Shown: positions 1-54,460 of the stretch, piece by piece
Layout of the letters: each line of letters opens with the position of its first letter
Numbering within the stretch: the stretch's first letter is position 1
Source of the DNA: Mycobacterium phage prophiGD12-2
Strand: one strand, 5' to 3'
DNA: 54,460 nt
Sequence record: MW584207.1
The notes under the pieces: generated by a model
Databases searched by the model: none
What the model was told of the DNA's origin: nothing
The model's input: only the letters and a program-made list of their open reading frames with translations
Made by a program: the position numbers and the translations under genes

Positions 1-7
1 CAGAGAC

Positions 8-36
8 AAAAAATCCCAGGTCGTCTGACCTGGGAT
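8..36 (-). terminator. Rho-independent terminator downstream of the tRNA (minus strand)
   Basis: Perfect 10-bp stem at 13-22 and 27-36 with a 4-nt loop. An A-run at 8-13 gives a U-tract on the minus strand. Confidence 0.6.
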
Positions 37-38
37 TA

Positions 39-76
39 TGGTGGAGCTAAGGGGACTCGAACCCCTGACCCCCACA
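39..76 (-). tRNA. tRNA 3' fragment of 38 nt: T-arm, acceptor 3' strand, discriminator A and CCA. The isotype is probably Ala. The gene is not complete.
   Basis: The reverse complement reads TGTGG-GGGTC-AGGGG-TTCGAGT-CCCCT-TAGCTCC-A-CCA. Acceptor 3' strand UAGCUCC pairs with GGGGCUA and implies a G3:U70 pair. Sequence upstream of position 76 cannot form the rest of a tRNA. Confidence 0.55.
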
Positions 77-109
77 ATCGCAAAAATGTGGGCTATCAGA
101 GGTAGCGAT

Positions 110-202
110 GGATAGTCAAGAGTAGTCAAAATAGGCGTTGCTACCTGCGGATACTTCGACTTTTGGATAGTCTTGGATAGTCGAACGTAGTTGCGAATAG
201 TC
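110..202 (+). promoter_or_regulatory. Five direct repeats of GRRTAGTC (GGATAGTC three times, GAGTAGTC, GAATAGTC). These are candidate arm-type recombinase or RDF binding sites of the attP arm.
   Basis: Copies lie at 110-117, 120-127, 165-172, 175-182 and 195-202, between the att core and the int 3' end. Confidence 0.5.
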
Positions 203-212
203 GCCACGTCGC

Positions 213-240
213 GCGAATTAGTGTCCCTTTAGTGTCCCCT
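213..240. repeat. 28-bp element GCGAATTAGTGTCCCTTTAGTGTCCCCT, copy 1
   Basis: Identical copy at 54340-54367 near attR. Contains tandem TAGTGTCCC. Confidence 0.6.
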
Positions 241-262
241 ACCGGAGGCCGCCGAACGACCC

Positions 263-1585
263 TCAGGGCTCACCCGCGATGGCCTGGTGCAGTGCTGTCG
301 CGGCTTCGCTGTGCGCCCGTCCACGCGCCATATAGAAGCGCTGAGTCATGGACGGATCGGCGTGCCCCAGCACATCAGCAGCAACGCGCGCAGACAAACC
401 GGCGTCATCGAGGATGGTCGCTACGGCCTTGCGGAAGCTGTGGGCCGTGATGCTGGCGGGCAGTCCCAGCGCCGACCGCACGCGACGCCACTGGGCCGCG
501 ACGTTGTTCGGGTCTCGGGGCGTCCAGTTCTCGGACGGGAACACCAAGTCTTCGTAGTCTGCCGATACCGGACGCGGGTCAACTAGTCGGCGCTCGGCAA
601 GTCGCCTCTTCCGAAGCTTAAGAGCATCGATGGCGAACTGGGGCAACGCAATCTCATTGTCAGAGCCCTTGGTGTCATCCTCAATGGGCGCCAGCACCAA
701 GCCTTTGCCTTTGACTCGGATCAACTTCCGAGTGGGACGCATGACACCGGCTTTCAGGTCCAGCTCGGGCCAGGTCGTTGCCAGCGATTGACTGCGGCGG
801 TGGCTAGTGGCAATCAGCATCACAATCCAGTCGACAATATCGGCGTCCGCGCAGAACTCGGCAACCGTTGGCGGCGTGTAGCTTCCGACGCTCTTCTCGC
901 GCTCAGCCTTGGCCAGAATCCGGGGGCATGGCAGGTCCGAGGTCCGTACCGCGATGAGGATGTCGCGCACCTCGTCAACGGTGAGCTGGCTCGCACCGCC
1001 GCGCTTGGCGCCCTTGCGTCGCGCTAGCTTCACTTCGCGCAGCGGGTTGACCGTGATGGCGCCGTTGCTCATGCGGATCGCGTAGTTGTACATGCCGGAC
1101 AGCACTGTTCGCGACGACTTCGCCGCCCCGGCTCCACGCGTGTCAGCGACCGTTGTCAGGAACTTCTCCATGACCGGGGTTGGCGCCTCCATGAGGCGCC
1201 TGTGGCCGAATGCGGAGTCAAATCCCTTGGCCTCAAAGTCATATCGGTCAAGGGTGGCAGGCGCCCTCCCCTGATCTACAAGGTGCGGCCGGTAGTGCTC
1301 GTAATACAGCGCTCGGATGGTGGTCTCTGTCGACAGCTCCGCATCGAGCACCGATACCGAAAGGTCGGAGGCAGCGGCCAGCACCGCGTCACGGGCCCGC
1401 GCGCCATCCCTATCGGGTACAGGGCGTCCGCGTGAATCGTTGCGTGGCGGACTTACTCGCTTGACCTTGCGACGCTTTCCGCTGGCGTCACGAACCCGCA
1501 CGATGGCCAGCCACACTCCTGGTCGCAACTCCGTTAGATCCACGTCACCCGGCACCCCAATGGGTCGTGGCGGTCTACCTCGCAT
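263..1585 (-). CDS. int: Tyrosine integrase (site-specific recombinase, phage integrase family)
   Basis: C-terminal HSFRK...LGH...RFY catalytic motif pattern. Adjacent to attL. 440 aa. Confidence 0.85.
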   Translation of the reverse strand: MRGRPPRPIGVPGDVDLTELRPGVWLAIVRVRDASGKRRKVKRVSPPRNDSRGRPVPDRDGARARDAVLAAASDLSVSVLDAELSTETTIRALYYEHYRPHLVDQGRAPATLDRYDFEAKGFDSAFGHRRLMEAPTPVMEKFLTTVADTRGAGAAKSSRTVLSGMYNYAIRMSNGAITVNPLREVKLARRKGAKRGGASQLTVDEVRDILIAVRTSDLPCPRILAKAEREKSVGSYTPPTVAEFCADADIVDWIVMLIATSHRRSQSLATTWPELDLKAGVMRPTRKLIRVKGKGLVLAPIEDDTKGSDNEIALPQFAIDALKLRKRRLAERRLVDPRPVSADYEDLVFPSENWTPRDPNNVAAQWRRVRSALGLPASITAHSFRKAVATILDDAGLSARVAADVLGHADPSMTQRFYMARGRAHSEAATALHQAIAGEP

Positions 1586-1723
1586 GTCTCATTGCCTTTC
1601 GCTCTTTGTCGTGCATACGGACCAAATTGGCCCCGTGGGTGCGCAGGTGCTCCGGGTGTGGGCGGGTCTGGCTACAATGTGAGTAATTAGGGCAGCGACC
1701 AGCGAATATAGGAGGTGATGGAG

Positions 1724-2284
1724 ATGGCGAGAGCAGTGGATGTAGGTCAGTACGTGTACGACCGAAAAGGCTGGATCGATGCATGGCGTCTCCAGAAGCT
1801 CGTCTATTTCGCACACGCCTGGAGCTTGGCGTGGGATGGGCGTGGACTATTCGACTCGGACGTGGAGGCATGGCCCGACGGACCTGTTGAACGGGAGCTG
1901 TACGCGGCCAATAAGTACGGACGCGACCGCTGGAATTCAACCAAGCTGGTTGAGGCTGACACCTCAAGACTTACCCCCCGCCAGATTGCGGTCATTGATG
2001 CGGTTATCGAGCATTACGGCAATTGGACGCGGCAGGAACTAATCGACGCGAGTCATACACCTGCCTGGTTGGCAACGCGTGCAGGCGCGGCACGCCATGC
2101 ACAGGGTGACGTGATTCCAGTGGGTGATATCCGTCGTTGGCATACGCGCGCGGCGCTAGCAGGAAAAGACACGCCGAAGCCACCAGCCGACCACGTCGGG
2201 GTGGTACGGGACGTTTCTGGTGATTTGGTTGACGCGCATATCGATCGGTGGCGTGGCGTTCTCGACCTACTCGCCGAGCGTTGA
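1724..2284 (+). CDS. Panacea-domain (DUF4065, SocA/GepA-like) putative antitoxin
   Basis: Motif WRLQKLVYFAHAWSLAW...EAWPDGPV matches the KLQKLLYFA...W..GPV Panacea signature. SD AGGAGG lies 8 nt upstream of ATG 1724. The longest ORF starts at 1715. Confidence 0.7.
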   Translation: MARAVDVGQYVYDRKGWIDAWRLQKLVYFAHAWSLAWDGRGLFDSDVEAWPDGPVERELYAANKYGRDRWNSTKLVEADTSRLTPRQIAVIDAVIEHYGNWTRQELIDASHTPAWLATRAGAARHAQGDVIPVGDIRRWHTRAALAGKDTPKPPADHVGVVRDVSGDLVDAHIDRWRGVLDLLAER

Positions 2285-2652
2285 CGTTTTGCATACCCGT
2301 GGAGGCTGCGATTCTGATCAATCGCAGCCTCCCTCGTACTACGCATGCGGTGACTAACCGGGGCCAATTGGAGTCAGCATTGGCGCGCCCAATGCACGTG
2401 TTTGGCGACCAGTTGGTGTATCCAACCCTCATCGAGCGGGCCGCAGCCTTGTTGCACGGGGTGGCATCGGCACACGCGTTCTTCGACGGCAACAAGAGAA
2501 CGGCATGGCTGTGCACTTCGATGTACTTGGACCGTGAGGGCTCTCCGCTACAAGGTATCCCCGATATCGATGCCGCTGACTTTGTGGTCGATGTTGTACT
2601 GGGTCGTATTGGCCATGAGGATGTTTCGGTATGGCTTCTCGACCGAACGTAG
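2281..2652 (+). CDS. doc: Doc (death-on-curing) Fic-fold toxin
   Basis: HAFFDGNKRTA Doc/Fic motif. TTG start 2281 overlaps the upstream stop as TTGA, and its N terminus (CIPVEAAIL) aligns with P1 Doc (HISPEELIAL). Alternative GTG starts at 2248 and 2299. Confidence 0.75.
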   Translation: MTFCIPVEAAILINRSLPRTTHAVTNRGQLESALARPMHVFGDQLVYPTLIERAAALLHGVASAHAFFDGNKRTAWLCTSMYLDREGSPLQGIPDIDAADFVVDVVLGRIGHEDVSVWLLDRT

Positions 2653-2667
2653 CGGGCGGGCAATGGC

Positions 2668-2874
2668 CTACCTCGCATGCTTCCCCCTTATCCGTCGCAG
2701 CCGGTTGACGGTCTGTGCGTCGATCGCCAGCGCCTCTGGCGTCTCGATGATGGCGTTCAACTTCTGGTAGTAGCGGACCGGCGATAAACCGAAACGCTCG
2801 CGTATTACTTCATGCTTGGCGCCGGATGCAGGCCACCAAATGCGTTCCATATCAAGGGCTTCAACCGTGTTCAT
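2668..2874 (-). CDS. DUF3263-like small protein
   Basis: 68 aa. W..SGAKE.AIRE.FG.S..RYYQ.LNA.I..PEA pattern typical of actinobacterial DUF3263. Last gene of the repressor operon. Confidence 0.55.
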   Translation of the reverse strand: MNTVEALDMERIWWPASGAKHEVIRERFGLSPVRYYQKLNAIIETPEALAIDAQTVNRLRRIRGKHAR

Positions 2875-3374
2875 GGGCGTTGCGGGTCTTCAACACGGTC
2901 AGCGAGCCAGTCGCGCTCAGCCGGGGTTAGGGTCTGGCGTCGCACCCGGACGGTGTGAACGTCGGTCCAAAGCTCTTCGGCCAGTTCGTAATCATCGTTG
3001 GTCCATTGCAGCCCACGCAGCAGAGCGGGTAGCGGAATGAGTCGGCGTGCCGCCAGCACGTCCACATAGTGCTCTTCACGGGCGCGGTGGATGACAGGCG
3101 CAATGCCCCGGTCAACGTGGATCAATTCATGCGTCAAGGTCGAGCGGCGCTCAGCCTGCGTGAGGCTCTTGCACAGCCAGATGGTGTTGCCCTTGATCAG
3201 TCCGGCCACTCCCCGGGGCAGGACGTGATCGCAGGAAACAGCGATGTGTGGATAGTGCTCGGCGAGCGTTCGCCATGGATGCCAATGGTTCGTGATCATG
3301 GTGCGAGACGCTAGAACAGGCCACCGACAAATACGGCGCTGACCAGGAATTACAGGGGCGTAACTAAGCGCCAT
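2871..3374 (-). CDS. ImmA/IrrE-family Zn metallopeptidase (putative anti-repressor protease)
   Basis: HELIH HEXXH motif. Located downstream of the XRE repressor in the same operon. An alternative ATG start lies at 3299. Confidence 0.65.
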   Translation of the reverse strand: MALSYAPVIPGQRRICRWPVLASRTMITNHWHPWRTLAEHYPHIAVSCDHVLPRGVAGLIKGNTIWLCKSLTQAERRSTLTHELIHVDRGIAPVIHRAREEHYVDVLAARRLIPLPALLRGLQWTNDDYELAEELWTDVHTVRVRRQTLTPAERDWLADRVEDPQRP

Positions 3375-3440
3375 GCTCGACTACGCAAGGGTTGACAAGG
3401 GCATGTCCAGCCTGAACGGCTGTTGCTAGCCCCTGGCCGG

Positions 3441-4655
3441 TCATTGGTCTGCAAGTTCGGCGATGCGCACGCCGTATCCACCGTGCCGGGTGTCGGCGAC
3501 CGTGTAGCCAGCATTGCGGACTGCGTTGTCGACGTTCTCCTTGGCCTCCCCAAGCCGCAGCAGTTCTTCGCGAGCGAGCCTTTCCGCTTCCTTGCGTGTG
3601 GGCGCGACCATTCGGCCGAAGTTGCTGTCAGTACGTGGGTCGTAGAACTCGACCTCGAATCCCCCCGGCTCGCGCTTGAGCGACTGCGAGGCCGACTTCA
3701 CCTTGCGGATGCGGACGCCATACCCACTGCCGCTGGTGTCCGCTGTGTGCCGACCCGCGTCTTTGATGGCGGCGTCGACCATCCGGGGCTTTTCACCTTG
3801 GGCAATCAGAAATTCACGCGCATACGCTTCTGCCTCAGCGCGAGAGGTAAATTCGCGTCTGGTCCTGTCCCCTGAGCTTAAGTCCTGGAGGGACAGAACA
3901 TACAGTCCGTCACTGTCATCGTCGTTGCGTTCGCGGTCGGATTGTTTCTCGCGACGCGAGGCCGCTACGCCGAGATCTTCGAGATCGGGCGGCGGTCCGG
4001 CCGGACGGCGGCGGGCTATGGAGGTGACGTTGCCGGAACGGGTGGATGGCAGTTTCAGGGCTTCTGGATCCATTGCCCGTGCAAGTAGCGGCGTGAATAG
4101 TTCCAGGACCTTATCGCTGGTTGCCGGGTCTGCAGCCGCGATGGTCTTCATAATCTGCTGACCGAAGAAGATTCGCGCGTTTCGTTCCTCAGCCCTGGAT
4201 TCTGCTAAGGCTTGCTCAAGTTCAACGGGGGCAGGGAACCTGGAGTTTGCATCCGCGACCCCCTGAAAGTATCCGATTTGGCCCTCCATGAGGGTTTCCA
4301 GCTTGTCAATCTTCTCCATCTTGTCTAGAAGAGATGAAAGTGTTTGCGCCACAAGCTCAATGGGGACACCCGGATTGAGCATCGGGTGCTCCCGTTCGAG
4401 GTCCTCCCAGAGCGTGGGGGCGCCCCCGTCTAGCACGTCGTCTATCGACCCGGGCGCCCACTTGATGGCCTGTTCGATGGCGTCCTTGTTGCGTGACAAA
4501 AGATTAGAGCGCTTCCCGGTCTCTATGTCACTGATCAGGCGTAAGGAGACGCCAGCCGCCTCGGCAAGCTCGGCCGCAGTATGCAGCTGCACCTCAGGGT
4601 GCTTACGGCGCGCACGGATCAGGGAACCTAACCGTTTCTCATTGTCATCAGTCAT
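3441..4655 (-). CDS. XRE-family HTH repressor (putative prophage immunity repressor), 404 aa, with C-terminal tandem repeat domain
   Basis: N-terminal HTH AAELAEAAGVSLRLISDIETGKR. SD GAGGAGG lies 6 nt upstream of ATG 4655. C-terminal duplicated repeat of about 50 aa ends in ADT..G.YGVRI. The longest ORF runs to 4745. Confidence 0.7.
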   Translation of the reverse strand: MTDDNEKRLGSLIRARRKHPEVQLHTAAELAEAAGVSLRLISDIETGKRSNLLSRNKDAIEQAIKWAPGSIDDVLDGGAPTLWEDLEREHPMLNPGVPIELVAQTLSSLLDKMEKIDKLETLMEGQIGYFQGVADANSRFPAPVELEQALAESRAEERNARIFFGQQIMKTIAAADPATSDKVLELFTPLLARAMDPEALKLPSTRSGNVTSIARRRPAGPPPDLEDLGVAASRREKQSDRERNDDDSDGLYVLSLQDLSSGDRTRREFTSRAEAEAYAREFLIAQGEKPRMVDAAIKDAGRHTADTSGSGYGVRIRKVKSASQSLKREPGGFEVEFYDPRTDSNFGRMVAPTRKEAERLAREELLRLGEAKENVDNAVRNAGYTVADTRHGGYGVRIAELADQ

Positions 4656-4708
4656 CGACAGCACCTCCTCACGTATCGGAAAACATTTTCGCATAATCCG
4701 ACGCATCG

Positions 4709-4729
4709 TTGCGCACTCCACGTGCGCAA
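4709..4729. promoter_or_regulatory. Palindromic candidate operator TTGCGCAC-TCCAC-GTGCGCAA in the divergent switch region
   Basis: Perfect 8-bp inverted repeat arms with a 5-bp spacer, between the repressor and cro-like starts. Confidence 0.5.
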
Positions 4730-4762
4730 ACGTCAGAATATGCATTTCTTACGCGTTTCTGC

Positions 4763-4791
4763 TTGACCGTTGCGTGTTTGTTGCATATTGT
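4763..4791 (+). promoter_or_regulatory. Candidate sigma-A promoter for the cro-like gene (TTGACC, 17-bp spacer, TATTGT), predicting a leaderless mRNA
   Basis: The -10 element ends 7 nt before ATG 4799. No SD is present. Confidence 0.4.
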
Positions 4792-4798
4792 TTCCCGC

Positions 4799-5035
4799 AT
4801 GGTGACCGACGACCCCGAGCGGATAGGGGCAACAATCAAGGCTCTGCGCGACGCCAACAGGTGGAAGCAGGTTGACCTGGCCGCAGCGGTAGACAGAAGT
4901 CGTTCGCATTTGTCCAACATCGAGTCCGGACGAAAGCACTGCACCCTCGAACTGGCACGTGACATAGCCAAGGCGCTCCGAGTTCCCCTCGCCGCGATCA
5001 CCACGGCCTATGGCGTCGAGGAGATCGGCCCATGA
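4799..5035 (+). CDS. Cro-like XRE-family HTH regulator
   Basis: IKALRDANRWKQVDLAAAVDRSRSHLSNIESGRK HTH. Divergent from the repressor. 78 aa from ATG 4799. Confidence 0.65.
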   Translation: MVTDDPERIGATIKALRDANRWKQVDLAAAVDRSRSHLSNIESGRKHCTLELARDIAKALRVPLAAITTAYGVEEIGP

Positions 5036-5388
5036 CCGCGAATCTTCAAGAACTCGCCGCCCAGGCGGGTATGACCGCCAACAGCTCGCCGGTCGAAATG
5101 GCCCGCATTGCAACAACTATCGCCGAAACCGGCCTCACTCCACTCTCCCCCCACGAGACTCTTCGCGCCCTGCTCCGCATCCAGCGCGAGGCGCAAACGC
5201 CCATCCTGGTCACGTCCAAGGTCGCCGCCACGATCTTGGACATCCACCCGCAGACATTGCGCGACTGGAGCCGTCGCGGACTCTATGACCTTCCGGCGCC
5301 TACTCGGGTCGGCAGTCGGCTCCGGTGGGATGCCACCGAGCTACGCGCATGGGCCGAGCGCCGGAAGCGGCGCCTAGCCGCTTCATAA
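5032..5388 (+). CDS. HTH DNA-binding protein (MerR/excisionase-like HTH_17)
   Basis: KVAATILDIHPQTLRDWSRRG...RWDATELRAWAERR. The ATGA start overlaps the cro stop. Confidence 0.5.
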   Translation: MTANLQELAAQAGMTANSSPVEMARIATTIAETGLTPLSPHETLRALLRIQREAQTPILVTSKVAATILDIHPQTLRDWSRRGLYDLPAPTRVGSRLRWDATELRAWAERRKRRLAAS

Positions 5389-5418
5389 TCCCAACTCTCA
5401 CAACTGAATAACCCCCAA

Positions 5419-5460
5419 CGCTGACGGCGGTCTACTCGCCAAAGTCCCCCGCCGTCAGCG
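5419..5460 (+). terminator. Hairpin (12-bp perfect GC-rich stem, 18-nt loop), a candidate terminator without a U-tract
   Basis: CGCTGACGGCGG pairs with CCGCCGTCAGCG. Confidence 0.4.
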
Positions 5461-5501
5461 CCATCGAGAACCGAATTCCCACCTCAAGGAAGGCCTTCGG
5501 C

Positions 5502-5786
5502 ATGTCCAACGCTACCCAATTGCCCTCGGCACGGGCCAACACTCCCCCGTTCCTGGTCGAGCACATCGCCAATGGCGAAGACACTGACACTCTCGTCAAC
5601 GCCGAAGCGGTGGCCTCGTCGTGGCCAAGCGTCGACCCCCGCGACGGTGGTCAGATCTACGTCGCCCAACTCAATGACGGCGACACCTGGTCCGGGTTCC
5701 TGGTCGCCGACGAGGCGGCTGCCCGCAAGGCGCGCACCGCCATCGCCCGCACCTACATCGCCGGACTCAGGGATGACGCCCGATGA
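5502..5786 (+). CDS. Hypothetical early protein
   Basis: SD AAGGAAGG upstream. Start and stop overlaps with neighbours. Confidence 0.5.
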   Translation: MSNATQLPSARANTPPFLVEHIANGEDTDTLVNAEAVASSWPSVDPRDGGQIYVAQLNDGDTWSGFLVADEAAARKARTAIARTYIAGLRDDAR

Positions 5787-6040
5787 CCGCCCCGTCGCCA
5801 TGGTGGACCGCCACGGATGGCGATGGCTTCGTGCCGCCCCGTACCACCTACAACGATCGGGTGACCGAGGTCGTGCACGTCAGCGAGGGCATGCATTGCG
5901 TCCGGCTCACCGACATTGCCCGTGCCGACCTCGGCGTCGGGTGGGATTGCATTGACGCCCGGAACGGCACAGACGCCCGGCGCATTTCGGAGCTGGTCGC
6001 CCGCCTAGTCGCCGCACTACGCGAGTTGGGTGACGCATGA
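5783..6040 (+). CDS. Hypothetical early protein
   Basis: ATGA overlap with the upstream gene. Confidence 0.5.
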   Translation: MTAPSPWWTATDGDGFVPPRTTYNDRVTEVVHVSEGMHCVRLTDIARADLGVGWDCIDARNGTDARRISELVARLVAALRELGDA

Positions 6041-6492
6041 CCGCCCGGCGCGGTACCACGAACCGCAATGATCGTGGCTCGGCCGAAGATCGGCGGCGCC
6101 GCCGTCAATGGCTGCTCGACACGTTCGGCGATGGCACCACATGCCGGTGCTCGACATGCCCGACCGTCTTGGACTTCGACAGCATCACCGTTGATCGGCA
6201 TCCGGTCGCGGGCGTTGACGGTGGCACGTACCGGCGCGGCAACATCCGACCACAGTGCGCGCCATGTGCAAGTCGCCAGGGCGGCAAGATGTCGGCGCAG
6301 CGCCGCCCCCTTCGCAAGGGGCATATGGTCCGCATCCGCAAGGGCGGCAAGGTCTATCGAGTTGTGGTCATCGACTCGGACAAGGGGCTTGTCAGGATCG
6401 CGGCTGGTGCTAAACATCCCGATGCGGCGACGCGCGTTGTCGATGGATTCCGCCTGTACGCAGCCGACACCTTGATTCGGGTGCCCGCATGA
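6037..6492 (+). CDS. HNH endonuclease
   Basis: CRCSTCP...DRHPVAGVDGGTYRRGNIRPQCAPC zinc-finger HNH pattern. Confidence 0.6.
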   Translation: MTARRGTTNRNDRGSAEDRRRRRQWLLDTFGDGTTCRCSTCPTVLDFDSITVDRHPVAGVDGGTYRRGNIRPQCAPCASRQGGKMSAQRRPLRKGHMVRIRKGGKVYRVVVIDSDKGLVRIAAGAKHPDAATRVVDGFRLYAADTLIRVPA

Positions 6493-6710
6493 GCGCCGTA
6501 CCAGCCCATGTGTCGACTGGGCAAAGCGGCAGTTCGTGGCTCCGGGTCGAGCGCAGCGGATACAACATTTCCATTGAGGCCCAGGACCATTCGGTAAGCA
6601 TCCTGCTGGAGGCTGGCGCCGCCGAAGAGATTGCATCCGACCTGAATCAGCTCATCGCTGAAATCCGCCAAGAGCAAATCACGAAGGCCCGATCGTGGGT
6701 GCGCTCGTGA
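6489..6710 (+). CDS. Hypothetical protein
   Basis: Overlapping start and stop. Same-strand operon. Confidence 0.45.
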   Translation: MSAVPAHVSTGQSGSSWLRVERSGYNISIEAQDHSVSILLEAGAAEEIASDLNQLIAEIRQEQITKARSWVRS

Positions 6711-6843
6711 TCAGCGGTCGCACGGACGGCGGGAAACGCATCGACACCGCCAACACAGTCTCGGCGGCGCAATGGGCTTGGCAACAAGTCCAATCCGGCG
6801 CCGTTGTCGTCATCACCAACACCAAGGAAAGGCACGAAAACCA

Positions 6844-7143
6844 ATGAGCACTCAATACACACAGTCCCGTGAAGACGGCGCGCAGGTCTTCAAGGTCAAC
6901 GACAAGATCATCGCCACAGTCGACGGCAGACGCGTTGAACCGGAAACACCCGGCCCGTACTTCGATGCGGAAAACCGCCCCGAAGCCCTGGACGGCGCGC
7001 GAGCCGTCGCAGAGGCGTACGCCGCCGGATACGACGCGGGCCTGGCTGAGAGCGCGCCCGTCAGCGCACAGCGGGCCCGTGTCATCGCCGACGAGCAGAT
7101 CGCCAAGGCGCTTGAAAGCCTCACTGTGGAGGTGAAGCGATGA
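6844..7143 (+). CDS. Hypothetical protein
   Basis: ATG 6844 is preceded by an AAGGAAAGG SD. The longest ORF starts at 6772. Confidence 0.5.
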   Translation: MSTQYTQSREDGAQVFKVNDKIIATVDGRRVEPETPGPYFDAENRPEALDGARAVAEAYAAGYDAGLAESAPVSAQRARVIADEQIAKALESLTVEVKR

Positions 7144-7430
7144 GCACCACCGTCATTCGTGCCATCGGCGAACTCACGCCGCCGCCACCCGAGCCGGTCG
7201 CGGTGCAGATCGTAGAGGTGCACGCTAGCCGAATCGAGCTGCGTGCTGGGGACCAGACCATCAGTGTTGCCACCCTATTCAGTAGAGGCCCGTCGTGGGT
7301 GGTCGACCCCAGCATTCCCGGCGTCCCGCCCTGTCCGGCCTTCCTCGTCACCAACAGGTCCGAAGCCATCGACGCCCTGACGCAGGTCGGGCACATCTAC
7401 GTGGCAGCCAAGACAGGGGAAATCAAGTGA
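7140..7430 (+). CDS. Hypothetical protein, paralog A of a tandem pair
   Basis: Shares GEL...V.V....RLELRAG.Q.I......W..D..TP......F....R.EAIDAL.Q.G.Y with the next gene. Confidence 0.5.
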   Translation: MSTTVIRAIGELTPPPPEPVAVQIVEVHASRIELRAGDQTISVATLFSRGPSWVVDPSIPGVPPCPAFLVTNRSEAIDALTQVGHIYVAAKTGEIK

Positions 7431-7702
7431 GTATCAACGTCATTTACACAGTCGGTGAGCTTCCCGCCACCGTCAACTATGTGCAGGTGGTCAGCTTGGG
7501 TGCTGACCGGCTGGAGCTTCGCGCCGCTGGTCAAATGATCGCCGAGGCATACAGATGCGGCGATGACTGGGCGATTGACATCAAGACGCCGACAGCTCGG
7601 AGCCTGCCCCGTTTCATCCTGGACGACCGTCGCGAAGCAATCGACGCTCTACACCAAATCGGCGCGCTGTACCTCGACCTACGGACGGCGGTGCAGTCAT
7701 GA
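7427..7702 (+). CDS. Hypothetical protein, paralog B of a tandem pair
   Basis: GTG 7427 overlaps the upstream stop. SD AGGGGAA lies 8 nt upstream. Confidence 0.5.
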   Translation: MSINVIYTVGELPATVNYVQVVSLGADRLELRAAGQMIAEAYRCGDDWAIDIKTPTARSLPRFILDDRREAIDALHQIGALYLDLRTAVQS

Positions 7703-8100
7703 GCTACAGCGGTGCTGTCTCCCCACTCAAGGTTCCGCCGCGCGAATCGGTTGAGCGCGACGAGCTTCCGACGTTTGAGTTCACGGGCGCCGAGGTGATC
7801 GCCGAGATTCGCAGGCTTGCGCAGCGGTTCCCAGATCAGAAGGCCGAAGGTAAGTACGTCGGCAAGGATGATCGCCCGCACTGCATTGGTGGGCGCGCGC
7901 TCGCCAATCTCGGAGTGCCGCTGGGGATTCTAATCCAGGCCGAGGGCACCGCCCTCGATACGGCGATGTCTCGCCTGCGCATCACGGCAACCCATAAGCA
8001 GCGCGGTTGGTGCCGGGCGGTGCAGGCGTACCAGGACGAAGGAAAACCGTGGGCCGCAGCGGTCCAGATGGCCAACGCGATGGTAGGTGCGCTGTCATGA
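7699..8100 (+). CDS. Hypothetical protein
   Basis: ATGA overlap. Confidence 0.45.
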   Translation: MSYSGAVSPLKVPPRESVERDELPTFEFTGAEVIAEIRRLAQRFPDQKAEGKYVGKDDRPHCIGGRALANLGVPLGILIQAEGTALDTAMSRLRITATHKQRGWCRAVQAYQDEGKPWAAAVQMANAMVGALS

Positions 8101-8282
8101 ACACCGCCACTGTCTGCGGCGGGTGCGGCCGGGTTGTCATGCGTCCCATGGGCGGCGAGGTCTGCCAAAAATGCCGGCAAGGGCAGATGCCGACGCCCTC
8201 TGACGCTTGGGCTCACGCGCTGATGATCATCGTGACCCTGTTCATCGTCGGCATCGTCGCGGTTGAAGCGGGGTGGCTATGA
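8097..8282 (+). CDS. Small zinc-ribbon membrane protein
   Basis: CGGCG...CQKC followed by a hydrophobic C-terminal helix. ATGA overlap. Confidence 0.45.
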   Translation: MNTATVCGGCGRVVMRPMGGEVCQKCRQGQMPTPSDAWAHALMIIVTLFIVGIVAVEAGWL

Positions 8283-8518
8283 GCTACCTGATTGACCAGA
8301 ACGGTGACACCTTCGATGTACGTGTCGTTGGGCTGGAGGACCCATTGGCGACGGCCTACCCCGAGATGTACAGCGGCGAGCCGACCCCGCAATGGGTTGT
8401 TGACGTGACGGGCATTGCCGAGGACCTGGAGCCAATCAAGGTGGTCGACTTCGAACAGGCCTACCGCACATTGCAGGTCATCGGCCGCGTCTACGAGGCA
8501 GGCGGCGGCGGGTCATGA
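8273..8518 (+). CDS. Hypothetical protein
   Basis: Operon context. Confidence 0.4.
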   Translation: MAMSYLIDQNGDTFDVRVVGLEDPLATAYPEMYSGEPTPQWVVDVTGIAEDLEPIKVVDFEQAYRTLQVIGRVYEAGGGGS

Positions 8519-8952
8519 GCGCCAGGTACGGCGTGCGCGAGGTCTTCAACGGGCGCTACCGCGTTGTGAAGCGCTTCGGCAATGGGGACTTCGCCGAGAA
8601 AGGCTCCTACCCCACCAAGGCAATGGCGCAGGGCCGGGCAGCGCAGCTGGAGCAGCGCGCGGCCCGCCGAGACGCGGTGGCCGAGGCGAAGCGCCGCGCG
8701 AAAAACCACTGCGAGTGCCAGGGCGAGTGTGGACATCTGCACTTCGCGTCGCGCACCTGCCAGTGGGGCGAAGGCGAAGACATGGGCGGCGGTATCGGCA
8801 AGGTCGTCCTGGTCGCGGTGCCGCTCGACGGCGACGACACCAATCTGTCGCTGACCAACATCCGCATGCTGTGCCAGCTCTGCAAACAGCATCACGACGC
8901 CGACCGAATCAACGGCGGCGCCGCACTATTCGACATTAAGGAACCGGAATGA
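8515..8952 (+). CDS. Hypothetical Cys/His-rich protein (possible HNH-like)
   Basis: CECQGECGHLH...C...LCQLCKQHHD. Confidence 0.4.
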   Translation: MSARYGVREVFNGRYRVVKRFGNGDFAEKGSYPTKAMAQGRAAQLEQRAARRDAVAEAKRRAKNHCECQGECGHLHFASRTCQWGEGEDMGGGIGKVVLVAVPLDGDDTNLSLTNIRMLCQLCKQHHDADRINGGAALFDIKEPE

Positions 8953-9296
8953 GCAGACGTGGGTATGACCGAGTGCGAGTTTGCGCCGAGAGCGGTTGCC
9001 GCGAGGTATCTATAACCAACTACCAGTACCGACGCGACGTGGAAGAAGCGAGGCGCCGCGAAGCTGGTACTAAGTGGAGGTGCATTCGTCACAGTAAGCC
9101 GGAACAGGTTCTCTCAGCGGACAATCCACGCATCGCCTACGAAGTCACATCCGAAGCACGCCCACATGGCCGCTTCTGGGGTAGCGCAGGCCTTCTGACC
9201 GGGCCCGGCTTCAAGGCGTGGGCGAATGACTTTCCGGCTGGCACTCGCTTGATTGTGACCGCACAGATCGTCATACCGGCCGAGGCCCACGCATGA
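8949..9296 (+). CDS. Hypothetical protein
   Basis: ATGA overlap. Confidence 0.45.
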   Translation: MSRRGYDRVRVCAESGCREVSITNYQYRRDVEEARRREAGTKWRCIRHSKPEQVLSADNPRIAYEVTSEARPHGRFWGSAGLLTGPGFKAWANDFPAGTRLIVTAQIVIPAEAHA

Positions 9297-9526
9297 GCGC
9301 CGTGGTGCGCGCCATCGTCAGCGTCAGCGGCATCCTGCCCACGCAGACCACCGAGGACATTGAGGTACCGCGCGCCAACGGATATCAGATCGACGCAGAC
9401 GGTCGACTCATCCTCTCCACGTCCTCGTGGGGCGGCGAGGTCGTCGCCGTGTTTCAGAAGTGGGACCACTTCATCATCACTCCCGACCGTGGTCCGAATG
9501 GGCGATTCATCAAGAAAGGCAGCTGA
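9293..9526 (+). CDS. Hypothetical protein
   Basis: ATGA overlap. Confidence 0.45.
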   Translation: MSAVVRAIVSVSGILPTQTTEDIEVPRANGYQIDADGRLILSTSSWGGEVVAVFQKWDHFIITPDRGPNGRFIKKGS

Positions 9527-9528
9527 TT

Positions 9529-9882
9529 GTGAGTGACATCGATCCTCGCGAGGCGAAGCTACCCGCCTGGGCGCGTGAGCAATTGGCGAAGGCTCGGATA
9601 GGTCGCGCCGCCGCCGAAGACAGGCTCAACGCCCACCTGGCCACGATCACCAAGTCGCGAATCTGGTACGGCGACTACACCAATCCGATCTACATTGACG
9701 ACAAGGACGGATACCAGACCGTCTACTTCTCCCCCTCAGGAAGTGGCAGCGCGTTCGATCAGATCGGCGTCGCAATCCGCGACGGGGCAATCGAGATTCA
9801 GGGCGGCAACAGCGTTGCCCTTGAATTGCAGTCGTCCAACTTCTTTCGCGTCTATCTCCAGGATTGGAGGCGGTCGAAGTGA
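9529..9882 (+). CDS. Hypothetical protein
   Basis: GTG 9529 lies immediately after the upstream stop. Confidence 0.4.
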   Translation: MSDIDPREAKLPAWAREQLAKARIGRAAAEDRLNAHLATITKSRIWYGDYTNPIYIDDKDGYQTVYFSPSGSGSAFDQIGVAIRDGAIEIQGGNSVALELQSSNFFRVYLQDWRRSK

Positions 9883-10112
9883 GCGATATCGACTGGGAGA
9901 CCGTCGAAGTCGATGACGGATTCAGGGCGGCACACCATGGCGTCTGCGGCAAGTGCGGCGAAGACATCTTCCCTGGCGAGCGTATCCGCCGGGCTGTCGG
10001 CGGTCACTACGAGCATGTCAAGTGCGATATCGATGTCGACGCCGAGGCCGACGCGGCGCTGGTATCGGTGTGCCCGGACTGCAACCTTGAACACGCTGGC
10101 GGGTGCTTCTGA
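9879..10112 (+). CDS. Small zinc-ribbon protein
   Basis: GTG 9879 with SD GGAGG 8 nt upstream. CGKCG...CPDC. Confidence 0.45.
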   Translation: MSDIDWETVEVDDGFRAAHHGVCGKCGEDIFPGERIRRAVGGHYEHVKCDIDVDAEADAALVSVCPDCNLEHAGGCF

Positions 10113-10342
10113 TGACGGCATACGAGGTCTCGGCATTCATCGAGACGAATGAGCATCCCGAGCTGATCAGGCTGCGCATGGCCGATGTGATCGAAGGTGC
10201 CGGGATAAAGCTCGGAGACATCGCCTTGACGCGGGCCAAGGATCAGGCGCCGCCGAATGGCGACCACAATCCGACTCGCAAGACGGACTGCGCGAAGCTG
10301 TGCGGCGCCCCTGGTTGCGCATCGTGGGGATGCCTGTCATGA
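10112..10342 (+). CDS. Hypothetical protein
   Basis: ATGA overlap. Confidence 0.4.
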   Translation: MTAYEVSAFIETNEHPELIRLRMADVIEGAGIKLGDIALTRAKDQAPPNGDHNPTRKTDCAKLCGAPGCASWGCLS

Positions 10343-11385
10343 CCGCCGAAATCGACTGGGACTCGGTGCCGGACGTTGAGCCCGGCCCGGAGCGGGACTA
10401 CTTCGGCGTTTACCGCAACGGCAACAACCAACCGTTGATCATGGCCGAGGACGGCAGCAAGCGCTACCCGTACCAGCGCACCACCAACTTCATTGACCAG
10501 CTGGAGGACGGCGGCGAAGGCCTGCGCATCTGGACCGAACGCCTCACCCTGGCCGGTCTGGTGATGTCACCGGAGCTGCGCAAAGAGCTGATGACGTGGA
10601 TGGGTGAACCGCGCGAGCTGTCCGACATCGCCCGGCGCGCAGCACGGCTGGCGGGCCGCGATGAAAAGCAGGAATGGGGCTCGATGCTCCACCAGATCAC
10701 CGACGCCATCGACAAGGGCGACATGATGCCCCGCCAGTGGTGGAACGAAAACACCAAGCAACTGGAGCCGGTTCCGGTCGCCGAGGTGAACCGCGACGTG
10801 GAGGCCTACCGGATGGCCACGCGCTGCCTCACCCATCACGCAGCCGAGCAGATGCACGTCTTCGACCCCTACCGGGTCGCGGGCACGCCGGACCGAGTAT
10901 CGAGCTACAGCGCCAACGGCAAACGTCAGGGCCGACCGAAGATTGTCGACCTCAAGACGGGCACCCTGCATCCCCGGATGGTGGAGGCACAGCTAGCGAT
11001 GTACTCGCGCAGCCGCCCCTACGACCCGCAGGCCGAGGTGAGGTTGGACGCCGAACCGGTCGACCAGAAGCGCGGCATCGTCATCCACCTGCCAATGAAA
11101 CAAGCCAGGTGCGAACTGTTTTGGGCTGACCTGACGAAGGGGTGGGCCGACTGCAAGGTGGCCCGCGACAAGCATCAGAAGGGCTTGCGCCGCAAGCTGG
11201 AGACCCTGGGGCGACTCATCGAGCTTGGCCCCGATGTGCCGCTCATGGACCGGGTTGGCCTGTGCGCCAACGTCGATGCCCTGCGCGACCTCTGGAAAGA
11301 AGCCGTCGAGCGCGGCGAGTTAACCGAAGACCTCAAGGCGGCATGCCTTGAACGCCAACAGCTGTTGGCACCAACCAGTAAGTAA
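10339..11385 (+). CDS. PD-(D/E)xK exonuclease (Cas4/RecB/YqaJ-like)
   Basis: D...IVDLKTG core motif. ATGA overlap at 10339. 348 aa. Confidence 0.55.
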   Translation: MTAEIDWDSVPDVEPGPERDYFGVYRNGNNQPLIMAEDGSKRYPYQRTTNFIDQLEDGGEGLRIWTERLTLAGLVMSPELRKELMTWMGEPRELSDIARRAARLAGRDEKQEWGSMLHQITDAIDKGDMMPRQWWNENTKQLEPVPVAEVNRDVEAYRMATRCLTHHAAEQMHVFDPYRVAGTPDRVSSYSANGKRQGRPKIVDLKTGTLHPRMVEAQLAMYSRSRPYDPQAEVRLDAEPVDQKRGIVIHLPMKQARCELFWADLTKGWADCKVARDKHQKGLRRKLETLGRLIELGPDVPLMDRVGLCANVDALRDLWKEAVERGELTEDLKAACLERQQLLAPTSK

Positions 11386-11403
11386 CAGAAGGGAATACGC
11401 AAC

Positions 11404-11835
11404 ATGACTGCATGGGAAAACATCGACGTTCCACAGGGGGCGTTTGTCGGATGGGGTGACGCCAAGGGTCAGCACGTGACCGGCAAGGTGCTGGAGTACG
11501 CCGAGCGCGGCGGCACCGACTTCAACGGCGGCACTTGCCCGCTACTGACGGTCGAACTCACCGAGGCTGCCGCCTCATTCAACAAGGCGGGACAGCGCAC
11601 CGACTTCCCCGCCGGGGATCTGGTCAACATCACCTGCGGACAGGTGTCGCTCAAGCGTGCCGTCAAGGCGGCGGCACTCGAAGCCGGTGACCTGGTGAAG
11701 ATCACGCTGGAGGACTTCACCAAGACACAGAACGGCACCGTGAAGGTGTTCGGCATCAAGGTGGCACGCGGTGCCGGTGGGCCGGTCGCGGCGGCGCAGA
11801 CCTCGGCACCCGCCGACGATCTTCCGCCGTTTTAG
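11404..11835 (+). CDS. Hypothetical protein
   Basis: Good coding context after the exonuclease. Confidence 0.45.
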   Translation: MTAWENIDVPQGAFVGWGDAKGQHVTGKVLEYAERGGTDFNGGTCPLLTVELTEAAASFNKAGQRTDFPAGDLVNITCGQVSLKRAVKAAALEAGDLVKITLEDFTKTQNGTVKVFGIKVARGAGGPVAAAQTSAPADDLPPF

Positions 11836-11935
11836 GCCCGTCCCCACCATCCCCGTCAAGTAAGGCGGCGGCTGGCGGCGGGTGTCCCCTTGCCCCGCCG
11901 CCAGCCGTCCAGAAACCACCAGAGAGGCAACCGCA

Positions 11936-13132
11936 GTGAATCGCATCCCCGGCCACAACCTGTTGAGCTTCGCCAGCCAGATCGATGACAACACCATCGA
12001 GCAGGCCAAGGAAACGGCATCCATGCCGTTCATCCACCCGCACGTTGCACTGATGCCGGACGCGCACAGCGGCAAGGGCTCGGCGGTCGGCACCGTCATC
12101 CCCACAGTCGGCGCTGTCATCCCGGCGGCGGTCGGTGTAGACATCGGGTGCGGCATGATCGCGGTGCGCACCGCCTACGTCGGTGCCCATATCGACGGCC
12201 GGGACTTGTCGAAGCTGCGCGCCTCGGTGGAGTCGGCCATCCCGCTATCCCCAGGCAACTACAACCGGAGCCTGGACCGGTTCGACTTCACTGCCGAGAA
12301 GATCGCCTCTCTTGAGCGCATGGCCAAGTACGCCGTTGATCTGTCGCACTCGCCGAAGTGGCGCGAGCAGCTGGGCAGCCTCGGCGGCGGCAACCATTTC
12401 ATCGAACTGTGCGTCGACAACTACGAGCGGGTGTGGCTATTCCTGCATTCCGGTTCGCGCGGTGTCGGCAACAAGATCGCCCAGAAGCACATTCGTGTTG
12501 CGCAGGACTTGTGCCGCCGCTACTGGATTGATCTGCCGAACCGTGACCTCGCCTACCTTGCCGAGGACACCGACGAATTCAACTCGTACATCAAGGAATT
12601 GGCGTGGGCGCAGCGTTTCGCCTACCTAAATCGTGCCGAAATGCTGGACCGTTTCCTGCGGGCATTCGCGCACTGGATGGGCGCCGACCCGACCAATGCC
12701 GACGAGGTGGCCAGTATCGAGGTCGAGCGCATCAACTGCCACCACAACTACACCGCACGGCAGAAGATCGGGAACGTCGATGTGTGGCTGACCCGCAAGG
12801 GCGCTATCGACGCCAATGAGGGTGTTATGGGCGTCATCCCCGGCTCGATGGGCACCCGCTCGTATGTGGTGCGCGGCAAGGGCAACCCGGCAGGCCTGTA
12901 TTCGGCCCCGCATGGCGCCGGACGCCGCTTCTCGCGCACCAAGGCCCGCGAACTGTTCACCGCCGACGACTTGGCCAAGGCCATGGCCGGTATCGAGTAC
13001 CGCCACGGTGAGGCGTGGATCGATGAGATTCCGCAGGCATACAAGGACATTGACGTTGTGATGGATGACGCCGCCGAGCTGGTTGAGGTCGTCGCCGAGC
13101 TGCGCCAGGTCATGAACGTGAAGGGACAGTGA
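11936..13132 (+). CDS. rtcB: RtcB-family RNA ligase
   Basis: Hallmark MPDAHSGKGSAVG (RtcB MPDxHxGxG). GTG 11936 with SD GAGAGG 8 nt upstream. The N terminus aligns with E. coli RtcB. Confidence 0.75.
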   Translation: MNRIPGHNLLSFASQIDDNTIEQAKETASMPFIHPHVALMPDAHSGKGSAVGTVIPTVGAVIPAAVGVDIGCGMIAVRTAYVGAHIDGRDLSKLRASVESAIPLSPGNYNRSLDRFDFTAEKIASLERMAKYAVDLSHSPKWREQLGSLGGGNHFIELCVDNYERVWLFLHSGSRGVGNKIAQKHIRVAQDLCRRYWIDLPNRDLAYLAEDTDEFNSYIKELAWAQRFAYLNRAEMLDRFLRAFAHWMGADPTNADEVASIEVERINCHHNYTARQKIGNVDVWLTRKGAIDANEGVMGVIPGSMGTRSYVVRGKGNPAGLYSAPHGAGRRFSRTKARELFTADDLAKAMAGIEYRHGEAWIDEIPQAYKDIDVVMDDAAELVEVVAELRQVMNVKGQ

Positions 13133-13134
13133 CC

Positions 13135-13407
13135 ATGGCGCAGCACGAGATGCGCGACCCGTCCGAGAATCGGTGCGTCGCCCGCAAGATAGATGGCGCC
13201 TTCTACCGGGTGTCGTGGAACGGCTCACCCGGCGGTGATGTGATCCTCCCCGAGGGCGCGTTGGGTGTCGTGCGGTCGCCTGTGTCCCACCACAACGACC
13301 GCGTGGCCACCATCGACCGCCCCGTGGTGCGCGTCACGCCACTGGGCCGTGCGTGGCGTATCGGCTACAACATCGACGGCAGGTTTCACGTCGAGGCCAT
13401 CGCATGA
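13135..13407 (+). CDS. Hypothetical protein
   Basis: SD AAGGGA 8 nt upstream of ATG 13135. Confidence 0.45.
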   Translation: MAQHEMRDPSENRCVARKIDGAFYRVSWNGSPGGDVILPEGALGVVRSPVSHHNDRVATIDRPVVRVTPLGRAWRIGYNIDGRFHVEAIA

Positions 13408-14108
13408 GGCTTTTCAGCACATGCCGCTCATGCGGTGAGGCCATGTTGGTCACCAGCATTGACGACACGGTGCATCCGACATGCGATCCGAAGCCGACCG
13501 CCGTCGACATTCAGTGCGCCGCGTTCCTGGCCGCTGTGCAGGCCGGTGACGACGCTCGCGCCGACGAGCTGGCCGCGACCATCGACGCCGCCGAACGGCC
13601 CACCCTGCGCGGCTCAGCCCTGTACTACAGCCAGTCCCTCGGCTGGCCGGTGTTCCCGCTCAAGGCCGGGAGCAAGGAACCGGCCACGCTCAAGGGATTC
13701 AAGGACGCCACCACGAACCGGCGCCGCATCGAAACCTGGTGGAACGGCAACCCCAACTACAACATTGGGCTACCCACGGGGCACGCATTCGATGTCATCG
13801 ATGTCGACCCCGCTCACGGTGGCTGGCAATCGCTTGCGCAGCTAGACGAAAGCGATGTGCTGCCCGACATCCACGGACGCGTGGCCACGGCGGGCGGTGA
13901 CGACCGGCTATGCGGTGTGCACTTATACATCGCGCCGACCGGCGACAAGAACGGCACCAACCTCATGCCTGGAATCGATTATCGAGGATTCGGTGGATAC
14001 GTAGTGGGTGCACCCTCACGGCTTCCGGGTGGGCGCAGCTGGTCATGGTCATCGCCACCTTCACCACGCGTTAGACGCGGCGCAATGCACCAGGAACTAG
14101 CGGGATGA
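13404..14108 (+). CDS. Primase-polymerase (Prim-Pol, bifunctional primase N-terminal domain)
   Basis: YYSQSLGWPVFPL..GSKEP...GFKDATT...I..WW...NIGLPTG...DVIDVD...DYRGFGGYVVGAPS. Confidence 0.65.
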   Translation: MRLFSTCRSCGEAMLVTSIDDTVHPTCDPKPTAVDIQCAAFLAAVQAGDDARADELAATIDAAERPTLRGSALYYSQSLGWPVFPLKAGSKEPATLKGFKDATTNRRRIETWWNGNPNYNIGLPTGHAFDVIDVDPAHGGWQSLAQLDESDVLPDIHGRVATAGGDDRLCGVHLYIAPTGDKNGTNLMPGIDYRGFGGYVVGAPSRLPGGRSWSWSSPPSPRVRRGAMHQELAG

Positions 14109-14109
14109 A

Positions 14110-14274
14110 ACTACTCGGCTTGGTGCAATGCGAGCGCGATCTCGGCGACAGCTTTCGACAAGTAGTGCACTGCCTGCGCAAGATCCCGCGTGGCCTGGTC
14201 CTTGGCGCTGTTTCGTGCCAGTGCCGCGTAATTGGCCGCGCTCGTGGCGTGACTTTTCCCAGTTGCAAAGCCCA
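14110..14274 (-). CDS. Small Ala-rich helical protein (54 aa), antisense-oriented between the two primase ORFs
   Basis: ATG 14274 with SD GAGGGAG 7 nt upstream. Not in the ORF track because it is under 60 aa. Confidence 0.35.
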
Positions 14275-14331
14275 TAGCGGGACTCCCTCGTCTCGTTTGA
14301 GTGAAACAAAAATACGGAACGAGGCCAGTTC

Positions 14332-16023
14332 GTGACAGGGGAAGAGCCAGAGTCGTTTAGCGCGAGGCTCGTTCGCGCCGGAATTGTGCAATCCAAGCCG
14401 GAGCGCCGCCCGGTGCCCCGCACTGCGTCCACAGCCCGCGACACCGCGCCCTACTACCGGGCGGCTCTTGAGAAGGAGATGGTGGAGATGGCCTCCACTG
14501 GGGAAGGCAGGCGCAACGACCAGCTGAACATTTCGGCGTTCAACCTCGGCCAGCTCGTGCCACACGGGCTTGACGAACTCGAGGTAATCGACTCGTTGAC
14601 GGCGGCGGCGCGGTCGACGGCGGGCACACCGATGACGGACCGCGAGATTGAGCGCACCATCCGCAGCGGCTTGGAGTCCGGTAAGCAGCAGCCCCGGTAC
14701 GCCGAGAACGCCAGCTATGCGATGACGGCGGCGGCGCCGATCGACGTGCCGCCTCCGACTGAACCACCGCGGATTGACGTACGCGACTATGAGGGCGACT
14801 TCTGGCAGTCACGCACGTCGCTGAGCACGGTGTATACCGCTGCCCTTGCCGGCATGTGTTCACCGTGGGCGGTGCTGGCCTGCTGTGCGGCACGGGCTCT
14901 GGCGCTGGTCGATCCGCACATCAAGCTGCCCGCAATCATCGGTTCCCGTGGCGGCTCGCTGAACTGGTTCGCGATGCTGGCCGCTGAATCCGGCGGCGGC
15001 AAGTCGACGGCGATGGAAATCGCCGAAGAGCTGATACCGATGGCTATCAAGACGCTGAACTTGGGCAGCGGCGAAGGCCTTATCGAGGCCTTCGGCGAGC
15101 GCAACGACGACGGCACGGTCAAGGACCCGGTGGCGGGTCACCGCTCGATTCTGTTCTCTGTCGATGAGATTGACTCGTATTCGGCGGTGGCCGGGCGCAG
15201 CGGTTCGACAGTGATGCCAATCCTGCGGTCGGCGTTCACGGGCGGCTCGCTGGGCTTCGCGTACCGGAAAGGCAATCGGCTGCCGGTGCTTCCGGCGCAC
15301 TCGTATCGGATGACGCTGGTGTGCGCCGCCCAGCCGGGCCGGACGCGCGCCATGTTCGCCGACGCCGATGGCGGGACACCGCAGCGGTTTATGTGGTTCC
15401 CGGCGACCGATCCTCGGATCGCGGCGGTGCGGCCCACATTCAACGGCGCCCTGTATCTGCCTCCGGTGACCGATTGGCAGTATCCGGCCACCCTGCGGGT
15501 GCCATCGGAGTGCGAGGGCCTGATTGTGACCACTCGGGCCTCCCAGGCGCGCGGTGAGACAGCGGCACTCAATTCGCATGCCCTATTCGCCCGCGAGAAG
15601 TTCGCCTACGCCTTGGCCATCCTGGACGGCCGGTCGGCGATGGATTCGGAGGACTGGCGCCTGTCCGGGGTCGCGGCGGCAGTGTCCGACGCGGTGCGCC
15701 AATGGGTGCTCGATCAGCTGGCGGCTTCCGAAGCCGAAGAGGCGCGCCAGAAAGGGCGCCTGCAAGGTGTGGCCAAGTCGGCGGCTGACGCCGAGAGGAC
15801 GTTGCAAGACGCCGAGTCGCTGGCACGGGCGGAAGCCTTCGTCCGCGAGAAACTGGCCGACGCCGGTATGCGCGGTATGACGTTGCGCGAACTTCAACGG
15901 GCCGGTGGCAGAGCGGTACGCCACCTGTGCGCGGTCACCTTGACCCGCTTGCAGACCGAGGGTGCTGTCGCTCAAGTCATCGACGGTAGGTCAACGCGCT
16001 GGACCTGGGCCGGTGAGCCGTGA
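14332..16023 (+). CDS. Primase C-terminal (PriCT-like) domain plus P-loop NTPase (SF3/D5-like helicase)
   Basis: GEGRRNDQLNISAFNLGQL PriCT-like motif. Walker A AESGGGKST. Walker B ILFSVDEID. Confidence 0.6.
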   Translation: MTGEEPESFSARLVRAGIVQSKPERRPVPRTASTARDTAPYYRAALEKEMVEMASTGEGRRNDQLNISAFNLGQLVPHGLDELEVIDSLTAAARSTAGTPMTDREIERTIRSGLESGKQQPRYAENASYAMTAAAPIDVPPPTEPPRIDVRDYEGDFWQSRTSLSTVYTAALAGMCSPWAVLACCAARALALVDPHIKLPAIIGSRGGSLNWFAMLAAESGGGKSTAMEIAEELIPMAIKTLNLGSGEGLIEAFGERNDDGTVKDPVAGHRSILFSVDEIDSYSAVAGRSGSTVMPILRSAFTGGSLGFAYRKGNRLPVLPAHSYRMTLVCAAQPGRTRAMFADADGGTPQRFMWFPATDPRIAAVRPTFNGALYLPPVTDWQYPATLRVPSECEGLIVTTRASQARGETAALNSHALFAREKFAYALAILDGRSAMDSEDWRLSGVAAAVSDAVRQWVLDQLAASEAEEARQKGRLQGVAKSAADAERTLQDAESLARAEAFVREKLADAGMRGMTLRELQRAGGRAVRHLCAVTLTRLQTEGAVAQVIDGRSTRWTWAGEP

Positions 16024-16040
16024 GAACCGTTCTAGCAAAT

Positions 16041-16260
16041 GTGTCGGCCACTGTCGGCTGGCCGACACACGGGTCTAAGTGTCGGCTAGCCGGTGGCCGA
16101 CACTGGCCGACACTCAGAAATGCAAAAACATGCCTTTACCAGTACCTATATATACATATGCATATGAGACGGATACACGTACGAGGGCCGACGCCCCAGG
16201 TCGCGAAGCGTCGGCCACAAAACAACTGTCGGCTGGCCGACACTGGCCGACACTTCGGCA
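16041..16260. repeat. Iteron-like repeats (TGTCGGCTGGCCGACAC and GGCCGACACTGGCCGACACT) flanking an AT-rich patch. Candidate origin of replication.
   Basis: CTGTCGGCTGGCCGACAC occurs at 16051-16068 and 16226-16243. TGGCCGACACTGGCCGACACT occurs at 16094-16114 and 16233-16253. The AT-rich patch is 16141-16180. Confidence 0.5.
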
Positions 16261-16302
16261 CCCCCGGCTAATCAGTTAACAACCACCATCGAAGGGATTG
16301 AC

Positions 16303-16746
16303 ATGACCACCCCGACCAAGAGGTCTCGCCGGAACCACCGCAGCGCCAAGAAAGCGGGCACCCGTTTTGAGCGCAGTGTGGCCGACTATCTGGCCGCGAC
16401 ACTGGACGACCGCATTGACCGGCGAGTGAAGGCCGGAAACAAGGACTGCGGCGACATCGGTGGTGTGCGCCGCTCCCCCTGTGGCTCGCGCATCGTCATC
16501 GAATGCAAAGACACATCCAAGATCGCACTGGCGCAGTGGGTGCGCGAAGCGGCCACAGAAGCGGCCAATGATGGAGCTCTGATGGGCGCTGTCGTCCACA
16601 AGCGAGTAGGTGTGGGTGATCCTGCCCAACAGTGGGTGACGATGACCCTGGCCGATCTGGTGACGATCCTAAGCGGCCAGCGCCCGAGCCCCCATGTGGC
16701 TCGCACCGAGGACAAGGCCCCGGCAGCCGCCGAGGTGTCAGCATGA
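16303..16746 (+). CDS. PD-(D/E)xK nuclease (possible Holliday junction resolvase)
   Basis: GTRFERSVADYL...DIGGV...IVIECKD motif. SD GAAGGGA upstream. Confidence 0.45.
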   Translation: MTTPTKRSRRNHRSAKKAGTRFERSVADYLAATLDDRIDRRVKAGNKDCGDIGGVRRSPCGSRIVIECKDTSKIALAQWVREAATEAANDGALMGAVVHKRVGVGDPAQQWVTMTLADLVTILSGQRPSPHVARTEDKAPAAAEVSA

Positions 16747-17240
16747 GCGCGATCACGTGGGACAGCAGCGCCGGATTCCTTAAGGGCACCGTAGAAGGAC
16801 AGTGGCGGTACGGCGTCGTTGGCGGTTCCGTCTTGTTCAAGGAGGATGTCGGCGACTGGTGTTGCATCGGGCTGGAGTCTGACGGTCAGACGCTCGCCGA
16901 GGCGCACTGGGCTGGCCTGCAAAACCGAAGAGTGGCCGATGCGATCACCACCATTCGCGACGCCTCGGCGCTACTCGCCGCATCATCGGGCCCCATACGG
17001 CTCGAATCTGACGAAGCGGCCAAGCTGTACGCCGCGATCGACGCCCTACCGCCGTCGCCCGTCGCCCCGCCACCCACGCGTCGCACGCTGTGGATCAACG
17101 GCGTCGTCCTGACCGGTGAAGTCCGATCGATCAGCACCCACACCCACGGCGACGGAACACAATCCATCGAGTTCAGTTTCAGGCCGGACAGCGCTGATGA
17201 CACCGTGCGGGTCATCGAATCCATGCGAGTCGACCGATGA
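16743..17240 (+). CDS. Hypothetical protein
   Basis: ATGA overlap at 16743. Confidence 0.45.
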   Translation: MSAITWDSSAGFLKGTVEGQWRYGVVGGSVLFKEDVGDWCCIGLESDGQTLAEAHWAGLQNRRVADAITTIRDASALLAASSGPIRLESDEAAKLYAAIDALPPSPVAPPPTRRTLWINGVVLTGEVRSISTHTHGDGTQSIEFSFRPDSADDTVRVIESMRVDR

Positions 17241-17650
17241 AGGTCTACATCGTCACCACCGGCAGCTATTCGGACTACCAGATTCAACGGGTGCTCACCG
17301 ACAAGGAACGGGCCGAAAAACTTGCCGCCGCATGGAATAGCACCGCCTATTGCGGCAGTGATGCCCAGGTCACCGAGTGGGAGACAGACGAGCAGACAGA
17401 CACCCTGGCACGCCAGTGGGTGCAGGGCGAGAGCGAACTCAACTGCTACGAATGGACTCCCGTTGGCGGCTTTGATCAGGTCTACGACATCGACGGCTGG
17501 GCATATAAAGGCGCCCACCCCGGCAAGGCCACCGTGGTCGAAGCCACCGACCGATTCGTCAAGGTGATCGGAACCGACGAAATGGCCGTCCGGAAAACCA
17601 TCTACGACACCGTGACACAGATCCGAGCACGAGCCGAAGGGATTGCATGA
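17237..17650 (+). CDS. Hypothetical protein
   Basis: ATGA overlap. Confidence 0.45.
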   Translation: MKVYIVTTGSYSDYQIQRVLTDKERAEKLAAAWNSTAYCGSDAQVTEWETDEQTDTLARQWVQGESELNCYEWTPVGGFDQVYDIDGWAYKGAHPGKATVVEATDRFVKVIGTDEMAVRKTIYDTVTQIRARAEGIA

Positions 17651-17651
17651 C

Positions 17652-18326
17652 ATGACCACCATCGCCAAGGGCAGCACCGTCGAGCTGTGCGCGCACCCGG
17701 ATTGCAAGCGCGACAACGGCAAGCCAGCACACACGCCGGACGGCATGTGCCAAAGCTGCCAGCGCCGCGTCGCCACCGCACTGGAGCGCGTTGTGCTCGA
17801 TTGGGTTCAGCTGCACCAGCTCCCCGCACCCAACAAGGGCGACAAGATGCGCGGCGCCAAGGTCAAGGACTACGGCCACCCAGCTGAATGGGCCTCGGAC
17901 ATGCTCACGAAGATCGCCATATGCCTACGGGCAGCACATGACAACCTCGCAAGCACGCTAGCCGAGCAAGGGCACGAGGCCCCTGGCGAGGACTACCCCA
18001 GTGAGCGCGCCGCCGTCATCGCCGCACACACCTACCTGTCGGTGCGCATCGACAAGCTGTGCCGCCAGGAATGGGCGCCGGACATCATCGCCGAATGGCA
18101 TGGGCTGCACTCGAAAGTACGCAGCCAGCTCGGCCTGACGCGGCCACGTATCGCCCTGCCAACACCGTGCCCCGACTGCGACATGCGGACCCTGACGCGC
18201 TACATCGACGTGCAGCGCGACTGGATTGAGTGCGGCAACTGCCAGACGCAGATCCGCAGCGAGCACTACCCGCTATGGACGCGGATGGTGCTGGATGAGA
18301 TCGTAACCCCAGCTCAGAAGGTGTAG
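17652..18326 (+). CDS. Hypothetical Cys-rich protein (zinc-finger-like)
   Basis: CAHPDCK...CQSCQRR...CPDCD...CGNCQ. Confidence 0.45.
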   Translation: MTTIAKGSTVELCAHPDCKRDNGKPAHTPDGMCQSCQRRVATALERVVLDWVQLHQLPAPNKGDKMRGAKVKDYGHPAEWASDMLTKIAICLRAAHDNLASTLAEQGHEAPGEDYPSERAAVIAAHTYLSVRIDKLCRQEWAPDIIAEWHGLHSKVRSQLGLTRPRIALPTPCPDCDMRTLTRYIDVQRDWIECGNCQTQIRSEHYPLWTRMVLDEIVTPAQKV

Positions 18327-18345
18327 TAATACGATTCTTGCACTT

Positions 18346-18362
18346 CTAATATTTTATATTAG
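18346..18362. promoter_or_regulatory. AT-rich perfect palindrome CTAATAT-TTT-ATATTAG upstream of the low-GC gene
   Basis: Sits in a 45-bp AT-rich island (18327-18371), against a 64% GC background. Confidence 0.45.
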
Positions 18363-18371
18363 GATCGTGAA

Positions 18372-18728
18372 ATGGCTACTATACAAACAGTTGTTCCCGA
18401 TGAATTCGCTGCCGTCTTCGAAGAAGCCGCCTCGGCGCGAGGACTGACCGTCTCCTCCTATGCCCGCCAGGTGCTCATGGGCGCAGTCAAGACTGACGGG
18501 ACGTTCTTTGGCGTCGTCATGTGCCGCGCCAATTCCGAAGTCGATTCAAAACGATGGTTCGCCAAGGCAATGCCATACGCACACGCCGAAGTGGTTGACG
18601 GAGCATTGATCTTCCGCAATCCAGGCGGAAGAGCGGAAGTTGTTATTGCACCCGGACGATGGCGCGAATGCAGCAGGCGACTCGATGTTGATCGTGACGT
18701 CTTCGATGCCTCCGTCGACTTGGAGTGA
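18372..18728 (+). CDS. Ribbon-helix-helix-like protein (CopG/antitoxin-like N terminus) with an unknown C-terminal domain. Low-GC moron.
   Basis: N-terminal EFAAVFEEAASARGLTVSSYARQVLMGAV RHH pattern. About 56% GC. SD AGGA 7 nt upstream. Confidence 0.5.
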   Translation: MATIQTVVPDEFAAVFEEAASARGLTVSSYARQVLMGAVKTDGTFFGVVMCRANSEVDSKRWFAKAMPYAHAEVVDGALIFRNPGGRAEVVIAPGRWRECSRRLDVDRDVFDASVDLE

Positions 18729-18872
18729 AAACACCTCACGGTGACACACCGTGACGCCCAAAGATGCGGAATGCCCTGTGTTACATGTACTATCGAAGCG
18801 ACTGACAGAGCTATACCCAAACACCGGACCCCTTCGCCCGCGCGGAGGGGTTTTCGCATTTCAGGGGAGTTC

Positions 18873-19109
18873 ATGACTGCGGTACTCGCGCCGGATGGCG
18901 CCGAATCCCTCGTCACCGCCGAAGAAGCGGCCACCATCTGCGGTGTCCGGTCCGTCACTGTCCGCCAATGGGCTTCACGCGGCTACGGCCCCGCCAAGTC
19001 CAGGACCAGGCTTCCTCAGTGCGGCATAGACGATCGCGGCCGCAAGCTCTACCGGCTGCTCGATGTCGCCAAGGCTGAGCACGCAACAAGGGCACTCGCC
19101 CGCAGATGA
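18873..19109 (+). CDS. HTH DNA-binding protein (excisionase/MerR-like)
   Basis: AEEAATICGVRSVTVRQWASRGY. SD AGGGGAG upstream. The longest ORF starts at 18741. Confidence 0.45.
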   Translation: MTAVLAPDGAESLVTAEEAATICGVRSVTVRQWASRGYGPAKSRTRLPQCGIDDRGRKLYRLLDVAKAEHATRALARR

Positions 19110-19218
19110 GCCGATGCCTGGTGCGCCAGATCGAAAACCAGGCAAGACTATTGACCCAAAGTCAAATCAGGCATGACGCAGACGCGACAGACGATATCTG
19201 CGCAGAAAATCGACCGCC

Positions 19219-19812
19219 TTAATGATCTCCTTGAGCGCGAAGTTTCTTAACCACGTCCGGCACCGGCACAATCCCATCCGGATCAGTACTGCCATTGATT
19301 AGGTTCAAGCCCATCCGCCGTAGCCTTCGGTTTGACTCCCGGATCCTGTCAGTTAGCTGTCGCTCTCGCTCATCAGCGATGGCCATGAATTCGCGGACCG
19401 CCAGGTCGAAGGGCGTATCTCCGAAAGTTGTTACTGGAGGTGATGGTCGGCGGTCAAGGTTGGCCTCCGAGAAGTCTGCTAACCCAATAGTCAACTTGCC
19501 GAGCATGGTCAACTTGACACGATCTATGTGCGTCTGGACCCTCGCGCTACGCTCTGGCGTGGACAACGAACCGTCCCGCAATTCGACCAAATTGGCCAGC
19601 CCAATGTCTCGTTGAGTCGGATCATCTGACAGAGCCCTGGTGAGCGCGGCCTCCTGACGGGATTGAAATTCGTTGTCCCGCATGAGTTCATCACGCTGTT
19701 TCTCCAACTGCACGAGCCGCCGATGCTTCAGGTATGCGATCACACTCGGCGGTGTCGCCGAAACAAACGCGGTGACAGCAGCCGTTGCAACGGCAATCCA
19801 GAATGTCGCCAT
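19219..19812 (-). CDS. Membrane-anchored hypothetical protein (N-terminal TM helix), reverse-oriented
   Basis: MATFWIAVATAAVTAFVSA hydrophobic N terminus. 197 aa. Confidence 0.5.
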   Translation of the reverse strand: MATFWIAVATAAVTAFVSATPPSVIAYLKHRRLVQLEKQRDELMRDNEFQSRQEAALTRALSDDPTQRDIGLANLVELRDGSLSTPERSARVQTHIDRVKLTMLGKLTIGLADFSEANLDRRPSPPVTTFGDTPFDLAVREFMAIADERERQLTDRIRESNRRLRRMGLNLINGSTDPDGIVPVPDVVKKLRAQGDH

Positions 19813-19856
19813 CTACGAATTCTACCGCCGGATGGCATGGTCAGAGGATTGAAAAC

Positions 19857-20132
19857 ATGACCGGCCGCAACACCACGCTACGAGACAAGCACAGGCGCTA
19901 CCTCGCCCGTGGACGACCACCATGCCACCACTGCGGCGAGCCCATCGACTACGAGGCCAATCACCTTGAGCCACTGAGCTATCAGGTTGACCACCTCATC
20001 CCCTTATCCAAGGGCGGCACAGACACACTGGACAACAAGGTGCCATCGCACCGACAGTGCAACCGGGACAAAAGCGACAAGCTGCCCGAAGACATCGGCG
20101 CCAACTTCGTCACCGAAAGGTGTTGGTGGTAA
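19857..20132 (+). CDS. HNH endonuclease
   Basis: CHHCGEPID...HLIPLSKGGTDTLDN...HRQCNRDK. SD AGAGGA 8 nt upstream of ATG 19857. Confidence 0.7.
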   Translation: MTGRNTTLRDKHRRYLARGRPPCHHCGEPIDYEANHLEPLSYQVDHLIPLSKGGTDTLDNKVPSHRQCNRDKSDKLPEDIGANFVTERCWW

Positions 20133-20764
20133 AGACAGAGACGTACAAGTGCCAGCAATGCGGCACAGACGTTGTACGGAATATCTCTCGTGGCCAGCGC
20201 CCCAAGTGGTGTGATCGATGCCGGGCCAATGTTCGTACCAGCCAGCCTTGCCCGATCTGTTCTGCTCCAGTTGCAAAGCGGGCGAGGTATTGCTCGCGAA
20301 AGTGCGCGCAATCGATACGCCCCCGGAAGCCCAAGGTCTCGTCTAAAGCGCCTGTTGACACAAGAGGTCCGCTGAGGCGAGCGTACGAGGACAAAGACCA
20401 TGCGGGCGTGATCGCGGCCATCAAATCCATGGCTGTAATCGATACTGCAACCGGGTGTTGGAACTGGAGCCGCCGCACAAAGGGGGGCTATCCAGTGCGA
20501 CAGATCGGCAGCAAGAGCGTTGCAGTACACAGGCTCGCGCTGGAGTCATCACTGATGAAGCCACTCGGGACTCAGGCCGCACACCACACCTGCGCCAACA
20601 GTCGGTGCGTCAACCCTGGCCACCTCCAGCCTGTGACGCACAGAGAGAACCTTGCCGAAATGCTCGCCCGCAAGGCATACGTAACCCGCATCCGTGAGCT
20701 TGAGCAAGCGTTGGCCGCGCTAGCGCCGTCGCACCCATTGCTCAGCGCTGTTGACATCGCCTAA
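20126..20764 (+). CDS. Zinc-ribbon plus HNH (HNH_3/AP2-like) nuclease domain protein
   Basis: CQQCG...CDRC, CPIC...CSRKC. GGYPVRQIGSKSVAVHRLALE...HHTCANSRCVNPGHL...THRENL. GTG 20126 overlaps the upstream stop. Confidence 0.55.
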   Translation: MVKTETYKCQQCGTDVVRNISRGQRPKWCDRCRANVRTSQPCPICSAPVAKRARYCSRKCAQSIRPRKPKVSSKAPVDTRGPLRRAYEDKDHAGVIAAIKSMAVIDTATGCWNWSRRTKGGYPVRQIGSKSVAVHRLALESSLMKPLGTQAAHHTCANSRCVNPGHLQPVTHRENLAEMLARKAYVTRIRELEQALAALAPSHPLLSAVDIA

Positions 20765-20862
20765 TTGTCGACCCCGACCACCCACATGCCCCTCCCCTGC
20801 CGCCTAGTCGCCCCTCGTGGCATAGGCGGGCATCTACACACCATGTTTTTTCCGCCAGAGCG

Positions 20863-21330
20863 TCATGACGGGTAGTAGTCCTGCATAGATAGGGTGGCCA
20901 TCTTTGTCATGGCGTCGAGTAAGCGATCGAAGTCATCAGGCGACCCGGAACCTGAGCCTGAGCTGGGATTGTTCTGCCGTGCCGGTTGTGGCGCTGCTGG
21001 GGCGATGACGCAGCGTTTGATCGTCAAGGGGTGAGTGAAACCACGGCTGTCAAGCGCCGATACCTCAAGGTTTGGCTTGGCATGCCAGCAATAGGTCAGC
21101 TGCCGTTCCCGGCAGTCTGGACAAAGAGCGGCGAGGGCTTTCTGGGTTTCGTGGTATCGGCCGCCAAGGGTGAAGACGGCACCGCGATCGGTTAGCCGAA
21201 AGGCAACGTGTGTACGGCCTTTCTCGATCAGTCCGCGTACATCCCATGCAGTTGCGAGGTAGGCGATTTTGGATTCAAGAACTATGAGCGCGTCGTAGTC
21301 AGGCATGTTTCTGATCGTGCCAGCTTGCAC
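20863..21330 (-). CDS. Hypothetical protein (possible PD-(D/E)xK-like D..LESK motif), reverse-oriented
   Basis: 155-aa ORF. Function not recognised. Confidence 0.4.
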   Translation of the reverse strand: MQAGTIRNMPDYDALIVLESKIAYLATAWDVRGLIEKGRTHVAFRLTDRGAVFTLGGRYHETQKALAALCPDCRERQLTYCWHAKPNLEVSALDSRGFTHPLTIKRCVIAPAAPQPARQNNPSSGSGSGSPDDFDRLLDAMTKMATLSMQDYYPS

Positions 21331-21332
21331 AC

Positions 21333-21581
21333 ATGAGGGGAACTGTTTTGTCTGAAGCCGTTTCAGCTGCCGCCAGGAGCGGCACGCGCCGGGAGTTGCT
21401 TGTCGCTACGCGTGATCGCATCGCGCGGACGGTAGATGATCCGGGGACGTCACCGCGTGATTTGGCGGCGTTGACGAGGCGTTTGATGGATATCGCCGCC
21501 GAGATTGAGGCCATTGACCTCAAGGCCGGGACTGACAATCCGATCACGGAGGCGGCGCAGGTTCCTGATGAGGCGATGTGA
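21333..21581 (+). CDS. Putative terminase small subunit
   Basis: Small gene immediately upstream of and overlapping the large terminase. An alternative TTG start lies at 21348, with SD GAGGGG. Confidence 0.4.
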   Translation: MRGTVLSEAVSAAARSGTRRELLVATRDRIARTVDDPGTSPRDLAALTRRLMDIAAEIEAIDLKAGTDNPITEAAQVPDEAM

Positions 21582-23053
21582 GTGTTGCCGCGCTGAAGGC
21601 CAAGGCGCGGTATGTCGTTGAGCCTGGCGGCATCGTTTCGACGGAGTGGCCGTCCGTCTGCGCGATCTGCAACCAGATGGGTATCGAGTTCGATGATTGG
21701 CAGGATGGGCTGGGGCGTCTGATTTTGGCTAAGCGTGCCGATGGTTTGTATGCCTCGGACACCACGGCCATTTCGATACCGCGCCAGTCAGGTAAGACGT
21801 TTCTGATCGGCGCGATTGTGTTCGCGCTGTGTATCAAATACCCCGGCTTGCGGTGTATTTGGACCGCGCACCTGTTCAAGACGGCGCGCGAGACGTTCGA
21901 GTCGATGCAGTCGACAGCTGAGCTGCCAGGTGTGAAGCCGTACATCAAAAACATCTATCGCGGTGCCGGTGACGAAAAGATCGTCTTCGAAAACGGTTCC
22001 AAGATCATGTTCGGCGCCCGCGAGCGCGGCTTTGGTCGCGGCTTCCCGAACATCGGCGTGCTGATTTTCGATGAGGCGCAGATCCTTACGTCGAAGGCGC
22101 TCGATGACATGACGCCATCTACGAACGTTGCGAAGAACCCGCTCATTTTGACGATGGGCACACCGCCCAAGCCGGAGGACCCGAGCGAGTTTTTCACCAC
22201 TCAGCGTCTCGACGCTGGTATCGAGGCCGACGACGAAGACTACGCCGGGCTCGATGACGATGACGACGATGTGCCGCGTGAGTCGCTGTACGTCGAGTTC
22301 TCAGCGGACCGGGGATGCGACCCGAGTGACAAGACTCAGTGGCGCAAGGCCATTCCAGCGTTCCCGAACCGCGTCAGTGAGCGGGCGGTACGCCGCATGC
22401 GCAAAATCCTGGGCGAGGCCTCATTCCTTCGGGAAGGTCTCGGCATCTGGGACAAGATCGTCAGGACCAAGCGCATCATTTCAAAGCGCCTGTGGGCCTC
22501 GGCGATCGACATTGGCCCAGACAGCGATGCGACGCCCTCGGCGATCGGTGTCGACATGTCACATGGGCGCGAGCTGTCCATTTCGGCAGCGTGGGTGCTC
22601 GAAGGTGGGCGCGTCCACGTCGAAGAGGTCTGGAGCGGCTTCGACATTTCGGCCGGCAAAAACTGGTTGGTCGAGACATCGAAACGCATTGACATCCTGA
22701 TCGATTCAGCTTCGCCCGCGTCGGCGCTACTACCTGACCTGCTAGCCAGGCGGTGCCGGGCTCGCCAAACCACAGCGCAGGACATGGCCAAAGCCTGCGG
22801 CGCCTGGATGGATGCGATCGACTCCGAACTTTTGGACGACGGCCTACCACTGCTGACCCATAGCGGTCAGGAAGCACTCACCAAGGCAGTCGCCGGGGCC
22901 CAGAAGCGGCCCATCCGCGACGCAGGCGGCTTCGGCTGGGATCGGTCGGACGACGCCGTGAACATTGCGCCTCTGGTGTCGGGAAGCCTTGCGCTACTTG
23001 GCGCAACCACTAACGGACCTCGGAAACGGACCACCAGAAAGGCGGTGTACTAG
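21578..23053 (+). CDS. Terminase large subunit
   Basis: VLIFDEAQ Walker B-like terminase ATPase motif. 491 aa. Followed by the portal gene. Confidence 0.8.
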   Translation: MSVAALKAKARYVVEPGGIVSTEWPSVCAICNQMGIEFDDWQDGLGRLILAKRADGLYASDTTAISIPRQSGKTFLIGAIVFALCIKYPGLRCIWTAHLFKTARETFESMQSTAELPGVKPYIKNIYRGAGDEKIVFENGSKIMFGARERGFGRGFPNIGVLIFDEAQILTSKALDDMTPSTNVAKNPLILTMGTPPKPEDPSEFFTTQRLDAGIEADDEDYAGLDDDDDDVPRESLYVEFSADRGCDPSDKTQWRKAIPAFPNRVSERAVRRMRKILGEASFLREGLGIWDKIVRTKRIISKRLWASAIDIGPDSDATPSAIGVDMSHGRELSISAAWVLEGGRVHVEEVWSGFDISAGKNWLVETSKRIDILIDSASPASALLPDLLARRCRARQTTAQDMAKACGAWMDAIDSELLDDGLPLLTHSGQEALTKAVAGAQKRPIRDAGGFGWDRSDDAVNIAPLVSGSLALLGATTNGPRKRTTRKAVY

Positions 23054-24532
23054 ATGGTTGCACCGCCCGCAGACCTGGCCCGCTTCATGGACACCGGCGA
23101 GTTGTCCGGTCAGGAAGTCCAGTACCTCGGACGGCTGCGCAGCCAGTTGGCTCAGGCTCGCCGCGCCAACGAGAAGAAATACACGCTGTACGAAGGCAAG
23201 CACAAGGCGCGCAATCTGGATATCGCGGTGCCGCCGCACCTTGCTGACCTTGAGGTGTTTGTCGGCACGCCCGGCATTGTGGTCGACGTGCTCGCTGAGC
23301 GCGTCGAGTGGGACGGCTGGTCGGTGCTCGACGGCGACAGCACCGTCTTGGATGAGGCATACCGGGACAACGCCCTTGAGGTTGAGCAGGCCCGGCAGGC
23401 GGTCGATTCGCTGATCTGCGGCATGGGCTTTGTCAGTGTCGGTACCGGCGATCAAGAGCTGAATGAGCCAGCTGTGGTGGTCGGTGCTGAGTCCCCTATG
23501 GAAACGACTGTGCTGTGGGATTCCCGGCGCCGTATCGAGGCTGCTGGCCTGATCCAGCGCCGTGACCCACTGACCGCCGCGGTGACTACCGAGGTGCTGT
23601 ACACCCCGCAGGCAACGGTGACGTTGCCGCGCGGCGGCGATGGCCGTGTCACCGAGGTTCAGCGCGATGACCACAACCTCGGCGTGGTGCCGATTGTCCA
23701 GTTCCCGAACCGTGAGCGGCCCTCCGATATTCGGGGCCGCTCTGAGATAACCCCGCCTGTGCGGTATGCGACCGAAGCTATCGGCCGCACCTTGCTCGGC
23801 ATGGAAATCAACCGCGAGTTTTACACCGCGCCACAGCGGTACGGCCTTGGCGTTGACCCGGCCCAGTTCGGCATTGACGAGAACACCCCGGCGGGCGAGA
23901 AGCTGATCAAGCAGTGGAACGTGGCTATGTCGCGAATGAACTTCATTCCGCCGCCAGAGCCAGGCGACCCGATGCCGCAGGTCGGCCAGTTCACTCCGGC
24001 GCCACCGACACCGTATATCGAGCAGATCAAGCACTACCTACAACACGTCTCGGCTGAGTCGGCGATCCCATGGAACTACCTTGGCTTTGCCACCGACAAC
24101 CCGCCGTCTGCGGACGCGGTGCGTGTGCTGGAGTCGCGGCTAGTAAAGCGCGCCTTGCTGCGCCAGCGTATGTGGTCGCGGGCATGGCGCCAGGTGGCTT
24201 ACCTGATCGTCAAGCATCGTGACCCGCAGGCGACGATGGCCGCTGTCAGCGGCGTCGCACCGAACTGGCTCAACCCTGCCACGCCCACACCCGCATCGGA
24301 TGCTGACCGGGTTTCCAAGCTGATCGCATCCGATGTCCTGGAGCCCAATTCCAAGGTGACGTACCGCGAGGTCGGTATTTCCGAGGCCGATCAGAAGATC
24401 ATGGGACAGGAACGCCGACAGAACATGGTCGCCAAGCTGGTCGACCGGTTGTCGAATTCGCCTGTGCAAGAGGTTCCCCCACCGCCGCAGGGCGCGACGC
24501 CGGAGTTGGTGGATGCCAACCGAGGCAGCTGA
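23054..24532 (+). CDS. Portal protein
   Basis: 492 aa immediately after TerL. Typical position and size. Confidence 0.7.
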   Translation: MVAPPADLARFMDTGELSGQEVQYLGRLRSQLAQARRANEKKYTLYEGKHKARNLDIAVPPHLADLEVFVGTPGIVVDVLAERVEWDGWSVLDGDSTVLDEAYRDNALEVEQARQAVDSLICGMGFVSVGTGDQELNEPAVVVGAESPMETTVLWDSRRRIEAAGLIQRRDPLTAAVTTEVLYTPQATVTLPRGGDGRVTEVQRDDHNLGVVPIVQFPNRERPSDIRGRSEITPPVRYATEAIGRTLLGMEINREFYTAPQRYGLGVDPAQFGIDENTPAGEKLIKQWNVAMSRMNFIPPPEPGDPMPQVGQFTPAPPTPYIEQIKHYLQHVSAESAIPWNYLGFATDNPPSADAVRVLESRLVKRALLRQRMWSRAWRQVAYLIVKHRDPQATMAAVSGVAPNWLNPATPTPASDADRVSKLIASDVLEPNSKVTYREVGISEADQKIMGQERRQNMVAKLVDRLSNSPVQEVPPPPQGATPELVDANRGS

Positions 24533-25418
24533 GTTTCAGCTACTCCTGACTCGGCTCACCGTCGAGCTGGGCGGGGAAATCGCAGACCTACTGGCCCGCA
24601 TCGCCGGAATGCAGCCGGTTGAGCAGATGGCGTATATCACCGCCGCCTACCCGGAAGTGGTGACGCCGTACCTGGCCGCGTCCAATGACCTGACGCAGAC
24701 CTGGTACGAAGCTCAGCCGGTGGTCGCGGCGCCGTCAGCGCCCACGTTTGAAACGGTGGCCGCTCCCCTGCTCGATATTGAGGCGTTAGCCATTTCGGGA
24801 CGCTGGTCACTGACGCAGGGCAAGCCTGTCGAGGCTTTACAGGGCTCGGCGACGCGCTCGGTGTTCGATCAGTCGCGGCGCACCATCTCCGACAATGTGG
24901 AGCGCGAGACCGGCGCCCGGTGGGCCCGCTACGCCTCGGCGAACGCGTGCAACTTCTGCAAGATGCTCGCCACACGCGGCGCGGTGTACACGTCCGAGGC
25001 GTCGGCCCTGGGGGTCACTGGTCGCAGCGTGAACCTGGAGACATCGGACCGGCGCGCCATCGCGGCCGGACAGATGACCCGCGACGAAGCCCTGGCTCGA
25101 CGCTCTACGTTCCGCTCGGCGTGCGAGGCGGGCAAGCGCGGACGGCAGGTCGGTGATGCCCGTGTCGGTGCGCTGCGCGGCTCGCAGCAGTACGGCGATA
25201 AGTATCACGACTGGTGCCACTGCATCGCGGTGGCGGTGCGCCCTGGCGGTTCCTACGAGCCGCCGTCATACGTCGAGCAGTGGGACAAGCAATACGCCGC
25301 AGCGGTGACCGCCACTCGCGAGGCGGGCCAAACCAAGGGCAAGTACGGCGCCATCGACTTCAAAGCGGTACTGCGCCACATGGATGCGCAACAGCGCGAA
25401 CAGACCTCCACCCCATAG
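24513..25418 (+). CDS. MuF-like minor capsid / head morphogenesis protein
   Basis: NACNFCKMLATRGAVY and HDWCHC (an HxxCRC-like motif of the Mu F / SPP1 gp7 family). Confidence 0.55.
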   Translation: MPTEAAEFQLLLTRLTVELGGEIADLLARIAGMQPVEQMAYITAAYPEVVTPYLAASNDLTQTWYEAQPVVAAPSAPTFETVAAPLLDIEALAISGRWSLTQGKPVEALQGSATRSVFDQSRRTISDNVERETGARWARYASANACNFCKMLATRGAVYTSEASALGVTGRSVNLETSDRRAIAAGQMTRDEALARRSTFRSACEAGKRGRQVGDARVGALRGSQQYGDKYHDWCHCIAVAVRPGGSYEPPSYVEQWDKQYAAAVTATREAGQTKGKYGAIDFKAVLRHMDAQQREQTSTP

Positions 25419-25485
25419 CGGGGCGTGAGCGCGGACGGCCAGCGTCAAATCGGCCGGGTAATGCTGACGAGCTACGGAGATTTTC

Positions 25486-26121
25486 ATGACTACAGTTCTG
25501 CCGACCCATCCCCGAACTGGATTGACTGCACTTGCTATTGGCAAGCGCGGCCCGATCTGGCCCGTGGCTGGGGCTTCGTCCGATCACGACCAGGACAACG
25601 GCGACAAGGGATCTGGTGACGCCAAGTTCACTCAGGCCGATGTGGAGCGCATCATCGGCGAGCGCCTGACCCGTGAGCGCGCCGAGGTCGCCAACAAATA
25701 CGGCGACCTGGATGTACTCAAGTCCAGCCACACCGAGCTGCAAGCGATCAAGGATCGCGACAAGACGGACGCTGACAAGGTTCAGGATCAAATCGCCGAT
25801 CTGCAAACCAAATTGGCTGCCGAGGCCGAGGCCCGCACCAAGGCCGAAGCGAAGGCGGCGGCGGCTGAGCGCACACAGTACGGCGTCGACAAGGGGCTGC
25901 CGCTGGCGCTCGCCAAGAAGCTGGTCGGGACCACCGACGCCGAGCTTGACGCCGAAATCAACGAACTCAAGCCCTTTGTGGCTACCACCGATGGCGGTCC
26001 ACGGCCCCCGGCGCCCAATCAGCACCAGGGCCAACCCCCCGGCGGCAAGAGCACCAAGCCGTCCTCGGTGTCCGCTGGCGCAGAGCTGTACACGAAGTCA
26101 CACCCGAAACCCAACGCGTAG
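25486..26121 (+). CDS. Scaffolding protein
   Basis: Central charged coiled-coil (KDRDKTDADKVQDQIADLQTKLAAEAEARTKAEAKAAAAE), upstream of the capsid gene. SD GGAGA upstream. Confidence 0.6.
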   Translation: MTTVLPTHPRTGLTALAIGKRGPIWPVAGASSDHDQDNGDKGSGDAKFTQADVERIIGERLTRERAEVANKYGDLDVLKSSHTELQAIKDRDKTDADKVQDQIADLQTKLAAEAEARTKAEAKAAAAERTQYGVDKGLPLALAKKLVGTTDAELDAEINELKPFVATTDGGPRPPAPNQHQGQPPGGKSTKPSSVSAGAELYTKSHPKPNA

Positions 26122-26165
26122 CACAGGACTCGCCTGCGCTATCCCAACTCCCATAAGGAGGAAAA

Positions 26166-26540
26166 ATGGATCTCACTGTTCGCACTGAGACCTTTGGTGC
26201 AGGTAACCAGTCCTGGCTTGGTTCCAAGCACGGTACCGACGCATGCCGGACCGTCACCATCGATCGCGAAGCCCTGGTTAAGGAAACCCACTACCCGGAC
26301 GGTCGGCTCAAGTCTGGCCTGCCGCTGGCCAAGGTGGGCGACACCTATGTGCCGTACGCCACTGGCGGCGCCAATGGTGCTGGCGTACTTGCCGGTTTCC
26401 TGTTCACCGACCAGTCGGTCCGCGATGGCGGCGGCGACATCGTTGCCCCGCTGCTCGACCACGGGCGCGTGATCCTGTCCAAGCTCCCCGCCACGGTCGC
26501 CGCTGACGCGGACACCACTGGCCTGTTCGTTTTCGTCTAA
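26166..26540 (+). CDS. Head decoration-like protein
   Basis: 124 aa with a strong SD AAGGAGG, immediately upstream of the capsid gene. Confidence 0.45.
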   Translation: MDLTVRTETFGAGNQSWLGSKHGTDACRTVTIDREALVKETHYPDGRLKSGLPLAKVGDTYVPYATGGANGAGVLAGFLFTDQSVRDGGGDIVAPLLDHGRVILSKLPATVAADADTTGLFVFV

Positions 26541-26554
26541 GGAAGGGCTGAACA

Positions 26555-27592
26555 ATGACTCTATGGACTGATGTCATCACCCCGGCCGCACTGACCGGGT
26601 ATGCCCGCGAAGCGCTGGCCGACCGCGAACGCCGCAAGGGCTCCCTGGCCGCGTTCCTGCCGAACCGTACCGTGCCGGACATCGTTGCTCGTTTCGTCAA
26701 GGGCGACAACGGCCTTCTGGACGCGGCCGAGTACCGCTCGTACGACGCAGAGGTCAGCATCGGGGAGACTCCCGGCGCTGAGCGCGTCACCATCGAGCTG
26801 CCCCCGCTGGGCCGCAAGGTGCGCGTGTCCGAGTATGACCAGCTGCGCCTGCGTGGCAACGTCGACTCTGACACGGTGCTGTCGACGGTGCTCAAGGAGG
26901 CCAAGCGCCTCGCCTACGCCATCAGCGACAAGCTGGAAGTGATGCGCGGCAAGGTCATTGACAGCGGCAAGGCCGCAATCAATGAGAACGGCTTCATCGC
27001 CACCGCCGACTTCGGTCGCGGCGCCGCCTTCGCCGTCACCGCCGCAACCCCGTGGTCCGATCCGGCCTCCAAGCCGCTGACCGATCTGCGGCTGTGGCGT
27101 GATGCCTACGTCGAAGAGAACGGCGACGAGCCGGGCGTCATCCTGACTTCGCGCCGGGTGCTCAACGCGCTCATGCTGTCTGCCGAGATGAAGGCCTTGG
27201 CCACCAACTCGGCTACCGCGCCGGGACTGGTGACCGAAGACTTTGTACAGGCCACCTTATCCGCGTACGGCCTTCCCCCGATCGCGGTGTTCGACCGCCG
27301 CGCCAAGGTGGCTGGCCAGACTGTCCGCATCCTGCCGGAGAACAAGCTGTACCTGCTGCCCGCGCCGGTCGATGCGTATGCAGAGGACGGCACCGACCTC
27401 GGTGCGACCGTCTGGGGCACCACCCTGGAGTCCTCCGAGCCGGATTACGAGATTGCCGAGGTTGACCGCCCCGGCATCGCGATGGGTGCTTTCAAGACCC
27501 GCGACCCGATCGGTGTGTGGGTTCACGGCGCCGCCATCGGCCTGCCGGTGTTGGCCAATGCCAACCTGTCCATGGCCGCAAAGGTGCTGTAG
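26555..27592 (+). CDS. Major capsid protein
   Basis: 345 aa. SD AGGAAGGG. Position after the scaffold. N terminus W..V..P..LTGY.REAL resembles the E-family MCP. Confidence 0.65.
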   Translation: MTLWTDVITPAALTGYAREALADRERRKGSLAAFLPNRTVPDIVARFVKGDNGLLDAAEYRSYDAEVSIGETPGAERVTIELPPLGRKVRVSEYDQLRLRGNVDSDTVLSTVLKEAKRLAYAISDKLEVMRGKVIDSGKAAINENGFIATADFGRGAAFAVTAATPWSDPASKPLTDLRLWRDAYVEENGDEPGVILTSRRVLNALMLSAEMKALATNSATAPGLVTEDFVQATLSAYGLPPIAVFDRRAKVAGQTVRILPENKLYLLPAPVDAYAEDGTDLGATVWGTTLESSEPDYEIAEVDRPGIAMGAFKTRDPIGVWVHGAAIGLPVLANANLSMAAKVL

Positions 27593-27894
27593 TGCCTTCG
27601 ATCCGATCCGATTTGGTCGGTGTCATCTACCTGCCCGGTGGGGCGCGCCTGTCCGCAGGCGATCCCGTCCCACCGGGTGAGGTGGTGGGCGTTCACCTGA
27701 TCGAAGACGGCGACCTTGACGCCGCAGACCCGGAGCCCACCGGGGTGCCAACCGATACCACTGACGTGACGGCCGAAGAGGTGACAGAGGCGCAGCCCGA
27801 GCCCGCCGAAGGGGCAGCCGAGGCACCCGAGCCGGTTGCACCCCGCCCGGCTACAAGCCGGACCCGGAAGCGCTCAAGTGGCCGCGCTCGCTGA
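27592..27894 (+). CDS. Hypothetical acidic protein
   Basis: GTG 27592 overlaps the MCP stop. Confidence 0.4.
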   Translation: MPSIRSDLVGVIYLPGGARLSAGDPVPPGEVVGVHLIEDGDLDAADPEPTGVPTDTTDVTAEEVTEAQPEPAEGAAEAPEPVAPRPATSRTRKRSSGRAR

Positions 27895-28252
27895 CCAGGC
27901 TGACGTTGAGGCGCGGCTACGCCGCGACCTGACCGCTGACGAGGTTGAGTGGCTGCCGGGCGTGCTCGATGAGGCCTCTGCCCTGGTTTCTGCCTACTGC
28001 GGTGACCGCGCGTTCGACCCGGTACCGGACAGGGTGCGCATCGTGACCTCACGGGTGGCGGCGCGCGCCCTAACTGGCCGAACTGACTCGGCCACCGCTG
28101 TCACCAATGCAGCGCACGTCTTCTCACAGACCGTGACTCTCAATGCCGACGCCGCCAATGGCGGCGTGTGGCTCACCAAGGCCGACAAACTCGCCCTGCG
28201 CCGCTGGGCCGTGTCGGGTAAGGCCTTCTCTGTCGACATCTCGGGTCGATGA
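27878..28252 (+). CDS. Head-to-tail adaptor/connector protein
   Basis: DVEARLRRDLTADEVEWLPGVLDEASALVSAYC, typical of phage head-tail connectors. GTG 27878; the start is uncertain. Confidence 0.5.
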   Translation: MAALADQADVEARLRRDLTADEVEWLPGVLDEASALVSAYCGDRAFDPVPDRVRIVTSRVAARALTGRTDSATAVTNAAHVFSQTVTLNADAANGGVWLTKADKLALRRWAVSGKAFSVDISGR

Positions 28253-28596
28253 CCGCGCCGAGCTTTCCCACACCGTTCGTCGTCGCGCACGAGGCCTTCA
28301 TTCCTGACGCCCTGAACGCGCACGGCGATCCGATCGACAAGTGGGCACCCGCGACCGCACGATCCGTGTATGGCGCTGGCCCGGCGATGTCGAATGAGCC
28401 GAAGTTGGTCGGCCAAGATCGCGTCATTGTTGACGTGGCGCTGCTCGTGCCGCCCGGCCAGGTCTACGGCCCACGTGACCGGGTGACACTGGCGGGCAAC
28501 GTCTTTGAATGCGTCGGCTATCCCGAGTCCACCGAATTCAATCCATTCGGCAAGCACTTCGGCGCTGTCGTCAACCTACGCAGAGTTGAAGGGTAG
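28249..28596 (+). CDS. Head-tail connector / head closure protein
   Basis: ATGA overlap. Size and position. Confidence 0.45.
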   Translation: MTAPSFPTPFVVAHEAFIPDALNAHGDPIDKWAPATARSVYGAGPAMSNEPKLVGQDRVIVDVALLVPPGQVYGPRDRVTLAGNVFECVGYPESTEFNPFGKHFGAVVNLRRVEG

Positions 28597-28605
28597 GGGG
28601 TAGGG

Positions 28606-28902
28606 ATGACCGTTACCAAGGTCCGCGTAAACAAACGCGCCTTCCGCGAGCTGCGCAAGTCGGCGGCGGTGCAGGCCAAGCTGCTTGAGGTCGGCGAGGT
28701 TGTCGCCCAAGATGCCAACCTGGATCACCAAGTGACCGCTGACGTGGCACAGAACGGCCCCGTCGAAGACGGGCCAAGCTATAAGGCAGACCTGCACGTC
28801 GGCAAGAACCGCGCCCGTGTCTCGGTAGTGACCGCGACCGGCCGCGCCATGGGGCACGAGCGCCGCACATCCTCGCTTCTGCGAGCAGCCGCACGCCGAT
28901 GA
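28606..28902 (+). CDS. Head-tail joining protein
   Basis: Position. Confidence 0.4.
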   Translation: MTVTKVRVNKRAFRELRKSAAVQAKLLEVGEVVAQDANLDHQVTADVAQNGPVEDGPSYKADLHVGKNRARVSVVTATGRAMGHERRTSSLLRAAARR

Positions 28903-29306
28903 CGCTCATCGTCCACCCGGACGTTGATCAGCTCGCCGTCACCTATTTCACCAACACCCTTGCCGCACAGGGCCACACGCAGCATGTGGGCAAGAAAGTA
29001 CCGGCCAAGAATCGCCCAGATCGTTTCATGCGCGTCTATTCCAACGGCGGGCCCGACGAATCGCTGATCGCCACGCGGGCGCAGGTCGTCGCCCAGCTCT
29101 ACGACATCGACGGCCCTCGGTGCGCTCAGACCGCGAATCTGGTGGCAGCACTGGGCAAGGCAGCCGTTGGCTTCCTGTTCGACGGCTACCCCTACGTAGC
29201 CAGGGCCAAAAAGCTCGGTGGCCCAACCGATCTGGACGACCCGGACGTCAAGACGCACGTCCGCTATCAGGTCGTCCTCGAATGGCTCGTCAGAGCCAAG
29301 CACTGA
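28899..29306 (+). CDS. Tail terminator-like protein
   Basis: Position immediately upstream of the major tail protein. Confidence 0.4.
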   Translation: MTLIVHPDVDQLAVTYFTNTLAAQGHTQHVGKKVPAKNRPDRFMRVYSNGGPDESLIATRAQVVAQLYDIDGPRCAQTANLVAALGKAAVGFLFDGYPYVARAKKLGGPTDLDDPDVKTHVRYQVVLEWLVRAKH

Positions 29307-29364
29307 GTCTCAAGGCATCTTTACCAATCCCATTGCCCGCGTTGGGCAGAGAGGTGTATTCACC

Positions 29365-30042
29365 ATGACCGGACCCATTGTCGCTGGCCCCGGTGGCGCA
29401 GCGGGCGATATCAAAGAACTGTTCTCCGGCTCGCCGACCGCGCCGGGAATCACTGGCGGTGTATTCATCGGTAAGCCGGGCATTGCGCTACCCCCGGCCG
29501 ATGACATCTTTATCCCCGCCACTGAGCACAGCCCTGACCTGAAAAATGTCGGCTTCGTCTCCGAAGACGGCGTGACCGGCACCGAAGATCGATCGATCAA
29601 TGAGATTGCGGCCTGGGGCGGCGATATCGTTGCGTTTCTACAGGAATCGTTTTCGGTATCGTGGCAGATGGTGCTGCTACAGATCATGAATCGAGAGATT
29701 GCCAAGCTGGCGTACGGCGACGACAACGTGGCCTACACGCAGGCGACGCAGGCGCATGGCAACTGGCTGGCCATCAAGGTCAACAAGCTGATGCTGCCGA
29801 AAAAGACTGTCTGGATTGACAGCTTCTACTCCGATGGCTCCGAAGGTCTCAAGGCGATGCGGTGGGTCGCACCGCTGGCCCAGGTGTCGGAGAAGGGTGA
29901 TTTTAAGACCGCCCATAGCGAGCTGTCGGGCCATGACTTGACGCTCAAGCTGCTGCCCGATTCACAGGGCAACAACGCCTACATCTACCTGGACGACGGC
30001 CAGGTTGTGCCCCTGCCCGCAGGCGGTGGCGAAACCCCTTAG
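29365..30042 (+). CDS. Major tail protein
   Basis: 225 aa from ATG 29365. Followed by a strong hairpin and then the tail chaperone pair. Confidence 0.6.
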   Translation: MTGPIVAGPGGAAGDIKELFSGSPTAPGITGGVFIGKPGIALPPADDIFIPATEHSPDLKNVGFVSEDGVTGTEDRSINEIAAWGGDIVAFLQESFSVSWQMVLLQIMNREIAKLAYGDDNVAYTQATQAHGNWLAIKVNKLMLPKKTVWIDSFYSDGSEGLKAMRWVAPLAQVSEKGDFKTAHSELSGHDLTLKLLPDSQGNNAYIYLDDGQVVPLPAGGGETP

Positions 30043-30157
30043 CGCCTCCCCCGGCTCCGGAACCTGACCCGGAACCGGAGCCGGAGCCTGACCCCGAGCC
30101 GAGCGGCGACGGGGCTTAGGAGAGGCGAAAACCAGCCGCCCACCGATTCACCACGCT

Positions 30158-30198
30158 GTCCCGCCCGTCCGTTTTGCCTTGGGACAGGCGGGCGGGAC
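30158..30198 (+). terminator. GC-rich hairpin (10-bp perfect stem GTCCCGCCCG/CGGGCGGGAC) after the major tail gene
   Basis: Inverted repeat at 30158-30167 and 30189-30198. Confidence 0.45.
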
Positions 30199-30240
30199 CC
30201 AAGGCACTCCAAGGCAACTCACCTGCAAAGGAACAATCAC

Positions 30241-30696
30241 ATGGCCACCAAGGCAACCACAAAAAAGACCGCCCCCGCTGTCGAAGTTGACGATGACGAT
30301 GTCCGTGAGTACGAGGACAACCTCGACATAGCAGAGGGCGAGCAGAGCACCGAGACCCCCGCGAAGCCGGAACCGGAGCCGGGCGATCCCGAGTTCGATT
30401 GGGCGCCTATCTACGTCGAGGGCACCGAGCTGAAACGCTACGAAGACCCCTCGGGCACGGTGGTGGCGCTGCCGCCGTTCCCGACGCCGGACGCGGGCGA
30501 CATCTTCGCTGATCTGCTGGAGGACATTCCAGATCACGTGATGCTGATCAAGCTCTTCCGTCAGGCCATGCGTGATCACGCTGTCGACTACGCCGAAGGT
30601 ATCGCGGCGATCACCGCGGCCTTCCGTGGTGGCGGCAAGCTGGCTGATATCAAGAGCCTGCTGACGTTCTGGTCAGGGGCCAAACTCCCAAACTAA
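30241..30696 (+). CDS. Tail assembly chaperone (gpG-like)
   Basis: Acidic 151-aa protein between the major tail and TMP genes. Confidence 0.65.
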   Translation: MATKATTKKTAPAVEVDDDDVREYEDNLDIAEGEQSTETPAKPEPEPGDPEFDWAPIYVEGTELKRYEDPSGTVVALPPFPTPDAGDIFADLLEDIPDHVMLIKLFRQAMRDHAVDYAEGIAAITAAFRGGGKLADIKSLLTFWSGAKLPN

Positions 30697-31130
30697 TTGG
30701 CGAGGTCCGTGACTTCGCACGCAAGCACGAGGCGGCATTCCGCCTAGACCTGCTGCACGCCGGGTTGCGTTTCGACCGCCCGGCGTGCAGCTGGGAAGAC
30801 TTGCATGCGTTCACCGTGGCCTCACCACCGGGGACTGCCATTCATTACGAGCTGGCCGAAGGGTGGCCGCTCGACTCACATCTTCTCGCCGGAATCCTTG
30901 AGCGCCTTAACGACTGGTTGTGGCTGCACACCAAGGATGCGCAGCGCAAGCCGCCACGGAACCGGCCAAAACAGATCCCACGCCCCGGCGTGCGTGAGCG
31001 CGCAAACGCGCTGACGGCAGCTCTCGGGGGCCGCACACAACAGGTCGTCCCGATGGCCGCATTCGCATCGATGTGGCGCGAGGCACGGGCCCGATGGAAA
31101 CGACAGAAGGGAGTTAGCGATGGGCAATGA
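30241..31130 (+). CDS. Tail assembly chaperone G-T fusion via a programmed -1 frameshift at C_CCA_AAC (30687-30693)
   Basis: The heptamer fits X_XXY_YYZ three nt before the gpG stop. The -1 frame is open from 30648 to 31130 and encodes the T portion. Confidence 0.55.
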
Positions 31131-34100
31131 GCTAATGGCCCTTTGGGTTTCGATCGTGCCCGATACCTCCCGCCTGGTACGCGAGACCCGTCGCGCCGTT
31201 GACGGCATTGACCTGACGGTCGACATTGACGCCGACACCGGCAAGGCGCGCCTGCAAATCAAGCGGCTGGACCGCGAACTGAGCAAGGCGCGGCCCTACA
31301 GGATCGACATCGACCGCAAGCAGGTCACCGAGGCCGCGTCCTTCATTTCCAAGACCCTCGGCGGGGCGATGGCAGGCGCCCTGGGCGGTCTAGCTATCAC
31401 AGGCGCCGCTGGTGGACTGACAGCCCTTACTGGCGCGATCATGTCCGCTAGCGGCGCGTTTGGGCTTTTGCCGGCCACCGCTGGCGGCGCGGCGACAGCT
31501 ATCGGCGCGCTCAAGGTCGCCACCCTCGGCTTCGGCGACGCCATGAAGGACATTGGCGACCCCGAAAAGTTCGCTAAGGCTATCGCAGACCTGTCACCGA
31601 ACGCCCGCGAGACCGCGACCGCTATCCAGTCCATGCTGCCGCAGCTCAAGGACTTGAAAAACGCGGTACAGGACCGATTCTTTGACGGATTCGCCTCCGA
31701 AGTGAAGGCCCTGGGCGCCACCTATCTGCCGATGATGCAAGGCGCCATGGCCGACATTGCGGGCAGTGCAAACAGCGCACTCAAGAGCGTTTCGGCGCTT
31801 CTGCAAGCACCGCAATCCGTTTCGGACATGGCAACACTGACCGGAAACAGCGCGACGGCATTCAACACCTTGTCGCAGGCCCTTTCGCCGGTCGTCAAAT
31901 CTCTGCTGGATATCGGCACTGTCGGCTCCACCTTCATGCCGCAGCTGGCGCAGGGCGCCACCAACGCCGCCAATTCCTTCGCCCGGTTCGTCAGCAATGC
32001 GCGCGAAAGCGGCCGCATGACTGAGTGGATTCAGACCGGCATTCATGCCATGGGCCAGCTCGCCGATATCACAGGCAATCTGGGGTCGATCCTCGGCGGG
32101 GTGTTCCGCGCAGGCAACGACGTGGGCGGCGGATTCCTGGGTTCGTTGCAGACCGTGACGCAGACGATGCGCGACTTCGTGAACTCCGCCGAGGGCCAGG
32201 ATGCTTTGGGCGCCTTCTTCACTGGAGCCAAGGAAGCCCTTGCCGCTCTGTCGCCGATCCTCAAGACAGTCGGCCAAAGCCTGCTCGGCACCGTCATCCC
32301 CGCATTCACCGGCCTGGGCACTGCCGCCGCGCCTGCGCTGCAAGCGGTGTTCACCAATCTGGCCGAGGTCATGAAGACCCTTGCCCCCGTGGTGACCTCG
32401 CTGGCGGGCCCTATCTCGACCCTGCTGGGCGCCATCGGACCGGCCGTAGTCCAGACCATTCAAGCGCTCGCCCCGGCAATTGCGCCGTTGGCGCAGGCCT
32501 TCGCCGACCTGGTGGCTGGTGCGGCCCCGATCCTGCCCGTGCTTGGGCAGCTGGTCGGCGCGGTGGTCGGTGCGCTCGCCCCAGCCCTGTCGACGCTATT
32601 CAAGGCCCTGGCCCCGGTCGTCTCGGCGCTCGCGAACGCACTCAAGCCGGTCATCGACCAGCTGGCACCCGTACTGGCCGAGGTCGCAGGCACATTCGCC
32701 AACGCCTTCGCGGGCGCCCTCCAGCAGGTCACGCCGCTACTGCCCCCGCTGCTGGGCGCAATGGGCGATCTGCTCAAGACGGCGATTCCCCTTCTGCCTC
32801 CGCTGGCCGAGCTGGGCACTGCCGCCATTCCCGCCATTGCGGCGGCGATCAAGGTTGTGGCGCCACTGTTCACCGGGCTGGTCAAGATCCTCACGCCCAT
32901 CGTTGACGTGGTGATCAAGCCCATGATCAGCGGATTCAAGGCGCTGGCCGATGTCATCAGCGGGGTTGCTGGTGGCTTGAACGGCATCGTTGATAAGGCC
33001 AGCGGCTTCCTGTCCAAGGTGCCTGGCCTCGGCGGCATCTTCGGCCACAAAGACGGTGGCCCGATCGGCAACGCGCCGGGCTACGCCGGAGGCGGCAAGG
33101 TCAGCGGACGGGGCACCGGCACCAGCGACTCCATCTTGGCGTGGCTGTCCAATGGCGAAGGTGTCATGACAGCGGCGGCGATGCGCAATGGCGGCGCCCC
33201 AATCCTGGCCGCGCTAAACGCCGGGTGGGTGCCACCGGCGGAAATGCTGCACGCCATGATCCCTGGCTTCGCCCAGGGTCTCAACCCTGGCGCCGACTTC
33301 CTGCGCACCACGATCATGCGCCAGTGGCCGCAGATCGATGACATCGGCGGGCGCCGCGCCGAGGACGGCTACGGCGAGCACTCCAGCGGCAACGCCATTG
33401 ACGTGATGGTCCCCGGTTGGGACACCCCTCAGGGCATGATGCTCGGCAATCAGGTTGCAGGCTTCCTGGTCAAGAACCGCGAACAACTCGGCCTGGACGG
33501 ATTCATCTGGCGCCAAACCAGCTACGGCTACGGCGGGTCATTCACAGACGGCAAGGCCATGAATGACCGTGGTTCGCCGACGCAGAACCACATGGACCAC
33601 CTACACGTCATGCTCGGCAAGGGCCGGGGCGCTGGCGCGGCAGCTGTCGGCCTACCCACCAGCAGCATTTCGCTGCCCTCGGCGTCCGGTATGTCCGGCG
33701 GCAGCAGCCTCTTCGGTGGTGGTTCGTCATCCGGTCGCGGCGGTGGCGCCGCAGGCGCGCGCCGGGTCCGCGAGGCGCAGGACCGTGTGTCTGATCGCGA
33801 CTTTGCCGTGCAGCAGGCGCAGGCCTCGCTGGACGAACTCAACGCTAAGGACCCCAGCAAGGTCACGCAGAAGCAGCGCGACGCCGCCGAACACCGGCTG
33901 GCCAAAGCCAAGCGTGAGCAGGCCCAAGCCACCGACGACCTGACAGCGACGCAAAACGAATACAACGCCGCCATGGCGAACTCACCATTTGGCGGTGGGG
34001 CCGGTGGTGGCAGCGCGGCGGGCAGTGACCTCGGCCAAGGGCTGATCGACGGCTTGTTTCAGGGCCTCGGTTTCGACGGTTCGCTGTTCTCCGACCCGAG

Positions 34101-34470
34101 GCAGTGGGGTCTGGTGAAGATGTTCACCGGCCTACTCGGCGGCGGCGGCGCTGGTGGGCCGGGCCAAGGCGGCGGCATGTTGAACAGCATGGGCCTGCCA
34201 AGCCTTACCGGCTTGTTCTCGCAAGGCCAGACATCGACGGTGACCGCAGAAAATGCGATGCCCGGCGGCGGGCCCGGTGGCCTTATCGCGGGCATTGGCG
34301 ATATCGCCACCAACGCTTTCCAGCAAGGCATGTCGGCCCCGACCACCATCGACAACTCAATCAACCTCAACGGCAATCAGGGCATGGACCCGCAGGCCGT
34401 TCAAACGTCCATCCAGAAGAAGCAGAACGAGCGGACGCGCACCTACGCGACGGCAGGACTGGGAGCATGA
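31120..34470 (+). CDS. Tape measure protein
   Basis: 1116 aa. Ala/Gly-rich helical repeats. SD GAAGGGAG. Embedded HSSGNAID...DHLH peptidase-like motif. Confidence 0.85.
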   Translation: MGNELMALWVSIVPDTSRLVRETRRAVDGIDLTVDIDADTGKARLQIKRLDRELSKARPYRIDIDRKQVTEAASFISKTLGGAMAGALGGLAITGAAGGLTALTGAIMSASGAFGLLPATAGGAATAIGALKVATLGFGDAMKDIGDPEKFAKAIADLSPNARETATAIQSMLPQLKDLKNAVQDRFFDGFASEVKALGATYLPMMQGAMADIAGSANSALKSVSALLQAPQSVSDMATLTGNSATAFNTLSQALSPVVKSLLDIGTVGSTFMPQLAQGATNAANSFARFVSNARESGRMTEWIQTGIHAMGQLADITGNLGSILGGVFRAGNDVGGGFLGSLQTVTQTMRDFVNSAEGQDALGAFFTGAKEALAALSPILKTVGQSLLGTVIPAFTGLGTAAAPALQAVFTNLAEVMKTLAPVVTSLAGPISTLLGAIGPAVVQTIQALAPAIAPLAQAFADLVAGAAPILPVLGQLVGAVVGALAPALSTLFKALAPVVSALANALKPVIDQLAPVLAEVAGTFANAFAGALQQVTPLLPPLLGAMGDLLKTAIPLLPPLAELGTAAIPAIAAAIKVVAPLFTGLVKILTPIVDVVIKPMISGFKALADVISGVAGGLNGIVDKASGFLSKVPGLGGIFGHKDGGPIGNAPGYAGGGKVSGRGTGTSDSILAWLSNGEGVMTAAAMRNGGAPILAALNAGWVPPAEMLHAMIPGFAQGLNPGADFLRTTIMRQWPQIDDIGGRRAEDGYGEHSSGNAIDVMVPGWDTPQGMMLGNQVAGFLVKNREQLGLDGFIWRQTSYGYGGSFTDGKAMNDRGSPTQNHMDHLHVMLGKGRGAGAAAVGLPTSSISLPSASGMSGGSSLFGGGSSSGRGGGAAGARRVREAQDRVSDRDFAVQQAQASLDELNAKDPSKVTQKQRDAAEHRLAKAKREQAQATDDLTATQNEYNAAMANSPFGGGAGGGSAAGSDLGQGLIDGLFQGLGFDGSLFSDPRQWGLVKMFTGLLGGGGAGGPGQGGGMLNSMGLPSLTGLFSQGQTSTVTAENAMPGGGPGGLIAGIGDIATNAFQQGMSAPTTIDNSINLNGNQGMDPQAVQTSIQKKQNERTRTYATAGLGA

Positions 34471-35696
34471 CCGAATCAGCCACCGCGCCGGATCATTGGG
34501 GCGAGAACCCGGCCGACAACCAGATTCAACCACCCTTCTACCGCTGGGGCGGAAACGCCAATGAGCGTGCCGGAGCGGTGTTTGCCGCCGTCAAGTTCCC
34601 CGGCTGGGAGCAATTCACCCGCTGGGAATGGCTACCCGAAGAGCTTAAGAACATGGAAACCAACCTGCTGTACATCGGTGTCGATGGCAGCAAGTGGCAC
34701 CTTGCAGGGAACCATCGCGGCCGCGAAGGGGCGGTGCTGGAGTCCGAGCTGATGGGCGCCATGTCGGTGCCGTTCGATCACCGGTTCTCGGAAGGGCCCT
34801 ACCTGATCGGCTCCCGGCTGGAGCGCACCGACATCAAACGCCGCACGCAGTCCTTCGGCGTCATCCTGAACCCAAACGCCAATGTGCGTGCCCGCCTGAA
34901 TATTTCGACCGAGACCATCTACCGCAACACCGAGGCCAGGTGGCAGCGGGCTTGGTCGAAGACGCAGCACGGCTGGTTGGGCTACTTCACACGCTCAACC
35001 GGATGGCGCTGGCTCAAAGTCATTTTGGATGGCGGCGCCACCCCCGAGACCATGAAAAAGGACCCGGTGGCGTTCGGCAACAACATGCGCCAGGTGACGA
35101 TGAACGTCGTCAGCCCGGACCCCTACGCCTACAAAAAGATGTTCCGCTCCAAGACCGTTGGCTTCGACGCCACCAAGCCTAAGGTTACGGTCGGCGGTGA
35201 GGGCTCACTGTTCACCACCCTTGAGGACTTCCTGACTGACGGCATCGAAGCACTGCCCATGCAGGCCTGGCTGACCCACGTCCAATACGTCAACAAGGGC
35301 CAAATCGATGACTGGCCGAAGTTCATCATCAGCGGTACCGGCACGGCATGGATACAGGACGGCCTCACACAGAACTTGGTGCGCTGTCCCGAAATCTACA
35401 GCGGCGATGGCTTTCTCATGGTGGACACCGACCCGACTGCCCGCACCTTCACCACCAGCAAGGAGCCCGTAGACAACGTGTTCTACCGGTTCGCGCGCCA
35501 GGCCGAAATCCTCGATTACCTGCCGCTGCTGCATGACCTGGGCGACCAAGGGCTGCCCGCGTGGCGCCGCACCCGTGGGCAGCGGTTCGCATCCATCATC
35601 CCGCGTGAGACGGCGGTTACGACCGCCGTCTACCACACCAACCCCGAGGCAAAGGTGACCGCTTTCATGCCACAGAAATACGAGACCGCTTTCTAG
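34467..35696 (+). CDS. Minor tail protein (distal tail-like)
   Basis: ATGA overlap with the TMP stop. 409 aa. Confidence 0.55.
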   Translation: MTESATAPDHWGENPADNQIQPPFYRWGGNANERAGAVFAAVKFPGWEQFTRWEWLPEELKNMETNLLYIGVDGSKWHLAGNHRGREGAVLESELMGAMSVPFDHRFSEGPYLIGSRLERTDIKRRTQSFGVILNPNANVRARLNISTETIYRNTEARWQRAWSKTQHGWLGYFTRSTGWRWLKVILDGGATPETMKKDPVAFGNNMRQVTMNVVSPDPYAYKKMFRSKTVGFDATKPKVTVGGEGSLFTTLEDFLTDGIEALPMQAWLTHVQYVNKGQIDDWPKFIISGTGTAWIQDGLTQNLVRCPEIYSGDGFLMVDTDPTARTFTTSKEPVDNVFYRFARQAEILDYLPLLHDLGDQGLPAWRRTRGQRFASIIPRETAVTTAVYHTNPEAKVTAFMPQKYETAF

Positions 35697-37418
35697 ATGG
35701 CAACTTTGGCTGCGCCCGATCCTGCGCGCAGCCCTGGTGAGGCGTACCGCTACATGCATCGGCGGCGCCAGGTCATCATCGACTCGGCCCGCCAGCGCCC
35801 ACTAATCCGCCTGTGGGACAAGGACATGAAGTTCATCGGCGTTGTTGCCGCTGAACAAAAACTTGACGCCGAAGAGATGATTCACGCGGCCGGGCAGGGC
35901 TCAATCACGCTGCTCGCGAACGACTGGCTGACCGAGTTCATTACCCGCGATGTGCGCGCCGAAGAGGACTTGCACATCACCATCGACCCCAACCCGACGA
36001 AGCGCACATGGCGCACCCGGTGGGGCGGCAAAGTCGAATCGGTCAACATCAAGCGGACCGCTGACGGCATCCACTTGGTCGAGCTACAGCTCATCCACAA
36101 CCGCAAGCACCTCGAACATATCTTGTTGGGCGCCAACCCATTCTTTCCACCCGAGGTTCAGCAGCCGAAGATGTGGCTGCTACCTGGCAACACCCGCACC
36201 ATCTGCGCCACAACACTGTTCGTGAACCTGGCCCGCCAGTACATGCCGGGTTTCAACATCATCACCAACATCGCCAACCCGGCGGTGTGGCTGGGCACCA
36301 AGCTCACCAATATCAGCCCACTCGACTTTCCCGTCCAGGTTGCCTATGTAAACCCATTCCTGGACCAGTCGCGGCTGAGCTTCGTCACCTCACGGTGGAC
36401 CGACGCGCACAGTGTCTTCGATCCGATCCTCAAGGACGCCGGGTGCATCATCCGCGCCTACACATGGCTTACCGAAGACGAGGATTCTCCACACACCGAG
36501 CTGTCCGAACTGCTCGGCAACAACATCTTGACCAGGCCCACCCGCAACTGCGTTGTCCTTGCGGTAGAAGATAAGTCGGGCGTCACCGGCCCCACTGGAA
36601 CCGCCATCGACGGTGTGATCAACCTGTTCGGCTCCCTGGCCGACGACATGATCACCGAGACCATTATTCCGGTCGACGCCGACCACGACGGCAAGACCGA
36701 TCCGCTGTTTCGCAAGTGGCTCAAGGTCGCCCCAGCACCGCCAAAGGTGATCTTCCGCGACACAGAGCATTCGGCGATCATCGACGCCGTTAGAGCGGTG
36801 CACAAGGCCAAGGCCCGCACCATCATGACGGGCTCCAAGTCACCGGCAATTGTGAACCAGCTCCAGACATTTGGCATCAAGTACGCCCTGTCAGAGCTGT
36901 CGGCGCTGATATCTCAAGGCCCATTTGCCGCACAGGTTCCCGGCACTCCGGGCTTGGAAGAGCTCTATCAGGGCCAATTAGATAACAGTCTGCTTGCGTA
37001 CCAACGGTTTACGGACATAAAGCGTGTATTCCAAATGGGCACACACGCTTTCCTTGAACACTGGGAAGCGGGCTCAGGCTCGGCATACACCGTGTCCGGT
37101 ATCAAGTCGCTGCGCGATGGCCATTGGAAAACGCGGCCTTACACCAGCTTTAAGACAAACGTCGTCAATGGCTACCCCTGGCTGGTTCATTACGACTTCA
37201 CTCTCGGCGACCGCCTGGGCTTTGAGTTGGTCGATGTCATCCACGCCGACCAGTGCTCGGCGATTCGGATGGCCTACGACGAGACCACGCCGCTGCAATA
37301 CGGGCTGTCAATAGGCATGGACGGCGAAGAAGAAGATCCCGCCGCCAAGGGGATGCGAACACTGCAAGCGGCCTGGTCGGTCGTCGGAATGCTCATGGGA
37401 AGTGGGGACGAATTCTAA
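35697..37418 (+). CDS. Minor tail protein (573 aa)
   Basis: Position after the distal tail-like gene. Confidence 0.55.
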   Translation: MATLAAPDPARSPGEAYRYMHRRRQVIIDSARQRPLIRLWDKDMKFIGVVAAEQKLDAEEMIHAAGQGSITLLANDWLTEFITRDVRAEEDLHITIDPNPTKRTWRTRWGGKVESVNIKRTADGIHLVELQLIHNRKHLEHILLGANPFFPPEVQQPKMWLLPGNTRTICATTLFVNLARQYMPGFNIITNIANPAVWLGTKLTNISPLDFPVQVAYVNPFLDQSRLSFVTSRWTDAHSVFDPILKDAGCIIRAYTWLTEDEDSPHTELSELLGNNILTRPTRNCVVLAVEDKSGVTGPTGTAIDGVINLFGSLADDMITETIIPVDADHDGKTDPLFRKWLKVAPAPPKVIFRDTEHSAIIDAVRAVHKAKARTIMTGSKSPAIVNQLQTFGIKYALSELSALISQGPFAAQVPGTPGLEELYQGQLDNSLLAYQRFTDIKRVFQMGTHAFLEHWEAGSGSAYTVSGIKSLRDGHWKTRPYTSFKTNVVNGYPWLVHYDFTLGDRLGFELVDVIHADQCSAIRMAYDETTPLQYGLSIGMDGEEEDPAAKGMRTLQAAWSVVGMLMGSGDEF

Positions 37419-37903
37419 TGTACGTCAACGGCACTCACGAAGGCGCGGCCATGGGGACCGACCCACGGGTCACCGACGCCCCCGCCGAACACCTAGACAA
37501 CGCCAACGTGGCCATGCATCAGATAGCCAGCGCGTTGGTGGCGGTCGGCATGCGCGACGGCAAGACATTGGACCTGTCCTATCTGGCGCCGATGATTGCC
37601 TATCACCTTGCGCTGCGCGGCTTCCGGCTTCACCAGGATGAGGCGCTGATCAAGAGTCGCCGTGTCGAAGGCGCCCAACACCAGGGCGCTTTGGAGTGGG
37701 TGGGCATCAATGCACCCGATGACGTGCGCGAGGAAATCGACACCGCCACCACGCCGCAGGACATCGAAAACCTGTCCGGCAACGCCAAGGCCTTTTGGAT
37801 TCGCCAGCTCGGCGGTGTGCCCGTCGATGACGTGCCCGAGGGCTGGCGGCAGAAGACCCGCATCACTTTCCAAGACGACGAGCAGACGGAGGCTCCACTA
37901 TGA
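37418..37903 (+). CDS. Minor tail protein
   Basis: TAATG overlap at 37418. Confidence 0.45.
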   Translation: MYVNGTHEGAAMGTDPRVTDAPAEHLDNANVAMHQIASALVAVGMRDGKTLDLSYLAPMIAYHLALRGFRLHQDEALIKSRRVEGAQHQGALEWVGINAPDDVREEIDTATTPQDIENLSGNAKAFWIRQLGGVPVDDVPEGWRQKTRITFQDDEQTEAPL

Positions 37904-39009
37904 CCGCACCCGCCGACCCGGTACAGGCACAGCTTGGCGACCGGGTGTATCTGGGCACCCGGCTGGCCAATGTGCATTTCTACGGCGACGTGTCCGACAT
38001 CGACACACCCGGCGCCACCACGGCCACGATGGAAATGGTTGGCGACGACGCGGTGGTCACCATGGACGCCCTGGTCGGACCCAAGGGCAATGACGGCGAG
38101 ATGGCGCCCATTGTCCGCATGCAATACGGCTCACCCATCGACAGCCTGCAAGAGCTTGAAGAGCTGGCCAACACCCTGACCGACACCCCCGACGACATTG
38201 GCAAGGCCTGGTGGATCGGCAACCAGGTCTACATGTGGGACGGCACCGGATTCAAGGTCAAGGCCATGGGCACCGCCGGACCGGCCGGGCCTGTGCCGAA
38301 CATCTCCCCCACCATTGAGTCGATCCCGTGGGCCGAGCAGCTGGCGGGCCGCAAGTCCAAGATCACCGTCAGCGGCACCGCCAACAACCCTGGCTGGCAT
38401 TTCGAGATTGCAGCACCGCAGGGCCCCAAGGGCGATAACGCCACCATCGCCGACGCGCTCGACTTCGATGACACCCTGCCGCCCACAGGAGGCCAGGTCG
38501 TCACCTGGGATGCCACCAAGAGCAAGTTCGTCCTAGCCGACCCCAACCCGTTCGCCACACGCATGTACACGATGCCGGAGGCCGCTTTTCAGTCGGTGCC
38601 GCTGGCCGTGGGTACCAAGGTCCCGATCGGTTCGCGCGAGATTCCCGAACAGACGCAGGAATACAACCTGTGGATTCAGGGGCACCTGCGCACCAACGGT
38701 GTTGACCTTGACTTTGATCCGTTCCAGATCGGTTGCGAGGTCCGCATTTCCGAGCCGAACACCGATCCCAAGGGCGGCATCTTGGTGGCCCGCGGCTTCG
38801 GCAACTCCTCGCAGATGTTGCATATCAGCCCGCACGCTTCGACACCCCAAACACCTTCCGATGCCATCTCTCCCGATGGCGTGTACGGCAGATTCCCGCA
38901 GGGGCAAAAGCGCATCCTGACGGTGTTCTTGTACACAGACGGCCTGTTCGGCGTCTACAACTTTCAGCCCCGCGACGCCCAGCTGGCGATACAGGTGATC
39001 CCGGTCTAA
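37900..39009 (+). CDS. Minor tail protein
   Basis: ATGA overlap. 369 aa. Confidence 0.5.
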   Translation: MTAPADPVQAQLGDRVYLGTRLANVHFYGDVSDIDTPGATTATMEMVGDDAVVTMDALVGPKGNDGEMAPIVRMQYGSPIDSLQELEELANTLTDTPDDIGKAWWIGNQVYMWDGTGFKVKAMGTAGPAGPVPNISPTIESIPWAEQLAGRKSKITVSGTANNPGWHFEIAAPQGPKGDNATIADALDFDDTLPPTGGQVVTWDATKSKFVLADPNPFATRMYTMPEAAFQSVPLAVGTKVPIGSREIPEQTQEYNLWIQGHLRTNGVDLDFDPFQIGCEVRISEPNTDPKGGILVARGFGNSSQMLHISPHASTPQTPSDAISPDGVYGRFPQGQKRILTVFLYTDGLFGVYNFQPRDAQLAIQVIPV

Positions 39010-40406
39010 TGGCCGTCTTCGACCGGCGCCAAGTCGGGCCACCACTGACCCACAACCCAAACACCAAGCTGGCCTTCGACAATCCCATGGCCTTCACCAA
39101 GGGCGCGGGCGACGGCGTTGACCGCTTCATCGAAATGATTGTCGAGGGCATCAAGCGCCTATTCGGCATCGACCTGGCCGCACTGGCGGGAATTCTGACC
39201 GGCAAGTGGAACATCCTTGAGGGCCTACAGGGCGCGGTGTCCACGGTGCAGGGCGTCATCACCAACATTCAGTCAGCCATCACCACCCTGCAAGACAAGG
39301 TCGAAGACATCCCCGTACTGGGCGACTTCTTCGAAATCATCACCGGCAGACCAGATTCAGACCCCAACGATGCCGGTACGTGGATACGCAACGCCTTCGA
39401 CGCCATCCTGCACGGCAGCCAGGGCGGCACCAACCCCGGCAGCAACGACAACTTCATCACCAACCTGTTCAACGCCATTACCGGAGTGCGCAACACCGCA
39501 GCAGCAGCCAATACCACTGCGCAGGCCGCGAACACTAACGCCAATGACGCGCTGGGCAGCGTTGTCGACGGCTTCAAGAACATGTTCGATACCTGGTTTG
39601 GTGGCACTGCCGCCACCGGGACTGCCGCAGAGGTGCAACAAACAATCGCCGCCATCAAACAGGCGACTATCGGCGACTACACCGTCGACACCTTCACGTC
39701 CAACGACACATGGACCAAACCAGCCAATCTGCGCGAGTGCTGGTTGATCGTGATCGGCGGCGGCGGAAAAGGTATGCCCGGCACCACCTCGGGGACCAAC
39801 GCCGACGTACGGCCGGGCGGTCTAGGTGGATCCTCGGGTGGCTACATCGGCCAGCAGATCGCGCCCGCTGACATCCCCGCCACCTTGTCCGTCACGGTCG
39901 GGCCAGGGGCGAGCACCAATGGCGCTGACGGCGGCATCACCTCTATCGGCAATCTGGTGTCCTCATCCCCGAACGGCTCCGGCATCTCCACACTCGCCGG
40001 TTTCACCCCAGCGGCCTCCACGCCGGGGCGCGGGGGCAATGGCGGGCAAGCCACCGGGTCCGGGGGCAGTGCCGGTCAAGACGGCGGCGCTACCCCGCTG
40101 GCGGCGGGCGGAGTCGGCGGGGCGGGCCGCAACTCGACCGGAACCGCCGACGCCGGAACCGCAGGCGCCGCAGCCTCGCTGACCGCACCCACAAAAGCCG
40201 GTGGCGGAGGTGGCGGCGGCGGGGGTGGCGCCGGGTCCACGTCCTCGACCGGTACGCGCCGAGGCGGTGATGGCGGCGCGGGCGGCTACCCCGGTGGCGG
40301 GTCTGGGGGCGGCGGCTCAGCAGTCGGCGGCGGCACGTTCGCCACCCAAACCCCCGGCCAACCCGGTCCAGCGCCCAATGGGGCAGCCATCATCATCTGG
40401 AAATAG
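39009..40406 (+). CDS. Glycine-rich minor tail protein
   Basis: TAATG overlap at 39009. C-terminal poly-Gly/Ser/Thr repeats (GGGGGGGGGGAGSTSSTG). Confidence 0.55.
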   Translation: MAVFDRRQVGPPLTHNPNTKLAFDNPMAFTKGAGDGVDRFIEMIVEGIKRLFGIDLAALAGILTGKWNILEGLQGAVSTVQGVITNIQSAITTLQDKVEDIPVLGDFFEIITGRPDSDPNDAGTWIRNAFDAILHGSQGGTNPGSNDNFITNLFNAITGVRNTAAAANTTAQAANTNANDALGSVVDGFKNMFDTWFGGTAATGTAAEVQQTIAAIKQATIGDYTVDTFTSNDTWTKPANLRECWLIVIGGGGKGMPGTTSGTNADVRPGGLGGSSGGYIGQQIAPADIPATLSVTVGPGASTNGADGGITSIGNLVSSSPNGSGISTLAGFTPAASTPGRGGNGGQATGSGGSAGQDGGATPLAAGGVGGAGRNSTGTADAGTAGAAASLTAPTKAGGGGGGGGGGAGSTSSTGTRRGGDGGAGGYPGGGSGGGGSAVGGGTFATQTPGQPGPAPNGAAIIIWK

Positions 40407-40421
40407 AAGAAGGCACGCAAC

Positions 40422-40712
40422 GTGAATGCTGTTGAGCTACAAACCGATATGAGCGCCTGGCCCGCTGGCTGCAAGCATTTTCGACTGGCAGATGGCACGC
40501 ATGTGGTCATTGACGTCGACACACCCGATGAGCGCCACGACCGCCATGTCGACCAGATAACGCGCGGCGCCGAATACACCTACACCCCACGTCCCACGGT
40601 GGTTATCGCGGTCGATGAGAACGCCTGCGCCACCAGTCTTGAACGGCTGCACGAGTTTGCGCCCGGCACAACACACGACGAAGCGATAGCGCAGATGGAG
40701 GCGGATCGATGA
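40422..40712 (+). CDS. Hypothetical tail-region protein
   Basis: Operon context. Confidence 0.4.
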   Translation: MNAVELQTDMSAWPAGCKHFRLADGTHVVIDVDTPDERHDRHVDQITRGAEYTYTPRPTVVIAVDENACATSLERLHEFAPGTTHDEAIAQMEADR

Positions 40713-41077
40713 TCGGCGGCTACGACCCCGACCTGAATATCACACTATCGGTCCGGCAGGACTTCATCTTGTTGTTGCGCCTCAAGGCTGACGATGACGG
40801 CACCGCGCCGAACATTCACGACATCTTCCCGGCAGGCACCACCATCGATCTGCGGTTCTACCCGGACATGGCGGCGGTGCGTGCCGGTACCGAAATAGAC
40901 GGCACAGCAATACAACCGACCATCACCGATGACGGTGTATTCATCCGCATTGAGTCGCCCATCGCCGACAAGATCCCAGCCAAAGCCGAGGCGCGGCTGA
41001 CCGTCACCTACCCGTCGAGCTATCCCAACGGCGACAACCTGCCATGGGCCAAATGCCGGGTGGCGCGCGATGACTGA
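40709..41077 (+). CDS. Hypothetical tail-region protein
   Basis: ATGA overlap. Confidence 0.4.
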   Translation: MIGGYDPDLNITLSVRQDFILLLRLKADDDGTAPNIHDIFPAGTTIDLRFYPDMAAVRAGTEIDGTAIQPTITDDGVFIRIESPIADKIPAKAEARLTVTYPSSYPNGDNLPWAKCRVARDD

Positions 41078-41366
41078 GCTTCCCCGCCTAGTCATCGACA
41101 CCGAACCGGTGCCGGTCATCGAACTGACCGCGCCAACCCGCCCCAAGCTCACACTGGCCGCGCCAAAGCCATCCGAGCAGATAGCCACACCAGTGCCCGG
41201 CCCGCCAGGACCACGCGGAGAGCAAGGCGCACAAGGCGAAGCTGGACCGACGTTTTCAGGCAAGGCGTTCTGGTACGGGTCCGGCCCTCCTTCTGTGGTG
41301 ATCGGTTCCAAGCCCGGCGATATCTACGTGGACGTCGACACCGGCTCCACCTACGAACTCAAATAG
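41070..41366 (+). CDS. Collagen-like minor tail protein
   Basis: G-X-Y triplets (GPPGPRGEQGAQGEAGP). C-terminal GDIYVDVDTGSTYELK. Confidence 0.5.
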   Translation: MTELPRLVIDTEPVPVIELTAPTRPKLTLAAPKPSEQIATPVPGPPGPRGEQGAQGEAGPTFSGKAFWYGSGPPSVVIGSKPGDIYVDVDTGSTYELK

Positions 41367-41380
41367 AAGGGACAGCTGAT

Positions 41381-41866
41381 ATGGCATGGACACAAACCGG
41401 AAGTCTCAAGGGACCCAAGGGCGATAAGGGAGACAAGGGAGATGTCGGCGAGCGCGGCCCGGTCGGAGCCGATGGCCCACCAGGCATTGATGGCAAGTCG
41501 GTTGTCCTGAGGGACAACGTCGCCAACGAGGCGGCGCTAGCCAATATTCAGAATCCACAGCCTGGCGATGCGTACATTACGGACGATCTGGGCGAGATTT
41601 GGGTCTACGGCACGCAGGGGTGGACCAACGCCGGTCTGCTACGAGGCCCCCAGGGGCTCAAGGGCGATCCAGGTGCTGACTCAACTGTGCCCGGCCCTCC
41701 GGGCGCACCTGGCGCCGACTCGACCGTTCCCGGGCCTCCCGGTAACCCCGGCCCGCGTGGAGCGCGAATGACGTCTGGTAACGGCACGCCAGGAACAATC
41801 TCAGGACAGATGGTCGGTGATACCTACCTCGACCTAGCTACCGGAACTGTCTACGAATTGCAGTAG
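41381..41866 (+). CDS. Collagen-like minor tail protein
   Basis: KGPKGDKGDKGDVGERGPVGADGPPGIDG. Tandem ADSTVPGPPG repeat. C-terminal GDTYLDLATGTVYELQ paralogous to 41070..41366. Confidence 0.55.
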   Translation: MAWTQTGSLKGPKGDKGDKGDVGERGPVGADGPPGIDGKSVVLRDNVANEAALANIQNPQPGDAYITDDLGEIWVYGTQGWTNAGLLRGPQGLKGDPGADSTVPGPPGAPGADSTVPGPPGNPGPRGARMTSGNGTPGTISGQMVGDTYLDLATGTVYELQ

Positions 41867-41867
41867 G

Positions 41868-42320
41868 TCATATCCTGATTGCCGATTTGCCTGCGTGGTA
41901 GCGGCGCCGCTTGGCGGCGTTGCGTGTCTCTCTATCACACACCGAGCAGACTCGCTGAGTACGCCCGGCCCACATGACCCTCTTGTCGTACGGATGTCCG
42001 TTGGGGCACTTCGTCTTTTGGCTATTCACATAGCCAACCGATGACGAGTCCTTCAGAGCGTTGTCCCTGACAGTCACCATCTGCAGATGTTGGGGATTCA
42101 CACATGCGCGATTCCGGCAAGTGTGATTGACGACAAAGCCATCAGGTATCGCGCCATTGGCGATATACCAAGCCATTCGGTGTGCACGCCGATTGGCGCC
42201 CCGAAAGTAAAACGATCCGTACCCGTCGCGGTCTAGAGCCCCTTGCCACACAAGGCAATCCACCACGCGCTTCGACTTAGCGGTGAACCTCTTGGCTTCC
42301 GCTTCGGTGACTTCACTCAT
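41868..42320 (-). CDS. HNH endonuclease (HNH_3/AP2-type), free-standing and reverse-oriented within the tail fibre cluster
   Basis: LVWQGALDRDGYGSFYFRGANRRAHRMAWYIANGAIPDGFVVNHTCRNRACVNPQHL. Confidence 0.65.
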   Translation of the reverse strand: MSEVTEAEAKRFTAKSKRVVDCLVWQGALDRDGYGSFYFRGANRRAHRMAWYIANGAIPDGFVVNHTCRNRACVNPQHLQMVTVRDNALKDSSSVGYVNSQKTKCPNGHPYDKRVMWAGRTQRVCSVCDRETRNAAKRRRYHAGKSAIRI

Positions 42321-42707
42321 GACAAGGAGCCTAAACCAGATGGTAATAAAGGTACGAAAGGCACTCCGTTGCCTTGGGTAACTAAGTCGGCACTGGCAGT
42401 GGCCTGGTCGGCGATCATCGGCAAGCCGTCCACTTTCCCGCCGACCACCGGCACAACCGCCGCCACCGCCTGCGCCGGAAACGATGCTCGCCTGGGCGAT
42501 ACCCGTGTACCCACGGACAGCTCAGTGACCAATGCCAAGGTCGCGGCGAACGCAGCCATCGACGTGTCAAAGCTCGGCACCGGCAGAGTCGTCGGGTCCG
42601 TCAACGGCACCGCCACCTCCCTGACGGTGTGGGCGGGCACCAGGGCTCAATATGACGTGCTGCCGGCCCCACGGGACAGCAACACCATCTACATCTGGGC
42701 GACGTAA
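42243..42707 (+). CDS. Collagen-like minor tail protein with uncertain start. Its 5' region overlaps the HNH gene on the opposite strand.
   Basis: GNKGTKGTP triplets. No canonical in-frame start follows SD AAGGAG at 42324. The only in-frame starts are TTG 42243 and TTG 42369. Confidence 0.4.
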   Translation: MPHKAIHHALRLSGEPLGFRFGDFTHDKEPKPDGNKGTKGTPLPWVTKSALAVAWSAIIGKPSTFPPTTGTTAATACAGNDARLGDTRVPTDSSVTNAKVAANAAIDVSKLGTGRVVGSVNGTATSLTVWAGTRAQYDVLPAPRDSNTIYIWAT

Positions 42708-43370
42708 ATGCCTATCAGCATTGGCGATACGTTGCTCATCGGCGGCGTGGACGGGCCCGTGAACAAGTACATCAACGGCATCAGTCTCGGCGATGTGCAG
42801 GTATGGGCCAGCGACCCCCGCACCGACCTGTTCGCCGAAACGCAGTCCGTCCTACCGCCAACCTGGGCCTACCGGGCCGACTACGTGATCCTGCCCGCAG
42901 GCGGCGGCGGCGGTGCCGGTGAAGGCGGTCTAGGGCGTTCTGGAATAGGCGGCTACACCGGCACATGGCTCACCGGCACATTTATCGTCCCCAGTAGCTC
43001 GCTAGGCCTGACCTTGGGCGCCGGAGGTATCGGCGGTCAATCCGAGGGCGGCGGCAAGGGCGCACCCGGAAGCTCCGGCGGCACAACATCAATCAACGGC
43101 CCCGGCGGGCTCATTGCATCCGCCCCAGGCGGTCTGGGCGGCGAAGGCGCCAACTCCGGCGGCAGCGGCCAGAACGGCAAAACCATCAGCCCCCAAACCC
43201 TCTCGGCTTTCGGAGAGGCATTCGCCGCAGGCAGCGGAGGCACCGGCAACGCCGGTACAGGCGGGATCGGCGCGGGCGGCGCCGGAGGCAACGGCGGCAT
43301 CTTCGGCAGCTTCACCAAAGGCGGCACAGGCGGGCCAGCGCGTATCTGGCTTCGGTGGCGCTCGTACTAA
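42708..43370 (+). CDS. Glycine-rich minor tail protein
   Basis: GGGGAGEGGLGRSGIGG...GGNGGIFG repeats. Confidence 0.55.
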   Translation: MPISIGDTLLIGGVDGPVNKYINGISLGDVQVWASDPRTDLFAETQSVLPPTWAYRADYVILPAGGGGGAGEGGLGRSGIGGYTGTWLTGTFIVPSSSLGLTLGAGGIGGQSEGGGKGAPGSSGGTTSINGPGGLIASAPGGLGGEGANSGGSGQNGKTISPQTLSAFGEAFAAGSGGTGNAGTGGIGAGGAGGNGGIFGSFTKGGTGGPARIWLRWRSY

Positions 43371-43387
43371 CCAGAGAGGCAACAACT

Positions 43388-43633
43388 ATGGGGTTCATCA
43401 AGACGCACATCACCGACCCAATTCGCCACGCAGTCGTTGACGAGATTCGTCGGCAGATCCCGGTGATCATCAAGGCGGTAGTCATCGCCATCGCCGAAAC
43501 GGTCGGCAACACTGCTATCTCCGGGGTCGACAAGATCACCGACGCGATACCTGGCGATGCCGATGACCGGATCATCGACCCACTGGTCGAGAAAGTCCGC
43601 GACACCGCCCGCAGGCTGGGGCTGAGCCTGTGA
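43388..43633 (+). CDS. Small protein upstream of lysA (Ms6 gp1-like LysA chaperone candidate)
   Basis: SD GAGAGG 8 nt upstream of ATG 43388. Synteny with the Ms6 lysis cassette. Confidence 0.4.
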   Translation: MGFIKTHITDPIRHAVVDEIRRQIPVIIKAVVIAIAETVGNTAISGVDKITDAIPGDADDRIIDPLVEKVRDTARRLGLSL

Positions 43634-44931
43634 GCTTCGTAGAGTTCGACGCCAAGCCGCTGCGCACCCGCGAGCAGGTGGCACGCGAAGTGCACGCCGT
43701 CGCGCTCGACAAGGGTCTCGATGAGCTGGCCAGCGCCATCGCGCTCATGACCATCTCCACCGAGGTCGGCGCCAACGACGAAAACGGCGAACGTCAGTGG
43801 TGGTGCCCGGCCAACCCGTCACGTGACGAAGAGACCATGAACTATCCGCACGACTCCACCTCGGACGACAGCCGCTCATCGGGGTACCTACAGCAGCAGC
43901 CAGGCCCGAACGGCGAGCCGTGGTGGGGCACCGCCTACGACCGCATGACCCTGGCCCGCTCAGTGGGCATGTTCTTTGACCGGCTCCCCGACGACTACCG
44001 AAGAGCCGCAGACAACCCCGCCCTTGCCGGCCAAATGGCACAGCGCGTCCAGCGCAGCTCCTACCCCGACCGCTACGCGCAGAAGTGGGCCGAAGCCTGG
44101 GAAGTGCTGCGCCGCGCCCTATCCGACGACGAACCAACACCACCCGGAGGCAACAGCATGGCATGGACAGGCGACCCGATCTGGCTTGAGGACGTTCTAC
44201 GCCCGGCGCTCGGCGATCGGCTCAAGACGCTACCCGGCTGGCAGAACGCCGGACACGGCGACTTCAAAGACATTCGTGGCCTCATGTGGCACCACACCGG
44301 CAATTCCCGCGAGTCGGCACAGTCGATTCGCAACGGGCGCCCCGACCTGCCGGGGCCACTGTCCAATATCCACATCGCGCCGGACGGCACGGTCACAATC
44401 GTCGCGGTCGGCGTCTGCTGGCATGCGGGCCAAGGCTCCTACCCGTGGCTGCCGACCAACAACGCCAACTGGCACATGATCGGCATCGAATGCGCCTGGC
44501 CCGACATCGCACCCGATGGGGCCTACGATCCCGGCCAGCGCTGGCCCGACGCGCAGATCATTGCCATGCGCGATGTGGCCGCAGCGCTAACGACAAAGCT
44601 CGGCGTCGATGTCAGCCGCAACATCGGCCACAAGGAATATGCCGGTGCCGCACAGGGCAAGTGGGACCCCGGCAACATCGATATGAATTGGTTCCGAGGC
44701 GAAATCGCCAAGGACATGCGCGGCGAATTCGACCCGGCGAACCCGCCCACACCGCCCGTGGTCGTGCCTCCCCCGGTTCTTCCCGGACCCGCCAACCCCC
44801 GCACCGACCGCCAGCTTCTCGAAGAGATTTGGGACCAACTGCGCGGCCCTGGCGGCAACGGCTGGCCACAGCTCGGTGGCAAGACCCTGGTCGATGCCAT
44901 CGCCGAACTCACCGACAAGAAGGCGGCGTAA
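43630..44931 (+). CDS. lysA: Lysin A (endolysin with PGRP/amidase_2 domain and N-terminal peptidase-like domain)
   Basis: MWHHTGNS...HIAPDGTV...IGIECAWP...GHKEY amidase_2/PGRP signature. GTGA overlap at 43630. Confidence 0.75.
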   Translation: MSFVEFDAKPLRTREQVAREVHAVALDKGLDELASAIALMTISTEVGANDENGERQWWCPANPSRDEETMNYPHDSTSDDSRSSGYLQQQPGPNGEPWWGTAYDRMTLARSVGMFFDRLPDDYRRAADNPALAGQMAQRVQRSSYPDRYAQKWAEAWEVLRRALSDDEPTPPGGNSMAWTGDPIWLEDVLRPALGDRLKTLPGWQNAGHGDFKDIRGLMWHHTGNSRESAQSIRNGRPDLPGPLSNIHIAPDGTVTIVAVGVCWHAGQGSYPWLPTNNANWHMIGIECAWPDIAPDGAYDPGQRWPDAQIIAMRDVAAALTTKLGVDVSRNIGHKEYAGAAQGKWDPGNIDMNWFRGEIAKDMRGEFDPANPPTPPVVVPPPVLPGPANPRTDRQLLEEIWDQLRGPGGNGWPQLGGKTLVDAIAELTDKKAA

Positions 44932-44933
44932 CC

Positions 44934-45938
44934 ATGTATCTGAGCGGCCAATACGTCGGCCTCGGCGAGGGTGACGACTCTCCCGAGGTCGGCAAGATCA
45001 TCGACTTCATTCTGGTCAAGTGGGACCGATTCGATGACCTGCTCACGCCCGGCACCACCCGGTTTACTCCCGAGCTGACGGCGATCATCACCGAGCTGCA
45101 AGGGATCTACGTCACCGAAGGCAAGCTCGCCCCAGGGAGTTTCACACCCGGCGTGATCAACCTGGAAACCAAATACGCCATGGGCTACCTGAAACGTCCT
45201 GTGCCCGAAGATAAGCGGCCCGTACTGTTCACGGTCTGCGGAACCGGCGTGCCCTGGTGGGTCGGCCCCGACGCCGACACCGCACGGTCCGTGGAGCGCA
45301 AGTACCGATGGCAGCCCATCGGCTACCGCGCCGCCCCGTTCCCCATGGGCACATCCATCGATGAAGGCCGCGAAGAGCTAGTCAACCAGCTCACCATCCA
45401 CCGCCTACAAGTGGAGCGCTTCGGCGGCGCGCTCGGCGGCTTCTCACAAGGCGCCATCATCATCGCGCTGGTATGGGAACTCGATATTAGGCCGCTCACC
45501 GGACGCCTGCACTGGGCATACGGCAAGATCAAAAAGGCTGTGGCATGGGGTAATCCCATGCGCGAGAAGGGTAAAGCCTACGGCGACGCCAACGGCCAGG
45601 CACCCGGACCCGAATCACACGGCATCGCCGATCAGCTGATGGTAGATACCCCGCACTGGTGGCGTAACTACGCCCACCAGGGCGACATGTACACCGATGT
45701 CGAAGGCGATTCCGGCGAGATGAAAACGTCCATCTACAAGGTGGTCATCGGTCAACGCGTCTTCACCGGCCCCGATTCCATTCTGGCGCAAGTCGTTGAG
45801 ATTGTGCAGCGACCAGCCATCGAGCTAGTCGCCCTCACCAAAGCCGTCCTGGACGCCGGTCTGTTCTTCGTCAAACGCACAGGGCCGCACCTGAACTACG
45901 ACACCGCGCCCGCCGTCGACTATCTACTGCAAGATTGA
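44934..45938 (+). CDS. lysB: Lysin B (mycolylarabinogalactan esterase, GxSxG serine esterase)
   Basis: GFSQGA lipase motif. Position between lysA and the holin. 334 aa from ATG 44934. Confidence 0.65.
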   Translation: MYLSGQYVGLGEGDDSPEVGKIIDFILVKWDRFDDLLTPGTTRFTPELTAIITELQGIYVTEGKLAPGSFTPGVINLETKYAMGYLKRPVPEDKRPVLFTVCGTGVPWWVGPDADTARSVERKYRWQPIGYRAAPFPMGTSIDEGREELVNQLTIHRLQVERFGGALGGFSQGAIIIALVWELDIRPLTGRLHWAYGKIKKAVAWGNPMREKGKAYGDANGQAPGPESHGIADQLMVDTPHWWRNYAHQGDMYTDVEGDSGEMKTSIYKVVIGQRVFTGPDSILAQVVEIVQRPAIELVALTKAVLDAGLFFVKRTGPHLNYDTAPAVDYLLQD

Positions 45939-45945
45939 GGTTTGG

Positions 45946-46176
45946 ATGATGATTGAGAAGTTGAGACAACTGCTCACGCCGAAAGTAAGGCTCTGGCTGT
46001 ATGCCGTTGCCGTGGCGCTTTTTTCGCTCATGCTCTACTACAACGTCGTAGACGAACAGGCAGCCCCGCTGTGGCTGAACCTCATTTCGACGGTGTTCGT
46101 CGTCGGCGGTCAGGCCATCGCAACGGCCCACATTCCGCGCGGTGGCTCGCCCAAGAATGACGAGACCAACCGGTGA
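45946..46176 (+). CDS. Holin (two TM helices)
   Basis: 76 aa. LWLYAVAVALFSLMLYY and LNLISTVFVVGGQAIA hydrophobic segments. Confidence 0.6.
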   Translation: MMIEKLRQLLTPKVRLWLYAVAVALFSLMLYYNVVDEQAAPLWLNLISTVFVVGGQAIATAHIPRGGSPKNDETNR

Positions 46177-46538
46177 CCCTCGACCAGTGGCTTGAACTCG
46201 CTGTCAGCCTGCTTGCGGGCGGGGTCATCGGTACCGCCATCAAGTCACTAGTAGACCGATGGAACGCCAAGGACGCCAACAGCTCTGCGAACTGGAAAGC
46301 CTTCGCCACCGAGCAGCGCGAGACCTTCGCCGCTGCCATGACCGAGCAGCGCGAAGCCCACAACGCCGCGATCGGCGCACTCGGTGGCCGCGTTCAAGCG
46401 CTTGAGGACCGGCTGACCGAAGAGCAGAAGGTGCTAGGCATCGCCCTGGCTCACCTGCGCGAGCTTCGGCGGTGGATTCAGGGCGGTGCTCACGGCGACG
46501 TGCCGCCGCTTCCTGCCCAGCTGGAGGGAAGGCTGTAG
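46173..46538 (+). CDS. Single-TM lysis-associated membrane protein (Ms6 gp5-like)
   Basis: LELAVSLLAGGVIGTAI TM segment. ATGA overlap with the holin. Confidence 0.5.
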   Translation: MTLDQWLELAVSLLAGGVIGTAIKSLVDRWNAKDANSSANWKAFATEQRETFAAAMTEQREAHNAAIGALGGRVQALEDRLTEEQKVLGIALAHLRELRRWIQGGAHGDVPPLPAQLEGRL

Positions 46539-46544
46539 GCCGGA

Positions 46545-46578
46545 CACAGCGCGTTGTCGGCCCCTGGGCGTGCCGCTA
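46545..46578. repeat. 34-bp imperfect direct repeat, copy L (CACAGCGCGTTGTCGGCCCCTGGGCGTGCCGCTA)
   Basis: About 29 of 34 positions match 48483-48516. Flanks the lipoprotein-protease cassette. Confidence 0.55.
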
Positions 46579-47097
46579 CTTAGGTGACTGGTTTTTCGAT
46601 CTGTCGGAAATGATCTTCATGGCCTTCTGTAGCTTCTCCTGCCCTGGCGCGAAGGCGCCAGATTCAACCGATTTGAGGTCAGCGGAATTCAGATGAATGC
46701 TGTTCCACAAGTGGTACCAGTCAGCCTTGACGCTTTTGTTGCCCACAAACAGTATGTAGTCGCCGGGTGTAATCGGCTTGCTTCCGGTACCTAGAACCTC
46801 GCATTTTTCGGTGCCCTCTTGCGCAATAGTGAATGTACTTGGAGGTTCGCCTTTGAGCGCCTTGATCACCGTAGCTGGAAACAACGTCCGTGGATCACTG
46901 GGACTCTCAACTGTGCCAGTCGAGTTGCCGACAGACGCCACGACAACGCTCTGGGACCTCTCGGTCAGGAGCCCGACATCGGTGGTATCGAACGCTGGGT
47001 CTTGAACAAGTTGGCACGTCTCAGATTTGTCTCCCGAGCATCCGGTCAGGCCCAGGACTAGGGCACTGACCGCCAGGAATGCGCGCATTCTCATCAT
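46576..47097 (-). CDS. Lipoprotein (signal peptide with lipobox LTGC)
   Basis: MMRMRAFLAVSALVLGLTGC. SD AGGAAG upstream of ATG 47097/47094. The longest ORF runs to 47226. Confidence 0.6.
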   Translation of the reverse strand: MMRMRAFLAVSALVLGLTGCSGDKSETCQLVQDPAFDTTDVGLLTERSQSVVVASVGNSTGTVESPSDPRTLFPATVIKALKGEPPSTFTIAQEGTEKCEVLGTGSKPITPGDYILFVGNKSVKADWYHLWNSIHLNSADLKSVESGAFAPGQEKLQKAMKIISDRSKNQSPK

Positions 47098-47114
47098 GAT
47101 CTTCCTGTCGCCCT

Positions 47115-54460: not shown

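What the first reader, a model, noticed from the sequence alone, without database searches (positions are those of the whole stretch)
1724..2652. Panacea-domain (DUF4065) antitoxin paired with a Doc toxin via a TTGA start/stop overlap
The upstream ORF carries the Panacea signature (WRLQKLVYFAHAWSLAW...EAWPDGPV). The downstream ORF carries the Doc active-site motif HAFFDGNKRTA, and its N terminus aligns residue-for-residue with P1 Doc if it starts at TTG 2281, overlapping the upstream TGA. Doc is classically neutralised by Phd, so this would be a Doc toxin domesticated by a Panacea antitoxin in a lysogeny module.
Basis: partly seen in the sequence, partly recalled or inferred. Interest (0 to 1): 0.75.

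Follow-up and report, generated by a model that had tools for sequence, protein, structure and literature searches.

The report
Prophage Panacea–Doc toxin–antitoxin gene pair
A Mycobacteroides abscessus prophage carries, next to its integrase, a two-gene cassette in which a Doc-type toxin is paired with a Panacea-domain antitoxin; the reading is correct, but this pairing has already been described and tested experimentally in Corynebacterium, so it is an ordinary new member of a known family.

Summary
ORF 1724-2284 (186 aa) matches Pfam Panacea (E 6e-19). ORF 2281-2652 (123 aa) matches Fic/Doc (E 4e-14) and just passes NCBIfam DOC_P1. It carries the Doc-type motif HAFFDGNKRTA, and its model matches P1 Doc over the full length (TM 0.80). 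The TTG start inside a TTGA overlap is well supported. The same NTGA junction (ATG, GTG or TTG) occurs in 7 of 8 related loci, and in six of them an in-frame stop lies 3-18 nt upstream, which excludes any earlier start.

Kurata et al. 2022 validated a Corynebacterium doosanense PanA:Doc pair. Ernits et al. 2023 showed that its C-terminal "Phd-C" helices, not the Panacea core, neutralise Doc. The window's PanA is homologous over its full length to a listed member of that cluster (C. phocae). It has a conserved C-terminal helix (RWxxxLxLLAxR) that co-occurs with a Doc neighbour: 7 of 8 loci with the tail, 0 of 72 without. M. abscessus prophage prophiGD04-1 already carries a diverged copy, annotated with toxin and antitoxin labels swapped.

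The cassette (1589-2681) is a discrete integrase-proximal insert, absent from the closest relative prophiGD05-1. Verdict: a new member of a known kind, of low interest.

The parts
1589..2681 (+). Whole PanA-Doc cassette, defined as the segment that differs from the related prophage prophiGD05-1.
   Evidence: blastn of the window against prophiGD05-1: window 3-1588 matches 3-1588, and window 2682-3355 matches 2057-2730. The stretch between has no counterpart. Megablast of 1600-2700 against 50,697 phage records finds nothing. The cassette coding region is identical in 8 M. abscessus contexts.
1589..1723 (+). Cassette-specific upstream region carrying the Shine-Dalgarno AGGAGG (1710-1715). The promoter is presumed to lie here but was not located.
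   Evidence: Sequence read. The sigma-70 consensus scan found 0 sites. No direct or inverted repeats were found.
1724..2284 (+). panA: 186-aa Panacea-domain antitoxin, coordinates including the TGA stop.
   Evidence: Pfam PF13274 E 6.2e-19. PHROG 1281 at 2.3e-24. 100% identical to an NCBI M. abscessus 'possible prophage protein'. AF2 model pLDDT 91.6, pTM 0.83.
1790..2068 (+). Panacea (DUF4065) core as matched by Pfam, residues 23-115. The folded core extends to about residue 146 in the model.
2162..2218 (+). Pro-rich linker, residues 147-165, predicted with lower confidence.
   Evidence: AF2 pLDDT about 70-77 in these blocks. P151 and P154 are invariant in alignment A2.
2219..2278 (+). C-terminal amphipathic helix, residues 166-185, with motif RWxxxLxLLAxR. 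This is the inferred Doc-neutralising element, equivalent to 'Phd-C'.
   Evidence: AF2 helix H166-185. W176 is invariant across 70 homologues; L180 and L183 are invariant in A2 and nearly invariant (90% or more) in A3. The tail co-occurs with an adjacent Doc in 7 of 8 loci, against 0 of 72 without it. The role is inferred from C. doosanense PanA 155-188 (PMC10440598).
2281..2284 (+). TTGA start/stop overlap (TTG start of doc, TGA stop of panA), a translational-coupling junction.
   Evidence: The same NTGA junction occurs in L001 (TTGA), L004 (ATGA), L005 (GTGA), L006 (ATGA), L009 (GTGA), L061 (GTGA) and prophiGD04-1 (ATGA). In six of these an in-frame stop lies 3-18 nt upstream.
2281..2652 (+). 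doc: 123-aa Doc-type Fic-fold toxin, coordinates including the TAG stop.
   Evidence: Pfam Fic E 4e-14. TIGR01550 38.7 bits against 38.65. PHROG 577 'Doc-like toxin'. AF2 pLDDT 94; best PDB matches are P1 Doc 3DD7/3K33/3KH2, TM 0.75-0.80.
2473..2505 (+). Active-site motif HAFFDGNKRTA (H65-A75), the Doc-type variant with Lys in place of the second Gly of HxFx(D/E)GNGRxxR.
   Evidence: Sequence. N71 K72 R73 T74 A75 are invariant in 44 homologues. For contrast, the canonical motif HPFRDGNGRMAR occurs in the second Fic protein of the same window.

Best explanation
This is a two-gene type II toxin-antitoxin cassette of the PanA:Doc class, carried as an integrase-proximal accessory insert in a Mycobacteroides abscessus prophage. 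The two genes are translationally coupled: ribosomes terminating panA at TGA 2282-2284 reinitiate at the overlapping TTG 2281, so the toxin is made only together with the antitoxin. Doc is a small Fic-fold enzyme with the Doc-specific HxFxDGNKR active site. By homology it phosphorylates EF-Tu and stops translation (inferred). PanA binds Doc directly. Its conserved C-terminal helix (residues 166-185, RWxxxLxLLAxR) is inferred to lie over the Doc active-site groove, as the Phd C-terminus does on P1 Doc and as the 'Phd-C' tail does in the validated C. doosanense PanA. The Panacea core would be an accessory, possibly sensory or stability-determining, domain. The biological role is the least certain step. 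The most likely role is a lysogen-expressed module that aborts infection by other phages and/or stabilises the prophage. What is shown here is domain identity, motif, fold, gene order and overlap, family membership, tail-Doc co-occurrence and cassette boundaries. What is inferred is toxicity, the EF-Tu target, neutralisation by the tail, expression in lysogens and the defence role.
For: The Doc-type motif is invariant across the family. The Doc model matches P1 Doc over its full length at TM 0.80. The PanA model shows a Panacea core, a Pro-rich linker and a 20-residue C-terminal helix. Among 80 Panacea loci from 185,579 species genomes, 7 of 8 whose PanA has the tail have Doc immediately downstream, and the 8th has a decayed Doc remnant. 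None of the 72 loci without the tail has an adjacent Doc. The NTGA overlap is conserved with ATG, GTG or TTG. C. phocae WP_075732548.1 is my hit P0127, with profile E 3.4e-67, 39% identity and 100% coverage of the window PanA. It is listed in Kurata's Dataset S1 in toxin cluster pT7 'Fic', order A|T, overlap -4, together with the validated C. doosanense pair. For that pair Doc is toxic and inhibits translation, PanA forms a complex with it, and PanA 155-188 fused to SUMO suffices to neutralise. The cassette is a discrete swap next to the integrase. It is 100% conserved across prophages with different repressors.
Against: There is no experimental data for this locus. The C. doosanense sequences could not be retrieved, so the link to them is transitive, through C. 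phocae and cluster membership. hhalign finds no sequence similarity between the PanA tail profile and P1 Phd (probability 0.3%), so 'Phd-C-like' rests on published structural analogy only. No promoter or operator was detected upstream, and PanA has no recognisable DNA-binding domain, so autoregulation is unexplained. TIGR01550 is passed by only 0.05 bits. PADLOC has no model that recognises PanA, and Doc matches only candidate systems, so a defence role is conjecture.
Confidence: 0.85

Rival explanations
1. The globular Panacea core itself, not the C-terminal helix, is the element that binds and neutralises Doc.
For: Ernits et al. report that in some PanAT systems substitutions in the Panacea core abolish neutralisation. 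The core is the best conserved part of the protein.
Against: In the homologous C. doosanense system the core is not predicted to contact Doc. Truncating the tail abolishes neutralisation, and the tail fused to SUMO suffices. Here the tail, not the core, is what co-varies with a Doc partner: 7 of 8 against 0 of 72.
Confidence: 0.08
2. PanA acts like SocA (type VI TA): a proteolytic adaptor that delivers Doc to ClpXP, rather than an inhibitor that binds it stably.
For: The only NCBIfam hit for PanA is NF047745 'SocA family antitoxin'. Pfam names the domain SocA_Panacea.
Against: The score is 46.6 bits against a cutoff of 190 and covers only the shared domain. The partner is Doc, not SocB. Stable PanA:Doc complex formation was shown for the C. 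doosanense homologue.
Confidence: 0.04
3. The roles are reversed: the Panacea ('GepA-like') protein is the toxin and the Fic/Doc protein is the antitoxin, as annotated for the homologous genes 3 and 2 of prophiGD04-1 and prophi68-1.
For: The GenBank annotation of MW584209 and MW584157 reads 'GepA-like toxin' and 'antitoxin'.
Against: Those two genes are Panacea plus Fic/Doc with the same tail motif and an ATGA overlap. In the tested homologue Doc is the toxin and PanA the antitoxin. The upstream-antitoxin order and the intact kinase motif fit the usual polarity.
Confidence: 0.02
4. The downstream protein is an AMPylating Fic enzyme, or a catalytically dead one, rather than an EF-Tu kinase.
For: It shares the Fic fold. 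Some family members carry Gln in place of the catalytic His (P0053, P0054, P0056, P0057). The enzymatic activity has not been tested.
Against: The motif is HAFFDGNKRTA, with the Doc-specific Lys and without the GNGRxxR anion hole. Established knowledge (Castro-Roa 2013, cited) links this to inverted ATP binding and kinase activity. The His is present here. The best structural matches are P1 Doc, ahead of all AMPylators. A canonical Fic (HPFRDGNGRMAR) elsewhere in the window shows the contrast.
Confidence: 0.07
5. Doc starts at GTG 2248 (134 aa, as some pipelines call it) or at GTG 2299 (117 aa, as PGAP calls homologues), not at TTG 2281.
For: Automated calls give 134 aa, 90 aa or no gene for the identical sequence. 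117-aa calls are common among homologues. GTG 2248 is open in frame in the window.
Against: Residues 2-6 (TFCxP / xYCLx) are conserved down to about 45% identity, so translation must begin at or before 2281. In L001, L004, L005, L006, L009 and prophiGD04-1 an in-frame stop 3-18 nt upstream leaves the NTG in the NTGA overlap as the first possible start. The codon at that position is always ATG, GTG or TTG.
Confidence: 0.1

Closest known systems
Corynebacterium doosanense PanA:Doc (PanAT toxin cluster pT7; 'Doc_D6:PanA_Phd-C'), Kurata et al. 2022 PNAS (PMC8832971) and Ernits et al. 2023 PNAS (PMC10440598)
   Same: An actinobacterial pair in antitoxin-then-toxin order with overlapping genes. PanA is about 186-188 aa and consists of a Panacea core plus a C-terminal helical tail. 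The toxin is small and Doc-type. The window PanA is homologous over its full length (39% identity) to C. phocae WP_075732548.1, which Kurata lists in the same cluster.
   Different: The host and context differ: this is an M. abscessus prophage, integrase-proximal, whereas the C. doosanense locus was flagged 'NotPhage'. Sequence identity to the Corynebacterium members is only about 39-45%. The start codon is TTG. Nothing has been tested experimentally here. Direct comparison with the C. doosanense sequences was not possible.
Phd-Doc of bacteriophage P1 (PDB 3K33, 3DD7, 3KH2)
   Same: The toxin has the same fold (TM 0.75-0.80), the same size (123 against 126 aa) and the same HxFxD(A/G)NKR motif. 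Both sit on a temperate phage. The antitoxin gene is upstream, and neutralisation by a C-terminal helix is inferred.
   Different: The antitoxin is unrelated. It has no Phd/YefM domain, and no sequence similarity was detected between the PanA tail and Phd. Toxin identity is only about 25%.
prophiGD04-1 / prophi68-1 genes 3 and 2 (MW584209, MW584157), an att-proximal TA system of M. abscessus prophages (Dedrick et al. 2021, PMC8092301)
   Same: A Panacea plus Fic/Doc pair with a 4-nt ATGA overlap, the same tail motif (EWSETLEWLATR), the same host species and a position at the prophage end.
   Different: Identity is only 31% for PanA and 40% for Doc. It lies in a different prophage, at the other kind of end, next to WXG genes. 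It is annotated with toxin and antitoxin labels swapped.
SocAB (type VI TA, Caulobacter)
   Same: It shares the Panacea/DUF4065 domain.
   Different: The window PanA falls far below the SocA equivalog cutoff (46.6 against 190 bits). The partner is Doc rather than SocB. The mechanism is expected to be direct binding rather than ClpXP delivery.

Membership tests
Panacea / DUF4065 domain (Pfam PF13274) | Profile match above the Pfam gathering score | tested here: met
   69.4 bits against 25.7, E 6.2e-19, profile positions 1-112 of 113.
Fic/Doc fold (Pfam PF02661) | Profile match above the gathering score, and a Fic fold | tested here: met
   53.7 bits against 24. AF2 model pLDDT 94; the top PDB matches are all Doc or Fic proteins.
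Doc subfamily (TIGR01550 DOC_P1) | Score at or above the NCBIfam cutoff of 38.65 bits | tested here: met
   38.7 bits for the 123-aa product and 38.3 for the 134-aa reading. The pass is marginal.
Doc subfamily | Active-site motif HxFxD(A/G)NKR, with Lys replacing the second Gly of the Fic motif | tested here: met
   HAFFDGNKRTA at residues 65-75. NKRTA is invariant in 44 homologues.
Doc subfamily | Full-length structural correspondence to P1 Doc | tested here: met
   Foldseek against 3DD7_A: TM 0.80, rmsd 2.5 A, about 126 columns.
Doc subfamily | Phosphorylates EF-Tu and arrests translation | not testable with these tools
   This needs an in vivo toxicity assay and a phosphorylation assay.
PanAT, Doc:PanA_Phd-C class (Kurata cluster pT7) | Antitoxin-then-toxin order with overlapping or abutting genes | tested here: met
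   TTGA 4-nt overlap. Dataset S1 lists A|T with -4 for C. bovis, C. pyruviciproducens and C. phocae, and -1 for C. doosanense.
PanAT, Doc:PanA_Phd-C class (Kurata cluster pT7) | PanA homologous to a listed member of the cluster | tested here: met
   P0127 is C. phocae WP_075732548.1: profile E 3.4e-67, 39% identity, 100% coverage. It is listed in pT7. Comparison with C. doosanense itself was not possible.
PanAT, Doc:PanA_Phd-C class (Kurata cluster pT7) | C-terminal helical extension beyond the Panacea core (C. doosanense residues 155-188 of 188) | tested here: met
   AF2 helix 166-185 follows a Pro-rich linker in a 186-aa protein. The tail motif is conserved. The tail co-occurs with Doc in 7 of 8 loci, against 0 of 72.
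PanAT, Doc:PanA_Phd-C class (Kurata cluster pT7) | The tail is necessary and sufficient for neutralisation, and a PanA:Doc complex forms | not testable with these tools
Co-expression and pull-down experiments are needed.
Phd-C element (similarity of the tail to the C-terminus of P1 Phd) | Detectable sequence similarity to Phd residues 51-73 | tested here: not met
   hhalign of the tail profile A4 against P1 Phd: probability 0.3%, 1 aligned column. The Phd sequence was verified against PDB 3HRY. The published similarity is structural, which I could not test.
Classical Phd/YefM-Doc module | Upstream antitoxin with a Phd/YefM domain | tested here: not met
   Panacea is the only Pfam hit for the upstream protein at E up to 0.1.
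SocAB type VI TA | SocA equivalog score (190 bits or more) and a SocB partner | tested here: not met
   NF047745 scores 46.6 bits. The partner is Doc.
Known anti-phage defence systems (PADLOC-DB 2.0) | Both proteins match models of one defined system | tested here: not met
   PanA has no hit. Doc hits only the Fic-like parts of the candidate systems PDC-S23, PDC-M59B and others.

The most novel reading that the evidence does not exclude
The integrase-proximal PanA-Doc cassette is a prophage-encoded abortive-infection defence. In this reading the Panacea core senses a protein of a superinfecting mycobacteriophage and releases the C-terminal helix from Doc, shutting down translation. The cassette is exchanged between M. 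abscessus prophages with different immunity regions, so it would be a mobile determinant of strain-to-strain variation in susceptibility to therapeutic phages. It would also offer a tractable system for testing the proposed sensory role of Panacea.
Probability: 0.3. Interest if true: 0.5.

Novelty: new member of a known kind. Interest (0 to 1): 0.2.

Why it matters
There are three modest reasons. First, it documents that the validated Corynebacterium-type PanA:Doc module also circulates as an exchangeable cassette in Mycobacteroides abscessus prophages, a species for which phage therapy is in clinical use. Prophage-borne TA or defence genes may influence phage susceptibility there. Second, it has practical value for annotation. 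The identical doc gene is called as 134 aa, as 90 aa, or not at all in public assemblies, and homologues are called as 117 aa. In prophiGD04-1 the toxin and antitoxin labels are swapped. The conserved NTGA junction gives a simple rule for the correct start. Third, the strict co-occurrence of the RWxxxLxLLAxR tail with Doc supports the published idea of modular 'linear' neutralising elements attached to Panacea. None of this would surprise a TA specialist.

Tried and rejected
The following led nowhere or were rejected.

- Megablast of the cassette against 50,697 phage records found no match. Only protein-level relatives exist there.
- A PDB sequence search with the PanA profile found nothing better than E about 1. 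Foldseek of the PanA model against the PDB gave no hit with E up to 0.001, and the top hits (PPAR-gamma and others, TM 0.15) are meaningless. I found no solved Panacea-like structure.
- hhalign of the PanA tail against P1 Phd showed no similarity.
- I tried to obtain the C. doosanense PanA sequence with a profile search and by looking up cluster members of ten 188-aa hits. It was not among them, so the link is made through C. phocae instead.
- The first PDB search with the Doc alignment included P1 Doc itself as a row, so it is inflated. I repeated it with the single sequence: 9VZC 4e-10 and 3K33 5e-4.
- The promoter scan found 0 sites, and the one terminator-like hit is on the minus strand inside panA and at chance level. 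A repeat search upstream of panA found nothing, so there is no operator evidence.
- I considered DUF3263 (2668-2874, convergent) as a third component and rejected it. It is conserved in prophiGD05-1, which lacks the cassette.
- The 224-aa antisense ORF 2004-2678 (-) was not pursued. It lies wholly inside the two well-supported genes in a high-GC sequence.
Full report
**Observation**

The window is high-GC DNA from a Mycobacteroides abscessus prophage. The upstream protein is 100% identical to an NCBI M. abscessus 'possible prophage protein'. The first 25 kb are about 94% identical, over 75% of their length, to Mycobacterium phage prophiGD05-1.

At the stated coordinates there are two same-strand ORFs.

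- ORF A runs 1724-2284 and encodes 186 aa. AGGAGG at 1710-1715 lies 8 nt upstream of ATG 1724. It matches Pfam SocA_Panacea at 69.4 bits, E 6.2e-19, and PHROG 1281.
- ORF B ends at 2652. It matches Pfam Fic/DOC at E 4e-14 and PHROG 577 'Doc-like toxin' at 7.2e-21. As the 123-aa product it just passes NCBIfam TIGR01550 DOC_P1, 38.7 against 38.65 bits.
- The motif HAFFDGNKRTA is encoded at 2473-2505. NKRTA is invariant in 44 homologues.
- TTG 2281-2283 overlaps TGA 2282-2284.

**Start codon of doc**

Three in-frame starts are possible: GTG 2248, TTG 2281 and GTG 2299. Public pipelines call the identical sequence as 134 aa, as 90 aa, or not at all. Homologues are often called as 117 aa.

Two lines of comparative evidence settle on 2281.

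- Residues 2-6 (TFCIP, or xYCLx in distant relatives) are conserved down to about 45% identity. This excludes 2299.
- In related loci the codon overlapping the panA TGA is always a start codon: TTGA in L001, ATGA in L004, L006 and prophiGD04-1, and GTGA in L005, L009 and L061. In six of them an in-frame stop lies 3-18 nt upstream, so no earlier start exists.

The AF2 model of the 123-aa product (pLDDT 94) superposes on P1 Doc over its whole length. Against 3DD7_A it gives TM 0.80, rmsd 2.5 A and 25% identity.

**What the antitoxin looks like**

The AF2 model of PanA was built from 70 homologues and has pLDDT 91.6 and pTM 0.83. It shows three parts:

- a helical Panacea core up to about residue 146;
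- a Pro-rich, lower-confidence linker (residues 147-165);
- a 20-residue C-terminal helix (residues 166-185).

The tail carries the motif RW(R/S)xxLxLLAxR. W176 is invariant; L180 and L183 are invariant in A2 and nearly invariant (90% or more) in A3.

I scanned one genome for each of 185,579 species with the PanA profile and kept the best 80 loci. Eight have a PanA that matches through the tail. Seven of these have Doc immediately downstream on the same strand. The eighth (L003) has a short decayed Doc remnant. None of the 72 loci whose Panacea protein lacks this tail has an adjacent Doc. These loci are not phylogenetically independent, since the tailed ones are all from Actinomycetes (Corynebacterium, Mycobacterium, Blastococcus, Microbacterium and an unclassified Actinomycetes MAG). 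Even so, the tail rather than the Panacea core tracks the Doc partner.

**Comparison with what is known**

The pairing is not new.

- Kurata et al. 2022 (PMC8832971) found Fic/Doc to be the second most common recognisable toxin domain next to Panacea (n = 32).
- They validated the Corynebacterium doosanense pair. Doc is toxic, inhibits protein synthesis, is neutralised by PanA and forms a complex with it.
- Ernits et al. 2023 (PMC10440598) showed that in this pair two C-terminal helices of PanA ('Phd-C', residues 155-188 of 188) contact the Doc active site. The Panacea core is not predicted to take part. Removing the tail abolishes neutralisation, and SUMO fused to Phd-C suffices.

Kurata's Dataset S1 places the C. 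doosanense pair in toxin cluster pT7. That cluster is almost entirely actinobacterial: Corynebacterium, Bifidobacteriales, Demequina, Brevibacterium and Mycolicibacter. It includes C. phocae WP_075732548.1 with a Fic partner, order A|T and overlap -4. That accession is my hit P0127, with profile E 3.4e-67, 39% identity and 100% coverage of the window PanA. The window pair therefore belongs to this published family.

I could not retrieve the C. doosanense sequences themselves, so the link is transitive. I also found no sequence similarity between the PanA tail and P1 Phd (hhalign probability 0.3%).

**Previous sightings in M. abscessus prophages**

tblastn of PanA against phage records finds prophiGD04-1 and prophi68-1 at 31% identity over the full length. 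Their genes 3 and 2 are Panacea plus Fic/Doc. They have the same tail motif (EWSETLEWLATR), an HPFHEGNKRTA motif and an ATGA overlap.

Dedrick et al. 2021 (PMC8092301) name prophiGD04-1 as one of two prophages with an att-proximal TA system. The GenBank labels are 'GepA-like toxin' for the Panacea protein and 'antitoxin' for the Fic/Doc protein. Given the experimental polarity in C. doosanense, these labels are very probably swapped.

**Genomic context**

In prophiGD05-1 the integrase occupies the same coordinates (263-1585). It is followed by a 151-aa hypothetical gene, an HTH/DUF3263 gene, a further gene and the repressor.

blastn shows that window 3-1588 and 2682-3355 are collinear with prophiGD05-1 3-1588 and 2057-2730. 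So 1589-2681, which comprises the panA-doc genes with their own upstream region, is a discrete 1.1-kb cassette replacing that hypothetical gene.

The same cassette, with identical coding sequence, sits beside the integrase in at least eight M. abscessus contigs. Their repressor genes differ, from 222 to 443 aa. This is the mosaic pattern typical of integrase-proximal accessory or defence loci.

DUF3263 is not part of the cassette. It lies at 2668-2874, is convergent with doc, and is conserved in prophiGD05-1, which lacks the cassette.

**Mechanism**

The following is shown here:

- domain identities;
- the Doc-type motif and fold;
- gene order and the conserved coupling junction;
- the tail architecture and its co-occurrence with Doc;
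- family membership;
- cassette boundaries.

The following is inferred from the tested homologue and from P1 Doc:

- Doc phosphorylates EF-Tu and arrests translation.
- PanA binds it stoichiometrically, with helix 166-185 occluding the active-site groove.
- Termination-reinitiation at TTGA keeps toxin synthesis dependent on antitoxin translation.

The role of the Panacea core is open; Ernits et al. propose that it is sensory. The biological role of the cassette, whether abortive-infection defence or prophage stabilisation, is also open. PADLOC has no model that recognises PanA. I found no promoter or operator signal upstream, and PanA has no recognisable DNA-binding domain.

**Rivals**

- Neutralisation by the core is disfavoured by the tail-Doc co-variation and by the published truncation data.
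- A SocA-like proteolytic-adaptor (type VI) mechanism is disfavoured. The SocA score is 46.6 against a cutoff of 190 bits, the partner is not SocB, and stable complexes were reported for the homologue.
- Reversed toxin and antitoxin roles contradict the experimental polarity.
- AMPylation instead of phosphorylation is disfavoured by the Lys-containing motif. A canonical Fic protein elsewhere in the same window (48962-50167, HPFRDGNGRMAR) shows the contrast.

**Verdict**

The system is a new member, 31-45% identical, of an already described and experimentally characterised PanA:Doc family, and a diverged copy has already been noted in M. abscessus prophages. Its value lies in annotation: the correct doc start and the correct toxin and antitoxin labels. 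It is also a candidate prophage defence cassette in a species treated with phage therapy. Interest is about 0.2.

Noticed in passing
L081 (MW584209.1 prophiGD04-1) locus 2501-3453; also MW584157.1 prophi68-1: Genes 3 and 2 are annotated 'GepA-like toxin' and 'antitoxin'. They are in fact a Panacea-domain protein (191 aa, tail EWSETLEWLATR) and a Doc-type Fic protein (126 aa, HPFHEGNKRTA) with an ATGA overlap. The toxin and antitoxin labels are very probably swapped.
   Followed up: yes
window 2281-2652; L083-L090: The identical doc ORF is called as 134 aa (L083, L084), as 90 aa (L085), or not called at all (L086-L090) by the pipelines behind the public assemblies. Homologues are often called as 117 aa. 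This is a systematic start-codon and gene-calling problem caused by the TTG/NTGA overlap.
   Followed up: yes
window 48962-50167 (-): There is a second Fic-domain protein in the same prophage, 401 aa, with the canonical AMPylator motif HPFRDGNGRMAR. It matches Pfam Fic at 4.1e-13 and weakly matches the NCBIfam adenylyltransferase Fic. It has no obvious partner gene that I examined.
   Followed up: partly
window 51215-53901 (-): A polymorphic-toxin-like cassette lies near the right (attR) end. It consists of a 600-aa protein with a C-terminal Endonuclea_NS_2 nuclease domain (4.7e-27), followed by two YezG-like immunity-type ORFs (51655-52089 and 51215-51643). The upstream ORF 53729-54109 has no Pfam hit. 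This resembles the PT-Imm systems described for M. abscessus prophages.
   Followed up: partly
window 2871-4745 (-): The immunity region differs from that of prophiGD05-1. It has a metalloprotease-like ORF (PHROG 87 at 6.3e-19, with a weak Peptidase_M78/IrrE match) next to a 434-aa HTH protein whose long C-terminal part has no assignment beyond a very weak DUF2188 hit. This may be an ImmA/ImmR-type arrangement. Gene callers give the protease 142 aa rather than 167.
   Followed up: partly
L003 (Corynebacterium sp. AOP40-9SA-29) 3923-4700: A full-length PanA with the Doc-type tail is followed only by a short remnant of the Doc N-terminus ('IPWDCLGSEAVIMVDASAH*'). This is an apparently orphaned antitoxin left after toxin decay.
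   Followed up: partly
alignment A1: P0053, P0054, P0056, P0057: A subgroup of PanA-associated Doc homologues has Gln in place of the catalytic His (…TTQxFxDGNKRTA). This suggests altered or lost activity in part of the family.
   Followed up: no
L082 (prophiGD05-1) 1596-2051 (-): The 151-aa gene that occupies the cassette position in prophiGD05-1 has no Pfam or PADLOC match. It may be an alternative accessory or defence gene at the same integrase-proximal slot.
   Followed up: partly
window 50401-51165 (-): A 254-aa protein with DUF2510 and DUF4352 domains lies between the Fic gene and the immunity-like ORFs. Its function is unknown.
   Followed up: no

What the first reader, a model, noticed from the sequence alone, without database searches (positions are those of the whole stretch)
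16024..16302. Candidate origin of replication: palindromic iterons flanking an AT-rich patch directly after the primase/helicase gene
TGTCGGCTGGCCGACAC and GGCCGACACTGGCCGACACT occur in multiple direct and inverted copies on both sides of a 40-bp segment of about 30% GC (TATATATACATATGCATATG), in a 64% GC genome. Iterons plus a DNA-unwinding element next to the replication genes is the classic phage ori layout. The repeats could instead be operators for the downstream nuclease.
Basis: inference. Interest (0 to 1): 0.6.

Follow-up and report, generated by a model that had tools for sequence, protein, structure and literature searches.

The report
Prophage replication origin with matching helicase
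The 279-base gap after the helicase gene of this Mycobacterium abscessus prophage is very probably its replication origin: short repeats flank an easily melted AT-rich core, and in relatives the repeat word changes together with the helicase's own DNA-binding tail.

Summary
Eleven copies of GGCCGACAC (at most 2 mismatches) lie at 16041-16253, six left and five right of an AT-rich core. All six exact copies in the 54-kb window are here. The gap is non-coding and follows a DUF3987 (MCM-like) helicase gene, 14332-16023. A separate PrimPol gene lies upstream and a resolvase-type nuclease gene downstream.

The main evidence is comparative. In 16 representative relatives from Mycobacterium and Gordonia phages and metagenomes, at 34-99% helicase identity, the gap has the same layout: '< < >' array, AT-rich core, '< > >' array. 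It uses 15 different repeat words. Among M. abscessus prophages the helicase is about 99% identical up to residue 486. It then diverges over its last 75 residues, a confidently modelled winged-helix domain, exactly when the repeat word changes. Across 21.6 kb, only this tail plus the gap separates two repeat types.

This is the layout of staphylococcal pathogenicity-island Rep/ori replicons, here with a non-homologous helicase. I read it as an iteron origin recognised by the helicase's own winged helix (confidence 0.7). Binding and replication are untested. No description was found in the literature searched. Corndog phage is an exception.

The parts
13353..14108 (+). Primase-polymerase (PrimPol/AEP) gene, the replication partner of the helicase. 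The start codon is uncertain.
   Evidence: Pfam PF09250 Prim-Pol, E 1.9e-31; phrog_5852 DNA polymerase/primase.
14332..16023 (+). Helicase/initiator candidate, 563 aa. It has a PriCT-like N-terminal domain, a DUF3987 (MCM-like, SF6) P-loop core with Walker A GGGKS (221-225) and Walker B DEID (278-281), a long stalk helix (439-514) and a C-terminal winged helix (about 515-560).
   Evidence: Pfam PF13148, 28.8 bits against a cut-off of 27. phrog_11515, E 8.5e-96. AF2 model with pLDDT 88.6. Best PDB fold matches are MCM2-7 and archaeal MCM. Family described as MCM-like with a C-terminal wHTH in PMC4889955. A PriCT-DUF3987 protein was shown to be a 5'-3' helicase that binds its PrimPol in PMC11724360.
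15790..16020 (+). Variable specificity module of the helicase, residues about 487-563: the end of the stalk helix plus the winged helix. The predicted recognition helix is 527-543 (RAVRHLCAVTLTRLQTE) and the beta-hairpin wing is 546-559.
   Evidence: Proteins are identical or nearly so to residue 486, then divergent. AF2 model of residues 498-563 has pLDDT 93.9 with topology H-b-H-H-b-b. The top Foldseek PDB hits (top 50 shown) are overwhelmingly winged-helix DNA binders, best TMq about 0.75-0.81.
16034..16039 (+). AGCAAA motif just after the helicase stop codon. It is conserved in nearly all relatives whatever their repeat word. Its role is unknown.
   Evidence: Invariant columns. Also seen in DS6A, BetterKatz, L003, L021, L022 and L044-L047.
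16041..16113 (.). Left iteron array of six sites matching GGCCGACAC: 16041(-), 16051(-), 16060(+), 16079(-), 16095(+), 16105(+).
16124..16174 (.). AT-rich core, the candidate DNA-unwinding element. It includes CTATATATACATATGCATATG, which is conserved across repeat types.
   Evidence: 30% GC, among the 3-4 least stable 40-mers of the window. Invariant columns TATATATA and GCATAT across five specificity types.
16186..16216 (.). Inner right pair of variant sites, GGCCGACGC (+) and its inverted copy (-), separated by 13 nt that contain the conserved CCCAGG.
   Evidence: I23.
16226..16253 (.). Right outer iteron array, '< > >': 16226(-), 16235(+), 16245(+). It is the mirror image of the left outer triplet.
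   Evidence: (I1, D1, D3).
16303..16746 (+). Downstream nuclease gene (PD-(D/E)XK-like; PHROG family labelled Holliday junction resolvase). It is context only and not part of the covarying module. Its ribosome-binding site GAAGGGA is at 16291-16297.
   Evidence: phrog_244, E 1.8e-31; Pfam PDDEXK_15 weak at 17 bits, below cut-off. Replaced by EndoVII or RusA in relatives.

Best explanation
The gap 16024-16302 is the phage's origin of replication, most likely for lytic replication after induction. It is of the type where the helicase is its own initiator.

Proposed mechanism: the C-terminal winged helix of the MCM-like DUF3987 helicase (gene 14332-16023) reads the 9-10 bp iterons (T)GGCCGACAC. 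The two arrays are mirror-symmetric at their outer triplets and sit on either side of the AT-rich core. They would position helicase oligomers on both sides of the core, probably two rings facing each other. The core (16124-16174) is then melted, the helicase is loaded, and the PrimPol encoded two genes upstream primes synthesis.

Shown here: the repeats and their clustering, the conserved architecture, the winged-helix fold, and the exclusive co-variation of winged helix and repeat word.

Inferred: binding, melting, double-ring loading, and use for lytic rather than prophage replication.
For: (1) Clustering. All 6 exact copies of the word in 54 kb, and 11 copies at up to 2 mismatches, lie in 213 bp on both sides of one of the least stable stretches of the window.

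(2) Conserved architecture with changing words. Sixteen representative loci carry 15 different words, and each word is essentially confined to the gap after the helicase stop: GGCCGACAC, GCCCGACAC, GCCACACCT, GCTGACACC, GCCTCCACC, TGTCCACCT, TGGCCAC, TTGTCCACGT, GTCCTAC (DS6A), CCAGCAAAC (BetterKatz), TGTCCACG (Tarzan), ATGTCCAACAT, GTCCACAT, ATGGCCAACAT and TGTACACC. The orientation pattern was mapped for 12 of them. The right array reads '< > >' in nearly all (a bare '> >' in L003), and the left array is of mixed orientation with '<' sites leading, '< < >' in the window's group.

(3) Concerted change. The AT-rich core, the AGCAAA motif and the ribosome-binding region stay conserved while every repeat copy on both sides switches to the new word. 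Window versus L008 is a one-base change carried by all copies.

(4) Partner identified. Across 23 loci each repeat word goes with one helicase tail type, without exception. Window, GD17-1 and GD05-1 helicases are about 99% identical over residues 1-486 and then diverge. L016 has a helicase only 76% identical to the window's but the type C tail and the type C word. Between type B and type C loci, DNA identity is at least 0.86 (mostly 0.91-0.97) in the helicase body, 0.55-0.80 only in the tail plus gap, and 0.96-0.99 in the next gene. In 21.6-kb loci the only type-diagnostic 21-mers and 150-bp tiles lie there.

(5) The tail is a winged helix on an MCM-like helicase (PMC4889955). A family member is a proven helicase that binds its PrimPol (PMC11724360).

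(6) Same layout as the SaPI Rep/ori, where binding by the C-terminal winged helix, iterons directly after rep and a central AT-rich region are experimentally established (PMC9371898).

(7) The gap is non-coding: no ORF is conserved across types.
Against: There is no experimental evidence of binding or replication.

The tail-coding DNA and the repeats are physically adjacent, so part of their association could be simple linkage within one recombination block. This is countered, but not eliminated, by the conserved core between the two arrays and by the concerted change of every copy.

Over long evolutionary distances the Mantel test does not discriminate. Iteron distance correlates with winged-helix distance (rho 0.32, p 0.002) about as well as with helicase-body distance (rho 0.33).

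The association scan covered only 10 kb on each side and only types B and C. The immunity region lies outside it.

Cumulative GC skew shows only a weak local maximum near 16-17 kb.

Corndog, which has a homologous helicase, shows no such arrays downstream.

The one biochemically studied DUF3987 helicase runs 5'-3' and was not tested for origin binding.
Confidence: 0.7

Rival explanations
1. The arrays are operators around a promoter that controls the downstream nuclease and middle genes. They would be bound by a transcription factor, or by the helicase tail acting as an autoregulator, with no role in initiating replication.
For: A 279-bp gap in an otherwise tightly packed same-strand operon could hold a promoter. 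Winged helices are typical of repressors. The conserved segment before the start codon (CAGTTAACAAC...GAAGGGA) shows selection on expression signals.
Against: No sigma-70-like promoter was found. The AT-rich core contains no TANNNT hexamer on either strand (reading). The repeat word does not track the downstream gene: types B and C share a 96-99% identical nuclease gene but differ in word, and the downstream gene family changes among relatives while the layout stays. No other gene within 10 kb on either side co-varies. Eleven sites on both sides of an unwinding-prone core is an origin layout rather than an operator layout. The two roles are not exclusive, because origin-bound initiators often also repress.
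Confidence: 0.12
2. The conserved feature is nucleic-acid secondary structure: hairpins in the transcript or in unwound single-stranded DNA, such as a terminator, an attenuator or a primosome-assembly-type signal. The apparent co-variation would then be stem maintenance rather than protein-binding words.
For: As single-stranded DNA the left array folds into a -30.7 kcal/mol hairpin (z -7.5) and the right array is weaker (z -2.9). Inverted arrangements persist while the sequence changes.
Against: Stem maintenance does not explain three things: the same word repeated in tandem at 10-bp spacing within one arm, the same word used in both the left and right arrays, or the change of word together with the helicase's winged helix. 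There is no Rfam match and no intrinsic terminator on the + strand. Hairpin or cruciform potential is an automatic by-product of inverted iterons.
Confidence: 0.05
3. It is an origin, but it is recognised by another initiator, either host DnaA or an unidentified phage protein. The helicase tail would be only a passenger in the same recombination block.
For: Repeat words of several relatives resemble the actinobacterial DnaA box TTGTCCACA, with an exact copy in L045 and TTGTCCACGT in L003 (box sequence from PMC4285127). Linkage could mimic co-variation.
Against: The window's word GGCCGACAC matches the DnaA box at only 6 of 9 positions, and the words of types B, C and E are also unlike it. A single host protein cannot explain 15 different words within one host genus. 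No other co-varying gene lies within 10 kb on either side.
Confidence: 0.08

Closest known systems
SaPI (Staphylococcus aureus pathogenicity island) pri-rep-ori replicon
   Same: The gene order is primase, then helicase/initiator, then origin directly after the helicase stop codon. The origin has 6-12 short iterons split into two sets around a central AT-rich region, with sites of opposite orientation on each side. The initiator is a self-loading helicase whose C-terminal winged-helix domain reads island-specific iterons (PMC9371898).
   Different: SaPI Rep is a superfamily 3 helicase. Here the core is DUF3987, which is MCM-like superfamily 6, so the two are analogous and not shown to be homologous. 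The iterons here are 9-10 bp rather than 5-6. The element is a full temperate phage of an actinobacterium rather than a satellite of a firmicute. Nothing has been tested experimentally here.
Satellite phage P4 alpha protein with ori and crr (from my own knowledge, not checked with the tools)
   Same: One polypeptide combines replication functions (primase and helicase) with a C-terminal winged-helix origin-binding domain that recognises repeated octamers (type I iterons).
   Different: P4 alpha is a fused primase plus superfamily 3 helicase. P4 needs a second distant site (crr). In this window all exact copies of the word are in one place, and the primase is a separate gene.
Lambdoid O protein and ori-lambda
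   Same: Iterons lie next to an AT-rich segment. The initiator's DNA-binding domain and the iterons change together between related phages, which gives replication specificity types (established knowledge).
   Different: In lambda the origin lies inside the O gene. O is not a helicase and recruits host DnaB through the P protein. Here the origin is intergenic and the candidate initiator is itself the helicase.
Archaeal and eukaryotic MCM helicases
   Same: The AAA+ core fold is similar (best PDB matches), and there is a C-terminal winged-helix domain (PMC4889955). The mirror-symmetric site layout would suit two rings loaded head to head, which is an inference.
   Different: MCM is loaded by ORC/Cdc6, and its winged helix is not the origin reader. 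The studied DUF3987 helicase moves 5'-3', opposite to MCM.
Extrachromosomal mycobacterial prophage origins (RepA-dependent and RNA-based; PMC7157519)
   Same: They are replication determinants of mycobacteriophages.
   Different: Those serve plasmid-like prophage maintenance, use RepA or RNA, and no repeat arrays were identified there. The present phage has a tyrosine integrase gene (263-1585), and the element sits in the lytic replication module.

Membership tests
Iteron-type origin served by a self-loading helicase-initiator (SaPI Rep/ori type; functional class) | The origin lies immediately 3' of the helicase/initiator gene. | tested here: met
   The first site starts 18 nt after the stop codon (16023 to 16041). 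The same holds in 16 representative relatives.
Iteron-type origin served by a self-loading helicase-initiator (SaPI Rep/ori type; functional class) | Two sets of short repeats flank a central AT-rich region, with sites of opposite orientation on each side. | tested here: met
   There are 6 sites on the left and 5 on the right of a 30% GC core, and both orientations occur on both sides.
Iteron-type origin served by a self-loading helicase-initiator (SaPI Rep/ori type; functional class) | The initiator carries a C-terminal winged-helix domain. | tested here: met
   AF2 model with pLDDT 93.9 and topology H-b-H-H-b-b. Fold matches are to winged-helix DNA binders, TMq up to 0.81.
Iteron-type origin served by a self-loading helicase-initiator (SaPI Rep/ori type; functional class) | Repeat sequence and winged helix are matched, element by element. 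| tested here: met
   No exception in 23 loci. The only type-diagnostic sequence in 21.6 kb is the tail plus the gap. This is co-variation only; binding was not measured.
Iteron-type origin served by a self-loading helicase-initiator (SaPI Rep/ori type; functional class) | The initiator binds the repeats, melts the AT-rich region, and the fragment supports replication. | not testable with these tools
   This needs gel-shift or footprinting assays, permanganate probing and plasmid replication assays.
SaPI Rep / P4 alpha protein family (homology) | A superfamily 3 (D5/VirE-like) helicase core. | tested here: not met
   The Pfam hit is DUF3987 and the best fold matches are MCM. The family is classed as SF6 in PMC4889955. 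The system therefore works like SaPI Rep but is not a member of that protein family.
DUF3987 / PriCT-DUF3987 replicative helicases | [quoted passage not shown] | tested here: met
   28.8 bits against a cut-off of 27. GGGKS at 221-225 and DEID at 278-281 are conserved across 74 homologues.
DUF3987 / PriCT-DUF3987 replicative helicases | Association with an AEP PrimPol encoded just upstream or fused. | tested here: met
   The PrimPol gene is at 13353-14108. It is separate in L020-L022, L045 and L046. BetterKatz and Tarzan have much longer (953 and 774 aa) proteins annotated DNA primase/polymerase, which suggests a fusion, but their domains were not checked here.
Operator/promoter region | Recognisable promoter elements between or next to the repeats. 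| tested here: not met
   No sigma-70-type hits and no TANNNT in the AT-rich core. Consensus scans are weak evidence for mycobacterial promoters.
Host DnaA-dependent origin | A cluster of DnaA boxes (TTGTCCACA in Mycobacterium; PMC4285127). | tested here: not met
   The window word matches 6 of 9 positions only. Some relatives (L003, L021, L025, L045) do have DnaA-box-like words.

The most novel reading that the evidence does not exclude
DUF3987 helicases, the bacterial-virus relatives of MCM, act as self-loading origin-recognising initiators through their C-terminal winged helix. The winged helix together with its iterons forms a roughly 450-bp cassette that recombination swaps among otherwise near-identical M. 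abscessus prophages. This would create private replication specificities: at least six in the M. abscessus/chelonae prophages and 15 across the actinobacteriophages sampled. Co-resident or superinfecting phages could then avoid firing, or being fired by, each other's replication machinery. The rule that the origin lies right after the DUF3987 gene would locate lytic origins in a large share of actinobacteriophages.
Probability: 0.45. Interest if true: 0.7.

Novelty: new member of a known kind. Interest (0 to 1): 0.55.

Why it matters
[quoted passage not shown] I found no paper describing an origin for DUF3987-helicase phages.

This locus gives a concrete, testable origin and names its likely reader. 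It also supplies natural swap experiments: helicases that are about 99% identical but carry different tails and different repeats.

If confirmed, it offers a rule for finding origins in many actinobacteriophages, parts for phage-derived replicons and for engineering therapeutic M. abscessus phages, and a simple bacterial-virus model of how an MCM-like helicase is targeted to an origin.

It also flags small ORFs annotated on top of these arrays in GenBank records as probably spurious.

Tried and rejected
Rfam scan of the region found only chance-level hits.

The promoter and terminator scan found no promoter and no terminator on the + strand. The two terminator-like hits are on the minus strand, and one of them is simply an iteron palindrome.

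A sequence search of the helicase against solved structures found nothing significant. The fold search was needed instead.

The scan of species-representative genomes yielded only one relative. The viral contig collection and exact-protein look-ups were far more productive. One look-up returned no DNA.

Large-scale GC skew was uninformative.

The Mantel and partial Mantel tests across 16 types were significant but did not separate the winged helix from the helicase body as predictor. I therefore rest the co-variation argument on the mosaic M. abscessus group.

I looked for small conserved ORFs in the gap and rejected them: frame, strand and length differ between types.

I compared the immunity regions of the three complete phages to see whether the repressor co-varies. 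This was inconclusive. Types B and C share a homologous repressor region at 88% DNA identity, and the window has a different one.

Two literature searches failed on term syntax.

Full report
**1. What is in the sequence**

The interval 16024-16302 is a 279-bp gap between two genes on the + strand.

The word GGCCGACAC occurs exactly six times in the 54,460-base window, and all six copies lie between 16041 and 16253. Nine of the 39 copies with at most one mismatch also lie there. Window-wide the one-mismatch count is not above chance (39 against 29 +/- 5 in shuffles). The signal is the clustering.

Allowing two mismatches gives eleven sites:
- Left of the core: 16041-, 16051-, 16060+, 16079-, 16095+, 16105+.
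- Right of the core: 16186+, 16208-, 16226-, 16235+, 16245+.

Tandem copies are spaced 10 bp apart. The outer 27 nt of the two arrays are an 89% inverted repeat of each other (I1), so the whole element has approximate dyad symmetry.

The core is AT-rich. The stretch 16124-16163 has 30% GC in a 62.5% GC window. The stretch 16135-16174 is the third least stable 40-mer of the window, more than 4 sd below the mean stability.

**2. Context**

The window is a Mycobacteroides abscessus prophage in prophage orientation. It has an integrase at 263-1585 and is co-linear with prophiGD05-1 and prophiGD17-1.

The upstream gene (14332-16023, 563 aa) is not a primase. It matches DUF3987 and PHROG families in which this module is often fused to a PrimPol. 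An AlphaFold model (pLDDT 88.6) shows four parts:
- an N-terminal helical domain
- a P-loop core
- a 76-residue helix
- a terminal H-b-H-H-b-b unit

The best PDB fold matches of the whole model are MCM2-7 and archaeal MCM. This agrees with Kazlauskas et al. [quoted passage not shown] A PriCT-DUF3987 protein was shown in 2025 to be a 5'-3' helicase that binds its PrimPol (PMC11724360).

The PrimPol here is a separate gene at 13353-14108. The downstream gene (16303-16746) is a PD-(D/E)XK-like nuclease in a PHROG family labelled junction resolvase.

**3. The comparative result**

prophiGD17-1 and prophiGD05-1 have the same gap with the same layout. They share a conserved AT-rich core (TATATATA...ATGCATAT) and a conserved ribosome-binding region. 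Their repeat words are different: GCTGACACC and GCCTCCACC.

Their helicases are about 99% identical to the window's over residues 1-486 and then diverge over the last 75 residues.

I extended this to 15 IMG/VR prophage contigs, one genome locus, eight contigs found by exact-protein look-up and four GenBank phages. Every tail type goes with one word, with no exception in 23 loci of the M. abscessus/chelonae group and the Mycobacterium MAG.

| Loci | Repeat word |
|---|---|
| window, L017 | GGCCGACAC |
| L008 | GCCCGACAC |
| L019 | GCCACACCT |
| type B loci | GCTGACACC |
| type C loci | GCCTCCACC |
| L021 | TGTCCACCT |
| L022 | TGGCCAC |
| L003 | TTGTCCACGT |

L008 differs from the window by one base, and that change is present in all its copies.

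More distant helicases (34-46% identity) keep the arrangement with further words:

| Phage or locus | Repeat word |
|---|---|
| DS6A | GTCCTAC |
| Gordonia BetterKatz | CCAGCAAAC |
| Gordonia Tarzan | TGTCCACG |
| L044 | ATGTCCAACAT |
| L045 | GTCCACAT |
| L046 | ATGGCCAACAT |
| L047 | TGTACACC |

For the 12 representatives mapped, the right array is '< > >' in nearly all (a bare '> >' in L003). The left array has mixed orientation with '<' sites leading, '< < >' in the window's group. Each word is absent or rare elsewhere in its locus. L044-L047 show the same arrangement by eye. Corndog is the one homologue examined without such arrays.

**4. Is the co-variation more than linkage?**

The tail-coding DNA and the repeats are neighbours, so co-inheritance alone is expected. 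Three observations go beyond that.

First, the divergent block is sharply bounded. Between type B and type C loci, DNA identity is:
- at least 0.86 (mostly 0.91-0.97) in the helicase body
- 0.55-0.80 only across the last ~70 codons plus the gap
- 0.96-0.99 in the next gene

Second, inside the block the core, the AGCAAA motif after the stop codon and the ribosome-binding region stay conserved, while every repeat copy on both sides changes to the new word. This is concerted change of dispersed sites, not replacement of one block by unrelated DNA.

Third, the module moves independently of the helicase body. The window and L002 bodies are 98-100% identical but of different type. L016 has a helicase only 76% identical to the window's yet carries the type C tail and word.

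In 21.6-kb loci, the only 21-mers present in all loci of one type and in none of the other lie in the tail plus gap. So do the only 150-bp tiles that separate the types.

There are limits:
- The scan covers 10 kb on each side and two types.
- The immunity regions of the three complete phages are not informative.
- Over long distances a Mantel test does not separate tail from body as predictor.

**5. The tail is a DNA-binding fold**

Residues 498-563 modelled alone give pLDDT 93.9 with the canonical winged-helix topology. The best PDB matches (top 50 shown) are overwhelmingly winged-helix DNA binders: histone H1/H5, ArsR, MecI, Fur and MarR-type proteins. The best TM-scores are about 0.75-0.81 at about 2 Å, although E-values are weak, as usual for a 66-residue domain.

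The predicted recognition helix is 527-543. Its N-terminal part differs between types:
- RAVRHL in the window
- KSLRHL in L008
- ARLQPF in type B
- KRLQPF in type C
- SRDR... in many distant types whose words share a GTCCAC/GGCCAC-like core

This fits direct read-out qualitatively but is inference.

**6. Mechanism proposed**

Helicase oligomers dock through their winged helices on the two arrays. The AT-rich core between them melts, the helicase encircles DNA, and the PrimPol primes. The mirror symmetry of the outer triplets would suit two rings loaded in opposite directions.

This is the SaPI model. In SaPIs the Rep helicase's C-terminal winged helix binds island-specific iterons that lie immediately downstream of rep. 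The iterons are split around a central AT-rich region with opposite orientations on each side, and no loader is needed (PMC9371898). The present system works like that.

It is not a member of that protein family, because the helicase core is MCM-like rather than superfamily 3. P4 alpha and lambda O/ori are the other classical parallels (my own knowledge).

**7. Rivals**

*Operator/promoter.* There are no promoter-like elements, no TANNNT in the core, and the word does not track the downstream gene. A dual role is possible.

*Structured RNA or single-stranded DNA.* The left array can form a strong hairpin. Stem maintenance explains neither the tandem copies at 10-bp spacing, nor the shared word in both arrays, nor the link to the protein tail. 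Rfam finds nothing.

*Another initiator such as host DnaA.* Some relatives' words resemble the mycobacterial DnaA box TTGTCCACA. The window's word does not, and one host protein cannot account for 15 words.

*Coding.* No ORF is conserved in the gap.

**8. Novelty and verdict**

The kind is classical: iterons plus an unwinding element next to the initiator gene, with initiator and iteron specificity matched.

The instance appears undescribed. Searches for iterons or origins in mycobacteriophages, M. abscessus prophages and DUF3987 found only work on plasmid-like prophage maintenance and on the helicase family itself.

I rate it a new member of a known kind, with a variant flavour because the initiator is an MCM-like helicase. 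Interest is moderate (0.55). It is not surprising in principle, but it makes the lytic origin of a large group of actinobacteriophages directly testable and provides ready-made natural specificity swaps.

Confidence that the arrays are read by the helicase tail is about 0.8. Confidence that the element is the replication origin is about 0.7.

Noticed in passing
window 16303-16746; L001 7282-7773; L023 3371-3757; L026 3191-4198; L044 3398-3970; L045 3472-4008: In most loci a junction-resolvase-type nuclease gene follows the gap, directly or after one or two small called ORFs (L020, L047). The nuclease belongs to unrelated families: PD-(D/E)XK-like in the window, endonuclease VII in prophiGD17-1, L020-L022, BetterKatz and L047, and RusA in DS6A, L044 and L045. 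In L019 and L046 the following gene has no family hit. This looks like non-orthologous replacement at a fixed position.
   Followed up: partly
L001 7015-7280 (prophiGD17-1 genes 38 and 39); L025 2727-2999 (Tarzan gp55): GenBank annotations place small hypothetical ORFs directly on the repeat arrays. No ORF is conserved in frame, strand or length across repeat types, so these calls are probably spurious.
   Followed up: partly
window 16034-16039; also after the right array in L044-L047: An AGCAAA motif sits just after the helicase stop codon in nearly all relatives whatever their repeat word. In BetterKatz it is part of the repeat itself, and GCAAAGCAAA recurs after the right array in four distant loci. 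It may be a site for a conserved factor. It remains unexplained.
   Followed up: partly
L045 about 3375-3395; L003, L021 and L025 gaps: The repeat words of several relatives (TTGTCCACGT, TGTCCACCT, TGTCCACG, and an exact TTGTCCACA in L045) resemble the M. tuberculosis/Streptomyces high-affinity DnaA box TTGTCCACA (PMC4285127). The window's own word does not.
   Followed up: partly
window 18322-18361: This is the lowest-GC (22.5%) and least stable 40-mer of the whole window. It lies in the short gap between ORFs 17643-18326 and 18372-18728. It could be a promoter region or another cis element.
   Followed up: no
window 16186-16216: The two inner right sites are a variant word (GGCCGACGC) forming a 9-bp inverted repeat around a 13-nt spacer. 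The spacer contains CCCAGG, which is conserved in all M. abscessus-group types. Whether this is a weaker pair of binding sites or a separate element is unknown.
   Followed up: no
L024 2808-3265 (Corndog, downstream of gp22): Corndog has a homologous fused PrimPol-DUF3987 protein but no gap and no clear repeat arrays downstream. Its origin, if of this type, must lie elsewhere.
   Followed up: partly
window 3355-4910: The region that holds the immunity repressor in prophiGD05-1 and prophiGD17-1 is replaced in the window by unrelated sequence, with a 434-aa ORF on the minus strand (3441-4745).
   Followed up: no
window 11882-13132: An RtcB-like RNA ligase gene (Pfam E 3.7e-113) sits in the early/replication module two genes upstream of the PrimPol. 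It is shared with the related prophages and, at about 75% DNA identity, with M. smegmatis phages.
   Followed up: no
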